Source: an uncultured Dehalococcoidia bacterium
Lineage (GTDB): Bacteria; Chloroflexota; Dehalococcoidia; Lucifugimonadales; UBA3495
Reading direction: 5' to 3'
DNA: 48,230 bases
NCBI GenBank assembly: GCA_950072105.1
Contig: CATMOE010000026.1
Span: 1 to 48,230 of the forward strand
Under the pieces are notes generated by a model, which was given only the letters and a program-made list of their open reading frames with translations, had not been told where the DNA came from and made no database searches. Shown piece by piece: positions 1-48,230 of the stretch (position 1 is the stretch's first letter; the number at the start of each line of letters is the position of its first letter). The translations under genes were made by a program, and so were the position numbers.

Positions 1-76
1 CGGGAGTCCTACAATACTGCCACATCCCCCTGATCTCTCCTTAACAAAAGTGTCCCACTTTTGCTGGTTGCCAACA
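1..76 (-). mobile_element. Terminus of an insertion sequence (IS3/IS481-like end); the rest lies outside the window
   Basis: The minus strand from 76 reads TGTTGGCAACCAGCAAAAGTGGGACACTTTTG, a TG-initiated end resembling IS3-type terminal repeats (CCAGCAA-AGTGG-ACAC). Internal 8-bp inverted repeat at 45-52/56-63. Mid-domain GDPD sequence begins right after position 76. Confidence 0.6.
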
Positions 77-77
77 G

Positions 78-593
78 GAGCAGACAAAGGTCTTGGAGGT
101 GGGAAGCCACTTCTCTCCAGACTATGCTGGAGAGAAAATTCCAACACTTGAAAGAATCTTGGAATTAACGGCCAGAAGCAATGTCGGACTTTACTTGGAG
201 GCCAAGAGTCCTGGAAAGTATCCAGGTATGGATCAGGACATCGCTAATATCTTGGAGAAGCACCAAGCAAGTGACGATGTAGTGGTGTTGTCATTTGATG
301 ATGAGTGGGTGAACGCCTATAGAAAGACCGCATCTGGATCACGAGTCGGATTGATATCTTGGTGGCGAGGCTCCATGCCCTCTTCGGCAGAGGCGGCCGT
401 TGTGGATGTGTTCTGGGCAGCGGTAATCCTTGACCCTACGCTTATTCGCCGAGCCCACAATCGAGGGGCCCAAGTCGCCGTGTGGACTGTCAACAGCCCT
501 AGGTTGATGAGGTTGATGTTATTGCTAGGCGTGGACGGCGTAACAACCGACTATCCGAACCGCTGGAATATGGTGCGGGAGTCTAAAAAATGA
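78..593 (+). pseudogene. Glycerophosphodiester phosphodiesterase (GDPD/UgpQ family), 3' half only
   Basis: EQTKVLEVGSHFSPDYAGEKIPTLE, LYLEAK, LSFD, VAVWTVN and GVDGVTTDYP are GDPD motifs. The N-terminal HRG/ExD catalytic part is absent, and the homology starts at the IS end. Confidence 0.8.
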
Positions 594-2101
594 CCGGCCT
601 TGTTGCCCAAACGTCTCCAGATTATTGGTTCCTAGAGGGAAGCCAGATCGCGAACACGCCAGCGTATACTTCTGGTAACTCGGTCGTACCGCTGATCGAC
701 GGCGCGGCGTACATGGAGAATCTTCACCGTCGGATCAAGTCATTGGGAAAGGGAGATTTTCTATACTTCTTAGGCTGGCGGGTGACACAGACGCAAAATT
801 TGCTGGGAGAGGGCGATATTTCGGGCTCGCTACTGGATGAATTTGAACACCTGCTGTCGATTGGGGTAGATGTCCGCTGCCTTATCTGGTACTTCCCGGC
901 GTCAGCGCTCAGGGTCGGCCGCGAATATTCCCAACTCAGAGGTAATATCGGGTTCGTGAGTGCGCTCAACGGCCTAAAGAAGCCCAACGGGGTGGCCTTG
1001 TTGGACCAGCGTCTCCGACTTTGGGCGCTTAGCTCGCACCATCAAAAATCCATCATTCTCGGAGCAAAAGAGCGCGTGGCCGCATACGTGGGCGGTATCG
1101 ACATTTGCCGGGACCGGTGGGACACCCCGGACCACGATAGCTCCCCCCGTCGTACCAAGCAAAAGCACGAAGGGTGGCACGACGCTCACTGTCTAGTCGA
1201 AGGGCCCGCGGTTGCCCAACTGTGGGACAATTTCAGGGACCGTTGGAACGATTTGAATCCGGCTCACCGCAACCCTTTTGCGCCAAAACCTAGGATTCCT
1301 CCCGCCATTTCTGATGACTCAAGGCCACAAGATTCGCCGGTTTCCAACGGCACCCACCATGTTCAGGTTCTATGCACGCTTGCCGGAAGCGGGGTTTATT
1401 CGTTTGCGCCGGATGGAGAGCAGAGCGTCAATCACGCCTTAGCACGGGCCATCGACCGCTCTCGCCATTATATCTATATCGAAGATCAGTTCTTTTGGCC
1501 ATGTAGCCTAATCGAAAGATTGAGAGAGGCGGCCGGCCGCGGAGTTAAGATAATATTGCTTCTCGCCAATCGAAGTTTTCGTGGAATTATGGCCAAATAT
1601 CACAATGCGATGCGGTTTGAGGCTCTGGAACAGGTCCGAGGCTTGGCTCCGGAGAACGTGTTCGTTTCCCAATTACAACAATCTGGTCTTGGCCCGGAAA
1701 TACACGTCCATGCCAAACTCTGGATCATAGACGACCGTTATGTCTCTATCGGAAGCGCGAATGTCACCCAACGCAGTATGGCCACTGACTCTGAATTGAC
1801 TGTTGCCATAGTGGATGGCGATACCACGGAGAGCAAGATGCAGGGTCTGCCACTGGTGGTGGGCCGCTTCGCAAAAGAACTTAGGATTTCTTTATGGACG
1901 GAACATTTAGGTCTTGAAGATCGAGGGTCGATCGAAGACCCAATTGAACAGGAGTCGGGGCGGCCCGCTGGGTGGCCCATCTCACAAAACTCGTCATCCG
2001 GTTCACCCTCTTATAGACATCATGCCGTCTGTCACGAGGTCCCAGAACCGCGCCGGACCTGGCCCAAATGGGTGCCCAGAGTCCTCATGAATCCTGGGTA
2101 A
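590..2101 (+). CDS. Phospholipase D family protein, plant/eukaryote PLD-like, two HKD-type motifs
   Basis: SHHQKSIILG...YVGGID, WHDAH, YIYIEDQFF, HVHAKLWIIDD..IGSAN..RS, SLWTEHLG. ATGA overlap with the GDPD stop at 590-593. Confidence 0.9.
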   Translation: MTGLVAQTSPDYWFLEGSQIANTPAYTSGNSVVPLIDGAAYMENLHRRIKSLGKGDFLYFLGWRVTQTQNLLGEGDISGSLLDEFEHLLSIGVDVRCLIWYFPASALRVGREYSQLRGNIGFVSALNGLKKPNGVALLDQRLRLWALSSHHQKSIILGAKERVAAYVGGIDICRDRWDTPDHDSSPRRTKQKHEGWHDAHCLVEGPAVAQLWDNFRDRWNDLNPAHRNPFAPKPRIPPAISDDSRPQDSPVSNGTHHVQVLCTLAGSGVYSFAPDGEQSVNHALARAIDRSRHYIYIEDQFFWPCSLIERLREAAGRGVKIILLLANRSFRGIMAKYHNAMRFEALEQVRGLAPENVFVSQLQQSGLGPEIHVHAKLWIIDDRYVSIGSANVTQRSMATDSELTVAIVDGDTTESKMQGLPLVVGRFAKELRISLWTEHLGLEDRGSIEDPIEQESGRPAGWPISQNSSSGSPSYRHHAVCHEVPEPRRTWPKWVPRVLMNPG

Positions 2102-2201
2102 CGTGCTGTTAAAAACTCCAAATGGTTGGCTGGTAGAATCTCCCACACTATTCGCCCTTAGCGTCGGCGAACACGTGGGCCCTGAGTTGGGGCTTACTCG
2201 C

Positions 2202-4667
2202 CTACGGCTCCCCACCCACCGATGGGTCCGCCCACTGGACGACGCCCCGCGTTCCCAAGTCCTCGATCCGCTGGTCGTCGTAGCCCATCTCCCGAAGCAG
2301 GGGCTTGGTGTGCTGGCCGATCTGGTTTGAGGTTCGGTAGAGTCCAGGTGTCAGGGAGAATTCGACCAACCCGCCGTAACGCAAGTATTTGCCAATATGC
2401 GGATGCTCCACCTCAACGCTCAGAGCATTCGCCTTAGCGTGGGGATGGTCCGCATAAAACCCTCCCTCCAGAGCTTCGTCGGCCCGGACACAGCCGATGT
2501 CCGCCTTGATCAACAACTCCTCCCACTCGACAGCGGTGCGTCCTGAGAATATCCCCGAAATCTCGGAGATCAGGGCCTCGTCATTGGACTGCCGCGCCTC
2601 CCGGCTAGAGAATCGAGGATCGGTCAGGAGGTCTCCCCGCCTCACGGTGCGGCAGAATGTCTCCCACTCGTCTTGGAACAGACAACCCAGGAACACCCAC
2701 CCTTCCTTGCAGCGGTAGAGACGGTACAGGGCATGGAGGCCATGGATATCATCGTCGGGCATCGCTATGGGTGGACGGTTGGCGTGGTCGTAATACTCAT
2801 CGGCATTGGTCCAGGCATTGGCATTGAGCATGGTGACGTGGATGGGCTGCCCCGTTCGGGTGAGGTCCCGCGCCCGGAGGCCGAGGATGATGCCCGTGGC
2901 CACAGCCGCGGAAGTGTTCTGGTCCGGTCCCCAGTTGGACCTCATGATCCAGCGGGTTGCCTCAACGATCTCCTCAATGTCCATGACCTCTTCCGGAGGC
3001 GGGGGCATGCTCCGGCCCATCTGCCGCAAGGGGCCGCCCATGATGGCGCCGGGAATTGGATGGGCGCCGGGCCTACGCGCGTGTATCCCGTTTTCTCCAT
3101 AGGTCCCCATCCAAACATGGACCAGGCGGGGATTGATCTTGTGGCAAGTCTCCCAATCGACTTGAAGACGCTCCGGAACGCCGGGGCGATAGTTGTGCAA
3201 GAGAATATCGGCCTTGGCGATGAGCTTGTGGACGATCTCTTTGCCCTCAGGAGTCTGGAGGTCGACCTGAATGCATTCCTTACCAGCGTAGGTCCGGGCG
3301 TCGGCCATCGCTTGGGCCGTGGAGCGCCGCCCCTCATCCAATCGAACGTCGGTGGCGTCGACCTTAATGACTCGCGACCCAAGGTCCGCCAAAAGCGCGG
3401 CGCCGTAGGGTCCGGCCTGGATCGTGGCCAGGTCCAGGATCGTGACCCCTGACAGGGGGTGGGCCGGCACATCGGCCTCAGGTAAGCCAACGATTGTGGT
3501 TACGGGCTGCTGCCGCAGGCGTCCCAGCACTTCGACGTTATGTTGTCCCACATCGGGGGCCGGTCCGCTTGCCTCTCCCGGAGTGTCCTTGAGATCCACG
3601 AGCGGGGCCAAGGTGCGCATAGCGCCGACTCGAGGATCATCTATCGTTACCACGGTACCGTTCGAGCGCACCGCGGGATGATCCATGGCCTGGATGCTGT
3701 CACGATAGGGCTCGGCGGCGATGTTGCCGTCCTGAAGATAGATCTCCATCCACTCGTGGGCGGTCTTCTCCAACTGCTTCTTCAGTATCTCCCGGCGCAG
3801 GAGCTCCCGGTTGTCCAAGGTGATACCGGGAACATTCTTGAACCGCTCATCCTCAAGCAGGTGCCCAAGGCCGATGGCCTTGATATGGCCCTGGATGTGT
3901 GGGCCCCTCAGGTTGGCGTGCTGGAGCCATGTGCCGTCCTTGGTCCGCACGGGGATGTATCCGATGGAGGAGAGGCCTCTACCGCCGCCGGGTCTTCCGG
4001 GAAACCGCTCCGGGTCCCTGCGCCGGAGTTGCATATTCACCAGTCCACCGTCGCCGGCGTTGTTGTCGTGGGGAGAGGCCAGGCTTTGTAGGATACTGGT
4101 CTGGACCCATTGCCCACGCCCACATAGGTCACGCACGCGCAGGGCGCCGATGATTCCGCGCACCGCCGCCTGGCTGGCGTGCCAGCTGCCAGTGTACACC
4201 GCCGAGTACACTGGGCCATCCCGGGTGGGCTGACCCTGTAAGTTGAGCATCCGGCCGGCCTTGGCCGCAACGATGCCCTCGTACCCTTTTACCCGGCGGA
4301 GCGGGCCATTTTGCCCGAATCCCGTAATAGAGCAGTAAACCAGCCTCGGGTAAAGTTGCGACAGGGTGTCATACCCCAATCCCCATTTGGCCATGTCGCC
4401 GGGACGGAAAGACTCGACCAGCACATCAGCCTCGCCGGCGAGTTGGATGGCTTGCTCGCGGCCTTCCGCAGTGCTGAGATCCAGCACAATGCCTTTCTTC
4501 CCGCGGTTCCACGAGATCCAGGCAGGCTGAAAACGGAAAGGATCTCCGCCGGGAGGTTCCACCTTTATCACTTCGGCCCCGTAATCGGCCATTACCAAGG
4601 TGCAGATGGCCCCCGGCATCCCCAAGGAGAAATCCAGGACGGTTAGGCCCGTACATGGTCCTGCCAC
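2202..4667 (-). CDS. Two-domain class III CoA-transferase (CaiB/BaiF family)
   Basis: Two tandem CaiB/BaiF domains: VLDFS..ADYGAEVIKVEPPGGD..NRGKK, and LSGVTILDLA..LADLGSRVIKVD..GKE. Confidence 0.9.
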   Translation of the reverse strand: MAGPCTGLTVLDFSLGMPGAICTLVMADYGAEVIKVEPPGGDPFRFQPAWISWNRGKKGIVLDLSTAEGREQAIQLAGEADVLVESFRPGDMAKWGLGYDTLSQLYPRLVYCSITGFGQNGPLRRVKGYEGIVAAKAGRMLNLQGQPTRDGPVYSAVYTGSWHASQAAVRGIIGALRVRDLCGRGQWVQTSILQSLASPHDNNAGDGGLVNMQLRRRDPERFPGRPGGGRGLSSIGYIPVRTKDGTWLQHANLRGPHIQGHIKAIGLGHLLEDERFKNVPGITLDNRELLRREILKKQLEKTAHEWMEIYLQDGNIAAEPYRDSIQAMDHPAVRSNGTVVTIDDPRVGAMRTLAPLVDLKDTPGEASGPAPDVGQHNVEVLGRLRQQPVTTIVGLPEADVPAHPLSGVTILDLATIQAGPYGAALLADLGSRVIKVDATDVRLDEGRRSTAQAMADARTYAGKECIQVDLQTPEGKEIVHKLIAKADILLHNYRPGVPERLQVDWETCHKINPRLVHVWMGTYGENGIHARRPGAHPIPGAIMGGPLRQMGRSMPPPPEEVMDIEEIVEATRWIMRSNWGPDQNTSAAVATGIILGLRARDLTRTGQPIHVTMLNANAWTNADEYYDHANRPPIAMPDDDIHGLHALYRLYRCKEGWVFLGCLFQDEWETFCRTVRRGDLLTDPRFSSREARQSNDEALISEISGIFSGRTAVEWEELLIKADIGCVRADEALEGGFYADHPHAKANALSVEVEHPHIGKYLRYGGLVEFSLTPGLYRTSNQIGQHTKPLLREMGYDDQRIEDLGTRGVVQWADPSVGGEP

Positions 4668-4732
4668 TCTTCAACCCCCTTTCGGCCGAGATTTCCCAGA
4701 TGAAACTGGTTCCCAATAAACGTGACCCTTTG

Positions 4733-4951
4733 TGTCAAGGACGGAGAGAAAATGTACCAGCAAGGCAGAGCAAAACTGTACCACCGAACGGCACTGTGTG
4801 AGTATGAAAGTCTCCTGGTCTGTGAGAGCTTAGGGCGAGTTTGTTGACTGATGCTGGTTGGTTTGCCTGCTCTGCTGGTACAATTTTTTAAACCGCCGCT
4901 GCCGCCGCGCTTCTACCGCCTTTGTGGCACATTATTACGCCACTGTTTACA
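4733..4951. mobile_element. IS21-family non-autonomous miniature element (MITE or internally deleted IS), 219 bp
   Basis: TGT...ACA termini. The ends TGTCAAGGACGGAGAGAAAATGTACCAGCAAGGCAG and (reverse complement) TGTAAACAGTGGCGTAATAATGTGCCACAAAGGCGG match at 23/36. Subterminal AAAATGTACCA-type repeats at 4749, 4772, 4876 (rc) and 4925 (rc). No transposase. Confidence 0.75.
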
Positions 4952-5389
4952 GCTGCCGAACCACCGGTAGGGCTATACCGGTTGGAGTATAGCAGGGGAC
5001 GCGGTTGACCAGGCTCTGTTAGGTTACCGGTTGAGCGATCTACGACTGCTCCGATCTTCATCCGCTGGTGGGTCAGTGACATTGACCAGTCCCCACCTCA
5101 GACTAGACTTCGCGTCGGTCCGCTAGTTGCCGATGATCTGGGTTTATAGTTCACGGTGTTTCGAAAGTATTATGTTCAGGGATTGGACTGATCTGGGAAA
5201 TACAAGGCTAGTTGACGACGGATAGACAATCCGGCATTATCCCTCGGGGCCAGAACGCTGATCCCCGAGATGGGCCTAATCTCATCATGGCAGCGAAATT
5301 TACGGGGGTGGACTGATGCAAGCACCGAACCCCCGAGACTATCTTTGGAGTCTGGATTATCCCTGGTTTTTACCCCAAATCTTGTGAAT

Positions 5390-6633
5390 ATGGTGAAAGT
5401 TTTGTCTAACCTAAAAATCCCAGTAATACCCATACCTTTGATCGTCTTCACGGCGGTCTTGGGCGCGCTGTTCTTGTTCCTGGCGGTGCCACGCATCATT
5501 GCCCATGACGATCCAGTGGGAGACCAACTTATCCACGCTTGCGTTAACGGTAAGAGCGGCGAGATCAAGATTATCGACCCGCTGGGCGATGGCGGCAGCA
5601 AGGACAAGGGCAGCGAAGACAAGGGCAGCGAAGATTCTGAAGATTCTGATGACGGCTGCAAGAAGAAAGATATCCGACTAGACTGGAATGCCGTTGGTAG
5701 CCAGGGCGACACCGGACCCCAGGGTGCCCAAGGTATCCAGGGCGATACGGGCCTTCAGGGCGAACAAGGCATCCAGGGTGATACCGGTCTTCAGGGCGAA
5801 CAAGGCATCCAGGGCGCCACAGGACCTCAAGGCGACCCCGCCACCGACGACCAGACACTAGCCCTCGCGGGGACCTTGCTGAGCATCACGGGCGGCAATA
5901 GCGCCGACCTGTCGACCCTGCCCTTTGGCGATGGCAATTCGCTGGACGCGGCAGATGGATCTCAGACGGACGTTCTGACCGTTGATAACGACGGCAATTT
6001 GAGCTTGGCTGGAGGTACCTTCCTCCAGACCTCAATCTCTCCCACTAGCGCAGGCTCGATATCCGATGGTTCATTAAACACCGCCCGATCCGTCTACGTC
6101 TCTGGGGAATATGCCTATGTGGCCGCTTCTGAGGCAGATAGCCTCACCATAGTCGATGTCAGCGACCCCTCCTCCCCCGCCATCGCAGGCTCAGTAAGTG
6201 ATGGTGGAGTTCTATTAGACGGCGCCAGATCTGTCTACGTCTCTGGGAAATACGCTTAAGTGGCCGCTGCTTTTGCAGACAGCCTCACCATAGTGGACAT
6301 TTCAGGGATCGATGCTCCAGCAGCCACCATCGGGGATATCTCAGCAAGCACCATAGAAGTCACCGAGAACGTGGACGTTGGTAATAACCTTTATGTCAGG
6401 AATGCGGTGAATGTCGGACCGGGGGGCTCTTCTCTAATGGCGATATAACGTCTAATGGTGATATAACGGCTAGTGGATACATCCAGCTTGGTATTGTTGC
6501 GAATGTTCCGCCACCAGCAGCTGATTGTAATGCCGAGACAGAGGCTGGGCGTATGACGTTAAATTCTACCTTTAACTTCCTCTTCATTTGCAGTGGAAGT
6601 AGTGGGTGGGTCGGGGTTGCTCTCTCTACGTAA
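5390..6633 (+). pseudogene. Secreted collagen-like / LVIVD-repeat surface protein, interrupted by TAA (6257-6259) and a frameshift in a G6 run (6421-6426)
   Basis: Hydrophobic N-terminal signal (PLIVFTAVLGALFLFLAV), IHACVN..C..WN domain, 16 GXY triplets, two LVIVD-like repeats (ARSVYVSGxYAYVAA..DSLTIVD), with TAA at the Tyr position of the second repeat. Adding one G restores a C-terminus ending PPAADC..GRM..LFICSGSSGW..ST-stop at 6633. Confidence 0.8.
5696..5839 (+). repeat. Collagen-like (Gly-X-Y)16 coding repeat with 36-bp GIQGDTGLQGEQ units
   Basis: Translation GSQGDTGPQGAQGIQGDTGLQGEQGIQGDTGLQGEQGIQGATGPQGDP. Confidence 0.95.
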
Positions 6634-6815
6634 TCGGGGCTTTTGGCGCTTATACGCCTTCACTTGGTGGCTGCCGGTTGTGGCCTAGTCCTATTCCAAA
6701 GTTACGAAGGAGGTCACAACCAGATGGGCTGTCCAAGCGCAGTTACTAGAATCTTCGACATACCACCTTTGACAAACCTGCTTATGGGGCTGTGGGATCT
6801 TAGCCGTTATGGGGG

Positions 6816-7991
6816 ATGAGGTTGCGGTCAGCGGTTGACCAGGAGATCAGAGATCTGATCCAAAAGAAAGGGCGGATCACATTCGCCGAGTTCATGCAGG
6901 CCTGCCTGTACTCGCCCCTTGGAGGCTTTTACTCTTCCCGGGGCAACAGGATCAGCTCGCACTTCGGGACCTCCCCCACGAGTCACCCGGTTTTCGGTTC
7001 CCTGATCGCACGTCAACTGGAGCAGATGTGGCACATACTCGGAGACCCTCCTGTTTTCCACGTTATTGAGGTAGGCTCCGGCGACGGCGCCTTGGCTCGA
7101 TCCATCGTGGAAGCCTGCAGGAGGATGCCCCCCCGGTTTGCTCGGGCGCTCAACTACGTCGCTACCGACTACCAGCCTTGCTGGCTCCAATCACCGGACC
7201 ACACGTCAGGCTGGAACTACGGGACTGAGGGCTTCGCGGGTCCCAAGAGAGAAGACACCATCTTGGGGATCCAACGAGTTAAGGCCGAAGGATCACGTCC
7301 GTTCCAAAATGTTGTTGGCTGTATCCTGTGCAACGAGTTGATCGATAACTTCCCCGTCCATCGGTTCGCCATCCAGGATGGAAGAGTCAAGGAAGTCTTC
7401 GTCACATCGGAGGGACGAAATCTCACCGAAGTCCTGGATGAGCCATCAACACCCCGCATCGAAAAGAGGCTGGCTAGTCTGGGCTTGTCCCTACCTGAAG
7501 GGTATCGTGGTGAGGTGAACCTGGCGATGGAGGACTGGACCGGCCAGCTTGCCAGTGCCCTAGACCGAGGGTTTGTTCTCACTATCGACTACGGTCAACT
7601 GGCCCCCGACCTCTATTCGCCCCAAAATTCCCAAGGTACGCTGGTCTGCTACAACCGGCACGTCGTCGGTAGCGACCCGTACCAGGACATCGGTCAACAG
7701 GATATTACCGCCCTGGTCGACTTCACGTCCCTTATGCAGCTAGGTGACCGGCACGGTCTAACGACCGTGGGCTACGCCCTGCAGAGCCAGTTCCTGACGA
7801 ACCTTGGCTTCTCCTCGTACCTCGATGCGCTCCAAACGCAAGACCTGTCCGCCGCCAGGATGGAACTGGCTCGAATGGCCATGATGAGCTTGGTGGACCC
7901 GGACGAGTATGGCGACTTCAAAGTGCTTGCCCAGACCAAAGGGATCGGGTTAGGGACTGAACTCATGGGGTTTGAGAACCGGGAACCATAG
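6816..7991 (+). CDS. SAM-dependent methyltransferase, MidA/NDUFAF7 family
   Basis: ITFAEFMQACLY..GFY, IEVGSGDGALA, NELIDNFP, IDYG, GQQDITALVDFT. Confidence 0.9.
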   Translation: MRLRSAVDQEIRDLIQKKGRITFAEFMQACLYSPLGGFYSSRGNRISSHFGTSPTSHPVFGSLIARQLEQMWHILGDPPVFHVIEVGSGDGALARSIVEACRRMPPRFARALNYVATDYQPCWLQSPDHTSGWNYGTEGFAGPKREDTILGIQRVKAEGSRPFQNVVGCILCNELIDNFPVHRFAIQDGRVKEVFVTSEGRNLTEVLDEPSTPRIEKRLASLGLSLPEGYRGEVNLAMEDWTGQLASALDRGFVLTIDYGQLAPDLYSPQNSQGTLVCYNRHVVGSDPYQDIGQQDITALVDFTSLMQLGDRHGLTTVGYALQSQFLTNLGFSSYLDALQTQDLSAARMELARMAMMSLVDPDEYGDFKVLAQTKGIGLGTELMGFENREP

Positions 7992-8077
7992 CGGGCACGT
8001 CATTCGTCCCACCCTCAAATACGGGGTCGTTCAAAGCTTAGGGAACTCGCACCTCGAAGTAAGAGAATGGGGATACG

Positions 8078-8130
8078 AAAAACGCCCGGTGGCTTGTCGC
8101 TTCATTTGATGTCAACAAGCCCCCCGGGCG
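8078..8130 (-). terminator. Probable intrinsic terminator for the thiolase-like gene
   Basis: Imperfect GC-rich hairpin CGCCCGG.GGCTTGT / ACAAGCC..CCGGGCG, followed on the minus strand by a T-run (A5 at 8078-8082), just past the stop at 8152. Confidence 0.6.
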
Positions 8131-8151
8131 ATAATCTGCTCCGGCCGGTTC

Positions 8152-9447
8152 CTAGCTCGGGTGCTTGCTGAACATGATGAAGCCGTTACTGTCGGGCGTA
8201 TTGCAGCCGGCGAGGGCGGTGTCAGCCCGAACGGTCACCTGCCGTGGACCCGCTGTCCCTCGAAGCTGCTGAATGCTGTCAGAGTAGAGGACGGAGCGGT
8301 TGCGCCCCGTTCCGTTATTTCCACCACTGGAAAGGAAGGGATGGGGGCCTTCGACCCTGATGTCGTCGGCATAAAAGTCGTGGGCCTCCCCAAACTTGAC
8401 ACCGTGCCACTGGAAGCCCTCCAGGAACTGCTGCGTGAAAGTGAGGTAGCCGTCGTACGGGTTGAAGATGTCAACATCCGCCGCGCCAAGCCCGGAACCC
8501 TCCCACATCTTCCGTGCCAGACTGGAGACCGCCTCCTGATGCTCCTCCAGAGTTGACATGGTGCTCCGGCCCTTGCCGGTGTTCTGGGCATGGTTCAGGA
8601 CGTAGACTGGCTTCTGCCTTAGGTCTTTGGCACGCTCGGCCGTGGTAAAGATGAAGGCGCCACACGTATTGACGGGCCTGTCGCAGTCAAATATCACCAG
8701 CGGTTCCTCAATCATGCGCCCGTTCAAATAATCGTCAGTGGTGAGTTGATGCGGCTCATGCATAGCGTAGTATCCCCAGGGGGTCATCAGGCCGTTTCTG
8801 CGCAGATTCAAGCACAACGGGGCCAGCCCTTCGTGGGACTTGCCGTATTTTTTGCAATACTGCTGGAAGATCACGAGATTGTTGAACATCGCGCCGCTCT
8901 GATAACCCCACGGGAGGGTAAAGGCGCTGCTCCCGGGTGCTTCCTCATTCGAGTTCTGAGGGTTGTTGTGCCCGTACCGGCCTTCAAGGTTAACCATTGG
9001 GTACCACACCAGGGCGGTCTCGCATAAACCGTCACCCACGGCCTGAGCGGCCAGGCCCATCATCGGGCCGATGTAGGAAGCATCTGATTTAAAATACTTG
9101 GCGTTCTTAAATCCCAACTCCCTGTTTATCCACTCGGCCGAAGCCTTGATAAGGCCGTCTTCCGTGTCGTACGGCGGTGCGAAATAGGGCCTTGGAGCCC
9201 AGGTTTGTTCGGCGCGGGTATCCGCGCTGGTGATAAGTCCATCAATGTCGTCTAGCGAAAGGCCCGCGTCCGCGATCGCCTTCAGGCATGCCTCTTTCGC
9301 CAAGCCGCCGCAGCTTCTGTCCATGGTCACGCCGTCCCAGCGCCGGTCCATATGGGACTGACCCCAGCCTACGACGGCTACCTTGCCGCGGTGTTCCCAG
9401 ACTCCCAAACCTTCACGATCTCTCATCCAACTAGTGTCACTAACCAT
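8152..9447 (-). CDS. Thiolase-superfamily protein (SCP2/Ltp2-like)
   Basis: GKVAVVGWGQS, AIADAGL..DIDGL, DYLNGRMI..PL..FDCD, A.I.TTAERAKDL..KPVY, YDGY, SSGG. Adjacent to a DUF35 gene. Confidence 0.85.
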   Translation of the reverse strand: MVSDTSWMRDREGLGVWEHRGKVAVVGWGQSHMDRRWDGVTMDRSCGGLAKEACLKAIADAGLSLDDIDGLITSADTRAEQTWAPRPYFAPPYDTEDGLIKASAEWINRELGFKNAKYFKSDASYIGPMMGLAAQAVGDGLCETALVWYPMVNLEGRYGHNNPQNSNEEAPGSSAFTLPWGYQSGAMFNNLVIFQQYCKKYGKSHEGLAPLCLNLRRNGLMTPWGYYAMHEPHQLTTDDYLNGRMIEEPLVIFDCDRPVNTCGAFIFTTAERAKDLRQKPVYVLNHAQNTGKGRSTMSTLEEHQEAVSSLARKMWEGSGLGAADVDIFNPYDGYLTFTQQFLEGFQWHGVKFGEAHDFYADDIRVEGPHPFLSSGGNNGTGRNRSVLYSDSIQQLRGTAGPRQVTVRADTALAGCNTPDSNGFIMFSKHPS

Positions 9448-9502
9448 CTCAGCTCCCTTATGCTTTCCATGATGTTCATTTCAATCGTAAGACCCAACTG
9501 GG

Positions 9503-9931
9503 CTAAGTGAGCACCTGCCACTCGTGGACTAACTGGCCGGTACTCGTCGCCTCAAATATCATCTCCACCGGCGCTCCAACGGGGACCTCTCCCGGCGGAG
9601 TACCCGGAAGGTTGGACAAGAAGTTGATGCCCGGGTCTTCGTCCAAGGTTATCACCGCAAAGTTGATGGGCTGCGCCGATCGGAACCCTCTGATACGAGA
9701 GTCGCGTATCACGAAGTACACGTCTATGTGTCCCTTACCTTGCACCTCTTTCCATTCCAGCTTGTCGGCCGAGCCACACTCGTTGCACCGCTGGGCGGGA
9801 GGATACTGCAGCTTCTCGCATTCGGTGCAGATCTGCAAGACCAAACGCCGCTCGTTGCAGGCGTCCCAGAAAGGCTTCGTTAGATCATTGGGAACCGGGG
9901 CAGGTCTCTCCAGGCCTGGGATCGTTGACAT
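9503..9931 (-). CDS. DUF35 Zn-ribbon/OB-fold protein (ChsH2-like thiolase partner)
   Basis: PFWDACNERRLVLQICTEC..YPP..CNEC (two CxxC motifs), V.VGAPVEMIF. Confidence 0.9.
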   Translation of the reverse strand: MSTIPGLERPAPVPNDLTKPFWDACNERRLVLQICTECEKLQYPPAQRCNECGSADKLEWKEVQGKGHIDVYFVIRDSRIRGFRSAQPINFAVITLDEDPGINFLSNLPGTPPGEVPVGAPVEMIFEATSTGQLVHEWQVLT

Positions 9932-10048
9932 AGGTCTCCCCTTTTTCGGATTCTTGTTAACTTACGTTCTTGGCGTCCTTATCATACAACGCCCGCCTAG
10001 GCGATGCGGGCCAACTGAAGTGCCGCGATCGATTTCCAAGCTTCGCCA

Positions 10049-10912
10049 CTATCGGCCCGATATGCGCCGGCCCTCCGCCAGCCCGGGGTTGGACTTTACC
10101 GGCGAGGTGATGATGATGCGAAAGCCTTGCTCTAGGCGCATCGAAACCTCTTCGGCGGTTGCCCCGGTGGCACAGGGCACCCCGGCATTCTTACAGGCCT
10201 CCAGTATCCTAAGCAGATTGGCTTGGACGTCGGGATGGGACGAATCTCCACGGTGGCCCATGGCCACGGACATGTCCCCCGGTCCCGCCCAGATCGCCCC
10301 GATGCCTTTTTCCTGCTTCAGTATATCCGGTAGGTTGTTGACTCCCTCCGGCTCTTCAACGATGCCTATCAATAGCATGTTGCCGTCAGGGTCTAAGGGC
10401 CACAGGTCCGCGGCGTCATAGTATTCCTGGGCGGTCAAGCCCCAGTAGCGCGGGGCGATGCGCTGCCACCAGCCACGCTGCCCTTCTGGCTCAAAGTCGG
10501 CCACTCCCGGCACCTGGGGATACCGGGCTGCCACCACTGCCGCGTGGGCATCTTCTACGGTGTTGAGGTGGGGTAGCACCAGCCCGTATACTCCGGTGTC
10601 CAGCGCCTGTTTGATCACCCATTGGCTGGTCTCTCTTGAGTTTGGCGGTATCCGCACAAATGGCACCGGGTCGGCTTGGAGGGTACCGCTTCCCGAGATG
10701 CGCTTGCGGTTCAGTATGAACTGGAGTGAGGTCCGCAGGTTATTGAAGCTGAAGCCTTCGTGCTCCATCTCCATGATCACCATGTCGTAGTCGGCGTCCG
10801 CTACGTAGGTCAGATCATCCAGATTTCCATTCCACACCAGCCCAGAGCAAAACACCGGCTTTCCCTGTTCTAGTAGATCGATTACCTTGTTGTATCGAAT
10901 TTCTCCCGCCAT
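10049..10912 (-). CDS. HpcH/HpaI aldolase family protein
   Basis: EMEH, PFVRIP, KQALDTG..GLVLP, G.RG, IVEEPEGVNNLPDI, GPGDMSVAMG. Start placed at ATG 10912 after a GGAGGA RBS. Confidence 0.9.
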   Translation of the reverse strand: MAGEIRYNKVIDLLEQGKPVFCSGLVWNGNLDDLTYVADADYDMVIMEMEHEGFSFNNLRTSLQFILNRKRISGSGTLQADPVPFVRIPPNSRETSQWVIKQALDTGVYGLVLPHLNTVEDAHAAVVAARYPQVPGVADFEPEGQRGWWQRIAPRYWGLTAQEYYDAADLWPLDPDGNMLLIGIVEEPEGVNNLPDILKQEKGIGAIWAGPGDMSVAMGHRGDSSHPDVQANLLRILEACKNAGVPCATGATAEEVSMRLEQGFRIIITSPVKSNPGLAEGRRISGR

Positions 10913-11143
10913 GACTATCCTCCGTTCCTTGTGTCCTACCAGATCCGCCATTCCCGAAAGCGATGTACGATGTACTCTGATTGAACCCGGACTAGCAGCC
11001 CATTTCGCGCGCGGCGGTAATTATAGCGAGTTCGGCATCATGATTGAAGAAAGGATATAGGCATCGTAAACAGTCGCTGAGGTCATCTGAACATCGAGCG
11101 GCTTCGGGCGCATACATATGCATCGACCGAGGTGCGGCGATGC

Positions 11144-13822
11144 TTACACGGAACCCTTCTCTTCTAGGACGGCCAATTCCGCTTTTGATAGTCCTAATTC
11201 CCCGCACAGGACCTCTTCGTTGTGCTCCCCGATGAGGGGCGCCCGCCGGGATATTCTCCAGGGCGATCCGTTGAAGATGGCCGCTGAACCGGTGTGTCGG
11301 AACGTCTTGCCAAGTTCAGGGTACTCTACATCCGTCCAGAACGCCCGGTCCTCCAGGTGTGGGTCCTGCATGACCTCATCGGGTGAACGGATCGCCCCCG
11401 CGTTGGAGCCATGCTTCTGTAAGCCATGGTAGGCTTCGTCCCGTGTGAGGTTGGCGAGGAAGTTTGCAAAAATTTCGCGAATATGTGACTGGTTCTCGGC
11501 GATCACCCCTGGGTCCTGGTATTTCTCATCAAGTAAGTCGCTCGCCAAGCCGTGTTCATCCATCCAAGCCGCAAGCATCAACACCCGCTCCAGCGTGATC
11601 TGACCCACATTCACGTATTTTCCATCCTTACATAAGACCTGTGCGTTGGGCCCAGTGGCGCTGTTGCCGCCTCCAGTTCTTCGAGGGACTACGTTTCCCG
11701 TATAGATGTACTGGTTGACATGGCCCTCGGTCGTAAGCGCGCATGCATCATGTACGGCCGCGTCTATGTACTGCCCACGGCCCGTCACAGATCGATTAAC
11801 CAGCGCCGCGGCAATGGCGATGTAGGCGTAGTGACTTCCCATGTGCCAGGCTTGCCCTCCTCCGGGCGCGATGGGCGGCGCATCTGGCACGACCTCGTCG
11901 TCATATCCACACCTGGCCATCTGTCCGCCCGCCGCCAGGTGCAACAGGTCGCTGGTCTGGTAGTCCTTCCACGGCCCCGTTTGCCCAAAGGGTGTCAGTG
12001 AGCACATGATCAACCTAGGGTTGTTTTTCTTAAGTTCTTCATACCCCAGCCCTAGGGCGGCCATATAACCGGGACTGAAGGTCTCTAGAATCACATCCGC
12101 CTTCTCCGCCATCTTCCGGAACAGCCGGCGCCCGTCCTCGGTCTCCAGGTCCAGAGTGATCCCGCGTTTGGAGGTGTTGTAGTGCCAGAAGTAAAGGCTC
12201 CTTTCCTTGTTCGGTATGTCCTGGTAGAAGGGCCCCACGTTCCGTGCCGCCTCGCCACCGGGCGGCTCTATCTTGATGACGTCCGCTCCCATGTCAGCCA
12301 TCTGCTTGCCACACCACTGCCCCTTCTCATCGGCCAGCTCCAGCACCCGCAGCCCGCCAAAGGCTCCCGCTCCCGGAGTTCGCGCCGGCGCCGGACCGGG
12401 ATTTGCCATGGGCTCGTTCCCGTCCCACCGTACTAGGGTAGGATCCTCCATCATCTTCTTGAAATACGGATATTCATCCATACTGAGGTCCTTCGGCCAG
12501 AAAGTCCCGTCTTCGAAACCGTTCACCAACTCCTCGTGGCTGATACCTAACAGCCCTTCAAAGACTTCTTTGTTGTGTCCGCCGATCAGGGGCCCGGGCC
12601 GGCTGTTGAACGCAGGTGTCTCAGACATCTTGAATGGGGCGTTCTGAAGAGGCCAGGTCCCCAGCGCGGGATGCTCTACGTCCCGGTACATCTCTCGATG
12701 CCTAAGTTGTGGATCGTTGTCCACCCGGTCTTGGCTATTCTGAACGGGCGTGGCGGCAACTCCCGCCGCCTGACACTGTTCCATGATCTCGTACTTGCCC
12801 AGAGTTTTCGTCCACGCCTCTATCCCCTGGTCCATCTCTTCCTGGTGCTCCAGGCGGCCTTCAAGCGTGGCAAACTTCTCGCCGTTGGCCCAACTGGGAG
12901 AGCCCATCGCACCCACCAACCTCCGCCACTCATCGTCTGAGCGGCAGACGATGGCGCACCAGTCGTTGTACTCTCCTGGACTGGTCTTATAGGCGTTGTG
13001 CGGTGCTACGGTAAGTCCCCGGTAGTTGTTCACCAGGGGTGTGCCGGGCCAGTGAGCGCGGTTGCCCGGCGGGTAACCCGTTCGGACGGTGGACCGCTCG
13101 TTGGCCTGGATGTCTAAGAAGGCAGCGCCATTAAGGGGGACGCCGATGATCCATTGGGAACTGTCGACATGCTGCCCCTGACCAGTCATGTTGCGATGGT
13201 AAATCGCGCTCAGGGCATACATGGCCCCGAATAGGCCGCCCGTGTCGTCCAAATAGGACCAGCCCCAGCCGGCGGGCGGCTTATCCGGCAGGCCCGACGT
13301 GTAAGTCAGGCCGGACAGGGCTTGTGCGATCGCTCCCATGGTTTGATAGTCTCTGTCACGACCCGTGTGGCCGAAGCCGGACATGGAGAGGTAGATGATG
13401 TCAGGACGGAGCTTCTTCATATCCTCATAGCCGAGACCCCACCGCTCCAATACCCCGTAGGCGAAGTTCTCGATGACGATGTCGGACATGGCTACCAAGC
13501 GCCGAGTAAGGTCGATGCCTCGGGGCGTGCGAGTATTCAGGGTGACGCTTAGCTTGTTGGAGTTGGTGTCGCTGAAATGGCCGTTGGTGTTCAGGTTAGC
13601 GGGCAAGCCTTCGGGTGTACCAGCTCCCGTCGCGATGTTATTGCCGCGAGTATTTGGGCTCCGGGGCCACTCAACCTTGATAACCTCGGCTCCCAGCGCC
13701 CCCAGCCATCGTGTGCACCATGGACCCGCCCGGACCCAGGTGAAGTCCAACACTCGGATTCCCGACAAAGCTCCAGGTGGAATTGTCGATGTTGCTTCGG
13801 CCCGCTCTGTTGAATCACTCAT
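11144..13822 (-). CDS. Two-domain class III CoA-transferase (BbsF-like + BbsE-like fusion)
   Basis: Domain 1: LSGIRVLDFTWVRAGP..YLDDTGG. Domain 2: GLRVLELADEKGQWCGK.MADMGADVIKIEPPGG..YNTSKRGITLDL. Confidence 0.9.
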   Translation of the reverse strand: MSDSTERAEATSTIPPGALSGIRVLDFTWVRAGPWCTRWLGALGAEVIKVEWPRSPNTRGNNIATGAGTPEGLPANLNTNGHFSDTNSNKLSVTLNTRTPRGIDLTRRLVAMSDIVIENFAYGVLERWGLGYEDMKKLRPDIIYLSMSGFGHTGRDRDYQTMGAIAQALSGLTYTSGLPDKPPAGWGWSYLDDTGGLFGAMYALSAIYHRNMTGQGQHVDSSQWIIGVPLNGAAFLDIQANERSTVRTGYPPGNRAHWPGTPLVNNYRGLTVAPHNAYKTSPGEYNDWCAIVCRSDDEWRRLVGAMGSPSWANGEKFATLEGRLEHQEEMDQGIEAWTKTLGKYEIMEQCQAAGVAATPVQNSQDRVDNDPQLRHREMYRDVEHPALGTWPLQNAPFKMSETPAFNSRPGPLIGGHNKEVFEGLLGISHEELVNGFEDGTFWPKDLSMDEYPYFKKMMEDPTLVRWDGNEPMANPGPAPARTPGAGAFGGLRVLELADEKGQWCGKQMADMGADVIKIEPPGGEAARNVGPFYQDIPNKERSLYFWHYNTSKRGITLDLETEDGRRLFRKMAEKADVILETFSPGYMAALGLGYEELKKNNPRLIMCSLTPFGQTGPWKDYQTSDLLHLAAGGQMARCGYDDEVVPDAPPIAPGGGQAWHMGSHYAYIAIAAALVNRSVTGRGQYIDAAVHDACALTTEGHVNQYIYTGNVVPRRTGGGNSATGPNAQVLCKDGKYVNVGQITLERVLMLAAWMDEHGLASDLLDEKYQDPGVIAENQSHIREIFANFLANLTRDEAYHGLQKHGSNAGAIRSPDEVMQDPHLEDRAFWTDVEYPELGKTFRHTGSAAIFNGSPWRISRRAPLIGEHNEEVLCGELGLSKAELAVLEEKGSV

Positions 13823-13967
13823 GTTGGGATGTTACGTCGGAGGAGACTAATTGTCGACAGCCTCCGGCCGGTGCAGAAGACAGCGTAACCGGCCTCCTGG
13901 TTTCCATGATCCGAGACCCTATGGTAGACTCCCGCTATTCGACGCAGTCTGTCCAGGAGCGACGCCC

Positions 13968-14801
13968 ATGATCATCGACACCCACACCCACGTGGTCAGC
14001 AGCGACAAGGTCAAGCACCCCCTCGACCCCGGCGCACGGGGATGGTCCACCGAGGTAAGCAACGATGCCGAAGACCTGATCTCGGAGATGGACAGGGCCG
14101 GCGTGGAGTGCGCCACTTTGGTGCAACCCGCCGGTACTTACGGTCTCGATAACATCTACCAGTGCGACAGCGCCAAGCAGTACGCCCCTCGTACCGTAGC
14201 CGTCGGGATCCTGGACCCGGCCGCGCCCGATGCCGCGGACAAACTCTCTTATTGGGTGAACGAGCATGGCATGAATGGCGTCCGCCTCCTGAGTCAGGCC
14301 GAGCCCGACGATTCCCGTTGCGACACTCTCTGGGACCGCGCCGAATCACTCGGCGTCCCGATCTCCATCGGCGGCGGCGGTCAGCCGGAGAAGATCGACC
14401 GGATGCGGAACGTGGCTGCCCGGCATCCCAACGTCATCTTTGCCCCGGACCACTTCGCCGGATGGAGTGGCGCCGAGGACAAGGCTGCTATGACGGCCGC
14501 CCTGGAAGACTTGGCCAAGCTGTCCAACGCCTACCTGCGTATTTCCAGCACCAGCCTCGGCCCTTACTCCGGCCTGACAGAGGCCGACAAGGAGCTGTTC
14601 AGGCGCGTCATTGAAGCCTTTACGCCCCAGCGCGTGATGTGGGGCTCCAACTTCCCCTCTTCCCGCGAAGGCGGTTATATCGGCCAGGTGCAACTCGGCC
14701 AAGCGGCGCTGTCTTGGCTATCCGGCGATGACCGCAACTGGATCATGGGTGAGACCGCCCACAAGCTCTGGCCGATGCTGCAGGCGTCAGCCAGGGCGTA
14801 G
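13968..14801 (+). CDS. Amidohydrolase_2 family metal hydrolase (lactonase-like)
   Basis: MIIDTHTHV, LVQP..YG.DN.Y, GVRL, DHFA, RVMWGSNFP. AGGAG RBS before ATG 13968. Confidence 0.85.
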   Translation: MIIDTHTHVVSSDKVKHPLDPGARGWSTEVSNDAEDLISEMDRAGVECATLVQPAGTYGLDNIYQCDSAKQYAPRTVAVGILDPAAPDAADKLSYWVNEHGMNGVRLLSQAEPDDSRCDTLWDRAESLGVPISIGGGGQPEKIDRMRNVAARHPNVIFAPDHFAGWSGAEDKAAMTAALEDLAKLSNAYLRISSTSLGPYSGLTEADKELFRRVIEAFTPQRVMWGSNFPSSREGGYIGQVQLGQAALSWLSGDDRNWIMGETAHKLWPMLQASARA

Positions 14802-14832
14802 ATTCCCACAAGTTCACGCACCGGAGGTCCCG

Positions 14833-16779
14833 ATGGCCGTTCCCACCGAATCCCAACTAAACGCAGCTACCCTCACTCCAGCGCGGCATCCCTTGGACCC
14901 CCTGACACCCAAAGAGATCGCCGAAGCTGCGGCAATCCTGAAAACCCAGCGTGATCTGGGCGCCAGAGTGAGGTTCGAGACTATCGTTCTCCAAGAACCT
15001 GCGAAGGAGACGGTGCTCAACTTCCGGACCGGGGACCCGATCCAGAGGGAGGCGTTTATCGTCATCCTGGACAACGACGCTGGAGCCACCTACGAAGCCG
15101 TTATATCCCTTGATCAGGGGAAGGTGACCTCGTGGAAGCACATCCCCGGTGTGCAGCCCAGAATCATGTTTGACGAGTTCGGGGACTGCGAAGCAGCTGT
15201 AAAAGCCAACCCCGAATTTCAAGCGGCCATCAAAAAGCGAGGTATCACCAACTCCGACCTGGTAATGGTAGACCCTTGGTCGGCGGGTAACTATGGTTTC
15301 GAGGAAGAGGAGGGACGCCGCCTGGTACTGGCCCGTAGCTTTCTCCGGTCAAGCCCCACCGACAACGGCTACGCCCGTCCGATAGAAGGAGTTACCGCCG
15401 TCGTTGACCTCAACAGCATGGAAGTGGTCAGAGTGGACGACTTTGGCGTGGTCCCTATACCGCCCAATCCCGGCAATTACGCTTCCGAATTTGTGGGCGA
15501 GTTTCGAAAGGACCTCAAACCATTAGAGATCGCCCAACCCGAAGGCACTAGCATCCAGGTTGACGGGTACGGCGTCATCTGGCAGAAGTGGCATCTGCGT
15601 ATCGGTTTCACTCCCCGGGAAGGCCTGGTGATCCACAATACCGGCTACGAAGATCAGGGTCGAGTCCGGCCCATCGTCTACCGGGCCTCTCTTTCAGACA
15701 TGGTCGTTCCCTACGGTGACCCCAGCAAGGACCACTACCGCAAGAACGCCTTCGACGCCGGCGAGTACGGCATCGGCACGCTGGCCAACTCCCTTACCCT
15801 CGGCTGCGACTGCCTGGGGGAGATCCACTATTTCGACGCTGTGATGAATGACGGCCGCGGCGGTGTGGTGACCATCCCCAACGCGGTTTGCTTGCATGAA
15901 GAAGACTACGGCATCCTGTGGAAGCACAGCGACTGGCGTACGGGCCAGACCGAGGTGCGGCGCTCGAGGCGTCTCGTAGTGTCCAGCATTTCTACGGTCG
16001 GCAATTACGAGTACGGGTTCTTCTGGTACTTCTACCAGGATGGCACGATACAGTTGGAAGTGAAATTGACCGGCATCGTAAATACCGCGGCGGTGCCTGC
16101 CGGCGAGACACCCAAGTACGGGACGCTGGTGGCGCCTCAGCTCCACGCTCACATCCACCAGCACTTTTTCAACTTCCGCCTCGACATGAGCGTGGACGGC
16201 GAGGACAACTCTGTGTGCGAAGTGAACACGGTGTCCGAGCCCATCGGGCCGGACAATCCACACGGGAACGCTTTCTTCGCTGAGGCTACGCTGTTCAAGA
16301 CGGAGTTGGAGGCCCAGCGGGTCATCGACCCGATGAGCGGCCGCTATTGGATGGTCTCCAATCCCTCGGTCACCAACGCTCTGGGGCAACCGGTGAGCTA
16401 CAAGCTTATGCCTGGGGATAATATCCTGCCCTTCGCCCACCCCAGTGCCAGCATTATCAAACGCGCCGGGTTTATGACCAAGCACTTGTGGGTCACACCT
16501 TATGACCCGGATGAGATTACAGCCACCGGGCCTTACCCTAACCAGCATCCCGGTGGCGCGGGCCTGCCCGAGTACACAGCGGCTGGCCGGAATATCGAGA
16601 ATACGGATCTGGTGCTTTGGTACACCCTCGGCTACCATCACGTGCCCCGTCCCGAGGACTGGCCGGTATCGCCGGTGGCCTACTGCGGGTTCATGCTGAA
16701 ACCTGTGGGGTTCTTCGATACCAATCCGGTATTGGACGTGCCGCCTTCGGCCCACCACAACGGTGCATGTCATGCCTGA
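14833..16779 (+). CDS. tynA: Copper/TPQ primary amine oxidase (cytoplasmic, Arthrobacter-type)
   Basis: HPLDPLT, FDAGEYG, LGCDCLG, TVGNYEY (TPQ consensus), HIHQH and HHVPRPEDWP copper ligands. GGAGG RBS before ATG 14833. Confidence 0.95.
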   Translation: MAVPTESQLNAATLTPARHPLDPLTPKEIAEAAAILKTQRDLGARVRFETIVLQEPAKETVLNFRTGDPIQREAFIVILDNDAGATYEAVISLDQGKVTSWKHIPGVQPRIMFDEFGDCEAAVKANPEFQAAIKKRGITNSDLVMVDPWSAGNYGFEEEEGRRLVLARSFLRSSPTDNGYARPIEGVTAVVDLNSMEVVRVDDFGVVPIPPNPGNYASEFVGEFRKDLKPLEIAQPEGTSIQVDGYGVIWQKWHLRIGFTPREGLVIHNTGYEDQGRVRPIVYRASLSDMVVPYGDPSKDHYRKNAFDAGEYGIGTLANSLTLGCDCLGEIHYFDAVMNDGRGGVVTIPNAVCLHEEDYGILWKHSDWRTGQTEVRRSRRLVVSSISTVGNYEYGFFWYFYQDGTIQLEVKLTGIVNTAAVPAGETPKYGTLVAPQLHAHIHQHFFNFRLDMSVDGEDNSVCEVNTVSEPIGPDNPHGNAFFAEATLFKTELEAQRVIDPMSGRYWMVSNPSVTNALGQPVSYKLMPGDNILPFAHPSASIIKRAGFMTKHLWVTPYDPDEITATGPYPNQHPGGAGLPEYTAAGRNIENTDLVLWYTLGYHHVPRPEDWPVSPVAYCGFMLKPVGFFDTNPVLDVPPSAHHNGACHA

Positions 16780-16853
16780 TCGGAAACAACGTTAGGGGCG
16801 AGGCACATCGGTGCAACGATTAGCCTCGACACCCAGTGTTAAGGAATTGGCTT

Positions 16854-18095
16854 ATGAAGATCATCACTGGAGCAACCCTAATTGACGGCACAGGAAGACC
16901 TCCGAGAACAGACTCAGCGGTCCTGGTGACCGACGATGGCCGTATAGAGGCGGTCGGCCACCGAGAAGCGCTAGCAACCCCCGAAAATACGGAGGAAATC
17001 GATGCCACCGGCATGACGTTGCTGCCGGGCTTGATCGATTGCCACGACCACTTGAGCTCCTTCACCTACGATTTGATTGGAAGATGGGGATTGGCCGAAG
17101 CTCAAAGCCTTCGCCATCTGAGGATTGCAAAAGTAATGGAAGAGACATTGCTCACTGGATACACCACCATCCGGGACTGCGGCTGGCTGGACGTGGGATT
17201 CAAACAGGCTGTGGAGCAGGGCCTTATCGCTGGTCCTCGGCTATTGGTTGCCACTACTCCCCTGTCTCCCACCCACGGCATGGCTGACCGGTCCAGTCCG
17301 TCGGGCCACCACCAACCACCATCGCCGGACCCCAATTTGCCGGTGGGAATAGCCGATGGGGTGGACCAAGTGCGGGCCAAGGTGCGGGAGGTGGTGCGCG
17401 TTGGGGCGGATCTGGTCAAGGTATTCCAGACCGGCTGGGCAAGGCCCCATCATGGCTCCTTGGATGTGGCCTTCAACCGGGACGAACTCGCTGCCCTGGT
17501 AAGCGAATCCCACATCCACGGCCGGAAGGTGGCCAGCCACGCCGTCGGCGGCCCCGGACTCAGGATGTCCATAGAAGCAGGAGTGGACAGCATCGAGCAC
17601 GGGTCCTACTTGAACGAAGACCCGGATTTACTGCGGATGATGGCCGACAAGGGGATCTTCTTTGTTCCCACTTTCGTTGTTTTCATCTTCCACCGTGAAG
17701 TGGGCACACCCGAGGCCCAGGCCGAAGCTGGTGACTTTCGCCAACATCATGTTGAAAGCGTGCAAAAAGCTCTGGCCGCTGGCGTAAAGGTCGTAGCAGG
17801 TACCGACGCCGGTGGTTGGGTCCACGGAAACAACGCCCAAGAGCTTGAGTGCCTGGTAGATGCTGGCATGACACCGATGCAGGCCCTGGTTGCGGGCACT
17901 GGCTGGGCCGCCGAGTGCTGCGGTTTGGAAAAGCAAGTCGGTACGGTCCAGAAAGGGAAGTTCGCCGACCTGGTGGTCGTCGACGGCGATCCCTTGAAGG
18001 ACATCAGGGTCCTGCAAGACAAAACCCGCATCAAGTTGGTCATGAAGGAAGGGAAGGTGTACTCCAACCTGCTGGCCGAACAAACCGCGGGATGA
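16854..18095 (+). CDS. Metal-dependent amidohydrolase (Xaa-Pro dipeptidase/ochratoxinase-like)
   Basis: LLPGLIDCHDH, GYTTIRD.G, VKVF, ASHA, SIEHG, AGTDAG, GKFADLVVVDGDPL. Confidence 0.9.
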   Translation: MKIITGATLIDGTGRPPRTDSAVLVTDDGRIEAVGHREALATPENTEEIDATGMTLLPGLIDCHDHLSSFTYDLIGRWGLAEAQSLRHLRIAKVMEETLLTGYTTIRDCGWLDVGFKQAVEQGLIAGPRLLVATTPLSPTHGMADRSSPSGHHQPPSPDPNLPVGIADGVDQVRAKVREVVRVGADLVKVFQTGWARPHHGSLDVAFNRDELAALVSESHIHGRKVASHAVGGPGLRMSIEAGVDSIEHGSYLNEDPDLLRMMADKGIFFVPTFVVFIFHREVGTPEAQAEAGDFRQHHVESVQKALAAGVKVVAGTDAGGWVHGNNAQELECLVDAGMTPMQALVAGTGWAAECCGLEKQVGTVQKGKFADLVVVDGDPLKDIRVLQDKTRIKLVMKEGKVYSNLLAEQTAG

Positions 18096-18285
18096 CTGGA
18101 TGATAAGAGGTTATACCCTGCATTCCGGGCGTTGAAGGCCGTTGTTCAAGCTTGGAGGTTCACCAGAAGGACCTCCACCGGGGATATATATCGGTGCATT
18201 ACCCTGGTTAAGACTTCAGCCTCCATAAGCTCGGAAAGTTGGGAAAATAGTTCGGGTGAGGCATCACAGCGAGCAAGGAGTTTCG

Positions 18286-19383
18286 ATGGTAACCAGCCCA
18301 ATCCCACTGGTAAAGCAAGTAGGCCGAGTCCCGTCAATGACTGTCCCTCTGGACGCTGAGCAGGAGCGGAAGTTCCAGCGTTTGATGGAGGAGACGATAA
18401 TGATCGATCTCCATCAACATCCGATGGTGATGCCGGAGGACTTGGGCCGAAACTGGGAGTACCTCCGGGGCGATAGCTATACGTGGGGGTACGAGGCAGT
18501 ACGTCACGGGGGATTTACCGCGGTTGGGACAGCCAACGTCCACCGAGGCATGCTGAATACGAACGAGATGTCCTTCATCCGGTTCGCCGACCTATTGGAC
18601 GAGATCAGCATGATGCTGTCGGACATTGAGCGACATGACGAGGTGGTCAAGGTCAGCGATGCCGAGCAGATCGAGGCGGCGAAGCAGCAAGGCAAGGTAG
18701 GTTTTTTCCCCACGGTGGAGCACCTGGCCATCGGCAACGAGTTGCAGCTGGTGGACGTTCTCTACAACGCCGGCATCAGGCTGGCGGGGCTGACCTACCG
18801 GCGCAGGAGCTATATCGGGGACGGCCACGTAGAGCGAAACGACGGCGGGCTGAGTTTGTTCGGGATAGAGGTCGTCCAAAGGATGAACGAGCTCGGGATG
18901 GTGGTCGACCTGTCCCACGCGTCTTTTCGGACGGCGATGGACGCCATCGAGTTCTCCCAAGCCCCGGTCGCCTTCACCCACGACGGGTCCCACACTTTGG
19001 GCCAGCAACAGGGTGGTGGCGAGTACGCGGCGGGGAGGCTGAGGAAGGACGAGGAGTTGGTAGCATGCGCGCAAAAAGGCGGCATCGTCGGGGTCACCGT
19101 ACAACCATCGGTGATCCGCAGCTGGGGGATATCTGAGCTGAGCATCGAGAGCCTGCTGGATCACTACGATTATATGGTGAAGTTGTTGGGCATGGACCAC
19201 GTGGCCATAGGCACAGATTCCAGCATCGGGGTGACAAGCTCGGGCTCGATCAGTGGCCTCGAATCCCCTGCCGAAGGGAAGAACATTATCCGCGGTCTGA
19301 TCACCCGCGGCTATTCCGACGCCGACATCGTGAAGATCGCCGGTGGAAACGCTCTCGCCTTTTTCCGCCGCATTATGAGATAA
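18286..19383 (+). CDS. Membrane dipeptidase (peptidase M19) family protein
   Basis: IDLHQH, GIRLAGLTY, GLSLFG.EVV.RMNELGMVVDLSH, GG.VGV, DHVAIGTD, KIAGGNAL. AAGGAG RBS before ATG 18286. Confidence 0.85.
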   Translation: MVTSPIPLVKQVGRVPSMTVPLDAEQERKFQRLMEETIMIDLHQHPMVMPEDLGRNWEYLRGDSYTWGYEAVRHGGFTAVGTANVHRGMLNTNEMSFIRFADLLDEISMMLSDIERHDEVVKVSDAEQIEAAKQQGKVGFFPTVEHLAIGNELQLVDVLYNAGIRLAGLTYRRRSYIGDGHVERNDGGLSLFGIEVVQRMNELGMVVDLSHASFRTAMDAIEFSQAPVAFTHDGSHTLGQQQGGGEYAAGRLRKDEELVACAQKGGIVGVTVQPSVIRSWGISELSIESLLDHYDYMVKLLGMDHVAIGTDSSIGVTSSGSISGLESPAEGKNIIRGLITRGYSDADIVKIAGGNALAFFRRIMR

Positions 19384-19449
19384 GCCCAGCCGGGCGCCTT
19401 CAACACGACACGGACAATCTAGTGAAGGAGCCTACAAGAGGCTCTGGGG

Positions 19450-20241
19450 TTAAAGCACCGACCGCACGACGCCGCCATCCACTAATATGGTCGTGCCGGT
19501 GATATAGCCGTTCTTTTCCGAAGCCAGGAATGCAACTAGATCGGCCAATTCTTCGGGCCTCCCGAATCGTCCCATGGGTATGGCGGAGGCGCGGGCCTGG
19601 AGCAGAGTATCCGCCGACTCCCCCGTTTCGCTGGCCCTGGTCTCGAACAATCCCACCATCCGGTCGGTCAGCAAGAACCCGGGGGCTACGTTGTTGACCA
19701 GGATGTTGTCCCTCCCCACTTCGTCAGCCAGGCTTTTAGCGAAGGCCACAGCCCCCATCCGAGTCACGCCAGACGTAACCAGGTTGTCGATAGGCTGGTA
19801 CACAGTGCTCGCTAAAATATTGACGATGCGCCCCCAGGATCGATTCTTCAAGTGTGGCACCGCCTCCCTGCCCATGCGGATGAAGAAGGTGAGCGCCATC
19901 TGGATCGCTTGGTCCCAGGTCTCTTCGGAGGTGTCCACGGCCCGGCCTTCAGGCGGCCCGCCCGAGTTGCAGACGACCACATCCAACCTGCCAAAATGAT
20001 CTACTGTCTTCTGGAACAGGTCCTGGATATCAGCCAGACGAGACAGGTCGGCCGGCACCTCCAGCACCTCGGCGCCTGTGGTTGACCGTATTTCTTTGGC
20101 TGCGGCCTCCAGACTCTCGACGCCGCGGCTGCATATGGCCACGTTGGCCCCTTCGTGCGCCAAGGACAGTGCGCATGCTTTCCCCAAACCTCTACTGCCT
20201 CCCCCAACGACGGCCACCCTCCCTTTCAATCCCAGGTCCAT
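19450..20241 (-). CDS. Short-chain dehydrogenase/reductase
   Basis: MDLGLKGRVAVVGGGSRGLG, NSGGPP, VNNVAPG..TDR, IPMGRFG.PEE, YITGTTILVDGG. Confidence 0.95.
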   Translation of the reverse strand: MDLGLKGRVAVVGGGSRGLGKACALSLAHEGANVAICSRGVESLEAAAKEIRSTTGAEVLEVPADLSRLADIQDLFQKTVDHFGRLDVVVCNSGGPPEGRAVDTSEETWDQAIQMALTFFIRMGREAVPHLKNRSWGRIVNILASTVYQPIDNLVTSGVTRMGAVAFAKSLADEVGRDNILVNNVAPGFLLTDRMVGLFETRASETGESADTLLQARASAIPMGRFGRPEELADLVAFLASEKNGYITGTTILVDGGVVRSVL

Positions 20242-20270
20242 GGTTTACTCCTTAATTGGCTTGTGGTACC

Positions 20271-20317
20271 AGTCGTAACCCCGAGCTTGCCCGGTAAGCT
20301 TCTTCGTAGTTACGACT
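20271..20317. repeat. Intergenic nested inverted repeat upstream of the SDR gene
   Basis: AGTCGTAAC (20271-20279) / GTTACGACT (20309-20317) enclosing AGCTT..AAGCT. Confidence 0.55.
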
Positions 20318-20381
20318 TGGTGAGTTGAGTGGCTTGTTTCCATTCGAAAGAGCCCAAGAGAGTTCATGGGAACGAGGATCG

Positions 20382-20795
20382 TTAGATGTTCAGGGCCGCT
20401 AACCCCGCCTTGGCGATCGCCTCGTCATCAAGGCCGCTGGGCAGGCCGCCAACGCCGATAGCCCCAACGACCGCGCCGTCCTTAATCACTGCCACGCCTC
20501 CAGCAAGGGCGATAAGTTGGGGATCGCCGAATGACTCCAGGGACCGGCCCTGAGTACTGAGTTGCTCAGCAAAGGTCACCGTATCCATCGACCGTACGGC
20601 AGAGGTATAGGCTTTCCGTATGGCGAAGGTCGGTCTCAAGCATCGATCCATGCGAGCGTACGCCAGCAGGTTTCCTGCGTCGTCCACGACCGCCATGTCT
20701 ACCTTGCGCCGGTTAGGGTCCTTGTTGTAATCGTCGATCATTGCCTGGATAGCGTCCTGTGCCTGGTCTAAGCTGATCATGGGCTTGTCATACAT
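20382..20795 (-). CDS. GlcG/HbpS family heme-binding protein
   Basis: AVVDDAGNLLAYARMD, A.RKAYTS, GGVAV..DG.VVGAIGVGG, DE.IA.AG. GGAGG RBS before ATG 20795. Confidence 0.9.
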   Translation of the reverse strand: MYDKPMISLDQAQDAIQAMIDDYNKDPNRRKVDMAVVDDAGNLLAYARMDRCLRPTFAIRKAYTSAVRSMDTVTFAEQLSTQGRSLESFGDPQLIALAGGVAVIKDGAVVGAIGVGGLPSGLDDEAIAKAGLAALNI

Positions 20796-20920
20796 CTGTA
20801 CGTCCTCCAACGGTGAATAGCGCCGAATATACTATCGATGTGGAGACATCGCAAGGCGCTTGCTGCCGGAGGCTTATTCCTTTTCGCCATTCTCCCCATG
20901 ACCCCCTTTCCTGCGAGAGA

Positions 20921-21415
20921 CTAAGCAAACCGGACATTGGCCCAACCTTCTTCAAAAGGCGTGTTGAACACGCCGGTAGATGTCTTGCTCTTAAACTTCC
21001 ATTCTCCGTTCACGCGCACGTACTCTTCGTCGTCTATTCCGGCCCGCCACATAGCCTTGTTCCCATCACTAACCGTGCAGGGCATGAACAAGTACCACCT
21101 GGCTCGGGCTGTGTCACCATCGACCTCTATCTGAGGGTTCAAACCGTAGTGCAAAGCAAACGTGAAGATTTTGGACGCTTCCTGGAAGAATTCCCGGATC
21201 GCTTCCCGGCCTTCGAAGCGTCCCAGGGAGCCGCTCTCCCAAACGGCGTCCTCTACGAACAGCTCGGCTATCTTCTCAGGGTTATAGTTATCGTCGCAGT
21301 ATGCTGCGTACCTTGCTTTCAGGTTCCGAATAGCTTCCGCGTCTTCAAGGATACGGACCCTATTTTGAAGCTCGTCCAGCTTTAGGGCTAACTCTGCTGT
21401 TAGATCGGCTGCCAT
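20921..21415 (-). CDS. NTF2/SnoaL-like protein (BaiE/LinA-type)
   Basis: LED.EAIR.LKARY..YCD, LF.EDAVW, GREAI, H...NPQIEVDGDTA.ARWY, Y.R.NGEWKF. Confidence 0.85.
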   Translation of the reverse strand: MAADLTAELALKLDELQNRVRILEDAEAIRNLKARYAAYCDDNYNPEKIAELFVEDAVWESGSLGRFEGREAIREFFQEASKIFTFALHYGLNPQIEVDGDTARARWYLFMPCTVSDGNKAMWRAGIDDEEYVRVNGEWKFKSKTSTGVFNTPFEEGWANVRFA

Positions 21416-21501
21416 TTCATTTCCTCCGTGGCTTCGGGGAGGCGGATTGTCCGCATGTTACACCGACTCGGGCGCGCAGCGATGGCGGTTAAGAAAAACC
21501 G

Positions 21502-22338
21502 TCAAGACGCGGTCCAATCGTATCGAGGCCTCCAGCCCAGCATTCGCTGTGCTTTTTCGGTACTGATAACGCTGGCGGTGCCCTGAAGCTGGCCACGGAT
21601 CTCTACACTGTTCCCGAAGTTGTCCCTGATGAGGTCAAGCGTAGGCTCTTTGAAGCGGCTTGAAGGCTGAGCGATCATGAATGCCTCGTGTCCCTCGATA
21701 TCCGCGTCAAGGGCCCGCACGTGGGCTTGGGCCACGTCCCGGGGATCTGCATAGGCCCACATCACTAGAGTGAGTGGATTTTGGGGAGTGGGTGCCGGCC
21801 ACGGAAATTCCTCCTGGCCTTCGGGAGACACCACGTTGGTGAAACGGAGGCTGACCACCGTGGTGGTGGAGTTGCGGGCAATCATCTTCCCGATGTCTTC
21901 CCCGACCTGTTTGGATAGGCCATATGGCTCGAACGGCATCATGGGATGTTCCTCATCTAGGGGTAGGTATAGGGGCACGAAGGCCGCTCCGTCGTGAGCC
22001 CAACCCATTCCGAAGGCGCTGGATGAAAACACCACTCGCCGCAGTCCCATCTCCGCCGCCGACATCATGACGTTGAACGTGCTTTGGACGTTATTGTCGA
22101 AAATCACGCGGCCATCAGCGCGCAACGGTCCTGGGATAGCGCCCATGTGTATGATACCTTCAGCGCCTTTTAGCAGGCGTTCTACCATCTTCGTATCTAG
22201 CAGGTCACCAAGCAGGAATTCGGTTGATAGGTCATCGGCCGCGACTTGATCCGTTGCAAGAACCTCTATCTCCCGGTCGAGGAGATCCCGAACCACCCTC
22301 CTGCCAAGCCTGCCTGCTGCCCCGGTTACAACTATCAT
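21502..22338 (-). CDS. NAD-dependent epimerase/dehydratase
   Basis: IVVTGAAGRLG, SSS, YGLSK, SLRF, D.RDVA.A. Confidence 0.9.
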   Translation of the reverse strand: MIVVTGAAGRLGRRVVRDLLDREIEVLATDQVAADDLSTEFLLGDLLDTKMVERLLKGAEGIIHMGAIPGPLRADGRVIFDNNVQSTFNVMMSAAEMGLRRVVFSSSAFGMGWAHDGAAFVPLYLPLDEEHPMMPFEPYGLSKQVGEDIGKMIARNSTTTVVSLRFTNVVSPEGQEEFPWPAPTPQNPLTLVMWAYADPRDVAQAHVRALDADIEGHEAFMIAQPSSRFKEPTLDLIRDNFGNSVEIRGQLQGTASVISTEKAQRMLGWRPRYDWTAS

Positions 22339-22677
22339 GATTACTTCCTACCAGCCTGAATCGACGACATTATACTAGGACTCAGTCAACTTTTGATTCG
22401 AAGGAGGGGTTAAGCACCTCAATCTCCCACCAGCTGGCCAGCCGCCGGTTAGAGACCCGGTATGGTTTCACACGTAATCTTCATGCGCCAGGAGATACAC
22501 CGATGATTACCAACGGTTGAACATCGTCTTGCGGATTTCCACGCCTGAAACACGCTCTTCAGCGCCGGGAGTCTGGCCAGTGATTGACGCTTGGTGACAG
22601 CGCTTCTACAATGGCGGTGATCGAATTTCTGATTGGTCCTGTGCGTGCATAACGAGACTCGGTTTGGGGGAAGGTAC

Positions 22678-24117
22678 ATGGGAAACAGCGACGTGGAACT
22701 GATCGCCCACCTCATGCGGCGGGCCGGTTTTGGAGCCACCCGGGACCAGCTCGATTTCTACGCAGCCCAGGGATACGAGGCTACTGCCGAGGAGCTACTG
22801 AATCCTGTCGACGAGCGGAGGATGGGAGACGACCTCATTCGGCGTTTCCATCCCGAGCTTTCGGGAATGATGGGACCAAATGCCTCCGGAGAGAACTGGC
22901 TTTTCCGCATGGCAACGACAACTACTCCACTACAGGAAAAGATGTCCTTGTTCTGGCATGGCATATTCGCTACCGGGTACCCTAAAGTCATCCACGGCAA
23001 AGCCCTATCGGACCAGATCAGGATGTTCCGGCGGCACGGCATGGGTAGCTTCCGCACGCTTTTAGTGGAGCTGTCCAAAGACCCGGCCATGATCATTTGG
23101 CTGGACAACCAGGACAACCACAAAGGCGCCATAAACGAGAACTACGGCAGGGAGCTGCTGGAGCTATTCTCTATGGGCGTGGGCAACTACACCGAGCAAG
23201 ACATCAAGGAGTGCGCCCGCTCGTTCACCGGCTGGACCATCGCCAACAGAGAGTACATGGAGTTGCGGTCTCAAAGAGACTCGGACTGGCCCTACGGCCG
23301 CATAGCTTGGCATTTCGAATATCATCCTGAGGACCATGACGACGGGGAGAAGGAATTCCTGGGGCAACGGGGGTGTTTCAACGGTGAGGATGTAATAGAT
23401 ATAATTTGCCAGCAGCAGGCCACCGCCCGCTTTATATCAAGGCACATGTACAGCTTTTTCGTGGCCAACGAGCCGCCTGTGCCCGAGTGGCCCGACACAC
23501 CACCCTTAGACGAACAGGCCATACAGCAGCTATCTCAAGCCTACTTGGACAGCGGCTACGACATCACTGCAATGTTGCGAGTGCTGTTTAACGCTGATTT
23601 CTTCAAGTCCAGAAGCTCATGGTATACCAAGGTCAAGAGTCCGGTTGAGTTAGTGGCGGGAGTGCTCCGCCTAACGGGTGAGTTCGACCGGCCTAGGCGG
23701 GAAATATTAGACCGGCAGCTGCAAGCGGTCTACATGGGTCAGTTTCTCAACAATCCGCCCAGTGTTGAAGGCTGGCACGAGGGTACCGATTGGCTGGACA
23801 CCGGTTCGCTGGTAGAGAGGGTGAACTTTGCCACCCAGCAAATGGGTGATGCTAACAAACCGGGCGTCCAAGCCATGATCAGCAATGTAGCTGCAAACGC
23901 TGTGGGACCCATCTCCCCGGAGCGTCTGGTGGGTGAGTGTTTAGACCAAATGGGAGCCATGTCGGTCTCCGAGGACTCGCGTAGGGTATTGATTGACTTC
24001 GCATCAATGGGCGGCGACGTAGCGCTCGGCGCAGGAAACTCCTATGAACAATCCCGCCGGCAAATCGGAGCGGTTCTTCAGATGGTCGCATCGACCCAGG
24101 AGTTTCAGAGGTCTTGA
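22678..24117 (+). CDS. DUF1800 family protein
   Basis: HLMRRAGFG, PLQEKMSLFWH..FATG..KV, DPAM..WLDN, NENYGRELLELFSMG, ARSFTGW, HD.GEK.FLG, KVKSPVE, PPSVEGW, EFQ. Confidence 0.9.
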   Translation: MGNSDVELIAHLMRRAGFGATRDQLDFYAAQGYEATAEELLNPVDERRMGDDLIRRFHPELSGMMGPNASGENWLFRMATTTTPLQEKMSLFWHGIFATGYPKVIHGKALSDQIRMFRRHGMGSFRTLLVELSKDPAMIIWLDNQDNHKGAINENYGRELLELFSMGVGNYTEQDIKECARSFTGWTIANREYMELRSQRDSDWPYGRIAWHFEYHPEDHDDGEKEFLGQRGCFNGEDVIDIICQQQATARFISRHMYSFFVANEPPVPEWPDTPPLDEQAIQQLSQAYLDSGYDITAMLRVLFNADFFKSRSSWYTKVKSPVELVAGVLRLTGEFDRPRREILDRQLQAVYMGQFLNNPPSVEGWHEGTDWLDTGSLVERVNFATQQMGDANKPGVQAMISNVAANAVGPISPERLVGECLDQMGAMSVSEDSRRVLIDFASMGGDVALGAGNSYEQSRRQIGAVLQMVASTQEFQRS

Positions 24118-24168
24118 GTGGGCCGTGACCTGGACTCCCGGGACTTACCTGACAATGCAAGGGGAATA

Positions 24169-25200
24169 ATGACCACCATCGAAACCGGAGCAAGGACCAA
24201 ATTCCTGGAATATGTCATGACCTTGGGCATGACAACCATGGAGGGCCGGGGATTCTATTACCCCGTGGATACCGCCATCGGCCGGGACGACCGGCTTTAT
24301 GTGGTGAACCGTTCGCTGGATATCGTGCCCCGAGGGGTTCGCGTTACCATGTGCGACATAGATAGCGAGTACTATGGCACCTTTGGCTCCTTTGGAGAAA
24401 AGGACGGCCAGTTCATATGGCCCTCCGGTGGGGCGATCGATAGCCGGGGCCGGGTTTACGTTAGCGACGAGCAACTCCACCGCATCTCCGTTTTTGACCG
24501 CGAAGGAGCATTCGTGTCCCGGTGGGGGTCACACGGTACCGGAGAAGGAGAGTTAGATACCCCGTCCGGTATCGCCTTCGATAACCAGGACAACCTTTTT
24601 GTGTCGGACACCTACAACCACCGGATACAAAAATTCACCGCAGATGGCCGGTTCCTGCTGAGTTTCGGCTCCCAGGGGCACGGAAATGGAGAGCTTAACC
24701 TGCCTTGGGGCGTGACCCTTGATGCCAACAACAATGTATATGTGGCCAACTGGGGCAACGACTGTATCCTGAAGTTTTCACCTCAAGGAGAGTACCTGGC
24801 TAGTTACGGCACATCTGGAAGTGGCGACGGAGAATTTCAACGCCCATCCTCTGTCGCAGTCGACGGGGAGGGCTACATCTACGTCGCGGACTGGGGCAAC
24901 GAGCGCGTACAGGTGCTTGATCCCGAGGGCGGCTTCGTGATGAAGCTGCGGGGCCAAGCCACACTATCCAAGTGGGCCGAAAACTTTTTGAGTGTCAACG
25001 TGGAGGAAGGGGCGGCTCGTGCCCGAGCAAACCTGGAACTAGAGATAGATTACTCTGTCATTCATCCGCACGAAGAATCGTCTCACATCGAGAAGTTCTT
25101 CTGGTCACCCGTCTCGGTTAAACTAGACAGAGCAGGGACGCTCTACGTGACGGAAAGCAATCGCCATAGAATCCAAGTCTACAAGCGAATCGCTTCATAG
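24169..25200 (+). CDS. NHL-repeat beta-propeller protein
   Basis: Repeated G.G.GE(F/L)..P.GIA.D..G.(V/L)YV.D..N.RIQ.F units. Confidence 0.9.
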   Translation: MTTIETGARTKFLEYVMTLGMTTMEGRGFYYPVDTAIGRDDRLYVVNRSLDIVPRGVRVTMCDIDSEYYGTFGSFGEKDGQFIWPSGGAIDSRGRVYVSDEQLHRISVFDREGAFVSRWGSHGTGEGELDTPSGIAFDNQDNLFVSDTYNHRIQKFTADGRFLLSFGSQGHGNGELNLPWGVTLDANNNVYVANWGNDCILKFSPQGEYLASYGTSGSGDGEFQRPSSVAVDGEGYIYVADWGNERVQVLDPEGGFVMKLRGQATLSKWAENFLSVNVEEGAARARANLELEIDYSVIHPHEESSHIEKFFWSPVSVKLDRAGTLYVTESNRHRIQVYKRIAS

Positions 25201-25211
25201 GGAGAGGCTCA

Positions 25212-26345
25212 ATGACTTCTGTTAATAAGGATCGGTCGCTGGTTGTGATAGAGCTTGTGGGCGGCAACGACGCCCTCAACACGGTTATACCCTACAACAA
25301 CGGACTGTACTACAATTTCCGGCCGACGATCGGCATTCCCCAGGAAGAGGTCCTCGCTTTGGACCAAGAATTGGGCCTCAACCCCAATTTGGCTCCCTTC
25401 AAGACTTTGTGGAATCAGGGACGCTTGGCCATCATTAACGGCATTGGCTACGACAACCCTAACCGCTCCCACTTTCGGTCCAGAGACGTCTGGTACACAG
25501 CCGAGCCGGAAAAGATAAGTGCTGAAGGCTGGCTGGGCTCCGTGATAAGGGATCTGGATCCCGCGGGTGAGAATGTGCTGACGGGTGTGAACTTCGGACG
25601 TGGTTTACCCAGGGCTCTGGTATGCAAGGGAGTCCCGGTGGCATCGGTGGGCAATTTGGAGACATACGGTCTTATGCCGGACCTTCAGGACGAGATGACG
25701 CGTAGAATCGCCCTGGACGCCTTTAGCCGGATGTACGGCCCGACGCCGGGAAAGGACGCTGTGGCGCAGGTCTTAGGTCAGGCTGGAACAGACGCTTTGA
25801 AGGGGGCCGACATTCTAAGGACCGCTCCGCAGCTTTACTCATCGGACGTAGAATATGCCGACAATCCCATTGCGCAAACTCTAAAAAACGTTGCTCAGGT
25901 GATGTGTGCCGGTTTGGGAACCAGGGTTTACTACGCACGACACGCCAGCTTCGACACCCACAGCAACGAGTTGCTGGCCCACGCCAAGCTCTGGCAGGAT
26001 GTCTCAACGGCCATAAGTGACTTCACCGCTGATCTGACGGAGCATGGTCTAGAGAAGGACGCTGTCATCTTAGTTTTCTCCGAGTTTGGCCGCAGGATCC
26101 AGGACAATGGCGCAGGTTGTGATCACGGCTCGGGAGGGGTGGCCTTCGTCATCGGTGAGCCGGTCAATGGAGGATTCTACGGAGAGTTTCCTTCGCTGCG
26201 CGAGGAGGACCAGTTAGACGGAGATCTCCACTTCAACAACGACTTCCGGTCCACTTACTCCACTATCCTCAATAAGTGGCTAGGGCTGGACCCGGACCCC
26301 ATCGTGAACGGCCAGTTCGAGCAGTTCGACTTCATCTCCAGTTGA
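25212..26345 (+). CDS. DUF1501 family protein lacking a Tat signal
   Basis: LVVIELVGGNDALN..IPY, NRSHFRS, GWLG, FDTH, FSEFGRR...N...GCDHG, DFRS.Y.T. The N-terminus has no twin-arginine motif. Confidence 0.9.
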   Translation: MTSVNKDRSLVVIELVGGNDALNTVIPYNNGLYYNFRPTIGIPQEEVLALDQELGLNPNLAPFKTLWNQGRLAIINGIGYDNPNRSHFRSRDVWYTAEPEKISAEGWLGSVIRDLDPAGENVLTGVNFGRGLPRALVCKGVPVASVGNLETYGLMPDLQDEMTRRIALDAFSRMYGPTPGKDAVAQVLGQAGTDALKGADILRTAPQLYSSDVEYADNPIAQTLKNVAQVMCAGLGTRVYYARHASFDTHSNELLAHAKLWQDVSTAISDFTADLTEHGLEKDAVILVFSEFGRRIQDNGAGCDHGSGGVAFVIGEPVNGGFYGEFPSLREEDQLDGDLHFNNDFRSTYSTILNKWLGLDPDPIVNGQFEQFDFISS

Positions 26346-26415
26346 AACGATAGACGGGACAACTCCTAGCAATTCCAAGCTCGGGGTAAGCCCCGCCGGT
26401 CCTGGCATCTATTTT

Positions 26416-26440
26416 AGGACATGCGTGAGAAGCATGTCCT
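26416..26440. terminator. Hairpin between convergent genes (possible terminator)
   Basis: Perfect 9-bp stem AGGACATGC/GCATGTCCT with a 7-nt loop; no U-tract. Confidence 0.4.
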
Positions 26441-26473
26441 CCCGCTTGAGAAGCTTACGGTTATCTGCCAAGC

Positions 26474-27043
26474 CTACCTTATCGCGTCCAAAGCCTCCTT
26501 GAATGCCCGGCGCCGCTCGGCGCTGTGCAGATTGTCGTAGTCGACAGGGTATCGCTCGCCTTGCTGTACCTTAAGGTCCACAAATATTGGGCCTTCTTCT
26601 TGAAGGATGCGTCCAATCTCGGATTCGAAAACCTCGAGGTCACTGAACTCATAGGTCCTGGGGTATCCCGCTGCCTTGGCGATGTCGGCGAAGCTGACAA
26701 CACCAGCTCCAGGAATGGGATGCCCGCCATTCGCTTCGTAAGATCCGTTCTCGCAGAGGAAATGGATGAAGTTCTTTGGCGCTTCGTTGGCGATGGTCAC
26801 CAGGCTGCCCAGGTTCATCAATAGGCTCCCATCACCGTCTAAGACTAGCACCCTCTTGTTTGGCAGGCCTACAGCGAAGCCTAAAGCATGAGAGGAAGCC
26901 TGGCCCATGGCCCCGATAGCCGTGTAGTTCAATGCGTTGGGCTTGATCACCAACCATTCTTGGGCCGCTTGGTAGGCGGCTACCACGATCTGGTCGGTGT
27001 GATATTGAGCCAGGACTTTGAGGCATTCGTCACGCTTCATCAT
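26474..27043 (-). CDS. comE: Sulfopyruvate/phosphonopyruvate decarboxylase beta subunit (TPP-binding)
   Basis: GAMGQASS.ALG, V.VLDGDGSLLMNLGSL.TIA, NGSYEANGG. Overlaps the alpha gene (ATGA). Confidence 0.75.
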   Translation of the reverse strand: MMKRDECLKVLAQYHTDQIVVAAYQAAQEWLVIKPNALNYTAIGAMGQASSHALGFAVGLPNKRVLVLDGDGSLLMNLGSLVTIANEAPKNFIHFLCENGSYEANGGHPIPGAGVVSFADIAKAAGYPRTYEFSDLEVFESEIGRILQEEGPIFVDLKVQQGERYPVDYDNLHSAERRRAFKEALDAIR

Positions 27044-27558
27044 TCTTCGTCCAGCCTTCTTCCGATAAGCAGGACCACTGGGCTAGACGTGTCGTAGGCT
27101 TTGTCGATGGCGGGGCCGATCTTCGCAACGTCTTGTGGCTGCTCTATCAAGTGGTGTTCGACGCCCATCGCATCCAGGATTGGCTCCGTGATCCGCACGC
27201 CGTACCGGTTAGACTCCATCGGCGCGACGCCGGGCTCCTTGGAGAGCAGGCCTACGATCATGCAGACGGGCATCTCGAACTCCACCGCGGTGCCCCTTAT
27301 CGAGTTGATGGAGTCAAGCAGCCCGGTGTTCTGCATAAGGAGGACGGACCTCTTACCGCAGATGGAGAGAGCCGCGCAGATGGAGACCCCTTCGTCTTCT
27401 TTGGCGACGCGGATCAGCCGCAACGACGGATCCCGCGTTATCGGCAAGAGGACACCTTGACTGGTGGTGATGTCCGGCAAAGCAACAACGAATTCAATAC
27501 CGCTCTGTTTGATGGCCTCAACTATGGCTGACCCTTGAAGTGTCCCGATAGAAACCAT
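27040..27558 (-). CDS. comD: Sulfopyruvate/phosphonopyruvate decarboxylase alpha subunit
   Basis: GIEFVVALPD, KEDEGVSICA, LMQNTGL..SIN, TEPILDAMG. Confidence 0.75.
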   Translation of the reverse strand: MVSIGTLQGSAIVEAIKQSGIEFVVALPDITTSQGVLLPITRDPSLRLIRVAKEDEGVSICAALSICGKRSVLLMQNTGLLDSINSIRGTAVEFEMPVCMIVGLLSKEPGVAPMESNRYGVRITEPILDAMGVEHHLIEQPQDVAKIGPAIDKAYDTSSPVVLLIGRRLDEE

Positions 27559-27696
27559 GGCGATCTCCGGTTGGTGTACCTACCCGGTCGCACCTTACCT
27601 GAATGATTGGCTGGCATTATAGCATTCGATGTCAGCCGGCGGACGCCTAACCGTGACCGTTGAAGTGACCAGGAAGATATTTGCCGTGAGAGAGGA

Positions 27697-27726
27697 TTGA
27701 CAAGCACCAAAGTTCGACACTAAGCT
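27697..27726 (+). promoter_or_regulatory. Putative sigma70 promoter of the GMC gene
   Basis: TTGACA (27697-27702), 18-bp spacer, TAAGCT (27721-27726). Confidence 0.45.
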
Positions 27727-27882
27727 CCACCTGACCAGTTCGGACCTTGATACAGGTGCCGGGTAAACCGATATGGGGAATCCAGGTTGATAGGTCGAGA
27801 CATTTAGCATGTCCTACTCTCAAGGAAATCAGTTAAATCTGGCAAATCTTAGGTTATAAAACCAATCATTTAGGGAGAGACC

Positions 27883-29457
27883 ATGAAATATGACGTTATT
27901 ATCGTCGGCGGGGGAGCGGCTGGATCGGTGTTGGCCGGCAGATTGGCTGAAAACGCGAATACCTCCGTTCTGTTGCTGGAAGCCGGGCCGGATTACCCTG
28001 ATCCAGCCGATCTCCCGGACGAAATAAAGTTCGGCAACACAAGTTTTGCCGAATCCCCGGACTCGGAACACAACTGGGCCCTGCGGGGAACTATCACCGA
28101 GGAGCAAGGGGAGATCCACGTGGCGCAGGGCAAGGTGATCGGGGGCGGGTCGTCCATAAACGGACAGGCGATGCAGAGGGGGTTACCTGAGGATTTCGAC
28201 TCCTGGTCTGCGATGGGTAACGATCAGTGGTCTTATGACAAGGTACTGCCCTTCTTTAGGAAATCTGAACACGATCTCGACATTCGGGATGATTTTCATG
28301 GAACCAATGGACCGATGCCGGTAAGGCGTCGTCAATCAGGCCCATGGCCGGACATCCAAAAGGCCTTCCACGCAGCCTGTTTGGAGGCGGGTCACGGGGC
28401 AGTCGAGGATACCAATGGCCCGAATCCCGCTGGCGTTGGCGTGTGGCCCTCGAACAACCTGGACGGCTGGAGGATGAGCGTAGCTATAACCCACCTAAAT
28501 CCCATGCGCCACCGTCTTAACCTTACGGTGAGGGGCGGGGTCTTCGTCAGGAAGGTGTTGATCAAGGATCTAAAAGCCGTGGGTGTGGAAGTGGAAAGCG
28601 GAGGCGAGGTTTTCAACGTTGAAGCAGACCGTGTTGTATTGAGCGCCGGGGCTCTCAAGTCGCCTCACCTGCTCATGCTATCGGGAATTGGCCCCAATGA
28701 CCAACTTCAGCAATTTGGGATTCCTCTCGTTCATGAGCTTCCCGGAGTGGGACAGAATCTGACGAACCACTTGAGCGCCCAGATCACCTTTAAAGTCAAA
28801 GACGGATTGACCCTCTTTGGTGATACCGAAACGGTGCACTTTGGTTTACATTACACCTCCGACGGTTCGAGCGAAGTCAATGATATGTTGCTGAGGACCA
28901 CCCCAATGGTGGACGAACGGCCGGAGCGCGTCCCCGGTTTCCGGACCAAATACCTGAACGGTGAAGTTTCACCTGACCGGGTGGCGCGAATCTCGTGCAC
29001 TCTCGGATTACCCGATGGCTCAGGCTACGTCAAGCTTGCGTCTGCCGATCCCTCAGTGCAGCCGGCCTTCAATTATCGCTATCTCCAGCATCCAAACGAC
29101 ATGCGCCGGGTGCGGGAAGGCATACGGAAAGCGGTTGGGTTCCTTGAATCCAACGCGTATAAAGACGTGGCCGACTACCGGATCCAACCGACGGAAGAAA
29201 TTTTGGCCGATGACGACGCTTTGGACCTCTATATACGCCAAACCTGTGGAACAGCCAGGCACGTCACCGGGACCTGTAAGATGGGACCTGATTCAGACCC
29301 AATGGCGGTCGTCGATCAATACTGCAGCGTCAAGGGAGTAACAGGGTTGTCAGTGGTCGATGCGTCGGTGATGCCGCGAGTTACCAGGTCAGGTGGTAGC
29401 CATGCGACGGTTGTCATGATAGGGGAACGCGCCGTCGAGTGGATAGCGCCGGCTTAA
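27883..29457 (+). CDS. GMC family FAD oxidoreductase (MftG/choline dehydrogenase-like)
   Basis: YDVIIVGGGAAGSVLA, LLEAGPDY, GKVIGGGSSING, LMLSGIG, PGVGQNL..H, H.TGTCKMG, VVDASVMP. Confidence 0.9.
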   Translation: MKYDVIIVGGGAAGSVLAGRLAENANTSVLLLEAGPDYPDPADLPDEIKFGNTSFAESPDSEHNWALRGTITEEQGEIHVAQGKVIGGGSSINGQAMQRGLPEDFDSWSAMGNDQWSYDKVLPFFRKSEHDLDIRDDFHGTNGPMPVRRRQSGPWPDIQKAFHAACLEAGHGAVEDTNGPNPAGVGVWPSNNLDGWRMSVAITHLNPMRHRLNLTVRGGVFVRKVLIKDLKAVGVEVESGGEVFNVEADRVVLSAGALKSPHLLMLSGIGPNDQLQQFGIPLVHELPGVGQNLTNHLSAQITFKVKDGLTLFGDTETVHFGLHYTSDGSSEVNDMLLRTTPMVDERPERVPGFRTKYLNGEVSPDRVARISCTLGLPDGSGYVKLASADPSVQPAFNYRYLQHPNDMRRVREGIRKAVGFLESNAYKDVADYRIQPTEEILADDDALDLYIRQTCGTARHVTGTCKMGPDSDPMAVVDQYCSVKGVTGLSVVDASVMPRVTRSGGSHATVVMIGERAVEWIAPA

Positions 29458-29521
29458 CTCTCCTCCGCGTCTAGCGTAGCCAAGGTGTCCCGCGCAGGAC
29501 GCTGATGCCGGCTGCGCCACG

Positions 29522-30430
29522 TTAAGCTAACATTTCTTGCAGTCCGGCAACTACACTGAAAGCGCGGATCCCAGTCCTATGACTGGTTTGTGTACAGTCT
29601 AGCCCTAGCATATCTAGCTTGAAGTCCTGTTCTAACTCTTCTACCGAATCCGTTTTGGGCGGTACGCCGGCCAATGCCTGAAACGGAGTTACCAGGCTGC
29701 CATCCAACTTAAATACCTCCGCGACAGAACCGGCGAATTGGTACATATTCATCCAATCTGCCCCGGCAAGGTGACAGATCCCAGGGTGATAGTCGGCCAC
29801 CAGCCGCATGATGCCTTCTGTCAGATGCTCAACGTAGATCGGTGTGCGATAAGTATTAGTATCGCCGTTGTAGGTCTCGTTGTTTTTTAAGCGGTTAATT
29901 ATCATGGCCGCCAGATTCTGTCGGCCGATTAACGGCCATCCATACACCACGCTGGTCCGCACAATACTCCACTGGGAGGCCTCACGAGCAACTGCTAGCT
30001 CTGCTTGCCACTTGGTCCGGCCGTAGTGACTGTTCGGCTTGGGGGCGTCATCCTCCTGATAGTTTCCACGGTCACCGCTGAACACATACTCGCTTGACAA
30101 GAAAACCAGCCTCGCATGGTATCGGGTGCAAAGCCGTGCCACTTGTGCGGCCCCATCAACATTTACTTCAGTAGCCCTTTCCGGAGCCCTCTCGGCGGTT
30201 CCAACATCAGCGATAGCGGCCAATAGCACCACCACATCGGGCCGTGCCTGCAGAAAAACCTGATTTAGCCGTTGGTGATCGGTAATTTCCAGCCGGTACC
30301 AAGACTGATCAATGTCCTGAGGCGCGCGAGAATTGTAAGTGTTAGTAACTTCATGATCGGAGTTATACCGGAGGCGGCGAAGCAAGTAATGCCCGATGAA
30401 TCCGCTGGCTCCGATAATCAAGATTCGCAT
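29522..30430 (-). CDS. dTDP-4-dehydrorhamnose reductase-like SDR (RmlD family)
   Basis: GASGFIG, PDVV...AA..DV, SSEYVFSG..G.Y.EDD.P.P...YGRTK, RTSVVYG, MYQFA. Confidence 0.85.
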   Translation of the reverse strand: MRILIIGASGFIGHYLLRRLRYNSDHEVTNTYNSRAPQDIDQSWYRLEITDHQRLNQVFLQARPDVVVLLAAIADVGTAERAPERATEVNVDGAAQVARLCTRYHARLVFLSSEYVFSGDRGNYQEDDAPKPNSHYGRTKWQAELAVAREASQWSIVRTSVVYGWPLIGRQNLAAMIINRLKNNETYNGDTNTYRTPIYVEHLTEGIMRLVADYHPGICHLAGADWMNMYQFAGSVAEVFKLDGSLVTPFQALAGVPPKTDSVEELEQDFKLDMLGLDCTQTSHRTGIRAFSVVAGLQEMLA

Positions 30431-30520
30431 TAAGCCTGCCCTCGCCTGGAGGATATTGATTTAAGTCAGCCGGCGTCGCAGTAGGTTAACAGCCTTTTCT
30501 CATGGCAATGACCCAGTTCC

Positions 30521-31819
30521 TTACTTACAACCAGTTTCAAAGACTATGCTTCGCATGTGCAACGGGCGCTCCCGAAGCATCAGCGTGACGGGAACAGCGA
30601 CCACGGAGATGGCCAGCAATAGGAGGAACGCACGATCGTAACTACCCCATGCGTCGAATACCAACGCCCCGGTTAGAGCGCCCAATCCTCCGAATATTTG
30701 GTGGACCATCGAGATCGAACCGGCGACTAGGCCCAACCGTCCTTGACCGAATATTGCCCCGGCGAAGACCACCGTAAGAGGTGCGGTGACCAAAAATGTA
30801 AAGCCGTAGACAAGGGCGAACGCAGCCACCGCCACCGTGTCTTGGAAATAGATAATAAATCCAAATATAACGATTCTCAGTAAAAAGCAGATCAGAGTGG
30901 GCCTGGCTGCCCCAAATGCATCGGAAAGAACTCCAGACAAAAGCACTCCAACCAGCCCCATCAACCCCATCCACGCCAGCAGGTTACCGGCCAAGACTGA
31001 GCCTACGCCCTGGTCTTGGGCAAAGGCCACCAAATGGGTCGCTACGAAAAAGTCCTGAAACCCGCAGATGGCGTACATGGTAAGCAGTAACGCGAACTGG
31101 CGGGAACGTAGAATCGTCTTTAGAGGCAACCCCTCATCGAGCAAAGGCTCCGCAGGCGCGGACGCAGCCTTATCCCCGGCGGCGTAGGTTTCTCCCAACC
31201 TTGGCTCAACTGTGGGAGGTGGAGGACGAGATCGGACCGCCGTTAGCACCACCGGGACCATAACCGCCAGAGCGACGAATCCCAAGGCTGTAAACGCCGT
31301 ACGCCATCCCATGCTCGCTAGAAACGCCGAAAGTACTCCGATGATAACCAACTGGCCGACGGCGCCCCCGGAGATGGCTGCACTGACCGCTGCGCCTCGC
31401 CGCCGGTAGAACCACCGGCTGATCAACACGCCCACCGGCAGGTTGGAAATGGCTGCGATGCCAATGCCGTAAACAAGCCCGTACGCCAAAAACAAATGCC
31501 AGGGCTCGTAAATCCGGCCCATAAATATGATGCCCAAAGCCGCCAATACCGCCCCGACTCCCATGACCAGCCTCAGGCTATAGCGGTCAATGAGTCTTCC
31601 AACTACGGGAAGAGAAACTGCGGACACCAACATAAAGGCGGTCAAACCCAAGGTGAGGGTTGACCGGCTCCAGCCCAGGTCTTCGGACATTGGCTTGAGC
31701 ACCAGCCCAAAGGCGAACCTGGAACCGGTGCCGAAAAAAAGCACTAAGAAGCCGGAAGCCAGGATTACCCAACTATAACCCGGACGGATCAACCTGGGCT
31801 TCAACAATCTGGGCTCCAT
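30521..31819 (-). CDS. MFS transporter
   Basis: About 12 hydrophobic segments, GRLIDRYSLR motif A, WF..RRG.A, G.LSD.FG. Confidence 0.9.
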   Translation of the reverse strand: MEPRLLKPRLIRPGYSWVILASGFLVLFFGTGSRFAFGLVLKPMSEDLGWSRSTLTLGLTAFMLVSAVSLPVVGRLIDRYSLRLVMGVGAVLAALGIIFMGRIYEPWHLFLAYGLVYGIGIAAISNLPVGVLISRWFYRRRGAAVSAAISGGAVGQLVIIGVLSAFLASMGWRTAFTALGFVALAVMVPVVLTAVRSRPPPPTVEPRLGETYAAGDKAASAPAEPLLDEGLPLKTILRSRQFALLLTMYAICGFQDFFVATHLVAFAQDQGVGSVLAGNLLAWMGLMGLVGVLLSGVLSDAFGAARPTLICFLLRIVIFGFIIYFQDTVAVAAFALVYGFTFLVTAPLTVVFAGAIFGQGRLGLVAGSISMVHQIFGGLGALTGALVFDAWGSYDRAFLLLLAISVVAVPVTLMLRERPLHMRSIVFETGCK

Positions 31820-31958
31820 GGCGGCGTTCTGCGGGTGACATCAAAGAGAATTATCATGTAACTCGGCGAGTGCGAATACATGGTCGAGTCGGCGTGGCGC
31901 TGGAGGAGTACGCCGCGAAGCTGGCCTATCACTTAAAAATCGAGGTGACCCGGATGGG

Positions 31959-33584
31959 CTACTTGTCATCCTCGGGTGCGCCCCATCCCCCGCCGCCCGG
32001 CGTGCGGATGCTCAATACGTCGCCCGGCTCCACGTCCAGCGTTTCTTTTCCCGCCAGGTGAACCTCTTCGTAGCCGCCCCTTAGCAACACGTTTTCGCCG
32101 GTCTCGCCGTGGTGGCCGCCGTGGAATCCGGGGGGCGGGAATTTCCGCCTCTCAGATAGGATGGTAACCCTGGCAGGGGCCAGGAACTCCACGTCGCGCA
32201 CCAGTCCGTCACCGCCCTGGTACTTGCCCCGGCCCCCCGAACCGCGCCGGATGGCGTACCGTTTTAGGCGCATCGGAAAAGCGAACTCAAAGGCCTCTAC
32301 GGGTGTATTCATAGTGTTGGTCATATGGGTGTGAATGCCCGAGATACCGTCCTTGGTCGGCCTGGCGCCCATGCCACCGGCTATGGTTTCGTAGTAAACG
32401 AATGGTTTGTTCCGGTCCAGGTCGTGGCCCCCCACCAGCAGATTGTTCATCGTGCCCTGGCTGGCGGCCGGGATCAACTCGGGCAAGGCTTGGGCTAAAG
32501 CGGAAAAGAGAACGTCGGTTATCCGTTGGGAAGTCTCCACGTTGCCGCCGGCCACGCCCCGTTGGGGTTCCGGGTTTACCAGAGTGCCGCGGGGAGTGAT
32601 GATTTTGATCGGACGCAGGCAGCCCTGGTTGGCCGGCGCTTCCTCACCCACGATGCACCGGATAACGTATAGACATGCTGAAACGGAGATGGCCTGAGGA
32701 GCGTTGATGCAGCCGGGCCGCTGGGGTGAAGTCCCGGTGAAGTCGACCGTGATCTCGTCTCCAGCGACGGTGATGCACACACGAATAGGCACGGGTTGAT
32801 CGGTCAACCCATCGTCGTCCATGTAGTCTACGACCTCGTAGACGCCGTCGGGAATGCGGGTGATGGCCTGGCGGGTCAGCCGCTCGGAGTAGTCCAGCAG
32901 CGCCGCCATATGCTCTTGCGTCTCATCGTTGCCATAGCGTTGAATGATTTCTTGCAATCGGCGCTCGCCGACTCTAGTGGAGGCGATCTGAGCGGCAAGG
33001 TCGCCTTTCCGCTCTTCCGGCGTGCGGGAGTTTCGGCAGATGAGCTGAATGACCTCGTGGTTCAGCCTTCCTCCCCGGATTAACTTGATGGGAGGTATTA
33101 TGGTTCCTTCCTGATACAGCTCGGTGGACAAAGGGAGAGAGCCCGGCGTCATGCCTCCCACGTCGGCGTGGTGACCCCTATTGGCGACGAATCCAGCCAG
33201 GCGCTTGGAAATCCCCCTGCTTCCCGCTTTACCCGAGGGGGAAGCAGGAATATCGGCGTATACCGGTGCGACCAGGGTGATATCCGGAAGGTGGGTGCCG
33301 CCTAGGTACGGGTCGTTCAGGATAACCATGTCTCCGGGCCGCAGGGCATTGGGAAAGGCGTCGATAGCCGCCCGTACCGAGGCCGGCATGGCCCCCAAGT
33401 GGACCGGGACATGGGCAGCTTGGGCGACCATTTGCGCTTCCGGGTCGAATATGGCGCATGAGAAGTCGCGCCGTTCCTTGATATTGGGAGAGTAGGCCGT
33501 GCGCTGTAGCGCCACCCCCATCTCTTCGGAGACGGATATGAACAGGCTCTTGAATACTTCCAGGCTTATTGGGTCGACGGCCAT
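31959..33584 (-). CDS. hyuB: Hydantoinase B / 5-oxoprolinase subunit
   Basis: TAYSPNIKERRDFSCA, PVHLGAM, NDPY.GGTHLPD, HHADVGG..PGS, SQGTMNN, YYETIAGG.GA, HMTNT.NTPVE, TPGGGGWG. Confidence 0.9.
   Translation of the reverse strand: MAVDPISLEVFKSLFISVSEEMGVALQRTAYSPNIKERRDFSCAIFDPEAQMVAQAAHVPVHLGAMPASVRAAIDAFPNALRPGDMVILNDPYLGGTHLPDITLVAPVYADIPASPSGKAGSRGISKRLAGFVANRGHHADVGGMTPGSLPLSTELYQEGTIIPPIKLIRGGRLNHEVIQLICRNSRTPEERKGDLAAQIASTRVGERRLQEIIQRYGNDETQEHMAALLDYSERLTRQAITRIPDGVYEVVDYMDDDGLTDQPVPIRVCITVAGDEITVDFTGTSPQRPGCINAPQAISVSACLYVIRCIVGEEAPANQGCLRPIKIITPRGTLVNPEPQRGVAGGNVETSQRITDVLFSALAQALPELIPAASQGTMNNLLVGGHDLDRNKPFVYYETIAGGMGARPTKDGISGIHTHMTNTMNTPVEAFEFAFPMRLKRYAIRRGSGGRGKYQGGDGLVRDVEFLAPARVTILSERRKFPPPGFHGGHHGETGENVLLRGGYEEVHLAGKETLDVEPGDVLSIRTPGGGGWGAPEDDK
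33210..33248. repeat. REP-like palindrome inside the hyuB reading frame
   Basis: Perfect 10-bp inverted repeat CCTGCTTCCC (33216-33225) / GGGAAGCAGG (33239-33248), within AATCCCCCT...CTTT...GAGGGGGA. Confidence 0.6.
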
Positions 33585-33643
33585 CGGCCACCTCGCGTTT
33601 TAATCTGCGTCACTCTGTAAATTTTATGACGGTTTTTCCGGGC

Positions 33644-35677
33644 TCACTCCGTCTCCAGCACCAGGTTCCCGTAGTCGTCCGTTGTACCGGTCCAGCCGGG
33701 CGTTATCACTACCGTGGTGTCCATCTGCAACACTATGGCAGGACCGGAGATCTGGTCTCCGGTCCGCAGATTCTCCCTATCGTAGAGGCGGGTTGTGACT
33801 GGGCCGCCCGAGAAGACCACTTGTACCTCCCCGATCAGCGCGGGAGTGGATCCAGAGCCCGCAGCTTGTACTGCTACTATCTGGGGTTTATCCATCTCGA
33901 GTCCGAGCTTGAGACGAAGGTTGACGATCTCCACCGCTTCGCCCCGGTCAGCGTAACCGAACCGCTGCAGGTGGGCCCGGTAGAAGCTGTCGGCGATAGA
34001 CCGGCGCATCCTCGCTGTGTCTATTCGGCGTGTGGGAGAAGGGTAATCGATGGTCAGCTCGAAGGACTGTCCCACATAGCGCACGTCCAGGAACCGCTGG
34101 GGCACCATGCGGTCCATGGGCAGTCCCTCCTTCTCCAATTCTTCCCTGGCTAATCCTTCCATACCGTGGAATTCTTCGTCCAGTTGGACACGGTTGATGT
34201 CGTCTCCCCGCATCATCACCGTTCGGGAGTAGTCTTTGACGATATCGGCGATGGCCACGCCTAGAGCCGACAGTATGCCGGGACGGGCGGGCACCAGGAC
34301 CCGGGGAATGCCCATTTCGTGGGCCAATTCGCAGCAGTGCATCGGACCCGCGCCACCGAAAGGCACCATGGTGAACTGACGGGGATCGTAGCCACGCTCT
34401 TGAGAGGTGGCGCGGATGGCCCGCGCCATGTTAGCGTTAACGACCCTGATAACGCCCAGAGCCGTCTCTTGGACGCTCAATGAAATCTGCGAAGCCAGTT
34501 CAGCGATCAGGCCCTCGGCCCGTTGGCGGTCCAGAGTCATTCGCCCACCAAGGAAATTGTCGGGCAGCATTCGTCCCAGAACCAGATTGGCGTCGGTAAC
34601 GGTGATCTGATCTCCCTTCCCGTAGCAAGCCGGGCCGGGGTCCGCTCCCGCCGATTGTGGGCCCACCACCAGGGCCCCTCCGGCGTCCACCCGGGCGATG
34701 GACCCGCCGCCGGCCCCGACGGTGTGTATATCTATCATTGGCACACTGATGGGATACCCCCCAACCTGGGAACCGGTGGTCTCCTTGATCCGAGACGGAC
34801 AGAGAGAGACGTCGGTGGACGTCCCACCCATGTCCAGGGTGATGATATCGGGATAGCCTGCCTGAACACCGGTGTAGAAAGCCCCCACCACTCCGCCGGC
34901 GGGACCGCTCAGGATAGTGCGCACCGGCTGGTCCGCCGCCAAACGCGCCGTGATGCTGCCCCCGGAGGACTGCATGATGCGCAGTCCCTTACCCAGTGAG
35001 TTCTCCAAGTTGGTCAAATAACGGCTCACGACCTGGCCGACGTAGGAGTTGATCACCACGGTGCTGGTGCGCTCGTACTCCCGGAACTCCGGCAGCACTT
35101 TGCTGGAGATGGAGATGAAAGGGTTGTTGGGCAGCTTTTCCAATGCGGCCAGCACGGCCTCTTCGTGGGCCGGATTTAGGAAGGAGAAGAGGAAAGACAC
35201 GGCGATGCTATCTACTTCGGCTTCCTCGATCAGGTGTACACAGGTCTGGATAGCTTCGGGCAGCAGGTCTTCCACGATAGCGCCGTGGTGGTCCACTCGC
35301 TCCGGCAAGCCGAACCGCAATTCCCAAGGCGCCAGGGGGGCTGGCCGGTCCACGTTAAGGTTATAGAGTTCGGAACGGCTCTGGCGGCCGATCTCCAGCA
35401 CGTCCTCAAACCCCAAGGTCGTGATTAGGGCCGTGCGGCCTCCTTTGCCCTCCAACAACGCGTTGGTTGCCACCGTGGAGCCGTGGACAAAATCGGCAGC
35501 GAATTCGCTGCCCCCGTCCACGAACTGTGGGCAGGCTTCTATTACGCCCTTCACGATCCCAACCGAAGGGTCACTGGGAGTGGAGGGTAGCTTGTGCACT
35601 CGCAACCGGCCATCTTCCAAGATGGCAATGTCGGTGAAGGTGCCGCCCACGTCGATTCCCACGATGGTTTTGGCCAT
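33644..35677 (-). CDS. hyuA: Hydantoinase A / 5-oxoprolinase ATP-binding subunit
   Basis: GIDVGGTFTD, HGSTVATNALLE, PEFREYER.ST, SGPAGGV, DMGGTSTDV, GAGGGSIA, GP.SAGA.PGPACYG, FGGAGPMH. Confidence 0.9.
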   Translation of the reverse strand: MAKTIVGIDVGGTFTDIAILEDGRLRVHKLPSTPSDPSVGIVKGVIEACPQFVDGGSEFAADFVHGSTVATNALLEGKGGRTALITTLGFEDVLEIGRQSRSELYNLNVDRPAPLAPWELRFGLPERVDHHGAIVEDLLPEAIQTCVHLIEEAEVDSIAVSFLFSFLNPAHEEAVLAALEKLPNNPFISISSKVLPEFREYERTSTVVINSYVGQVVSRYLTNLENSLGKGLRIMQSSGGSITARLAADQPVRTILSGPAGGVVGAFYTGVQAGYPDIITLDMGGTSTDVSLCPSRIKETTGSQVGGYPISVPMIDIHTVGAGGGSIARVDAGGALVVGPQSAGADPGPACYGKGDQITVTDANLVLGRMLPDNFLGGRMTLDRQRAEGLIAELASQISLSVQETALGVIRVVNANMARAIRATSQERGYDPRQFTMVPFGGAGPMHCCELAHEMGIPRVLVPARPGILSALGVAIADIVKDYSRTVMMRGDDINRVQLDEEFHGMEGLAREELEKEGLPMDRMVPQRFLDVRYVGQSFELTIDYPSPTRRIDTARMRRSIADSFYRAHLQRFGYADRGEAVEIVNLRLKLGLEMDKPQIVAVQAAGSGSTPALIGEVQVVFSGGPVTTRLYDRENLRTGDQISGPAIVLQMDTTVVITPGWTGTTDDYGNLVLETE

Positions 35678-35895
35678 TGGCTCGGTTAACTCCTTCTATT
35701 AACGCCATTTAAAGTAGGTGTTGCTACACCACGATCTTGGCGCATCGTTCTGCTAGGTAGTGTATCAGCCTAGGCGGCGTTATTCCGGCGCAGGCTGGAA
35801 TCTACAAATTGTTGGCGCCATGGACGCTCCTGGAAACCGACTTCCGCCGGTGTGACGGCGAAGGGCCGAAAAGAATTAACCTGCGGTTTTGCGGC

Positions 35896-36840
35896 TCAGG
35901 CGGTGAGGCGAGGGAGCACCTCGCGGGCGATCAGCTCCACCTGCTCAGGCTGATAACGGTAGGGAATCAGGACCAACCGGTCGACTCCCGTCTCGATGTG
36001 GGCCTGGAGTTGCTCGACACACTGGTCTGGTGTCCCGCAGATCGCATGTTCGATGGTGGAGTCGCTCCAGCCCGCCACGTCCCACTCGGTGCTCAGCCAG
36101 TGCCGCATGTCCGGATCGACCTCTTCCTTGGACGGCCCCACGTATATCGCTAATTGGTTCGTGGACGACAGGGTTGACGGGTCCCGCCCGTACTCTTCGG
36201 CGTAGGCAAGTACCTTGTCCCAAGATTTGGTGAAGCCTTCCGGCGTGTAGAAGTAAGTCAGCCAACCGTCCCCCATTCGGGCCGCGCGGCGCAGCACCGC
36301 GTCGACGTAGCCCCCGATCAGCACGGGAGGATGGGGCGACTGGTAGGGCTTGGGCAGGAGCACCGCCTGCCTCAAGTTATGGTTGTCCACCTGCAACGTT
36401 ACCGAGTCTTCGGTCCAAAGACGCAGCATAAGATCCAGGTTGCGTTCGAAGATCCGTCCGCGCCGCTTGAACTCCACACCCACGGCGTCGAACTCCCGAG
36501 CGTACCAGCCGGCGGCGGCCCCCACAATGAGCCGGCCTTTGGAGATTTGATCCAGGCTGGTCAACGTCTTGGCAGTTACCACCGGGTTCCGCAGCGGCAG
36601 CACTAAAACACCGGTTCCCAGCTTTATCCTAGTGGTGCGGGCCGCGATCGCAATGAGTATGGACAGGGCATCCAGGACGGGAAAAGCCGGATCCACGCCC
36701 AACAGCATGTGGTCCCATACCCAGAGGGACTCATAGCCCAGTTCCTCGGCCCGTTGGGCGTAAGCCAGGAGTTCGTCGACGTCCGGAGTCTCGCCGGGGC
36801 CCACGAAGTTCCTCATAGCGAGGCCAAATTGCACCGCCAT
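35896..36840 (-). CDS. LLM-class (luciferase-like, probably F420-dependent) oxidoreductase
   Basis: AEELGYESLWVWDH, T.RIKLGTGVLVLPLRNP...AK...LD.IS.GR, GW..REF, PKP.Q.PHPP..IGG, RAAR.GDGW. Confidence 0.9.
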   Translation of the reverse strand: MAVQFGLAMRNFVGPGETPDVDELLAYAQRAEELGYESLWVWDHMLLGVDPAFPVLDALSILIAIAARTTRIKLGTGVLVLPLRNPVVTAKTLTSLDQISKGRLIVGAAAGWYAREFDAVGVEFKRRGRIFERNLDLMLRLWTEDSVTLQVDNHNLRQAVLLPKPYQSPHPPVLIGGYVDAVLRRAARMGDGWLTYFYTPEGFTKSWDKVLAYAEEYGRDPSTLSSTNQLAIYVGPSKEEVDPDMRHWLSTEWDVAGWSDSTIEHAICGTPDQCVEQLQAHIETGVDRLVLIPYRYQPEQVELIAREVLPRLTA

Positions 36841-36859
36841 TACACCGTCTCTCTGGCTT

Positions 36860-37618
36860 TCATATAAACCGCCTTTCTGTATCGAGCTCCCGCAGCAGAG
36901 CAAGTTCTTTTTCTTCAGGAGGGTCGGTGATCGGTAATTGATCGTTTATAAGCAGATCGAACCCCGTCATCTCCAGCACTTCCTCCACCGAGACGCCGGG
37001 GTGCAGGCCTTCCAGACGCATGGCTTTGGATTCTTCATCGAACCCCAGTATCCCCAGATTGGTCACGACCTGGCTAACGCGGCCGAAAAGCAGACCGGCA
37101 TCCCGGCGGGACGTTCCGCCACTGAGGAAACCGGGACTGGTGACAAAATCCACCCGGGGAACAAAGCGCCGCCGCTCGTGCGTGGTTACCACCATCACCC
37201 GGTGGCATAAGGAGATGATATCGTTGGCCCCACCGCTGCCCGGCAGCCTCACTTGGGGTTTATCGTAGGAACCAACCACCGAGGAGTTGAGATTGCCGAA
37301 TCGATCGACTTGGGCGCCACCGACGAACCCTACTTCCAAGAAACCGCGCTGGGCGAACAGGAAAGTGTCCGTGATACCGGGCAGGACCCTGGCCCGGTGG
37401 GCGACCCTCATCTCGTTGGTGGATATGGGTAGCTGGCCGGGAAGCAACTCCGGACCGATGGAGCCCCCTTCGACCACAATGGTCAAGTCCGGAGCATGGG
37501 TTTTCTGGGCCAAAGCCGCCGCCAGCAGGGGAATGCCTACGCCGGCGAATACCGACTTGACTCCGGCCAGTTGGCGGGCCGCGATCACGGCCAGTAATTC
37601 GGCGGGCGAGTAGCTCAT
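36860..37618 (-). CDS. Class I CoA-transferase beta subunit (GctB/CatJ-like)
   Basis: FAGVGIP, IVVEGG (catalytic Glu retained), GGAQVDRFGNLNS, RLPGSGGANDI, VDFVTSPG, HPGVS. Confidence 0.9.
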   Translation of the reverse strand: MSYSPAELLAVIAARQLAGVKSVFAGVGIPLLAAALAQKTHAPDLTIVVEGGSIGPELLPGQLPISTNEMRVAHRARVLPGITDTFLFAQRGFLEVGFVGGAQVDRFGNLNSSVVGSYDKPQVRLPGSGGANDIISLCHRVMVVTTHERRRFVPRVDFVTSPGFLSGGTSRRDAGLLFGRVSQVVTNLGILGFDEESKAMRLEGLHPGVSVEEVLEMTGFDLLINDQLPITDPPEEKELALLRELDTERRFI

Positions 37619-38571
37619 CCTCTCCCCACCAACTGCTGGGCGTCTCGAGCTTTCCGCTCTAACGTGCCGGCTCCAAAGAGACTCAGGTAGTCTTTGTGGA
37701 CGGGCGTGTTGTAGACATAACGGTCCAGGTACTCCCGAACCCCTTCGGCCCCCTGGGAGCTGCCCTCCGCTACATATTTGTCGAAATGATCGAAGTCGGC
37801 TTCATAAAGCCCGTAGCATTCGTGGGGAAAGGCCCCGTAGGGAACTTCTACCAGGGCGTCGACGGCGAAGCCCGGGATCTTGGTCCGGTCCGGCTGACTA
37901 CGGATCTGCTCCTCTGATACTATCTCTTCGGCTGTGATTATCACCGTGGTGGACGCCAGAGCGATGTCCACGTCCATGTGAGGGTAGCCGTCTATCTGGC
38001 AGTTGCCCAAACGGTCTGCCCGGTGAACGTGCAGCACGGCCACATCCGGGAAGAGAGCCGGTACCAGGGCGACCTTCTCGCCGGTGAAGGGGCATTCCAT
38101 CGTTTTCGCGCTTCCCACGTCCATCAGGTCCGAACCCAGCATGCTCAATGACGGCAGGAAAGGGACACCCATGGCTCCGGCCCGAAAGCGGAGCCCTAAG
38201 GCTAGATGACTCCACTCTTCGTACTTCAACTGGCCGCCTTCGACCGCTTGCCTGAACACTTTGGATAGGCCCCAGGGCAATCCGATGGCGAACCAGCTAG
38301 ACACCACGGTTTCCACCGCCTGAGCCGCGATGAACCACTCGCCTTCGTAACACATCAGGTTGCGCGCCAGAGTTAGGCCGCGCCGCTCTTGACGTAAAAT
38401 CTCCATAAGCAAAGCCAGGGGTGTTCGCGAGTAACAGCAGCCACCGATGGCCACTACGTCGCCATCTTTCACCCACCCGGCCGCCTCTGTTAGCGACGTG
38501 AGCTTTACGCCGCCGGGCCGGGCCTTGGCCTCCAGGCGCCGCCGGGCCTCTACAAAATCGCCAGGCTCCAT
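37615..38571 (-). CDS. Class I CoA-transferase alpha subunit (GctA/CatI-like)
   Basis: V.DGD.VAIGG, RAGAMGVPFLP, GSDL, CPFTG..V.LVPAL.PDVA.LH..RAD..GN, VDA.VEVPYGA.P. Confidence 0.9.
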   Translation of the reverse strand: MEPGDFVEARRRLEAKARPGGVKLTSLTEAAGWVKDGDVVAIGGCCYSRTPLALLMEILRQERRGLTLARNLMCYEGEWFIAAQAVETVVSSWFAIGLPWGLSKVFRQAVEGGQLKYEEWSHLALGLRFRAGAMGVPFLPSLSMLGSDLMDVGSAKTMECPFTGEKVALVPALFPDVAVLHVHRADRLGNCQIDGYPHMDVDIALASTTVIITAEEIVSEEQIRSQPDRTKIPGFAVDALVEVPYGAFPHECYGLYEADFDHFDKYVAEGSSQGAEGVREYLDRYVYNTPVHKDYLSLFGAGTLERKARDAQQLVGRG

Positions 38572-38697
38572 AGAATAACCTCGGAGTCGATAGCTTAGTA
38601 CCGGATCAATGAGGGAGTAAAGAGGACGTATTCTGTGCGGGTGCGGGGGTGGTTTCGCCGGTGATTCGTCTCTATGTGCCCCCCAGCATAGGCCGCA

Positions 38698-38726
38698 ATA
38701 CTATCGTCGCCACAGGTGCCTGTCAA
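38698..38726 (-). promoter_or_regulatory. Sigma70-type promoter for the gctA-gctB-LLM operon
   Basis: Minus-strand TTGACA (38726-38721), 17-bp spacer, TAGTAT (38703-38698). Confidence 0.65.
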
Positions 38727-38763
38727 GGTGAAATCAAGCGTAAGGAATGGCTGGACACCTAGC

Positions 38764-38793
38764 TTGACACAGTTTAGAGCCCACCTCTATACT
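38764..38793 (+). promoter_or_regulatory. Sigma70-type promoter of the Mo-hydroxylase operon, probably leaderless
   Basis: TTGACA (38764-38769), 18-bp spacer, TATACT (38788-38793). The GTG start lies 7 nt after the -10 element, with no Shine-Dalgarno. Confidence 0.7.
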
Positions 38794-38800
38794 CTCGCCT

Positions 38801-39673
38801 GTGCTGGGGTTAGAAGGCTACTATGAGCCTGCCTCTATAGATGAGGCGTTGGACATCCTCCGCCGGGGCAACGGCAAGCCTTTCGCCGGCGGGACGGACG
38901 TGATCATCAATCTGCGCCGCCGGACAGTCACCTATAAAGGCCTGGTTAACATAAAGCGGTTGCCCGGCATAGCCGATTGGTCCACCAAGCCCGGAGAAGG
39001 GCTTCACATCGGTGCGGCCACGCCCTTTCGCGACCTGGAGAGTTCCCCCTCGGTGACGCAACGATACTCCGCCCTGGCAGAGTCGATCCGGGTGATCGGC
39101 TCCGTGCAGCTACGTAACATGGCAACGATCGGCGGCAACCTGTGTAACGCCTCCCCGGCAGCCGACAGCGCACCCGCATTGATAGTTTCCAAGGCCACGG
39201 TAACATTCACCGGGAACGGCGAAGGGACGCGCAGTTGCCTGGTGGAGCAGTTCTTTAGCGGCCCTGGGCGATCCATCCTGGATCCTGACGAACTTCTCTT
39301 GTCGCTGGAAATTCCCGAGCCTGAATCGGACAGCGGCGATTGTTTTCAACGATTCACTCCCCGGGGCGCCCTGGACATCGCCGTAGTCAGCGCCGCCTCC
39401 CGGGTCACCCTGGACCGGTCCAGCGGCCGGGTCCAAGAAGCGGTCATAGCCCTGGGGGCGGTGGCGCCAACCCCCGTGCGGGCGGGCAAAGCCGAAGACG
39501 CTTTGGTGGGCCACGAGCCGACGCCGGACCTGATGGCGCAGGCGGCCAAGATCGCCAGAGAGGAGTGCAACCCGATCAGCGACATCCGCGGTTCGGCTTC
39601 CTACCGGCAGGCGTTGATCGAGGTGCTGGTGCGGCGTACTCTGGAGCAGGCCGTGGAGCGGGCGCGAACGTAG
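38801..39673 (+). CDS. Xanthine dehydrogenase-family FAD-binding subunit (NdhF/CoxM-like)
   Basis: AGGTDV, IGS.Q.RN.ATIGGNLCNASPAAD, ALGAVAPTP, PISD.RGSA.YR. Confidence 0.95.
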   Translation: MLGLEGYYEPASIDEALDILRRGNGKPFAGGTDVIINLRRRTVTYKGLVNIKRLPGIADWSTKPGEGLHIGAATPFRDLESSPSVTQRYSALAESIRVIGSVQLRNMATIGGNLCNASPAADSAPALIVSKATVTFTGNGEGTRSCLVEQFFSGPGRSILDPDELLLSLEIPEPESDSGDCFQRFTPRGALDIAVVSAASRVTLDRSSGRVQEAVIALGAVAPTPVRAGKAEDALVGHEPTPDLMAQAAKIAREECNPISDIRGSASYRQALIEVLVRRTLEQAVERART

Positions 39674-40141
39674 ATGGAACACTACTCCTTAAAGATTAAT
39701 GGCAACGTTTACGAGACCGATGCCGAGCCCTTCGAGTCCCTTCTGGACGTCCTGCGGGAAAAGCTGCGGCTTACCGGCTCCAAGAAAGGTTGTGACGAGG
39801 GCGAGTGCGGCGCATGTACCGCTCTTCTGGACGGCAAGCCGGTCCTGTCCTGCATCCTTCTGGTTAGTGATGTCCGGGACAGGGAAGTTCTCACCATAGA
39901 GGGCTTGCCCCAGGGCGGTGAACCCCACCCGATCCAGGTGGAGATGACGGAACGGGGCGGCATACAGTGCGGGTACTGCACTCCCGGCATAATTATGAGC
40001 GCCTACGCCTTACTTCAAGAGAACCCACGCCCCAGCGAAGACGAGATCCGATTCGCCATCGCGGGCAACATCTGCCGGTGCACCGGCTACAGCAAGATCG
40101 TGGAAGCGCTGCAGGCGGCGGCAGGCACTCCTATCCGGTAA
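39674..40141 (+). CDS. 2x[2Fe-2S] subunit (NdhS/CoxS-like)
   Basis: GSKKGCDEGECGACT..C, QCGYCTPG, GNICRCTGY. Confidence 0.95.
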   Translation: MEHYSLKINGNVYETDAEPFESLLDVLREKLRLTGSKKGCDEGECGACTALLDGKPVLSCILLVSDVRDREVLTIEGLPQGGEPHPIQVEMTERGGIQCGYCTPGIIMSAYALLQENPRPSEDEIRFAIAGNICRCTGYSKIVEALQAAAGTPIR

Positions 40142-40179
40142 AAGGCCGGACCGTAACCCCGCCACCAGGGAGCCTTGGC

Positions 40180-41490
40180 ATGGCACAACCGGAGCAAGTT
40201 ACCTCAGCGGCCCAGAGCGGCCCATACGACTGGATCGGCACCAGCGTGCCCAAGGTTGATGCCCTGGACAAAGCCCTGGGTATTACCCAATACGTGGGCG
40301 ACATGCAGATGCCCGGCATGCTCCACGCCCGGATCCGATGGTCCGGCGTCCCCCATGCGGTCATTCGCGGTATCGACACGTCGGACGCGGAGAAGGTCCC
40401 GGGCGTGCGGGCCGTGCTCACCGCCGGTGACATACCCGGCGTCAACCGGTACGGTCTGGCAGTGCAGGACCAGCGGGTCTTGGCCGACGACAAAGTACGG
40501 TCCGCCGCTGATCCGGTGGCGCTGGTGGCGGCGGAGACCGAGCAGGCCGCGGAAGAAGCCATAAACAAGATCAAGCTGGACCTGGAGCCGCTTCGTCCCG
40601 TCCTGAGCATCGAGGACGCACTGGACCCAACCGCTCCCGCGATTCACGAAGGTGGAAACCTCTTCGCCCGTACCACTGTCCGCAAGGGGGACCTGGATCA
40701 AGGTGTCAGGGAATCGGACGTGATCGTAGAGACGACTTACCGGACGCACCTGATGGACCACATGGCGATGGAGACGGAATCCAGTCTGGCTTATATTGAC
40801 CCCACCGGCGTGCTCACCATCATCACCTCCACCCAATATCCCTACCGGGACCGGCGTCAGATCGCGCCCGCGCTGAACTTGAGCATGAACAAGGTGCGGG
40901 TCGTTCAGGCTCCCATCGGGGGTGGATTTGGACGCAAAGACGACATAACGTCCGAGATCCATGCGGGGCTGCTGGCTCTGAAGACTCAGCGGCCGGTGCG
41001 TTTGATCTACACCCGCCAGGACTCGTTGATCGCCAACACCAAGCGCCACCCCATGCTGTTGAAGTTTCGCACCGGGGCCCGGAGCGATGGCCGGCTTACT
41101 TTCGTGGATGCCGATATCTACGGAGATACCGGCGCGTATCTGTCGTTGGGAGCATTCGTGATTAAGAAGGCTGGTATTCACGCCTGCGGTCCCTATGACG
41201 TGCCCAACATCCGTGTCGATACCCATACGCTTTACACCAACAACCTTTCCAGCGGCGCCATGCGGGGCTTCGGCGTGCTGCAAGCAGCGGTGGCCCACGA
41301 GTCTCAGATGGACCAACTGGCCCACCGTTTGGGAATCTCCCCCATAGATATCCGCCTGATCAATACCCTCAAGCCCGGCCTACCCACGGGCACGGGACAG
41401 GTGATGGACGAGGGTTGTGGCATCGAAGCCACGGTGCTTCGCATCAAGGAATACATGGAGTCCCAAGATTTGAGGTTCGCGCGCTCATGA
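40180..41490 (+). CDS. Molybdopterin-binding large subunit, N-terminal half (NdhL-like)
   Basis: IG.SVP.VDA..K..G...Y..D, STQYP, IGGGFGRK, KRHP, GPY..PN, TNN...GAMRGFG..Q..AHESQMD. Confidence 0.9.
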   Translation: MAQPEQVTSAAQSGPYDWIGTSVPKVDALDKALGITQYVGDMQMPGMLHARIRWSGVPHAVIRGIDTSDAEKVPGVRAVLTAGDIPGVNRYGLAVQDQRVLADDKVRSAADPVALVAAETEQAAEEAINKIKLDLEPLRPVLSIEDALDPTAPAIHEGGNLFARTTVRKGDLDQGVRESDVIVETTYRTHLMDHMAMETESSLAYIDPTGVLTIITSTQYPYRDRRQIAPALNLSMNKVRVVQAPIGGGFGRKDDITSEIHAGLLALKTQRPVRLIYTRQDSLIANTKRHPMLLKFRTGARSDGRLTFVDADIYGDTGAYLSLGAFVIKKAGIHACGPYDVPNIRVDTHTLYTNNLSSGAMRGFGVLQAAVAHESQMDQLAHRLGISPIDIRLINTLKPGLPTGTGQVMDEGCGIEATVLRIKEYMESQDLRFARS

Positions 41491-42497
41491 CCAAAAAAAG
41501 AGGCTTGGGCGTCGGCTCAATGTTCTACGGTATCGGCTACGGGTTCAACCGTGCCGATATAGGCTCGGCCTACATCGAGATGGCCGAGGACGGCACCACC
41601 ACGGTGTATTCCGGGGCCTGCGACATGGGCCAGGGAATCATGACCGTCGTTGCTCAAGTAGCGGCGGAGGTCGTCGGCGCCGACATCGACACCATCCGGG
41701 TGGTGGCGGCCGACACGACCAGCACTCCGGACGCCGGTCCCACGTCGGGTAGCCGCGCCACCTTCGTGCAGGGCATCGCGGTGCACGAAGCCGCGTCCGA
41801 CCTTCACGACCAACTGATGCAGACCGCGGCCGGTATGTTCGAATGCGAGAAGGATGAGCTGGAAGCCCACAACGGGGATGTATATCTGAAGGGCGCCAAT
41901 GCCCCGATCGCCTCCCTGGCAGAAGTCGCTGCCCGGGTCCATCTCTTGGGAGGCCGGTGCGGCAGTTGGGGCTGGCACGACAACAGCACTGCCGACGTGG
42001 ATCCCGAGACCTCTCAGGGCGATGCCTACGCCAGTTACGGTTGGGCCACCCAGTTGGCGGAGGTTGAAGTGGACACCGAGACCGGCCACGTCAAGGTGTT
42101 GAAGATTGTCTCCGCCACCGACGCCGGTAAGGCCATCAACCCGGTCGCCGTCGAGGGCCAGATACAGGGTGGCGCGGCCATGGGAGTGGGTTACGCCCTT
42201 TACGAACAGCATATCCTCGACCAAGGCGTTCCGCGCACCGACTCGATGGCATTTTATCTGGTGCCCACCTCTATGGATGTACCCGAGATACAGTGCGAGA
42301 TCGTGGAGGTTTACGACCCCAAGGGACCCTTTGGAGCCAAGGGCATAGCCGAACCGGCGACCGTGCCCACAACCTCGGCGATCCTTAATGCGATCTACGA
42401 CGCCATCGGCATAAGAATAACCGACACCCCGGCCACCCCGGAAAGAGTGTTCCAGGCTATACAAGAGGCGAGGGCTAGAGGCGAGTTTGAGGATTAG
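41487..42497 (+). CDS. Molybdopterin-binding medium subunit, C-terminal half (NdhM-like)
   Basis: MTKKRGLGVGSMFYGIG, DMGQG, TP.AGPTSGSR, AEVEVD.ETG, INP..VEGQIQGG, GPFGAKGIAEP (catalytic Glu). ATGA overlap at 41487-41490 with a GAGG RBS. Confidence 0.9.
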   Translation: MTKKRGLGVGSMFYGIGYGFNRADIGSAYIEMAEDGTTTVYSGACDMGQGIMTVVAQVAAEVVGADIDTIRVVAADTTSTPDAGPTSGSRATFVQGIAVHEAASDLHDQLMQTAAGMFECEKDELEAHNGDVYLKGANAPIASLAEVAARVHLLGGRCGSWGWHDNSTADVDPETSQGDAYASYGWATQLAEVEVDTETGHVKVLKIVSATDAGKAINPVAVEGQIQGGAAMGVGYALYEQHILDQGVPRTDSMAFYLVPTSMDVPEIQCEIVEVYDPKGPFGAKGIAEPATVPTTSAILNAIYDAIGIRITDTPATPERVFQAIQEARARGEFED

Positions 42498-42536
42498 GCC
42501 GTTTGATAGGTAATGCCAACAACTGGGTAGGTAAAC

Positions 42537-43571
42537 ATGCCTGATTGGGATTCCAGACGCCGGATAGCCGAAGATATTACCGAGGCCGCAGGCATGACCC
42601 CACTGGTGCGGCTTCGGAAGGTTGCCTTAGGTCCTCAAGCCCTTTGCGGCAAGCTGGAGTTTATGAACCCCAGCTCCAGCCTGAAGGACCGTATACTTCG
42701 CCATATGGTTAGCAAGGCCGAGGAACGTGGCGAGTTGCGACCTGGCATGACCATCCTAGAGGCGTCCACCGGAAGCACCGGGATCGCCACCGCGATGATC
42801 GGCGCGGTCAAGGGTTACCCAGTGGTCATCGTCATGCCCGAGGGCATGAGTGTAGAACGCAAGGATTCTTTGCGGGCCTATGGGGCCGAGTTGGTGATGA
42901 CACCCGGAGGGGAGAGCGACGTTGACCTGTGCTTCGGCAAGGTTGCCGAGTTGAAGCAGGAGAGCCCAGGTAAGTTCTGGGAAGCGGCCCAATTTTCGAA
43001 TAAAGACAACATCGAGGCCCATTACCTCACCACTGGCCCGGAGGTCTGGGAGCAGACCGGCGGCACGGTGGACGTGTTCATCGCCTCCCAGGGTAGTGGC
43101 GGCACGATCTCCGGCGTGGGCAAGTACCTGAAAGAGCGGAACCCCCAGGTCAAGATCTACACTGTCGAGCCAGCGGAGTGTCCGATTCTAACCGGGGGCG
43201 GTTGGGGACCCCACCAGATCGAGGGAATAGGCGACGGGTTTATCCCGGACAACCTGGACTTGGACTACGTTGACGGGGTGGTGACCGTCTCTTCCCAGGA
43301 ATCTATCGATATGGCGCACCGGTTGGCTCTTGAAGAGGGCATATTCTGCGGAATCTCTTCGGGCTGCAACGTGGTGGCCGCCAACAAGCTGGCTCCCGAG
43401 CTGCCTGGGACCAGTCTCATGGTAACCATGATAAACGACACGGGTATGCGGTACTTCTCAACTCCCCTGTTCGGCCGGGAGTCCACCACGGAGATCCCCG
43501 ACCGCGATCACCCGGTCAGTGAAGCGGACCGCCGGAACCTGGCGGGCAGGCATCTGCACATCGTGCGCTAA
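42537..43571 (+). CDS. PLP-dependent cysteine synthase family protein (atypical CysK-like)
   Basis: TPLVRL, KLEFMNPSSSLKDR (PLP Lys), MPE.MS.ER, H..TTGPE.W.Q, GSGGT..GVG, HQIEGIG.GF.P, GISSG.N. Confidence 0.9.
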   Translation: MPDWDSRRRIAEDITEAAGMTPLVRLRKVALGPQALCGKLEFMNPSSSLKDRILRHMVSKAEERGELRPGMTILEASTGSTGIATAMIGAVKGYPVVIVMPEGMSVERKDSLRAYGAELVMTPGGESDVDLCFGKVAELKQESPGKFWEAAQFSNKDNIEAHYLTTGPEVWEQTGGTVDVFIASQGSGGTISGVGKYLKERNPQVKIYTVEPAECPILTGGGWGPHQIEGIGDGFIPDNLDLDYVDGVVTVSSQESIDMAHRLALEEGIFCGISSGCNVVAANKLAPELPGTSLMVTMINDTGMRYFSTPLFGRESTTEIPDRDHPVSEADRRNLAGRHLHIVR

Positions 43572-43574
43572 GCA

Positions 43575-43655
43575 CACTCAGCGATTTGCGTCACCCTGCG
43601 CCGGGCGCGTTTAGCGTTGCCGTGACGTCTCCGCCGGGTTGTCGATAGCTGAGTG
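43575..43655. repeat. Nested inverted repeat between the convergent cysK-like and MOSC genes
   Basis: CACTCAGC (43575-43582) / GCTGAGTG (43648-43655) enclosing CGTCAC (43589-43594) / GTGACG (43622-43627). Confidence 0.5.
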
Positions 43656-43661
43656 ATTGGT

Positions 43662-44222
43662 TCAGAGTTTCTTTACCGCGTCGCCTGGTCTTATCTCACC
43701 GCCCTGCACCACCTTGAGGTTTATGCCCCGCAGTTGGAGTTCTCTACCTGTCGGAGAGCTAATAAACTTCAAGGCGTCTGCGCCGAACCGGGCAGCGAAT
43801 TTCTTGCAGCCGGTGTGGGGCTGATCCGTGGCCTCCAGGATGGCTGAACCCACGGAGATGCGGGTGCCGGGGGGCACGTTGGCTTTACTCAGGTCCAGGT
43901 CCACAAACAACTGGTCGCCGGACAACGGCCAGCGGTCCTTGGATTGGGCCACCAAGGCCGCGACTCGGGAGTTCATCAAGGTGATTTGCATATCGGGGTG
44001 GGCCTTGCCGTCACCGCTGCGGACGCTGGGCCGGTCCCGCCAAGTGTCGCCCACCAAACCAACCTCAACGTGCAGGTCGGCCAGTTCCATAACCTCACGC
44101 GCGTCCTCTTCAGGACGGCTGACGATCAGGTCCAGAACGCTCCGGTCTTTTGGCGAATCGCGTATCTCATCAAGCCCGGCTTCCAAGTCGGCTGCGGACA
44201 GGTGCATTATCTCTGCTTGCAT
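43662..44222 (-). CDS. MOSC domain protein (YiiM-like)
   Basis: GLVGD.W, QITLMN, GDQLFVDLDLS..N.P.GTR..VGSA.LE.T..PHTGC.KF, RGIN.KV..GGEI.PGD. Confidence 0.85.
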   Translation of the reverse strand: MQAEIMHLSAADLEAGLDEIRDSPKDRSVLDLIVSRPEEDAREVMELADLHVEVGLVGDTWRDRPSVRSGDGKAHPDMQITLMNSRVAALVAQSKDRWPLSGDQLFVDLDLSKANVPPGTRISVGSAILEATDQPHTGCKKFAARFGADALKFISSPTGRELQLRGINLKVVQGGEIRPGDAVKKL

Positions 44223-44288
44223 GGTGTTACTCCGTGGGTAGTTTCATTGAGAGCGTTGGAAGGTAGTTTAGCATGGGGCAGGATCCCC

Positions 44289-45149
44289 CTAAACCTCGAT
44301 CCGCATCAACTCCTCAGAGAAGATGATTTGGCCGTCATATATGGCGGTCATCTCTTCAATATGACGGTCGAAGGGTGTGTCCTTGGAGAGAGTGTGGCCC
44401 ATGTGGACCAGGACCAGTTTTTTCACGCCTGCATCTTGGGCCAGTTGGGCGGCGCCGGTGGTGCCACACTGGCCGTTGGCCTCGTTGGCCGTTTCCATTA
44501 TCGACTGTTCGTCCCAGCACATACACAGCATTATGTCGGCGTCGCGGGCCAGTTCACGGACCGTGTCGCAGGGCTGGGTGTCGCCGGTGAATATCACGCT
44601 GCCCTCAGGAGTGTCTACTCGGTAGGCTAGCGAATCCAGATAGGGTTGAACGTGCTCCGCCAGAGCCGCCGTGACCTGCCAGTTCTTGCCTGAGGCCACC
44701 TCGCCCACTCCAATGTCCTTGGCATTGGGGGCGGGCGGAATGCGAGGCAGAGTGCCGCCTCGGTTCACGAAGACCTGCTGGCTGTAGGGATGGTTCACCC
44801 GTGCCTGCCAGTCGGACTCGAAGGCCCCGCCGACGCCGATGACTTTTTGCGTAATCTCCTCGGTCAGCTTCGGGCCGTAGACGTTTAATTCTGAACCGCG
44901 GCCGGCGGCCTGGTCCCAGCGGCAGAGCAGGAAGCAGGGGTAGTCGATGTTGTGGTCGAAGTGATGGTGGGTGAAGAACAGGTTATCCACCTGGGTGGGA
45001 TAGAGGCCGGCCTTGACCAACTTATGTGTGGCCGCTGGACCGCAGTCGAACATCAGTACCTCGTCGCCGATGCGCAGCGCGTGGGCGCTGCCGAACCGGA
45101 ACTCAGTGGGTGTGGGCGTGCCGCCTCCCAGGACAAATACCTCGGCCAT
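44289..45149 (-). CDS. Metallo-beta-lactamase fold hydrolase (RNase Z/AtsA-like)
   Basis: LGGGTPTP, FDCG, FFTHHHFDH, AYRVD, FTGDT, GVKKLVLVH. GGAGG RBS before ATG 45149. Confidence 0.85.
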   Translation of the reverse strand: MAEVFVLGGGTPTPTEFRFGSAHALRIGDEVLMFDCGPAATHKLVKAGLYPTQVDNLFFTHHHFDHNIDYPCFLLCRWDQAAGRGSELNVYGPKLTEEITQKVIGVGGAFESDWQARVNHPYSQQVFVNRGGTLPRIPPAPNAKDIGVGEVASGKNWQVTAALAEHVQPYLDSLAYRVDTPEGSVIFTGDTQPCDTVRELARDADIMLCMCWDEQSIMETANEANGQCGTTGAAQLAQDAGVKKLVLVHMGHTLSKDTPFDRHIEEMTAIYDGQIIFSEELMRIEV

Positions 45150-45347
45150 GTGGGACCTCCGGATCATGTTTTGCTCGAGAGAGTATAACCCACGAGCATA
45201 TCGGGGTTTCCATGGCGCGGCCCTGGCGAAAGGTTTTGTACCAGCGATACATGGGCGTTCGTTGCAGGGGGCCGGATCGCACCATGTTTGACAATCGCCA
45301 AAAGAAAAAGGCCACTACATGGACAGGGGAGCCTATCGTTAAAGATG

Positions 45348-45821
45348 TTAGGGAGTCGCGGAGAATATTTTGCCGGTTTCCAGTCTCGATACCTGGAAGA
45401 CCGGATGGCGTTGGGCCTCCGCGGCGAAGGCTTCATTGGGTGCCCCTGGCTTAGCATCAAAAAAGCGCCGGGTGAAAGGTTCTTGGTCGAAATAGCGTTT
45501 GAGCACTGGGCCGCATCGATTTGGGTCGTATTCCTCTTCCACCGTTAGGTCTTCTGAATGTCCACCCCGGCTCAATGTGATCTGCCTGGCTACTCTGGCA
45601 TTTTTGACCCAATTTCTTTGTCCGAAGGGTGCCACCAGCCAACAATGTTCGTTGATTTGCACAACGGACACAGGAGTAGAGTGGAGCCGTCCACTGAGCC
45701 GGCCCTTGACGGTGAGAATGTGGTATTTCCGGGGCGGTAGACCAAGCCGGATCCAATACCGCACGATGCGGTTTAGGATACGCCTAGACAAAGTTAGCCG
45801 GTAGGCCGCGCTGATCTGCAT
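45348..45821 (-). CDS. Deazaflavin (F420)-dependent nitroreductase family protein (Ddn/DUF385-like)
   Basis: LTVKGRLSG...TPV, LVAP.G..NWVKNAR, HPVF. GAGGA RBS before ATG 45821. Confidence 0.8.
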   Translation of the reverse strand: MQISAAYRLTLSRRILNRIVRYWIRLGLPPRKYHILTVKGRLSGRLHSTPVSVVQINEHCWLVAPFGQRNWVKNARVARQITLSRGGHSEDLTVEEEYDPNRCGPVLKRYFDQEPFTRRFFDAKPGAPNEAFAAEAQRHPVFQVSRLETGKIFSATP

Positions 45822-46446
45822 TTGCCGAATCCTCGTGTATCTGCCCAGGTGGCTCACGGCTATTGCCGCGCGGGACCAACCCGGCAGCGATGGGTTCGCA
45901 TTCACATTGACGAACTATTGGGGCTAGCGGCCCATCCTTGTTAATAGTGATGGGCAATACCTCAACGACGCTGTTTGCGACACGTCCTATTAGTATATAT
46001 AAGGCGATGTCGCATTACCCCTTCTTCCGGGCTTGGCCCGTGAGGTACAAGAACTACGAGATCGAGATTGAGGGGAAGAACGCGCTGATTGAGGAAATCG
46101 AGAGTGGCTCGGCAGGTGGTACGATAGGCAACTGAGTCGGTGTGGACGCGCCTTCGACCCAATTAGGCATCGCCGTCCTCGGTGATCAAACTGGAAATGT
46201 CAGTGGATAGAGAAAGCAGAGAGGGTTTCACATTCTGGACAAATGCTATTTATATAGAGAGGGATCGTCCAGATCAGCGGATTTACCGTTGGTATCGCTA
46301 CCAGCCTTGGCTGGATCGTAGGGCCGCATTATGATTCGCTAGGCTGTGCGAAGTAAGTAGACCTACGTATATACCCTTCAATTCAAGCCTGGTAAATTGG
46401 TCTTCCCAAAGTTACAGTGGGACACTGGGCAAGCGGAGAAGATGGC

Positions 46447-46623
46447 ATGGCGGAACTGGACGAGCGGATAGAGCGGCTTGAGAGCGACCTAGTGGAAATC
46501 AAAGTGGACATCAAAAATCTACTAGTTGAATTGAAAGTGCTGATCGCGCGAGAGCAAAACCCACTCGCCGATAATACCCCAGAAGTCCGTGGGCCTGTGA
46601 TCGTAGTGGCCCCAGTCGGTTAG
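46447..46623 (+). CDS. Small coiled-coil protein (58 aa)
   Basis: GGAGAAG RBS; heptad pattern LDERIERLESDLVEIKVDIKNLLVELK followed by QNPL. Confidence 0.65.
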   Translation: MAELDERIERLESDLVEIKVDIKNLLVELKVLIAREQNPLADNTPEVRGPVIVVAPVG

Positions 46624-46699
46624 ACGGCAATAGTGAAAGTTGTTTGCCAAGGCGTCGTTTTTTGGAACTAGGAATGATTGAACGAGGTACTAATATCGA

Positions 46700-47419
46700 A
46701 TGACCACTGGCCCTAGCGCTGTCCTGGTGATGCAAAGTGACGTGGTGGGCGGTAGTTTGTTTCCCCTTCGTACTACCGATCGCTGTGTAATTGGTAGATC
46801 ATCTACCTGCGACATCGTAATCGACCTCGCCCTCGTTTCCCGCCGGCATGCCGAAGTCGTCTACCACGACCAGAGATATTTCGCTTCAGACTTGGGAAGC
46901 AGCAATGGCACACTCGTCAACGGAACGCCCCTGCTGCCCGGAAACGAAATGGCCCTGTTCCATGGAGATTTGCTCAGCTTTGCGGGCGATCAGGTGACGC
47001 TACTCTTCCAAAATACACAGGATTCCGCGCCTTTGGGCAGGACCACACTAGCCAGCCCGGATGTTAGCTCCGACGATACCGCCACGATAAGTTCTGCCAG
47101 AATCGCAGTCCACACGGCGTTAAGCATCGACTCCGATTTGAGGGAACTGAGGATCAATGACGGCCAACTACTTCACTATCTTTCAAGCGGTGAATTCGAT
47201 CTGTTGACCGTCTTGTACGAGAGGAGGGGCACCGCGGTGGCTTACGAGGAGCTCGTTGCCGCTCTCTATCCTGAGCCGATTAATCCAGATGTCGCCATCG
47301 AAGAAATAGATATCCGTATCCGGTAACTTCGGACCAGGCTTGAGCTAATACCCACTAATCCCAGGTTAATCGTCACCCTCCCGGCATACGGCTATATTCT
47401 GGTCGGGCCGCCGGCTTAG
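46700..47419 (+). pseudogene. FHA domain + OmpR-type winged-helix regulator with in-frame TAA at 47324-47326
   Basis: FHA motifs IGR..CDIVI...VSRRHA and DLGS.NGT.VNG. The wHTH LSSGEFDLL.VL...IDIRIR continues after the stop as LRTRLELIPTNPRLIVTLPAYGYIL to TAG at 47417-47419. Confidence 0.85.
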
Positions 47420-47685
47420 CTCCCTTCGTCTTGGCCCGGCTCATGGTGTTCTGCCAGGCACCAACTACCCGTCTTCATGTTCCTGAAGATCCCCAACTGG
47501 GCACCGTCCTCCACCGTCACCCGGTAGTGCATCTTGTACACTGGCTTATTCTCCCGCCACTCCGATTCTTCTTCCACCCGGTCGTCTATCGACACCACGA
47601 CCAGCGTCATCCCCTCCAGCGACACGGACGTGGCCGGAATGCTCTGTTTGAGGCGTCGGAAGTTTAGCAAAGGGTGATGAGACAT
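47416..47685 (-). CDS. DUF6504-like small protein; start uncertain, possibly degenerate
   Basis: V.SI.D...EESEW...P...MHYRV..EDG..L.IF.....G.W pattern. Confidence 0.55.
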   Translation of the reverse strand: MSHHPLLNFRRLKQSIPATSVSLEGMTLVVVSIDDRVEEESEWRENKPVYKMHYRVTVEDGAQLGIFRNMKTGSWCLAEHHEPGQDEGS

Positions 47686-47706
47686 TGCATTATGTTAAGT
47701 TTCATA

Positions 47707-47735
47707 TTTACAAATACCAACTATTATCGTATAAA
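47707..47735 (+). promoter_or_regulatory. Putative leaderless sigma70 promoter of the HTH gene
   Basis: TTTACA (47707-47712), 17-bp spacer, TATAAA (47730-47735); ATG 7 nt downstream, no SD. Confidence 0.5.
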
Positions 47736-47742
47736 TCCAAAC

Positions 47743-47985
47743 ATGAACGACGTTCAGGAATTGCTTGCCGGACTCCAATACAAGGGATGGACCTTGACCG
47801 CTATCGCCGATGAATTCGGGATTAGCCGAAACGCCGTGGACTCTTGGCGATCGGGAAAACACAACCCGAGACAGTCCGTTGTGGTGCAGAGAGAACTGAA
47901 GAGGCTGCTGGGTCGGAAGCGGATACCCAAGAGGTGGAGGACGGACAGTGCGGCACATGGTGCTAGCACCATGCTGCGAGGTTAG
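47743..47985 (+). CDS. Cro/CI-like helix-turn-helix DNA-binding protein
   Basis: GWTLTAIADEFGISRNAVDSWRSGKHNP helix-turn-helix with a basic C-terminus. Confidence 0.75.
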   Translation: MNDVQELLAGLQYKGWTLTAIADEFGISRNAVDSWRSGKHNPRQSVVVQRELKRLLGRKRIPKRWRTDSAAHGASTMLRG

Positions 47986-48087
47986 GCAACCTCTATTTTG
48001 CAATCATATAAATCTTGATACTTTAGTGCGGGTGGAAGTTCAGACTCGACGGTCATTTGCAACGGATGTTAACAAGCAGGATACAAG

Positions 48088-48230
48088 ATGTTTGCCAAGA
48101 GCTTGATTAGAGATCAGAGAGGAATCACCGGTCTTGAAACGGCCATCGTTCTCATCGCTTTCGTAGTGGTGGCTTCGGTGTTTGCTTTCGCCGTTCTGAG
48201 CACCGGATTGCTCAGCTCGGAAAAGAGCAA
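48088..48230 (+). CDS. arlB: Archaellin (archaeal-type flagellin), 5' part; truncated by the window end
   Basis: Manual translation [47 protein letters not shown]: class III signal peptide plus the archaellin N-terminal helix signature (G.TGL.TAI.LIAFV.VA.VFA..VL..G). AGGA RBS at 48078-48081. Confidence 0.9.

Follow-up and report, generated by a model that had tools for sequence, protein, structure and literature searches.

Two divergent operons and their predicted promoters

The window, that is the whole stretch of 48,230 nucleotides analysed, carries on its forward strand the genes of a four-subunit molybdenum hydroxylase, F, S, L and M, followed by K, which encodes a PLP enzyme; a divergent arm encodes a CoA transferase and an F420-dependent oxidoreductase (Table 1; G### denotes genomes, G000 being the source genome, and L### fetched loci). 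K is an undescribed cysteine-synthase look-alike, paired in this marine bacterium with a nicotinate-dehydrogenase-like molybdenum enzyme.

Table 1. Genes and promoter-like sites of the two arms
Feature	Positions	Strand	Basis
F, FAD subunit of Mo-hydroxylase, 290 aa	38801-39673 (GTG start)	+	PF00941 + PF03450
S, 2x[2Fe-2S] subunit, 155 aa	39674-40141	+	PF00111 + PF01799
L, N-terminal Moco subunit, NdhL-like, 436 aa	40180-41490	+	family and 3hrd matches
M, C-terminal Moco subunit, NdhM-like, 336 aa	41487-42497	+	family and 3hrd matches
K, fold-type II PLP enzyme, CysK-related clade, 344 aa	42537-43571	+	families, fold, tree
Family I CoA transferase subunit A, 318 aa	37615-38571	-	PF01144
CoA transferase subunit B, glutaconate CoA-transferase-like, 252 aa	36860-37618	-	best PDB match 1poi_B, E 3e-45
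F420-dependent LLM oxidoreductase, candidate ring reductase, 314 aa	35896-36840	-	TIGR03619, 206.5 bits vs cut-off 166.9
Sigma70-like promoter TTGACA-18-TATACT	38764-38793	+	11/12 match; 7 nt 5′ of F GTG
Divergent sigma70-like promoter TTGACA-17-TAGTAT, for CoA-transferase/LLM arm	38698-38726	-	10/12 match

The order F-S-L-M and the splitting of the Mo subunit at a coupled junction with its own ribosome-binding site, both noticed in the initial annotation, were confirmed: the L stop and M start overlap in ATGA (41487-41490) and GAGGT lies about 12 nt upstream of the M start, a somewhat long spacing. The N-terminus of M was also as annotated (MTKKRGLGVGSMFYGIG). Orthologous loci also have L and M as separate ORFs, with other ORFs between them in L142 and L145, and the split is thus not an assembly error. 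In the other arm, CoA transferase subunit B keeps the Glu of the IVVEGG motif, which we take to be catalytic.

Six sigma70-like sites were found, against 1.5 ± 1.3 in shuffled sequence. Both hexamers of the forward promoter are kept in L039, L120 and L121, there with a 17-nt spacer, as are both hexamers of the reverse one. The closeness of the predicted forward promoter to the F start codon suggests a leaderless mRNA. Parts of both arms and of K are represented among the contigs of four marine metatranscriptome assemblies; such contigs are no proof of transcription, and no listed piece from these four assemblies spans the M-K junction.

Two further neighbours were discarded. The convergent MOSC gene (43662-44222) was rejected as a module member, since it is no recurring neighbour in the locus clusters, and the hydantoinase/oxoprolinase pair (31959-35677) as ring opener, its linkage being confined to this genus: the pair lies at least 160 kb from the module in G027 and G159 and was not found in G031 and G177.

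A nicotinate-dehydrogenase-like enzyme in genomes without yqeB

The best PDB matches of both Moco subunits were in 3hrd, with NdhL for L (379 bits vs 206 for the next match) and NdhM for M (240 vs 177), which bears out the Ndh-like layout and homology first proposed. Residues Q219, Y220, R252, D254, K329 and K330 of L are invariant (40/40 orthologue rows); in M, Glu289 of the GIAEP motif, presumably the catalytic residue, is found in 41/41 rows and Y18 in 40/40.

The same split point is found in Eubacterium barkeri NdhFSLM (3HRD), the closest solved homologue of L and M. Its Q208, xxRGFG loop and NdhM Y13 are all kept here, whereas NdhL G241/L243/T318/R319 stand against the invariant R252/D254/K329/K330 (40 rows). 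We assume that NdhL R319 and NdhM Y13 belong to the substrate pocket. The gene order is also shared, according to a portion of PMC10331938. In contrast, the neighbours here are the CoA transferase, the F420-LLM enzyme and K, and none of the genes flanking this FSLM was recognised as belonging to nicotinate fermentation.

CoxL of aerobic CO dehydrogenase carries the Cys-containing loop AYRCSF (PMC8305194). L has GAMRGFG in its active-site loop instead, in line with the annotated absence of the CoxL motif, and with a score of 164 bits against a cut-off of 950 this assignment was rejected. Similarly, 4-hydroxybenzoyl-CoA reductase was rejected on the missed cut-offs of TIGR03193/03194/03195 (178/258, 287 and 250/995, and 106/405 bits), F falling far below that of the beta subunit (106 vs 405).

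Genomic markers of labile-selenium cofactors are yqeB and yqeC with selD (PMC2276186). The source genome (92% complete) has selD, with an in-frame TGA; yqeC is absent from it (one genome searched), and yqeB from 21/21 FSLM genomes, namely the source genome and 20/20 further ones. The selenium-dependent reading of the initial annotation was rejected on these markers (yqeB 0/21, yqeC 0/1). The data suggest that an Ndh-like split Mo-hydroxylase apparently works without a selenium system, and the layout is therefore not to be read as a selenium marker. XdhC and desulfurases are a route for the sulfido ligand of the Mo cofactor; xdhC, a mocA-like gene and three class-V PLP (desulfurase-family) genes lie elsewhere in the source genome.

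The clade, pocket and neighbours of K

The motif changes noticed in K, TSGNT to STGST and GVGTGGT to SQGSGGT, were found as described (EASTGSTG, 75-82; SQGSGGT, 184-190), as was the 39-bp gap after M. The PLP lysine, Lys50, and three aspartates, D128, D130 and D233, are present in 95/95 family rows, position 233 being Ala in all eight canonical CysK outgroup rows. In the sequence alignment, from which the pocket positions were taken, it corresponds to StCysK Ala231/CysM Arg210, a position that sets sulfur-donor size over PLP according to passages of PMC9547175 and PMC3805590. An Asp there would suit the amine group of a substrate. K is a clade of its own, with an acidic pocket for the beta-substituent. 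K also bears a C-terminal extension of about 30 aa. Its predicted structure (pLDDT 90.9) keeps the CysK fold and PLP site intact; the top fold matches were beta-cyanoalanine synthase and OASS (38-47% identity among the top 50), and the fold search returned OASS-family matches only, which do not separate functions.

In a quick, midpoint-rooted tree the 95 family rows are monophyletic apart from CysK/CysM (SH-aLRT 97), and 43 of them form an FSLM-linked subclade (SH-aLRT 100) nested among K genes of purine clusters. The Asn-to-Ser change of STGST (S in 43, N in 52 of 95 rows) marks this subclade only; D128/D130/D233 is the family-wide signature. This three-Asp signature now identifies K relatives, whose database name, 'cysteine synthase A', is probably a mis-annotation.

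Such a name would fit a housekeeping O-acetylserine sulfhydrylase standing here incidentally, and K does pass TIGR01136 cysKM, by 2.8 bits (346.9 vs 344.15). However, it misses TIGR01139 cysK (344.2 vs 350.95), cysE is absent from the source genome (best 35 vs 211 bits), a separate Rrf2-moeB-cysM locus lies on contig C59, and K occurs in only 8/151 genomes of the order and in its own clade; this explanation is exceedingly improbable, and the view of K as atypical holds. K resembles Cds1-type desulfhydrases in what we take to be their motif. That assignment was rejected, the motif being absent from the main text of PMC8389258 and the score against NF052478 being low (56.8 bits vs a cut-off of 600).

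A check of the cysK linkage found it conserved. In 32/43 close K loci, 24 of them from one Binatia clade, an orthologous FSLM is no more than 10 kb away from K, and among 151 order-level genomes K is found in eight and accompanies L in 7/7, L coming from just three families and K from four. The K-FSLM link exceeds chance. CoA transferase subunit A lies within 10 kb of K in 27/43 close loci (7/7 genomes with it also have K) and an F420-LLM gene near K in 31/43. The divergent arm belongs to the same module, whose orthologous genes are found together in Dehalococcoidia, Binatia and Anaerolineae. Other neighbours are a threonine-synthase-like gene (31/43 close loci), a PLP aminotransferase-family gene between M and K (G001, L120, L121) and, in the Binatia operon, an OCD-family gene 4-6 genes from K, DUF6282 and a racemase. 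The source genome holds no orthologue of the DUF6282, racemase, threonine-synthase-like, UbiD or OCD genes; G027, G159, G177 and G031 likewise lack DUF6282.

K is found without an FSLM orthologue in G002, G016, G177, G178 and G074, the first two also lacking the CoA transferase. FSLM is absent but K, CoA transferase and LLM stand together in L046, L057, L191 and L192; in the last two they form an operon and the fetched DNA contains no Mo gene. Conversely, in L126 and L127 the fetched DNA has FSLM but not K; scanning metagenomes with L returned 20 loci, most of them short.

A Mo gene is present in the fetched DNA of 33/43 close and 22/38 mid-distance K loci, and a Mo-hydroxylase gene within 500 bp of K in 11/38 of the latter. 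This repeated adjacency to Mo-hydroxylase genes of unrelated subfamilies is what favours K as a cysteine or selenocysteine lyase supplying sulfide (or selenide) for the terminal Mo ligand. The two haloarchaeal K genes adjoining yqeC/selD/yqeB argue in the same direction (in Haladaptatus halobius the order is yqeB/selD/tusA/yqeC, a hypothetical gene, K, moeA and a nucleotidyltransferase gene; Halostella is similar), as do three Acidobacteriota loci where yqeC and xdhC follow K; yqeC or xdhC shares the fetched DNA in 5/94 K loci. We nevertheless consider such a supply unlikely. Besides the absence of yqeB and the maturation genes located elsewhere, yqeB is kept in 34/36 ygeY genomes without K, so that the selenium trait does not need K; the source genome gives 22 L-type matches but one K, and 143/151 relatives lack K, several listed ones giving 13-18 first-look L candidates. 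The haloarchaeal block sits inside a purine cluster without annotated dpaL, K stands without FSLM in five genomes and without any Mo gene in the fetched L191/L192 DNA, its Cds1 score is low, and its acidic pocket would be unsuited to HS-/HSe-. A general or dedicated sulfide-donor role is thus disfavoured. The initial annotation had offered a sulfur or selenium donor or an enzyme for a sulfur-containing intermediate: the pathway enzyme is favoured, while selenium is unsupported and a sulfur-bearing intermediate improbable.

The ygeX slot and a predicted terminal lyase

Mid-distance K genes stand with ssnA, ygeW-like and ygeY genes in 22/38 loci, directly before a ygeW-like gene (e.g. L056, L059, L063, L185, L188-L190) or ygeY (L102, L109). 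Among 351 Chloroflexota genomes, 16 have K and 48 ygeY; 12/16 K genomes carry ygeY and 0/16 ygeX. Forty of the 48 ygeY genomes have a threonine-synthase-like gene (uncharacterised) and the remaining eight all have K, a complementarity (1.3e-6 by genome, 0.011 by family) scored with E-value thresholds chosen for this analysis on MAGs 88-100% complete, whose kin are not independent. The mutual exclusion of K and ygeX (12 and 6 of these 48, overlap 0) does not by itself reach significance. ygeX was absent from 31/31 close-clade K genomes and below cut-off in 5/5 purine-cluster genomes, and TIGR01747 gave nothing at E ≤ 1e-30 in the source genome. A published survey (PMC12507026) counted YgeX as PF00291 only, a family that would take in K and the threonine-synthase-like gene too. 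In-frame TGA in the latter was rejected, these being ordinary stop codons in the 2/8 genome matches checked. Because eight ygeY genomes have K and neither ygeX nor the threonine-synthase-like gene, K is there the sole identified terminal-lyase candidate.

The two genes are not strictly exchangeable, since they co-occur in 4/12 K+ygeY genomes as well as in the close loci. This co-occurrence allows two different steps and, with the intact CysK fold and PLP site, would accommodate a beta-replacement in which K makes aminoacrylate from diaminopropionate or ureido-alanine and adds a nucleophile, e.g. sulfide (salvaging C3 as cysteine) or, in the manner of SbnA, an amine. With cysE missing, another aminoacrylate donor would be useful, and the Binatia operon has its OCD-family gene. 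We hold this reaction to be improbable: the source genome already has a moeB-cysM route and no OCD orthologue, the OCD gene is several genes off, and the eight genomes above have K as their only candidate. CysK-fold enzymes act on S-amino acids, and the set of CoA transferase, LLM and Mo enzymes is compatible with any heteroaromatic acid; a sulfur heterocycle such as thiazole carboxylate could then yield cysteine or an S-substituted cysteine from which K removes sulfur. However, the acidic signature is the same in sulfur-free purine clusters and the conserved neighbours in close K loci include no sulfur-handling gene, and we regard such a substrate as highly unlikely.

The evidence points to a pathway enzyme rather than a cofactor enzyme, and to an amine-bearing intermediate. 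On a slight balance of probability, K is predicted from its sequence to be a PLP beta-lyase that acts on diaminopropionate or an N-substituted derivative, ending an N-heterocycle pathway. The two divergent operons would then form one catabolic route for an anionic N-heterocycle: FSLM, as an ordinary sulfido-Mo hydroxylase, would oxidise or reduce a ring carbon, the CoA transferase would activate the ring carboxylate, the F420-LLM enzyme would reduce a ring C=C and hydrolases would open the ring, with DUF6282 and the racemase in Binatia. This ring-opening step has no gene in the source genome, as orthologues of DUF6282, the racemase, the threonine-synthase-like gene and UbiD are absent. The alpha-amino acid so formed would bind to the PLP of K, whose Asp residues would hold and protonate the beta-amine, and elimination would leave pyruvate and ammonia or an amine; K would thus do the work of the diaminopropionate ammonia-lyase YgeX with the scaffold of CysK. 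Diaminopropionate could come from a ring acid in which two vicinal carbons bear N, e.g. imidazole-4- or pyrazine-2-carboxylate; our search found no literature on pyrazine-carboxylate turnover by Ndh-type enzymes.

A wider proposal is possible but doubtful: K would represent an unrecognised family, a CysK scaffold turned amine-eliminating lyase, in at least six bacterial phyla and haloarchaea, filling the YgeX slot in many purine clusters and, in marine SAR202-type Dehalococcoidia and Binatia, ending a selenium-free, CoA- and F420-dependent route from a diaza-heteroaromatic acid to pyruvate and ammonia. If true, this acid would be of the imidazole- or pyrazine-carboxylate kind, released perhaps as purines, histidine or pterins decay, and dissolved organic nitrogen bound in rings would have a new sink in this route. 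The function of K bears on the gap that genomes lacking ygeX show in the reductive purine pathway, and would narrow the pathway substrate in abundant uncultured marine bacteria.

With CysK/CysM and beta-cyanoalanine synthase, K shares fold-type II, the PLP lysine, QF and GISSG. The CysK/CysM motifs are TSGNT, GVGT and GIGA in the part of PMC9547175 concerned; K has instead STGST, SQGSGGT (for GVGTGGT), GIGD (for GIGA), ESDVD for the GxMxGA segment, Glu for Gln227 and the C-terminal extension, and forms a separate clade in a genome without cysE. The reductive uric-acid/2,8-dioxopurine pathway (XdhD or DOPDH, YgfK, SsnA, HyuA, YgeW, YgeY, YgeX) is similar in its Mo-hydroxylase, ring reductase, hydrolases and terminal PLP lyase, and distant K genes lie in its clusters. 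A section of 10.1101/2025.04.24.650524 reports DOPDH as closest to NDH, and Li et al. 2025, in a section of PMC12507026, proposed F420-LLM ring reductases for Chloroflexota uricolytic clusters. The source genome differs in lacking ygeY, ssnA, ygeW, carbamate kinase and yqeB orthologues, in the added CoA transferase and in having K on a CysK scaffold, not DpaL. YgeX/DpaL is thus comparable in proposed reaction, gene slot and PLP fold type, while K lies outside the TIGR01747 family, which is not among its 25 best; the claim is that K works like YgeX, not that it belongs to it.

A conserved FSLM-K module

The window sequence bears out what the initial annotation described: five genes, two of them overlapping in ATGA, a gap of 39 bp, and the motifs. 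The divergent arm codes for an LLM enzyme that depends on F420 and for a pair of subunits resembling glutaconate CoA transferase, and two sigma70-like promoters lie back to back between it and F, with consensus matches of 11/12 and 10/12. The + strand promoter, near consensus and conserved in the related loci L039, L120 and L121, ends 7 nt upstream of the GTG of F; so short a distance suggests a leaderless F mRNA. Hydantoinase/oxoprolinase A and B genes, whose linkage to the module is limited to this genus, lie downstream of the LLM gene, and the MOSC-domain gene convergent with K was no recurring neighbour among the loci examined.

Coordinates of the module, its surroundings and related loci
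Feature	Sequence	Coordinates	Strand
Hydantoinase/oxoprolinase A + B	window	31959-35677	-
CoA transferase A + B, LLM (divergent arm)	window	35896-38571	-
sigma70-like promoter of F	window	38764-38801	+
F, S, L, M	window	38801-42497	+
K (CysK-like)	window	42537-43571	+
MOSC-domain gene	window	43662-44222	-
selD	source genome, C60 (L001)	2148-3071	
Rrf2 regulator, moeB, cysM	source genome, C59	12504-15350	
F-S-M-K	G031, L043	7397-11029	
UbiD-L-M	G031, L140	7416-11267	
Two small ORFs between L and M (one Dehalococcoidia family)	L142	11632-12670	
Two small ORFs between L and M (same family)	L145	12401-13445	
CoA transferase A + B, single fused 570-aa ORF	L057	8087-9799	
Two dihydroorotate/dihydropyrimidine-dehydrogenase-like genes, then K	L184	4429-7800	
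Haloarchaeal purine cluster	Haladaptatus halobius plasmid NZ_CP085337.1 (L146/L147)	about 513-548 kb	

K loci were taken from the best 80 of 186 relatives in a genome scan with K, plus 14 added loci (94 in all); the nearest relatives among the 80 were marine Chloroflexota/Dehalococcoidia MAGs, 'SAR202' being our own label for them. Forty-three of the 94, some of them short and 24 from one Binatia clade, share at least 68% identity with K. In the fetched DNA of these 43 close loci, orthologous FSLM and DUF6282 genes occur in 32 each and LLM and threonine-synthase-like genes in 31 each; 30 loci have a racemase-family gene and 27 the CoA transferase. M directly beside K is rare (1/43, plus the window): racemase and DUF6282 genes usually intervene, and the intervening gene in G001, L120 and L121 belongs to the PLP aminotransferase family.

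Of 151 genomes sampled from the order, 7 have an L orthologue, 8 have K and 7 have CoA transferase A, and K was present in every L-bearing (7/7) or CoA-transferase-bearing genome, even at 22-105 kb, counts that span four families and do not represent many independent events. The linkage noted by the initial annotation is conserved, and the FSLM-K module is real. K occurs without an L orthologue in genomes G002, G016, G177, G178 and G074, the first two also lacking the CoA transferase. L191 and L192 show K-DUF6282-CoA transferase-LLM, and their fetched DNA contains no Mo gene; in L193 an unrelated Mo enzyme accompanies the module. Genome G031 carries the module in two pieces on separate contigs, so that M is present twice. 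A gene for PxpA (5-oxoprolinase subunit) adjoins K in L043 and L094.

Identity of K

K is not a housekeeping cysteine synthase, because cysE, looked for in the source genome, is absent and a locus of Rrf2 regulator, moeB and mycobacterial-type cysM is the likely housekeeping cysteine route of this cysE-less genome. In a quick, midpoint-rooted tree, 95 K-family rows formed a single clade separate from 15 CysK/CysM-type outgroup rows (SH-aLRT 97), and an alignment profile run on 351 genomes gave at least 567 bits for 16 K-family members versus at most 380 for ordinary CysK. The structure model was confident (pLDDT 90.9), and the best 50 hits of a fold search with it were OASS-family structures only. 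Other atypical CysK-fold paralogues occur in related genomes (L009, L010, L014, L016 and L027, e.g. with WATSGNSG and HMIPGIG motifs).

The alignment placed D128, D130 and D233 in 95/95 K-family rows and E229 in 83/95; D233 also stood in 2/15 outgroup rows, one of them of CysM type with an alignment that spans a gap there. The Asn-to-Ser change noted by the initial annotation is present, but marks the FSLM-linked subclade only and not the whole family. D233 aligns with StCysK Ala231/CysM Arg210 and D128-V129 falls at Met119, positions described as active-site lining in PMC9547175 and PMC3805590, where Arg210 of CysM is credited with thiosulfate binding. An Asp in the Ala231/Arg210 position points to a cationic amine group.

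Purine degradation and selenium traits

Genes of the reductive purine pathway (ssnA, ygeW-like or ygeY) accompany K in 22 of the 38 mid-distance loci (best 80 of 186 plus 14), which often add, among the matches listed, adenine deaminase, a xanthine-dehydrogenase-type enzyme and carbamate kinase. According to 10.1101/2025.04.24.650524 and PMC12507026, YgeY yields 2,3-diaminopropionate, which YgeX cleaves to pyruvate. Across the phylum sample of 351 genomes (unpublished G236 counted only in that total), ygeY was found in 12/16 K genomes versus 48/351 overall, and ygeX in 0/16, with 15 genomes holding ygeX at E <= 1e-60. Forty of these 48 also carry a threonine-synthase-like gene, in many cases at a distance of 3-22 kb from ygeY. 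All eight ygeY genomes lacking that gene have K and all 36 lacking K have that gene, a complementarity with a chance value of 1.3e-6 when genomes are counted and 0.011 when families are. Counter to it stand thresholds of our own choosing, incomplete MAGs, the merely putative function of the threonine-synthase-like gene, and the presence of that gene beside K in the genome in 4 of the 12 cases with K and ygeY. Searches of the open literature found no description of a CysK-like YgeX substitute, and supplementary tables of both uric-acid papers could list K-type genes.

The two dehydrogenase-like genes in L184 lie immediately upstream of K, in a slot as for a UacX-type ring reductase. In the H. 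halobius cluster, K is accompanied by two Mo hydroxylases, LLM, npdG, a thrC-like gene and, with DsrE/TusB/TusA in it, a Se-maturation block; the annotation lists no dpaL. The most distant K subclade (10 rows, L107 and L110-L118, mostly Actinomycetota, with GTDID and HGVPGIG and no E229) lies beside ETF, acyl-CoA dehydrogenase and MttB genes; it may differ in function, possibly acting in methylamine or betaine catabolism. Dimethylglycine-dehydrogenase-like genes are also among its neighbours.

The initial annotation had suggested looking for selD, yqeB and yqeC. The source genome has selD, with one in-frame TGA; its product is probably a selenoprotein, and this TGA would imply selenocysteine use. 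Neither yqeB nor yqeC was found there, and yqeB was found in 0/20 further FSLM genomes. In PMC2276186, Haft and Self propose yqeB/yqeC with selD as markers of Se-dependent Mo hydroxylases. K could be a maturation enzyme supplying S or Se for the terminal ligand of Mo: a Haladaptatus K (54% identity, same signature) sits inside a yqeB-selD-yqeC-moeA block, a Halostella K has a similar setting, and a Mo gene lies within 500 bp of K in 11 of the 38 mid-distance loci (best 80 of 186 plus 14). We nevertheless hold this role to be unlikely, since yqeB is present in 12/12 ygeY genomes with K and kept in 34/36 without it, so that neither K nor the selenium trait depends on the other. The sulfido ligand of Mo is inserted by XdhC and a desulfurase. 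The source genome contains 22 L-type matches, one xdhC adjoining a mocA-like gene, and three class-V PLP genes. The relevant passage of PMC7759655 confirms the sulfido ligand only and cites the XdhC paper for insertion.

Putative pathway and comparison with known dehydrogenases

In the reading we favour, the module serves a variant form of reductive N-heterocycle catabolism, a type of pathway already known, and K represents an undescribed PLP enzyme family. From the observed gene content and residue signatures we infer each reaction: the Mo hydroxylase would act on the ring, followed by CoA activation, F420-dependent reduction and hydrolysis, and K would finally eliminate an amine via PLP. What this scheme chiefly lacks is a hydrolase to open the ring, for which no gene was found in the source genome. 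Imidazole-4- and pyrazine-2-carboxylates hold the diaminopropionate skeleton and are candidate test substrates only. The initial annotation had not recognised the FSLM-K pairing as described, and searches of the open literature, covering main texts, likewise gave no description; the passages of PMC5395668 on SAR202 xanthine-dehydrogenase-like paralogues mention them only generally.

No NCBIfam Mo-hydroxylase model reached its cut-off for the window proteins. The likeness to nicotinate dehydrogenase (Ndh, 3HRD) claimed at the outset held, E. barkeri NdhL and NdhM being by far the best solved-structure matches of L and M. Moco-contact motifs of 3HRD and R. capsulatus XDH are kept in the L/M alignment, whereas the pocket differs and is marked by R252, D254, K329 and K330 of L and Y18 of M, all invariant in 40/40 orthologue rows (at least 65% identity). 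D254 occupies the column of XDH Glu232, which is Leu in NdhL, and K330 is Arg in both references. With the residue roles presumed here, this pocket suggests an anionic N-heterocycle as substrate, neither nicotinate nor xanthine. FSLM would be Ndh-like in its working, but should not be classed as Ndh.

Follow-up and report, generated by a model that had tools for sequence, protein, structure and literature searches.

The window, a stretch of 48,230 nucleotides that is the entire contig C26 of the source assembly (G000), ends within a gene that sequence comparison confirms as a genuine archaellin (ArlB/FlaB family). We consider it probable that this arlB is a leftover: a spare subunit without a motor, one of eleven copies scattered through the genome, that builds no filament. 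The assembly comprises 4.08 Mb in 164 contigs (92% complete, 6% contamination). Assignment of the host to the phylum Chloroflexota is well supported, and the organism is likely a member of SAR202. Among the best 120 relatives of arlB there is one named protein, from a SAR202 cluster bacterium, and L104 is 88-91% identical to contig C9 of the assembly over >11 kb.

The archaellin gene at the end of the contig

Features of the 3' end of the window are as follows.

45150..48230, no strand: strain-variable island carrying the arlB module (GC, contig depth, alternative continuation)
46447..46623, + strand: gene for a 58-aa mini-ArlC-like protein, a homologue of the N-terminus of what intact clusters encode between arlB and arlG
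46700..47419, + strand: FHA and winged-helix regulator gene (FHA 76.4 bits, Trans_reg_C weak)
47416..47685, - strand: 89-aa open reading frame with four partly degenerate relatives in the genome (tblastn copies on C110, C64, C94 and C25)
47743..47985, + strand: small helix-turn-helix (HTH) gene, 80 aa, upstream of arlB and shared with the twin module
47956..47973, no strand: perfect 18-bp palindrome, candidate operator, between the HTH gene and arlB
48088..48123, + strand: class III signal-peptide leader, cleavage predicted after Gly12 (Glu+5 codon at 48136-48138)
48088..48230, + strand: 5' end of stand-alone arlB, full product predicted to be ~194 aa (PF01917, TIGR02537, P0003)
48154..48230, + strand: repeat node of 77 bases with which contig C69 also ends, without a difference; both contigs break here

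The arlB frame is opened by an ATG at 48088 (+ strand), with AGGA six bases 5' of it, and 47 residues can be read before the contig end is reached. The frame appears in a list of open reading frames only if open-ended frames are allowed. Its leader has 12 residues, including K, R, R and D, with Arg-Gly at -2/-1 and Glu at +5. The sequence-only reading had described an archaellin N-terminus here, with a basic leader, RG site, Glu at +5 and helix, and the profiles bear this out: the 47-residue fragment scores 32.5 bits on PF01917 (cut-off 29.5), the sole Pfam family matched at E<=0.1, and 35.2 bits on TIGR02537 (cut-off 20). Because both scores exceed their cut-offs, the signal is more than chance. 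The frame is absent from the 12 matches of the genome to TIGR02532 (GFxxxE type IV pilins). The Gly12 codon is intact in an independent contig (run X1), which shows zero differences over 47588-48140.

The neighbouring genes are ordinary bacterial-type genes by Pfam and NCBIfam profiles, as had been supposed. The sigma70 promoters that were thought to accompany them did not stand up to counting, as 45000-48230 gives 2 sites against 2.3 expected in shuffles, and both promoter and terminator scans of that region are at chance level.

The twin copy and the probable full-length gene

C26 and contig C69 stop at an identical base, and C69 carries a twin of the window module, with HTH gene, palindrome and arlB. 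The two modules are 73.5% identical over 600 bases, and their final 77 bases are identical; C26 ends at 48230 because the repeat there is common to the twin copy. In 6 of 6 metagenome contigs of the twin, TGA replaces the Gly-1 codon of arlB. Recoding or re-initiation at this TGA was considered and dropped, as a single base separates the codon from GGA and the twin is gathering further lesions. Five of the six contigs reach the end of the gene. One of these (L100) has a different 3' flank; in the remaining four, arlB is followed first by a mini-ArlC-like gene and next by a repeated element that resembles an insertion sequence, and no motor genes were found 3' of the twin arlB in these four.

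Contig depths in run X4 are 46.2 for the region upstream of the window copy, 92.4 upstream of the twin and 124.8 for the shared arlB body; at the 3' ends, the twin-type end has a depth of 86 and the L100-type flank one of 44.1. In run X5 the depths are 17.7-25.8 upstream of the window copy, 52.7-67.3 upstream of the twin and 13.5 for the L100-type flank. From the depths in the two runs it follows that the window copy most likely shares the twin body and ends in the L100-type flank. Probably it swapped its body with the twin by recent recombination. A degenerate pattern laid over the arlB start for contig extension recovered seven metagenome stretches, six of the twin and the window contig itself.

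A database protein of 194 aa (P0003) is identical to the window arlB over its 47 residues, and the mature part of P0003 is identical to the frame in L100 at 181 of 182 positions. P0003 scores 84 bits on PF01917 over profile positions 1-161, and all 10 of its 10 PDB matches are archaellins. The best of these is PDB 9i5h (E 3.9e-26, residues 13-191), and in the alignment of the predicted full-length protein the mature start pairs with residue 1 of that structure. The alternative of a Tad/Flp or type IV pilin, which had been named as a possible refutation, falls away as the full-length form matches archaellins only, in Pfam as in the PDB. The full window gene would then be an intact 194-aa ArlB, a composite of records of which none spans the whole copy. 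The motif GDLVDPGE in P0003 sets D, D and E opposite D127, E131 and E134 of the metal site of Litorilinea aerophila, and the loop at the D121 position of that site is shorter. The numbering of D121, D127, E131 and E134 in the alignment indicates that 9i5h is the L. aerophila filament. Four database proteins (P0001, P0002, P0003 and P0005) share the first 47 residues of the window gene while their bodies are merely 73-86% identical, a pattern that suggests exchange of bodies among archaellin copies.

Known sequence 3' of the predicted stop of the window copy amounts to 165 bases. This L100-type flank contains no arl-like frame, has no match in the source assembly and gives two 29-base matches only in 202 family genomes; the loose end of 30 bases that follows it gave no match.

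A fraction of 0.17-0.26 of the sequence words of 44000-48230 recurs in six RNA runs. Two RNA runs mapped to L100 gave contigs over the twin only (L100:1456-2416, the HTH gene and the TGA-bearing arlB). These contigs, which start 40 bases apart, are a weak hint that the twin HTH-arlB pair is transcribed, and they possibly derive from DNA.

The strain-variable island

At least half of the sequence words of 44000-48230 are present in 13 runs from 9 marine and vent studies (one may be the source). Four mapped runs tile the region with near-identical contigs, and one contig of 3,104 bases spans 45099-48183. Because independent contigs, this one included, cross the region, the join is not chimeric; the chimeric assembly against which the sequence-only reading had cautioned is ruled out, contigs from four other studies tiling 45.1-48.18 kb. 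GC content is 52.8% from 45150 to the end and 58.3% in the rest of the window. Contig depth over this part is ~0.5-0.65 of that over 44000-44930 in 4/4 runs, and an alternative continuation at 45150 was seen in all four. Thus, we infer that 45150-48230 is an island present in about half of the population. At position 46093, three of the four runs have 20 extra bases, and the assembly may miss a short repeat there (45938-46135 frame). Orthologous arlB copies lie at syntenic chromosomal sites in two other genomes of the genus (G001 and G002).

The island holds a second archaellum-related piece besides arlB, at 46447-46623, which the sequence-only reading had passed over. This mini-ArlC-like frame is the top match (E 3.7e-9) among 82,461 six-frame segments of the source assembly to a profile built from 10 cluster-borne N-termini; no Pfam family matches its product above cut-off. 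Relatives sit beside other scattered arlB copies in the three genomes of the genus and in G010, a genome of the same family that bears a motor. A family of ~60-aa coiled-coil proteins resembling the ArlCDE N-terminus (e.g., G000:C16:10984-11166 and G000:C33:32758-32937) is often found by scattered arlB genes and once inside an intact cluster (L070). The ArlCDE label for proteins that follow arlB in clusters is one that we assign by position and by PMC12488501, as there is no Pfam match.

Window and twin have the same palindrome within 600 bases that are just 73.5% alike, and at up to 2 mismatches these are its only two copies in the source assembly. A 17/18 match lies upstream of a scattered arlB in G010 (L077:2286). 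The HTH gene scores 25.2 bits on HTH_23, above the cut-off, when scored on the longer frame from 47674; its product is 82% identical to that of the twin over 56 aa. The 46700-47419 gene has an in-frame TAA at 47324-47326, and the frame runs 30 codons beyond this stop. No Pfam or NCBIfam match was found for the open reading frame at 47416..47685.

Archaellins and motor genes across the genome

The genome-wide search with the Arch_flagellin profile that the sequence-only reading had proposed returned 14 PF01917 matches in the source assembly: 11 arlB starts, the second half of a split copy on C31 and two ArlF-like genes. The scattered arlB copies lie among catabolic and housekeeping genes. None of the nine copies that lie away from contig 3' ends or have long flanks has arlGFHIJ beside it (C97 runs off its contig). 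Four of the eleven are broken (C31 split, C33 with a 3' frameshift, C67a and C69 with stops) and two more look damaged, with no Arg-Gly site in C97 and a Glu within the hydrophobic helix of C67b. Broken copies are not diagnostic of motor loss, because motor-bearing G010 has 2 broken among the 8 arlB copies examined.

The search for the remaining parts (arlF/G/H/I/J and a prepilin peptidase) had a different outcome, with no arlI, arlJ, arlG or peptidase found in the 92%-complete assembly. There is no T2SSE ATPase above cut-off, and no T2SSF, Peptidase_A24 (PF01478) or A24_N (PF06750). A tblastn search with ArlI, ArlJ, ArlG and ArlCDE of G010, G023 and G024 returned only one 82-aa P-loop scrap, and in a six-frame search with profiles of 16 ArlI, 15 ArlJ and 9 ArlG proteins nothing exceeded 17.8 bits. 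The query proteins were themselves checked, ArlI and ArlH scoring above cut-off and ArlJ and ArlG being assigned by best match. For the ArlF/ArlG pair, two dispersed ArlF-like genes (C10 and C63) and no ArlG were found. The peptidase region of G010 has no counterpart in the source assembly.

Two candidates for ArlH were not accepted. An ArlH-like KaiC domain fused to a receiver domain (G000:C18:20916-22145) reaches 128 bits against a cut-off of 194 and is remote from any arlB; it is convergent on minor type IV pilin genes. The other, a KaiC-like gene (G000:C19:50288-51030), is split into two frames. CheW is absent from the source assembly, which is uninformative because motor-bearing G010 and G023 also lack it.

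Type IV pilin N-terminal motifs number 12 in G000, 4 in G001 and 3 in G002. No pilB, pilC, pilM-O or pilD was found in G000. In G001 and G002 the type IV pilus assembly genes are gone from their site, which is closed there and falls in a contig gap in G000 (L141-L143). None of the three genomes has a bacterial-type prepilin peptidase domain; G001 has an unrelated short A24 gene.

The cluster site in the genus and the family

In family members G010, G023 and G063 the arl cluster has coxM-coxG on one side and glmS on the other; in G046 it comes just before glmS. In each of the three genomes of the genus, a single contig (G000:C35, G001:C15 and G002:C22) carries both the coxG and the glmS flank without a cluster in between. 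What remains differs: G001 retains approximately 77 codons from the end of arlJ together with the following gene, G000 only the 3' part of that following gene, and G002 almost nothing. The genus displays a deletion series at the cluster site. ArlI was found in 0/3 genomes of the genus and ArlJ in none of G000, G001 and G002, and archaellins are present in 3/3. Of the sequence-only reading, the archaellin stands; that it is the first gene of an arl cluster is not supported, as the assembly yielded no arlI, arlJ, arlG or cluster-type arlCDE and none of the three genomes has an open cluster site.

Among 150 family genomes sampled, archaellins at E<=1e-12 occur in 25 and ArlI in 15; these are drafts, so that absence means not found. 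Both are present in 13, archaellin without an ArlI match in 12 and ArlI without archaellin in 2. Two genomes (G004 and G018) retain part of the arl cluster only. Cluster loss is therefore common, given the 12 of 25 archaellin genomes without an ArlI match and these two partial clusters. In G018 the partial locus (L114, G018:C40) consists of arlB, arlCDE and arlG, then inverted frames that we take from their type of sequence to be chemotaxis-like, and arlH; no arlI was found in the genome.

Selection and phylogeny of the archaellins

Between G000 and G001 or G002, dN/dS of arlB is 0.04-0.23 in 9 of 10 pairs and 0.67 in one 46-codon pair. Flanking genes have similar values (mostly 0.03-0.3 for long true frames), and flanking proteins are mostly 85-98% alike among the three genomes. 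The low values for arlB fit recent loss, and also continued use. Paralogues of arlB on different contigs of G000 have dN/dS of 0.03-0.15 with dS of 0.8-1.7, and because of this high dS most of the paralogue selection signal predates the loss. In the dead twin (without the L100 3' end), four contigs show 5 amino-acid-changing and 3 silent variable sites, which are small numbers.

A tree of ArlB had also been proposed. From a 44-row set reduced to frames of at least 95 aa, with a midpoint root, the clade of the window copy comes out nearest the arlB that heads the second cluster of G010 and the scattered copies around it. The tree is silent on the donor, because the set has no archaeal outgroup. 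No syntenic anchor for the second-cluster site of G010 was found in the source assembly.

Origin and fate of the window copy

The reading that we consider probable begins with an ancestor that would have had one or two arl clusters and dispersed spare arlB genes, like G010 and Ca. Lucifugimonas. The motor would have been deleted recently, so that the copies keep traces of past purifying selection and may now be gaining stops and frameshifts after its loss. The window copy would be intact over its full length and would lie on an island that ~half of the population carries; its product would stay an unprocessed, membrane-anchored prepilin that forms no filament. Type IV filament systems require a prepilin peptidase, an ATPase, a platform protein and a subunit (PMC13705601). 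The expectation of an unprocessed prepilin rests on this, because all of these are needed and only the subunit was found. Several points weigh against a leftover. G000 is 92% complete in 164 contigs, dN/dS of arlB among the congeners is low like that of flanking genes, no anchor was found in G000 for the second-cluster site of G010, and the 165 known bases compare with a next gene that starts ~190-260 bases after arlB in intact clusters. The ArlH-like fusion on C18 and two ArlF-like genes remain, and ArlI of the P0158 type, described below, could belong to part of the population.

It is unlikely, in our view, that the window arlB heads an arl cluster to its right in the island-bearing half of the population, left unbinned between half-depth repeats. 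Such a cluster would suit an intact window copy beside a dead twin, an island at about half depth that also carries a mini-ArlC-like gene, and a clade nearest the arlB that heads the second cluster of G010. In addition, ArlI of the second-cluster type recurs on ~7 kb contigs. Three protein clusters of this type (P0158 with 14 members, P0160 with 8 and P0159 with 2) are 83% identical to the second-cluster ArlI of G010 and occur mostly on contigs of 2-9 kb, many of ~7 kb. They were found in none of the 202 family or 401 order genomes searched, and no host link for P0158 was found in family genomes, order genomes or viral contigs. Scaling by GlmS predicts that an ArlI of G000 would be ~79-80% identical to that of G010. 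However, P0158, P0159 and P0160 differ mutually by 11-19%, which exceeds expectation for a conserved ATPase where flanking proteins are mostly 85-98% alike; P0158-type ArlI may come from an unbinned cluster of this population or from an unrepresented relative. The mini-ArlC-like gene lies 1.5 kb before arlB here and just after the head arlB in G010, and arlI and arlJ are missing from three assemblies of the genus that were made independently. The sequence-only reading had the cluster continuing to the right. This is not what the neighbouring sequence indicates, as the twin module stands alone, with a mini-ArlC-like gene and a repeat resembling an insertion sequence after it, and the 165 bases that are all the flank known for the window copy are without an arl-like frame.

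We regard as similarly doubtful a stand-alone spare arlB whose working motor and peptidase are encoded elsewhere, on contigs of the species or some of its strains that were left unbinned, as in strain JH545 (described below). Low dN/dS, the conserved palindrome upstream of arlB and the ArlI clusters P0158, P0159 and P0160, which none of the searched genomes contains, are consistent with it, as are the contig gap at the type IV pilus assembly site of G000 and the scattered flaB genes of cluster-bearing SAR202 (PMC10444878). Nevertheless, the sole anchorable cluster site is closed in all three genomes and the pilus assembly site in G001 and G002, and searches of all three genomes gave neither ArlI nor ArlJ nor a prepilin peptidase domain of the bacterial type. 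Stops are also fixed in abundant copies, one truncated form of 162 aa making up a 34-member cluster.

We give little credence to the retention and recombination of archaellins and the 12 pilin-like genes for a role independent of a motor, for instance as uncleaved surface proteins anchored in the membrane or as phage decoys. It would account for dN/dS that is low among G000 paralogues too, and for a body identical in window and twin behind leaders and promoters that are only 73% alike. The four database proteins that share 47 first residues and 73-86% of the body could be read in the same way, and RNA-library contigs from two studies that cover the twin HTH-arlB would fit weakly. On the other hand, a paralogue dS of 0.8-1.7 makes the selection signal mostly older than the loss, four of the eleven copies are broken, variable sites in the dead twin are more often amino-acid-changing than silent (5 vs 3 on four contigs, small numbers), and the RNA signal falls on a dead copy and may be DNA. 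In its broadest form, a deep-sea SAR202 genus would have deleted both the archaellum motor and type IV pilus assembly and would keep and recombine its dozen archaellins and dozen pilins, as uncleaved proteins anchored in the membrane, for a new filament-free role such as adhesion or phage decoy, which we think very improbable; that the small HTH regulator and the 18-bp operator would control these genes is a part of the same conjecture and just as speculative.

That the archaellin is an artefact, whether through a chimeric join, through contamination by archaea or through misreading of a Tad/Flp or type IVa pilin, might be suspected from the position of the gene at a contig end, the fall in GC from 58% to 53% and the 6% contamination of the bin, and is refuted by the contigs from four other studies (one a single 3,104-base piece) and by the archaellin-only matches of the full-length form in Pfam and the PDB (10/10), with syntenic orthologues in the G001 and G002 chromosomes arguing the same way.

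Comparison with known archaella

Archaella in Chloroflexota, including SAR202, have already been published (PMC12488501; PMC10444878), as had been acknowledged. The description of them as rare and barely characterised is outdated: complete arl clusters are reported in 243 of 3,780 Chloroflexota genomes, and for Litorilinea aerophila a 2.7 A cryo-EM structure of the filament is available and swimming was shown (Sivabalasarma et al., 2025; PMC12488501). ArlI and ArlJ drive the archaellum's assembly and rotation (PMC12488501).

The ArlB of L. aerophila is the best solved relative of the window protein. The two share the same mature N-terminus and a signal peptide of class III, and the predicted full-length protein is acidic at three of the four positions of the metal site. 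In L. aerophila, ArlB is encoded in one complete locus, is processed and forms filaments with which the cells swim (PMC12488501), whereas the window copy stands alone, its predicted product has a shorter D121 loop and no assembly machinery was found.

The SAR202 strain Ca. Lucifugimonas marina JH545 has six clustered and six scattered flaB genes, and no filaments were seen on its cells (Lim et al., 2023; PMC10444878). It resembles the organism studied here in being a marine Chloroflexota of the SAR202 type and in having roughly twelve archaellin genes, several of which lie dispersed outside any cluster. Unlike it, JH545 is described as having a complete flaB x6-flaGFHIJ cluster and a candidate FlaK peptidase (PMC10444878); in the G000 assembly neither a cluster nor an ATPase, platform protein or peptidase was found, and the anchored cluster site is closed.

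Also close are the complete loci of the same family (G010, G023, G063 and others), which have the same arlB family and an ArlI above the NF058587 cut-off. G010 also shares with the window a scattered arlB with a mini-ArlC-like neighbour and the upstream palindrome (17/18). These genomes differ in that arlCDE-G-F-H-I-J are kept between coxG and glmS, which the genus of the window lacks.

Among openly accessible main texts, we found no paper on orphan or stand-alone archaellins or archaellin pseudogenes, and the available part of a preprint (bioRxiv 10.64898/2026.05.11.724246) does not discuss orphan archaellins. Bacterial archaella and dispersed SAR202 archaellins are already known, and the modest new point here is the loss side. 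If the archaellins did have a role independent of a motor, this would be the first example of archaellins that function with no filament machine. More generally, since 12 of the 25 archaellin genomes have no ArlI match and the genus displays a deletion series, counts of archaellin genes would overstate motility in SAR202.
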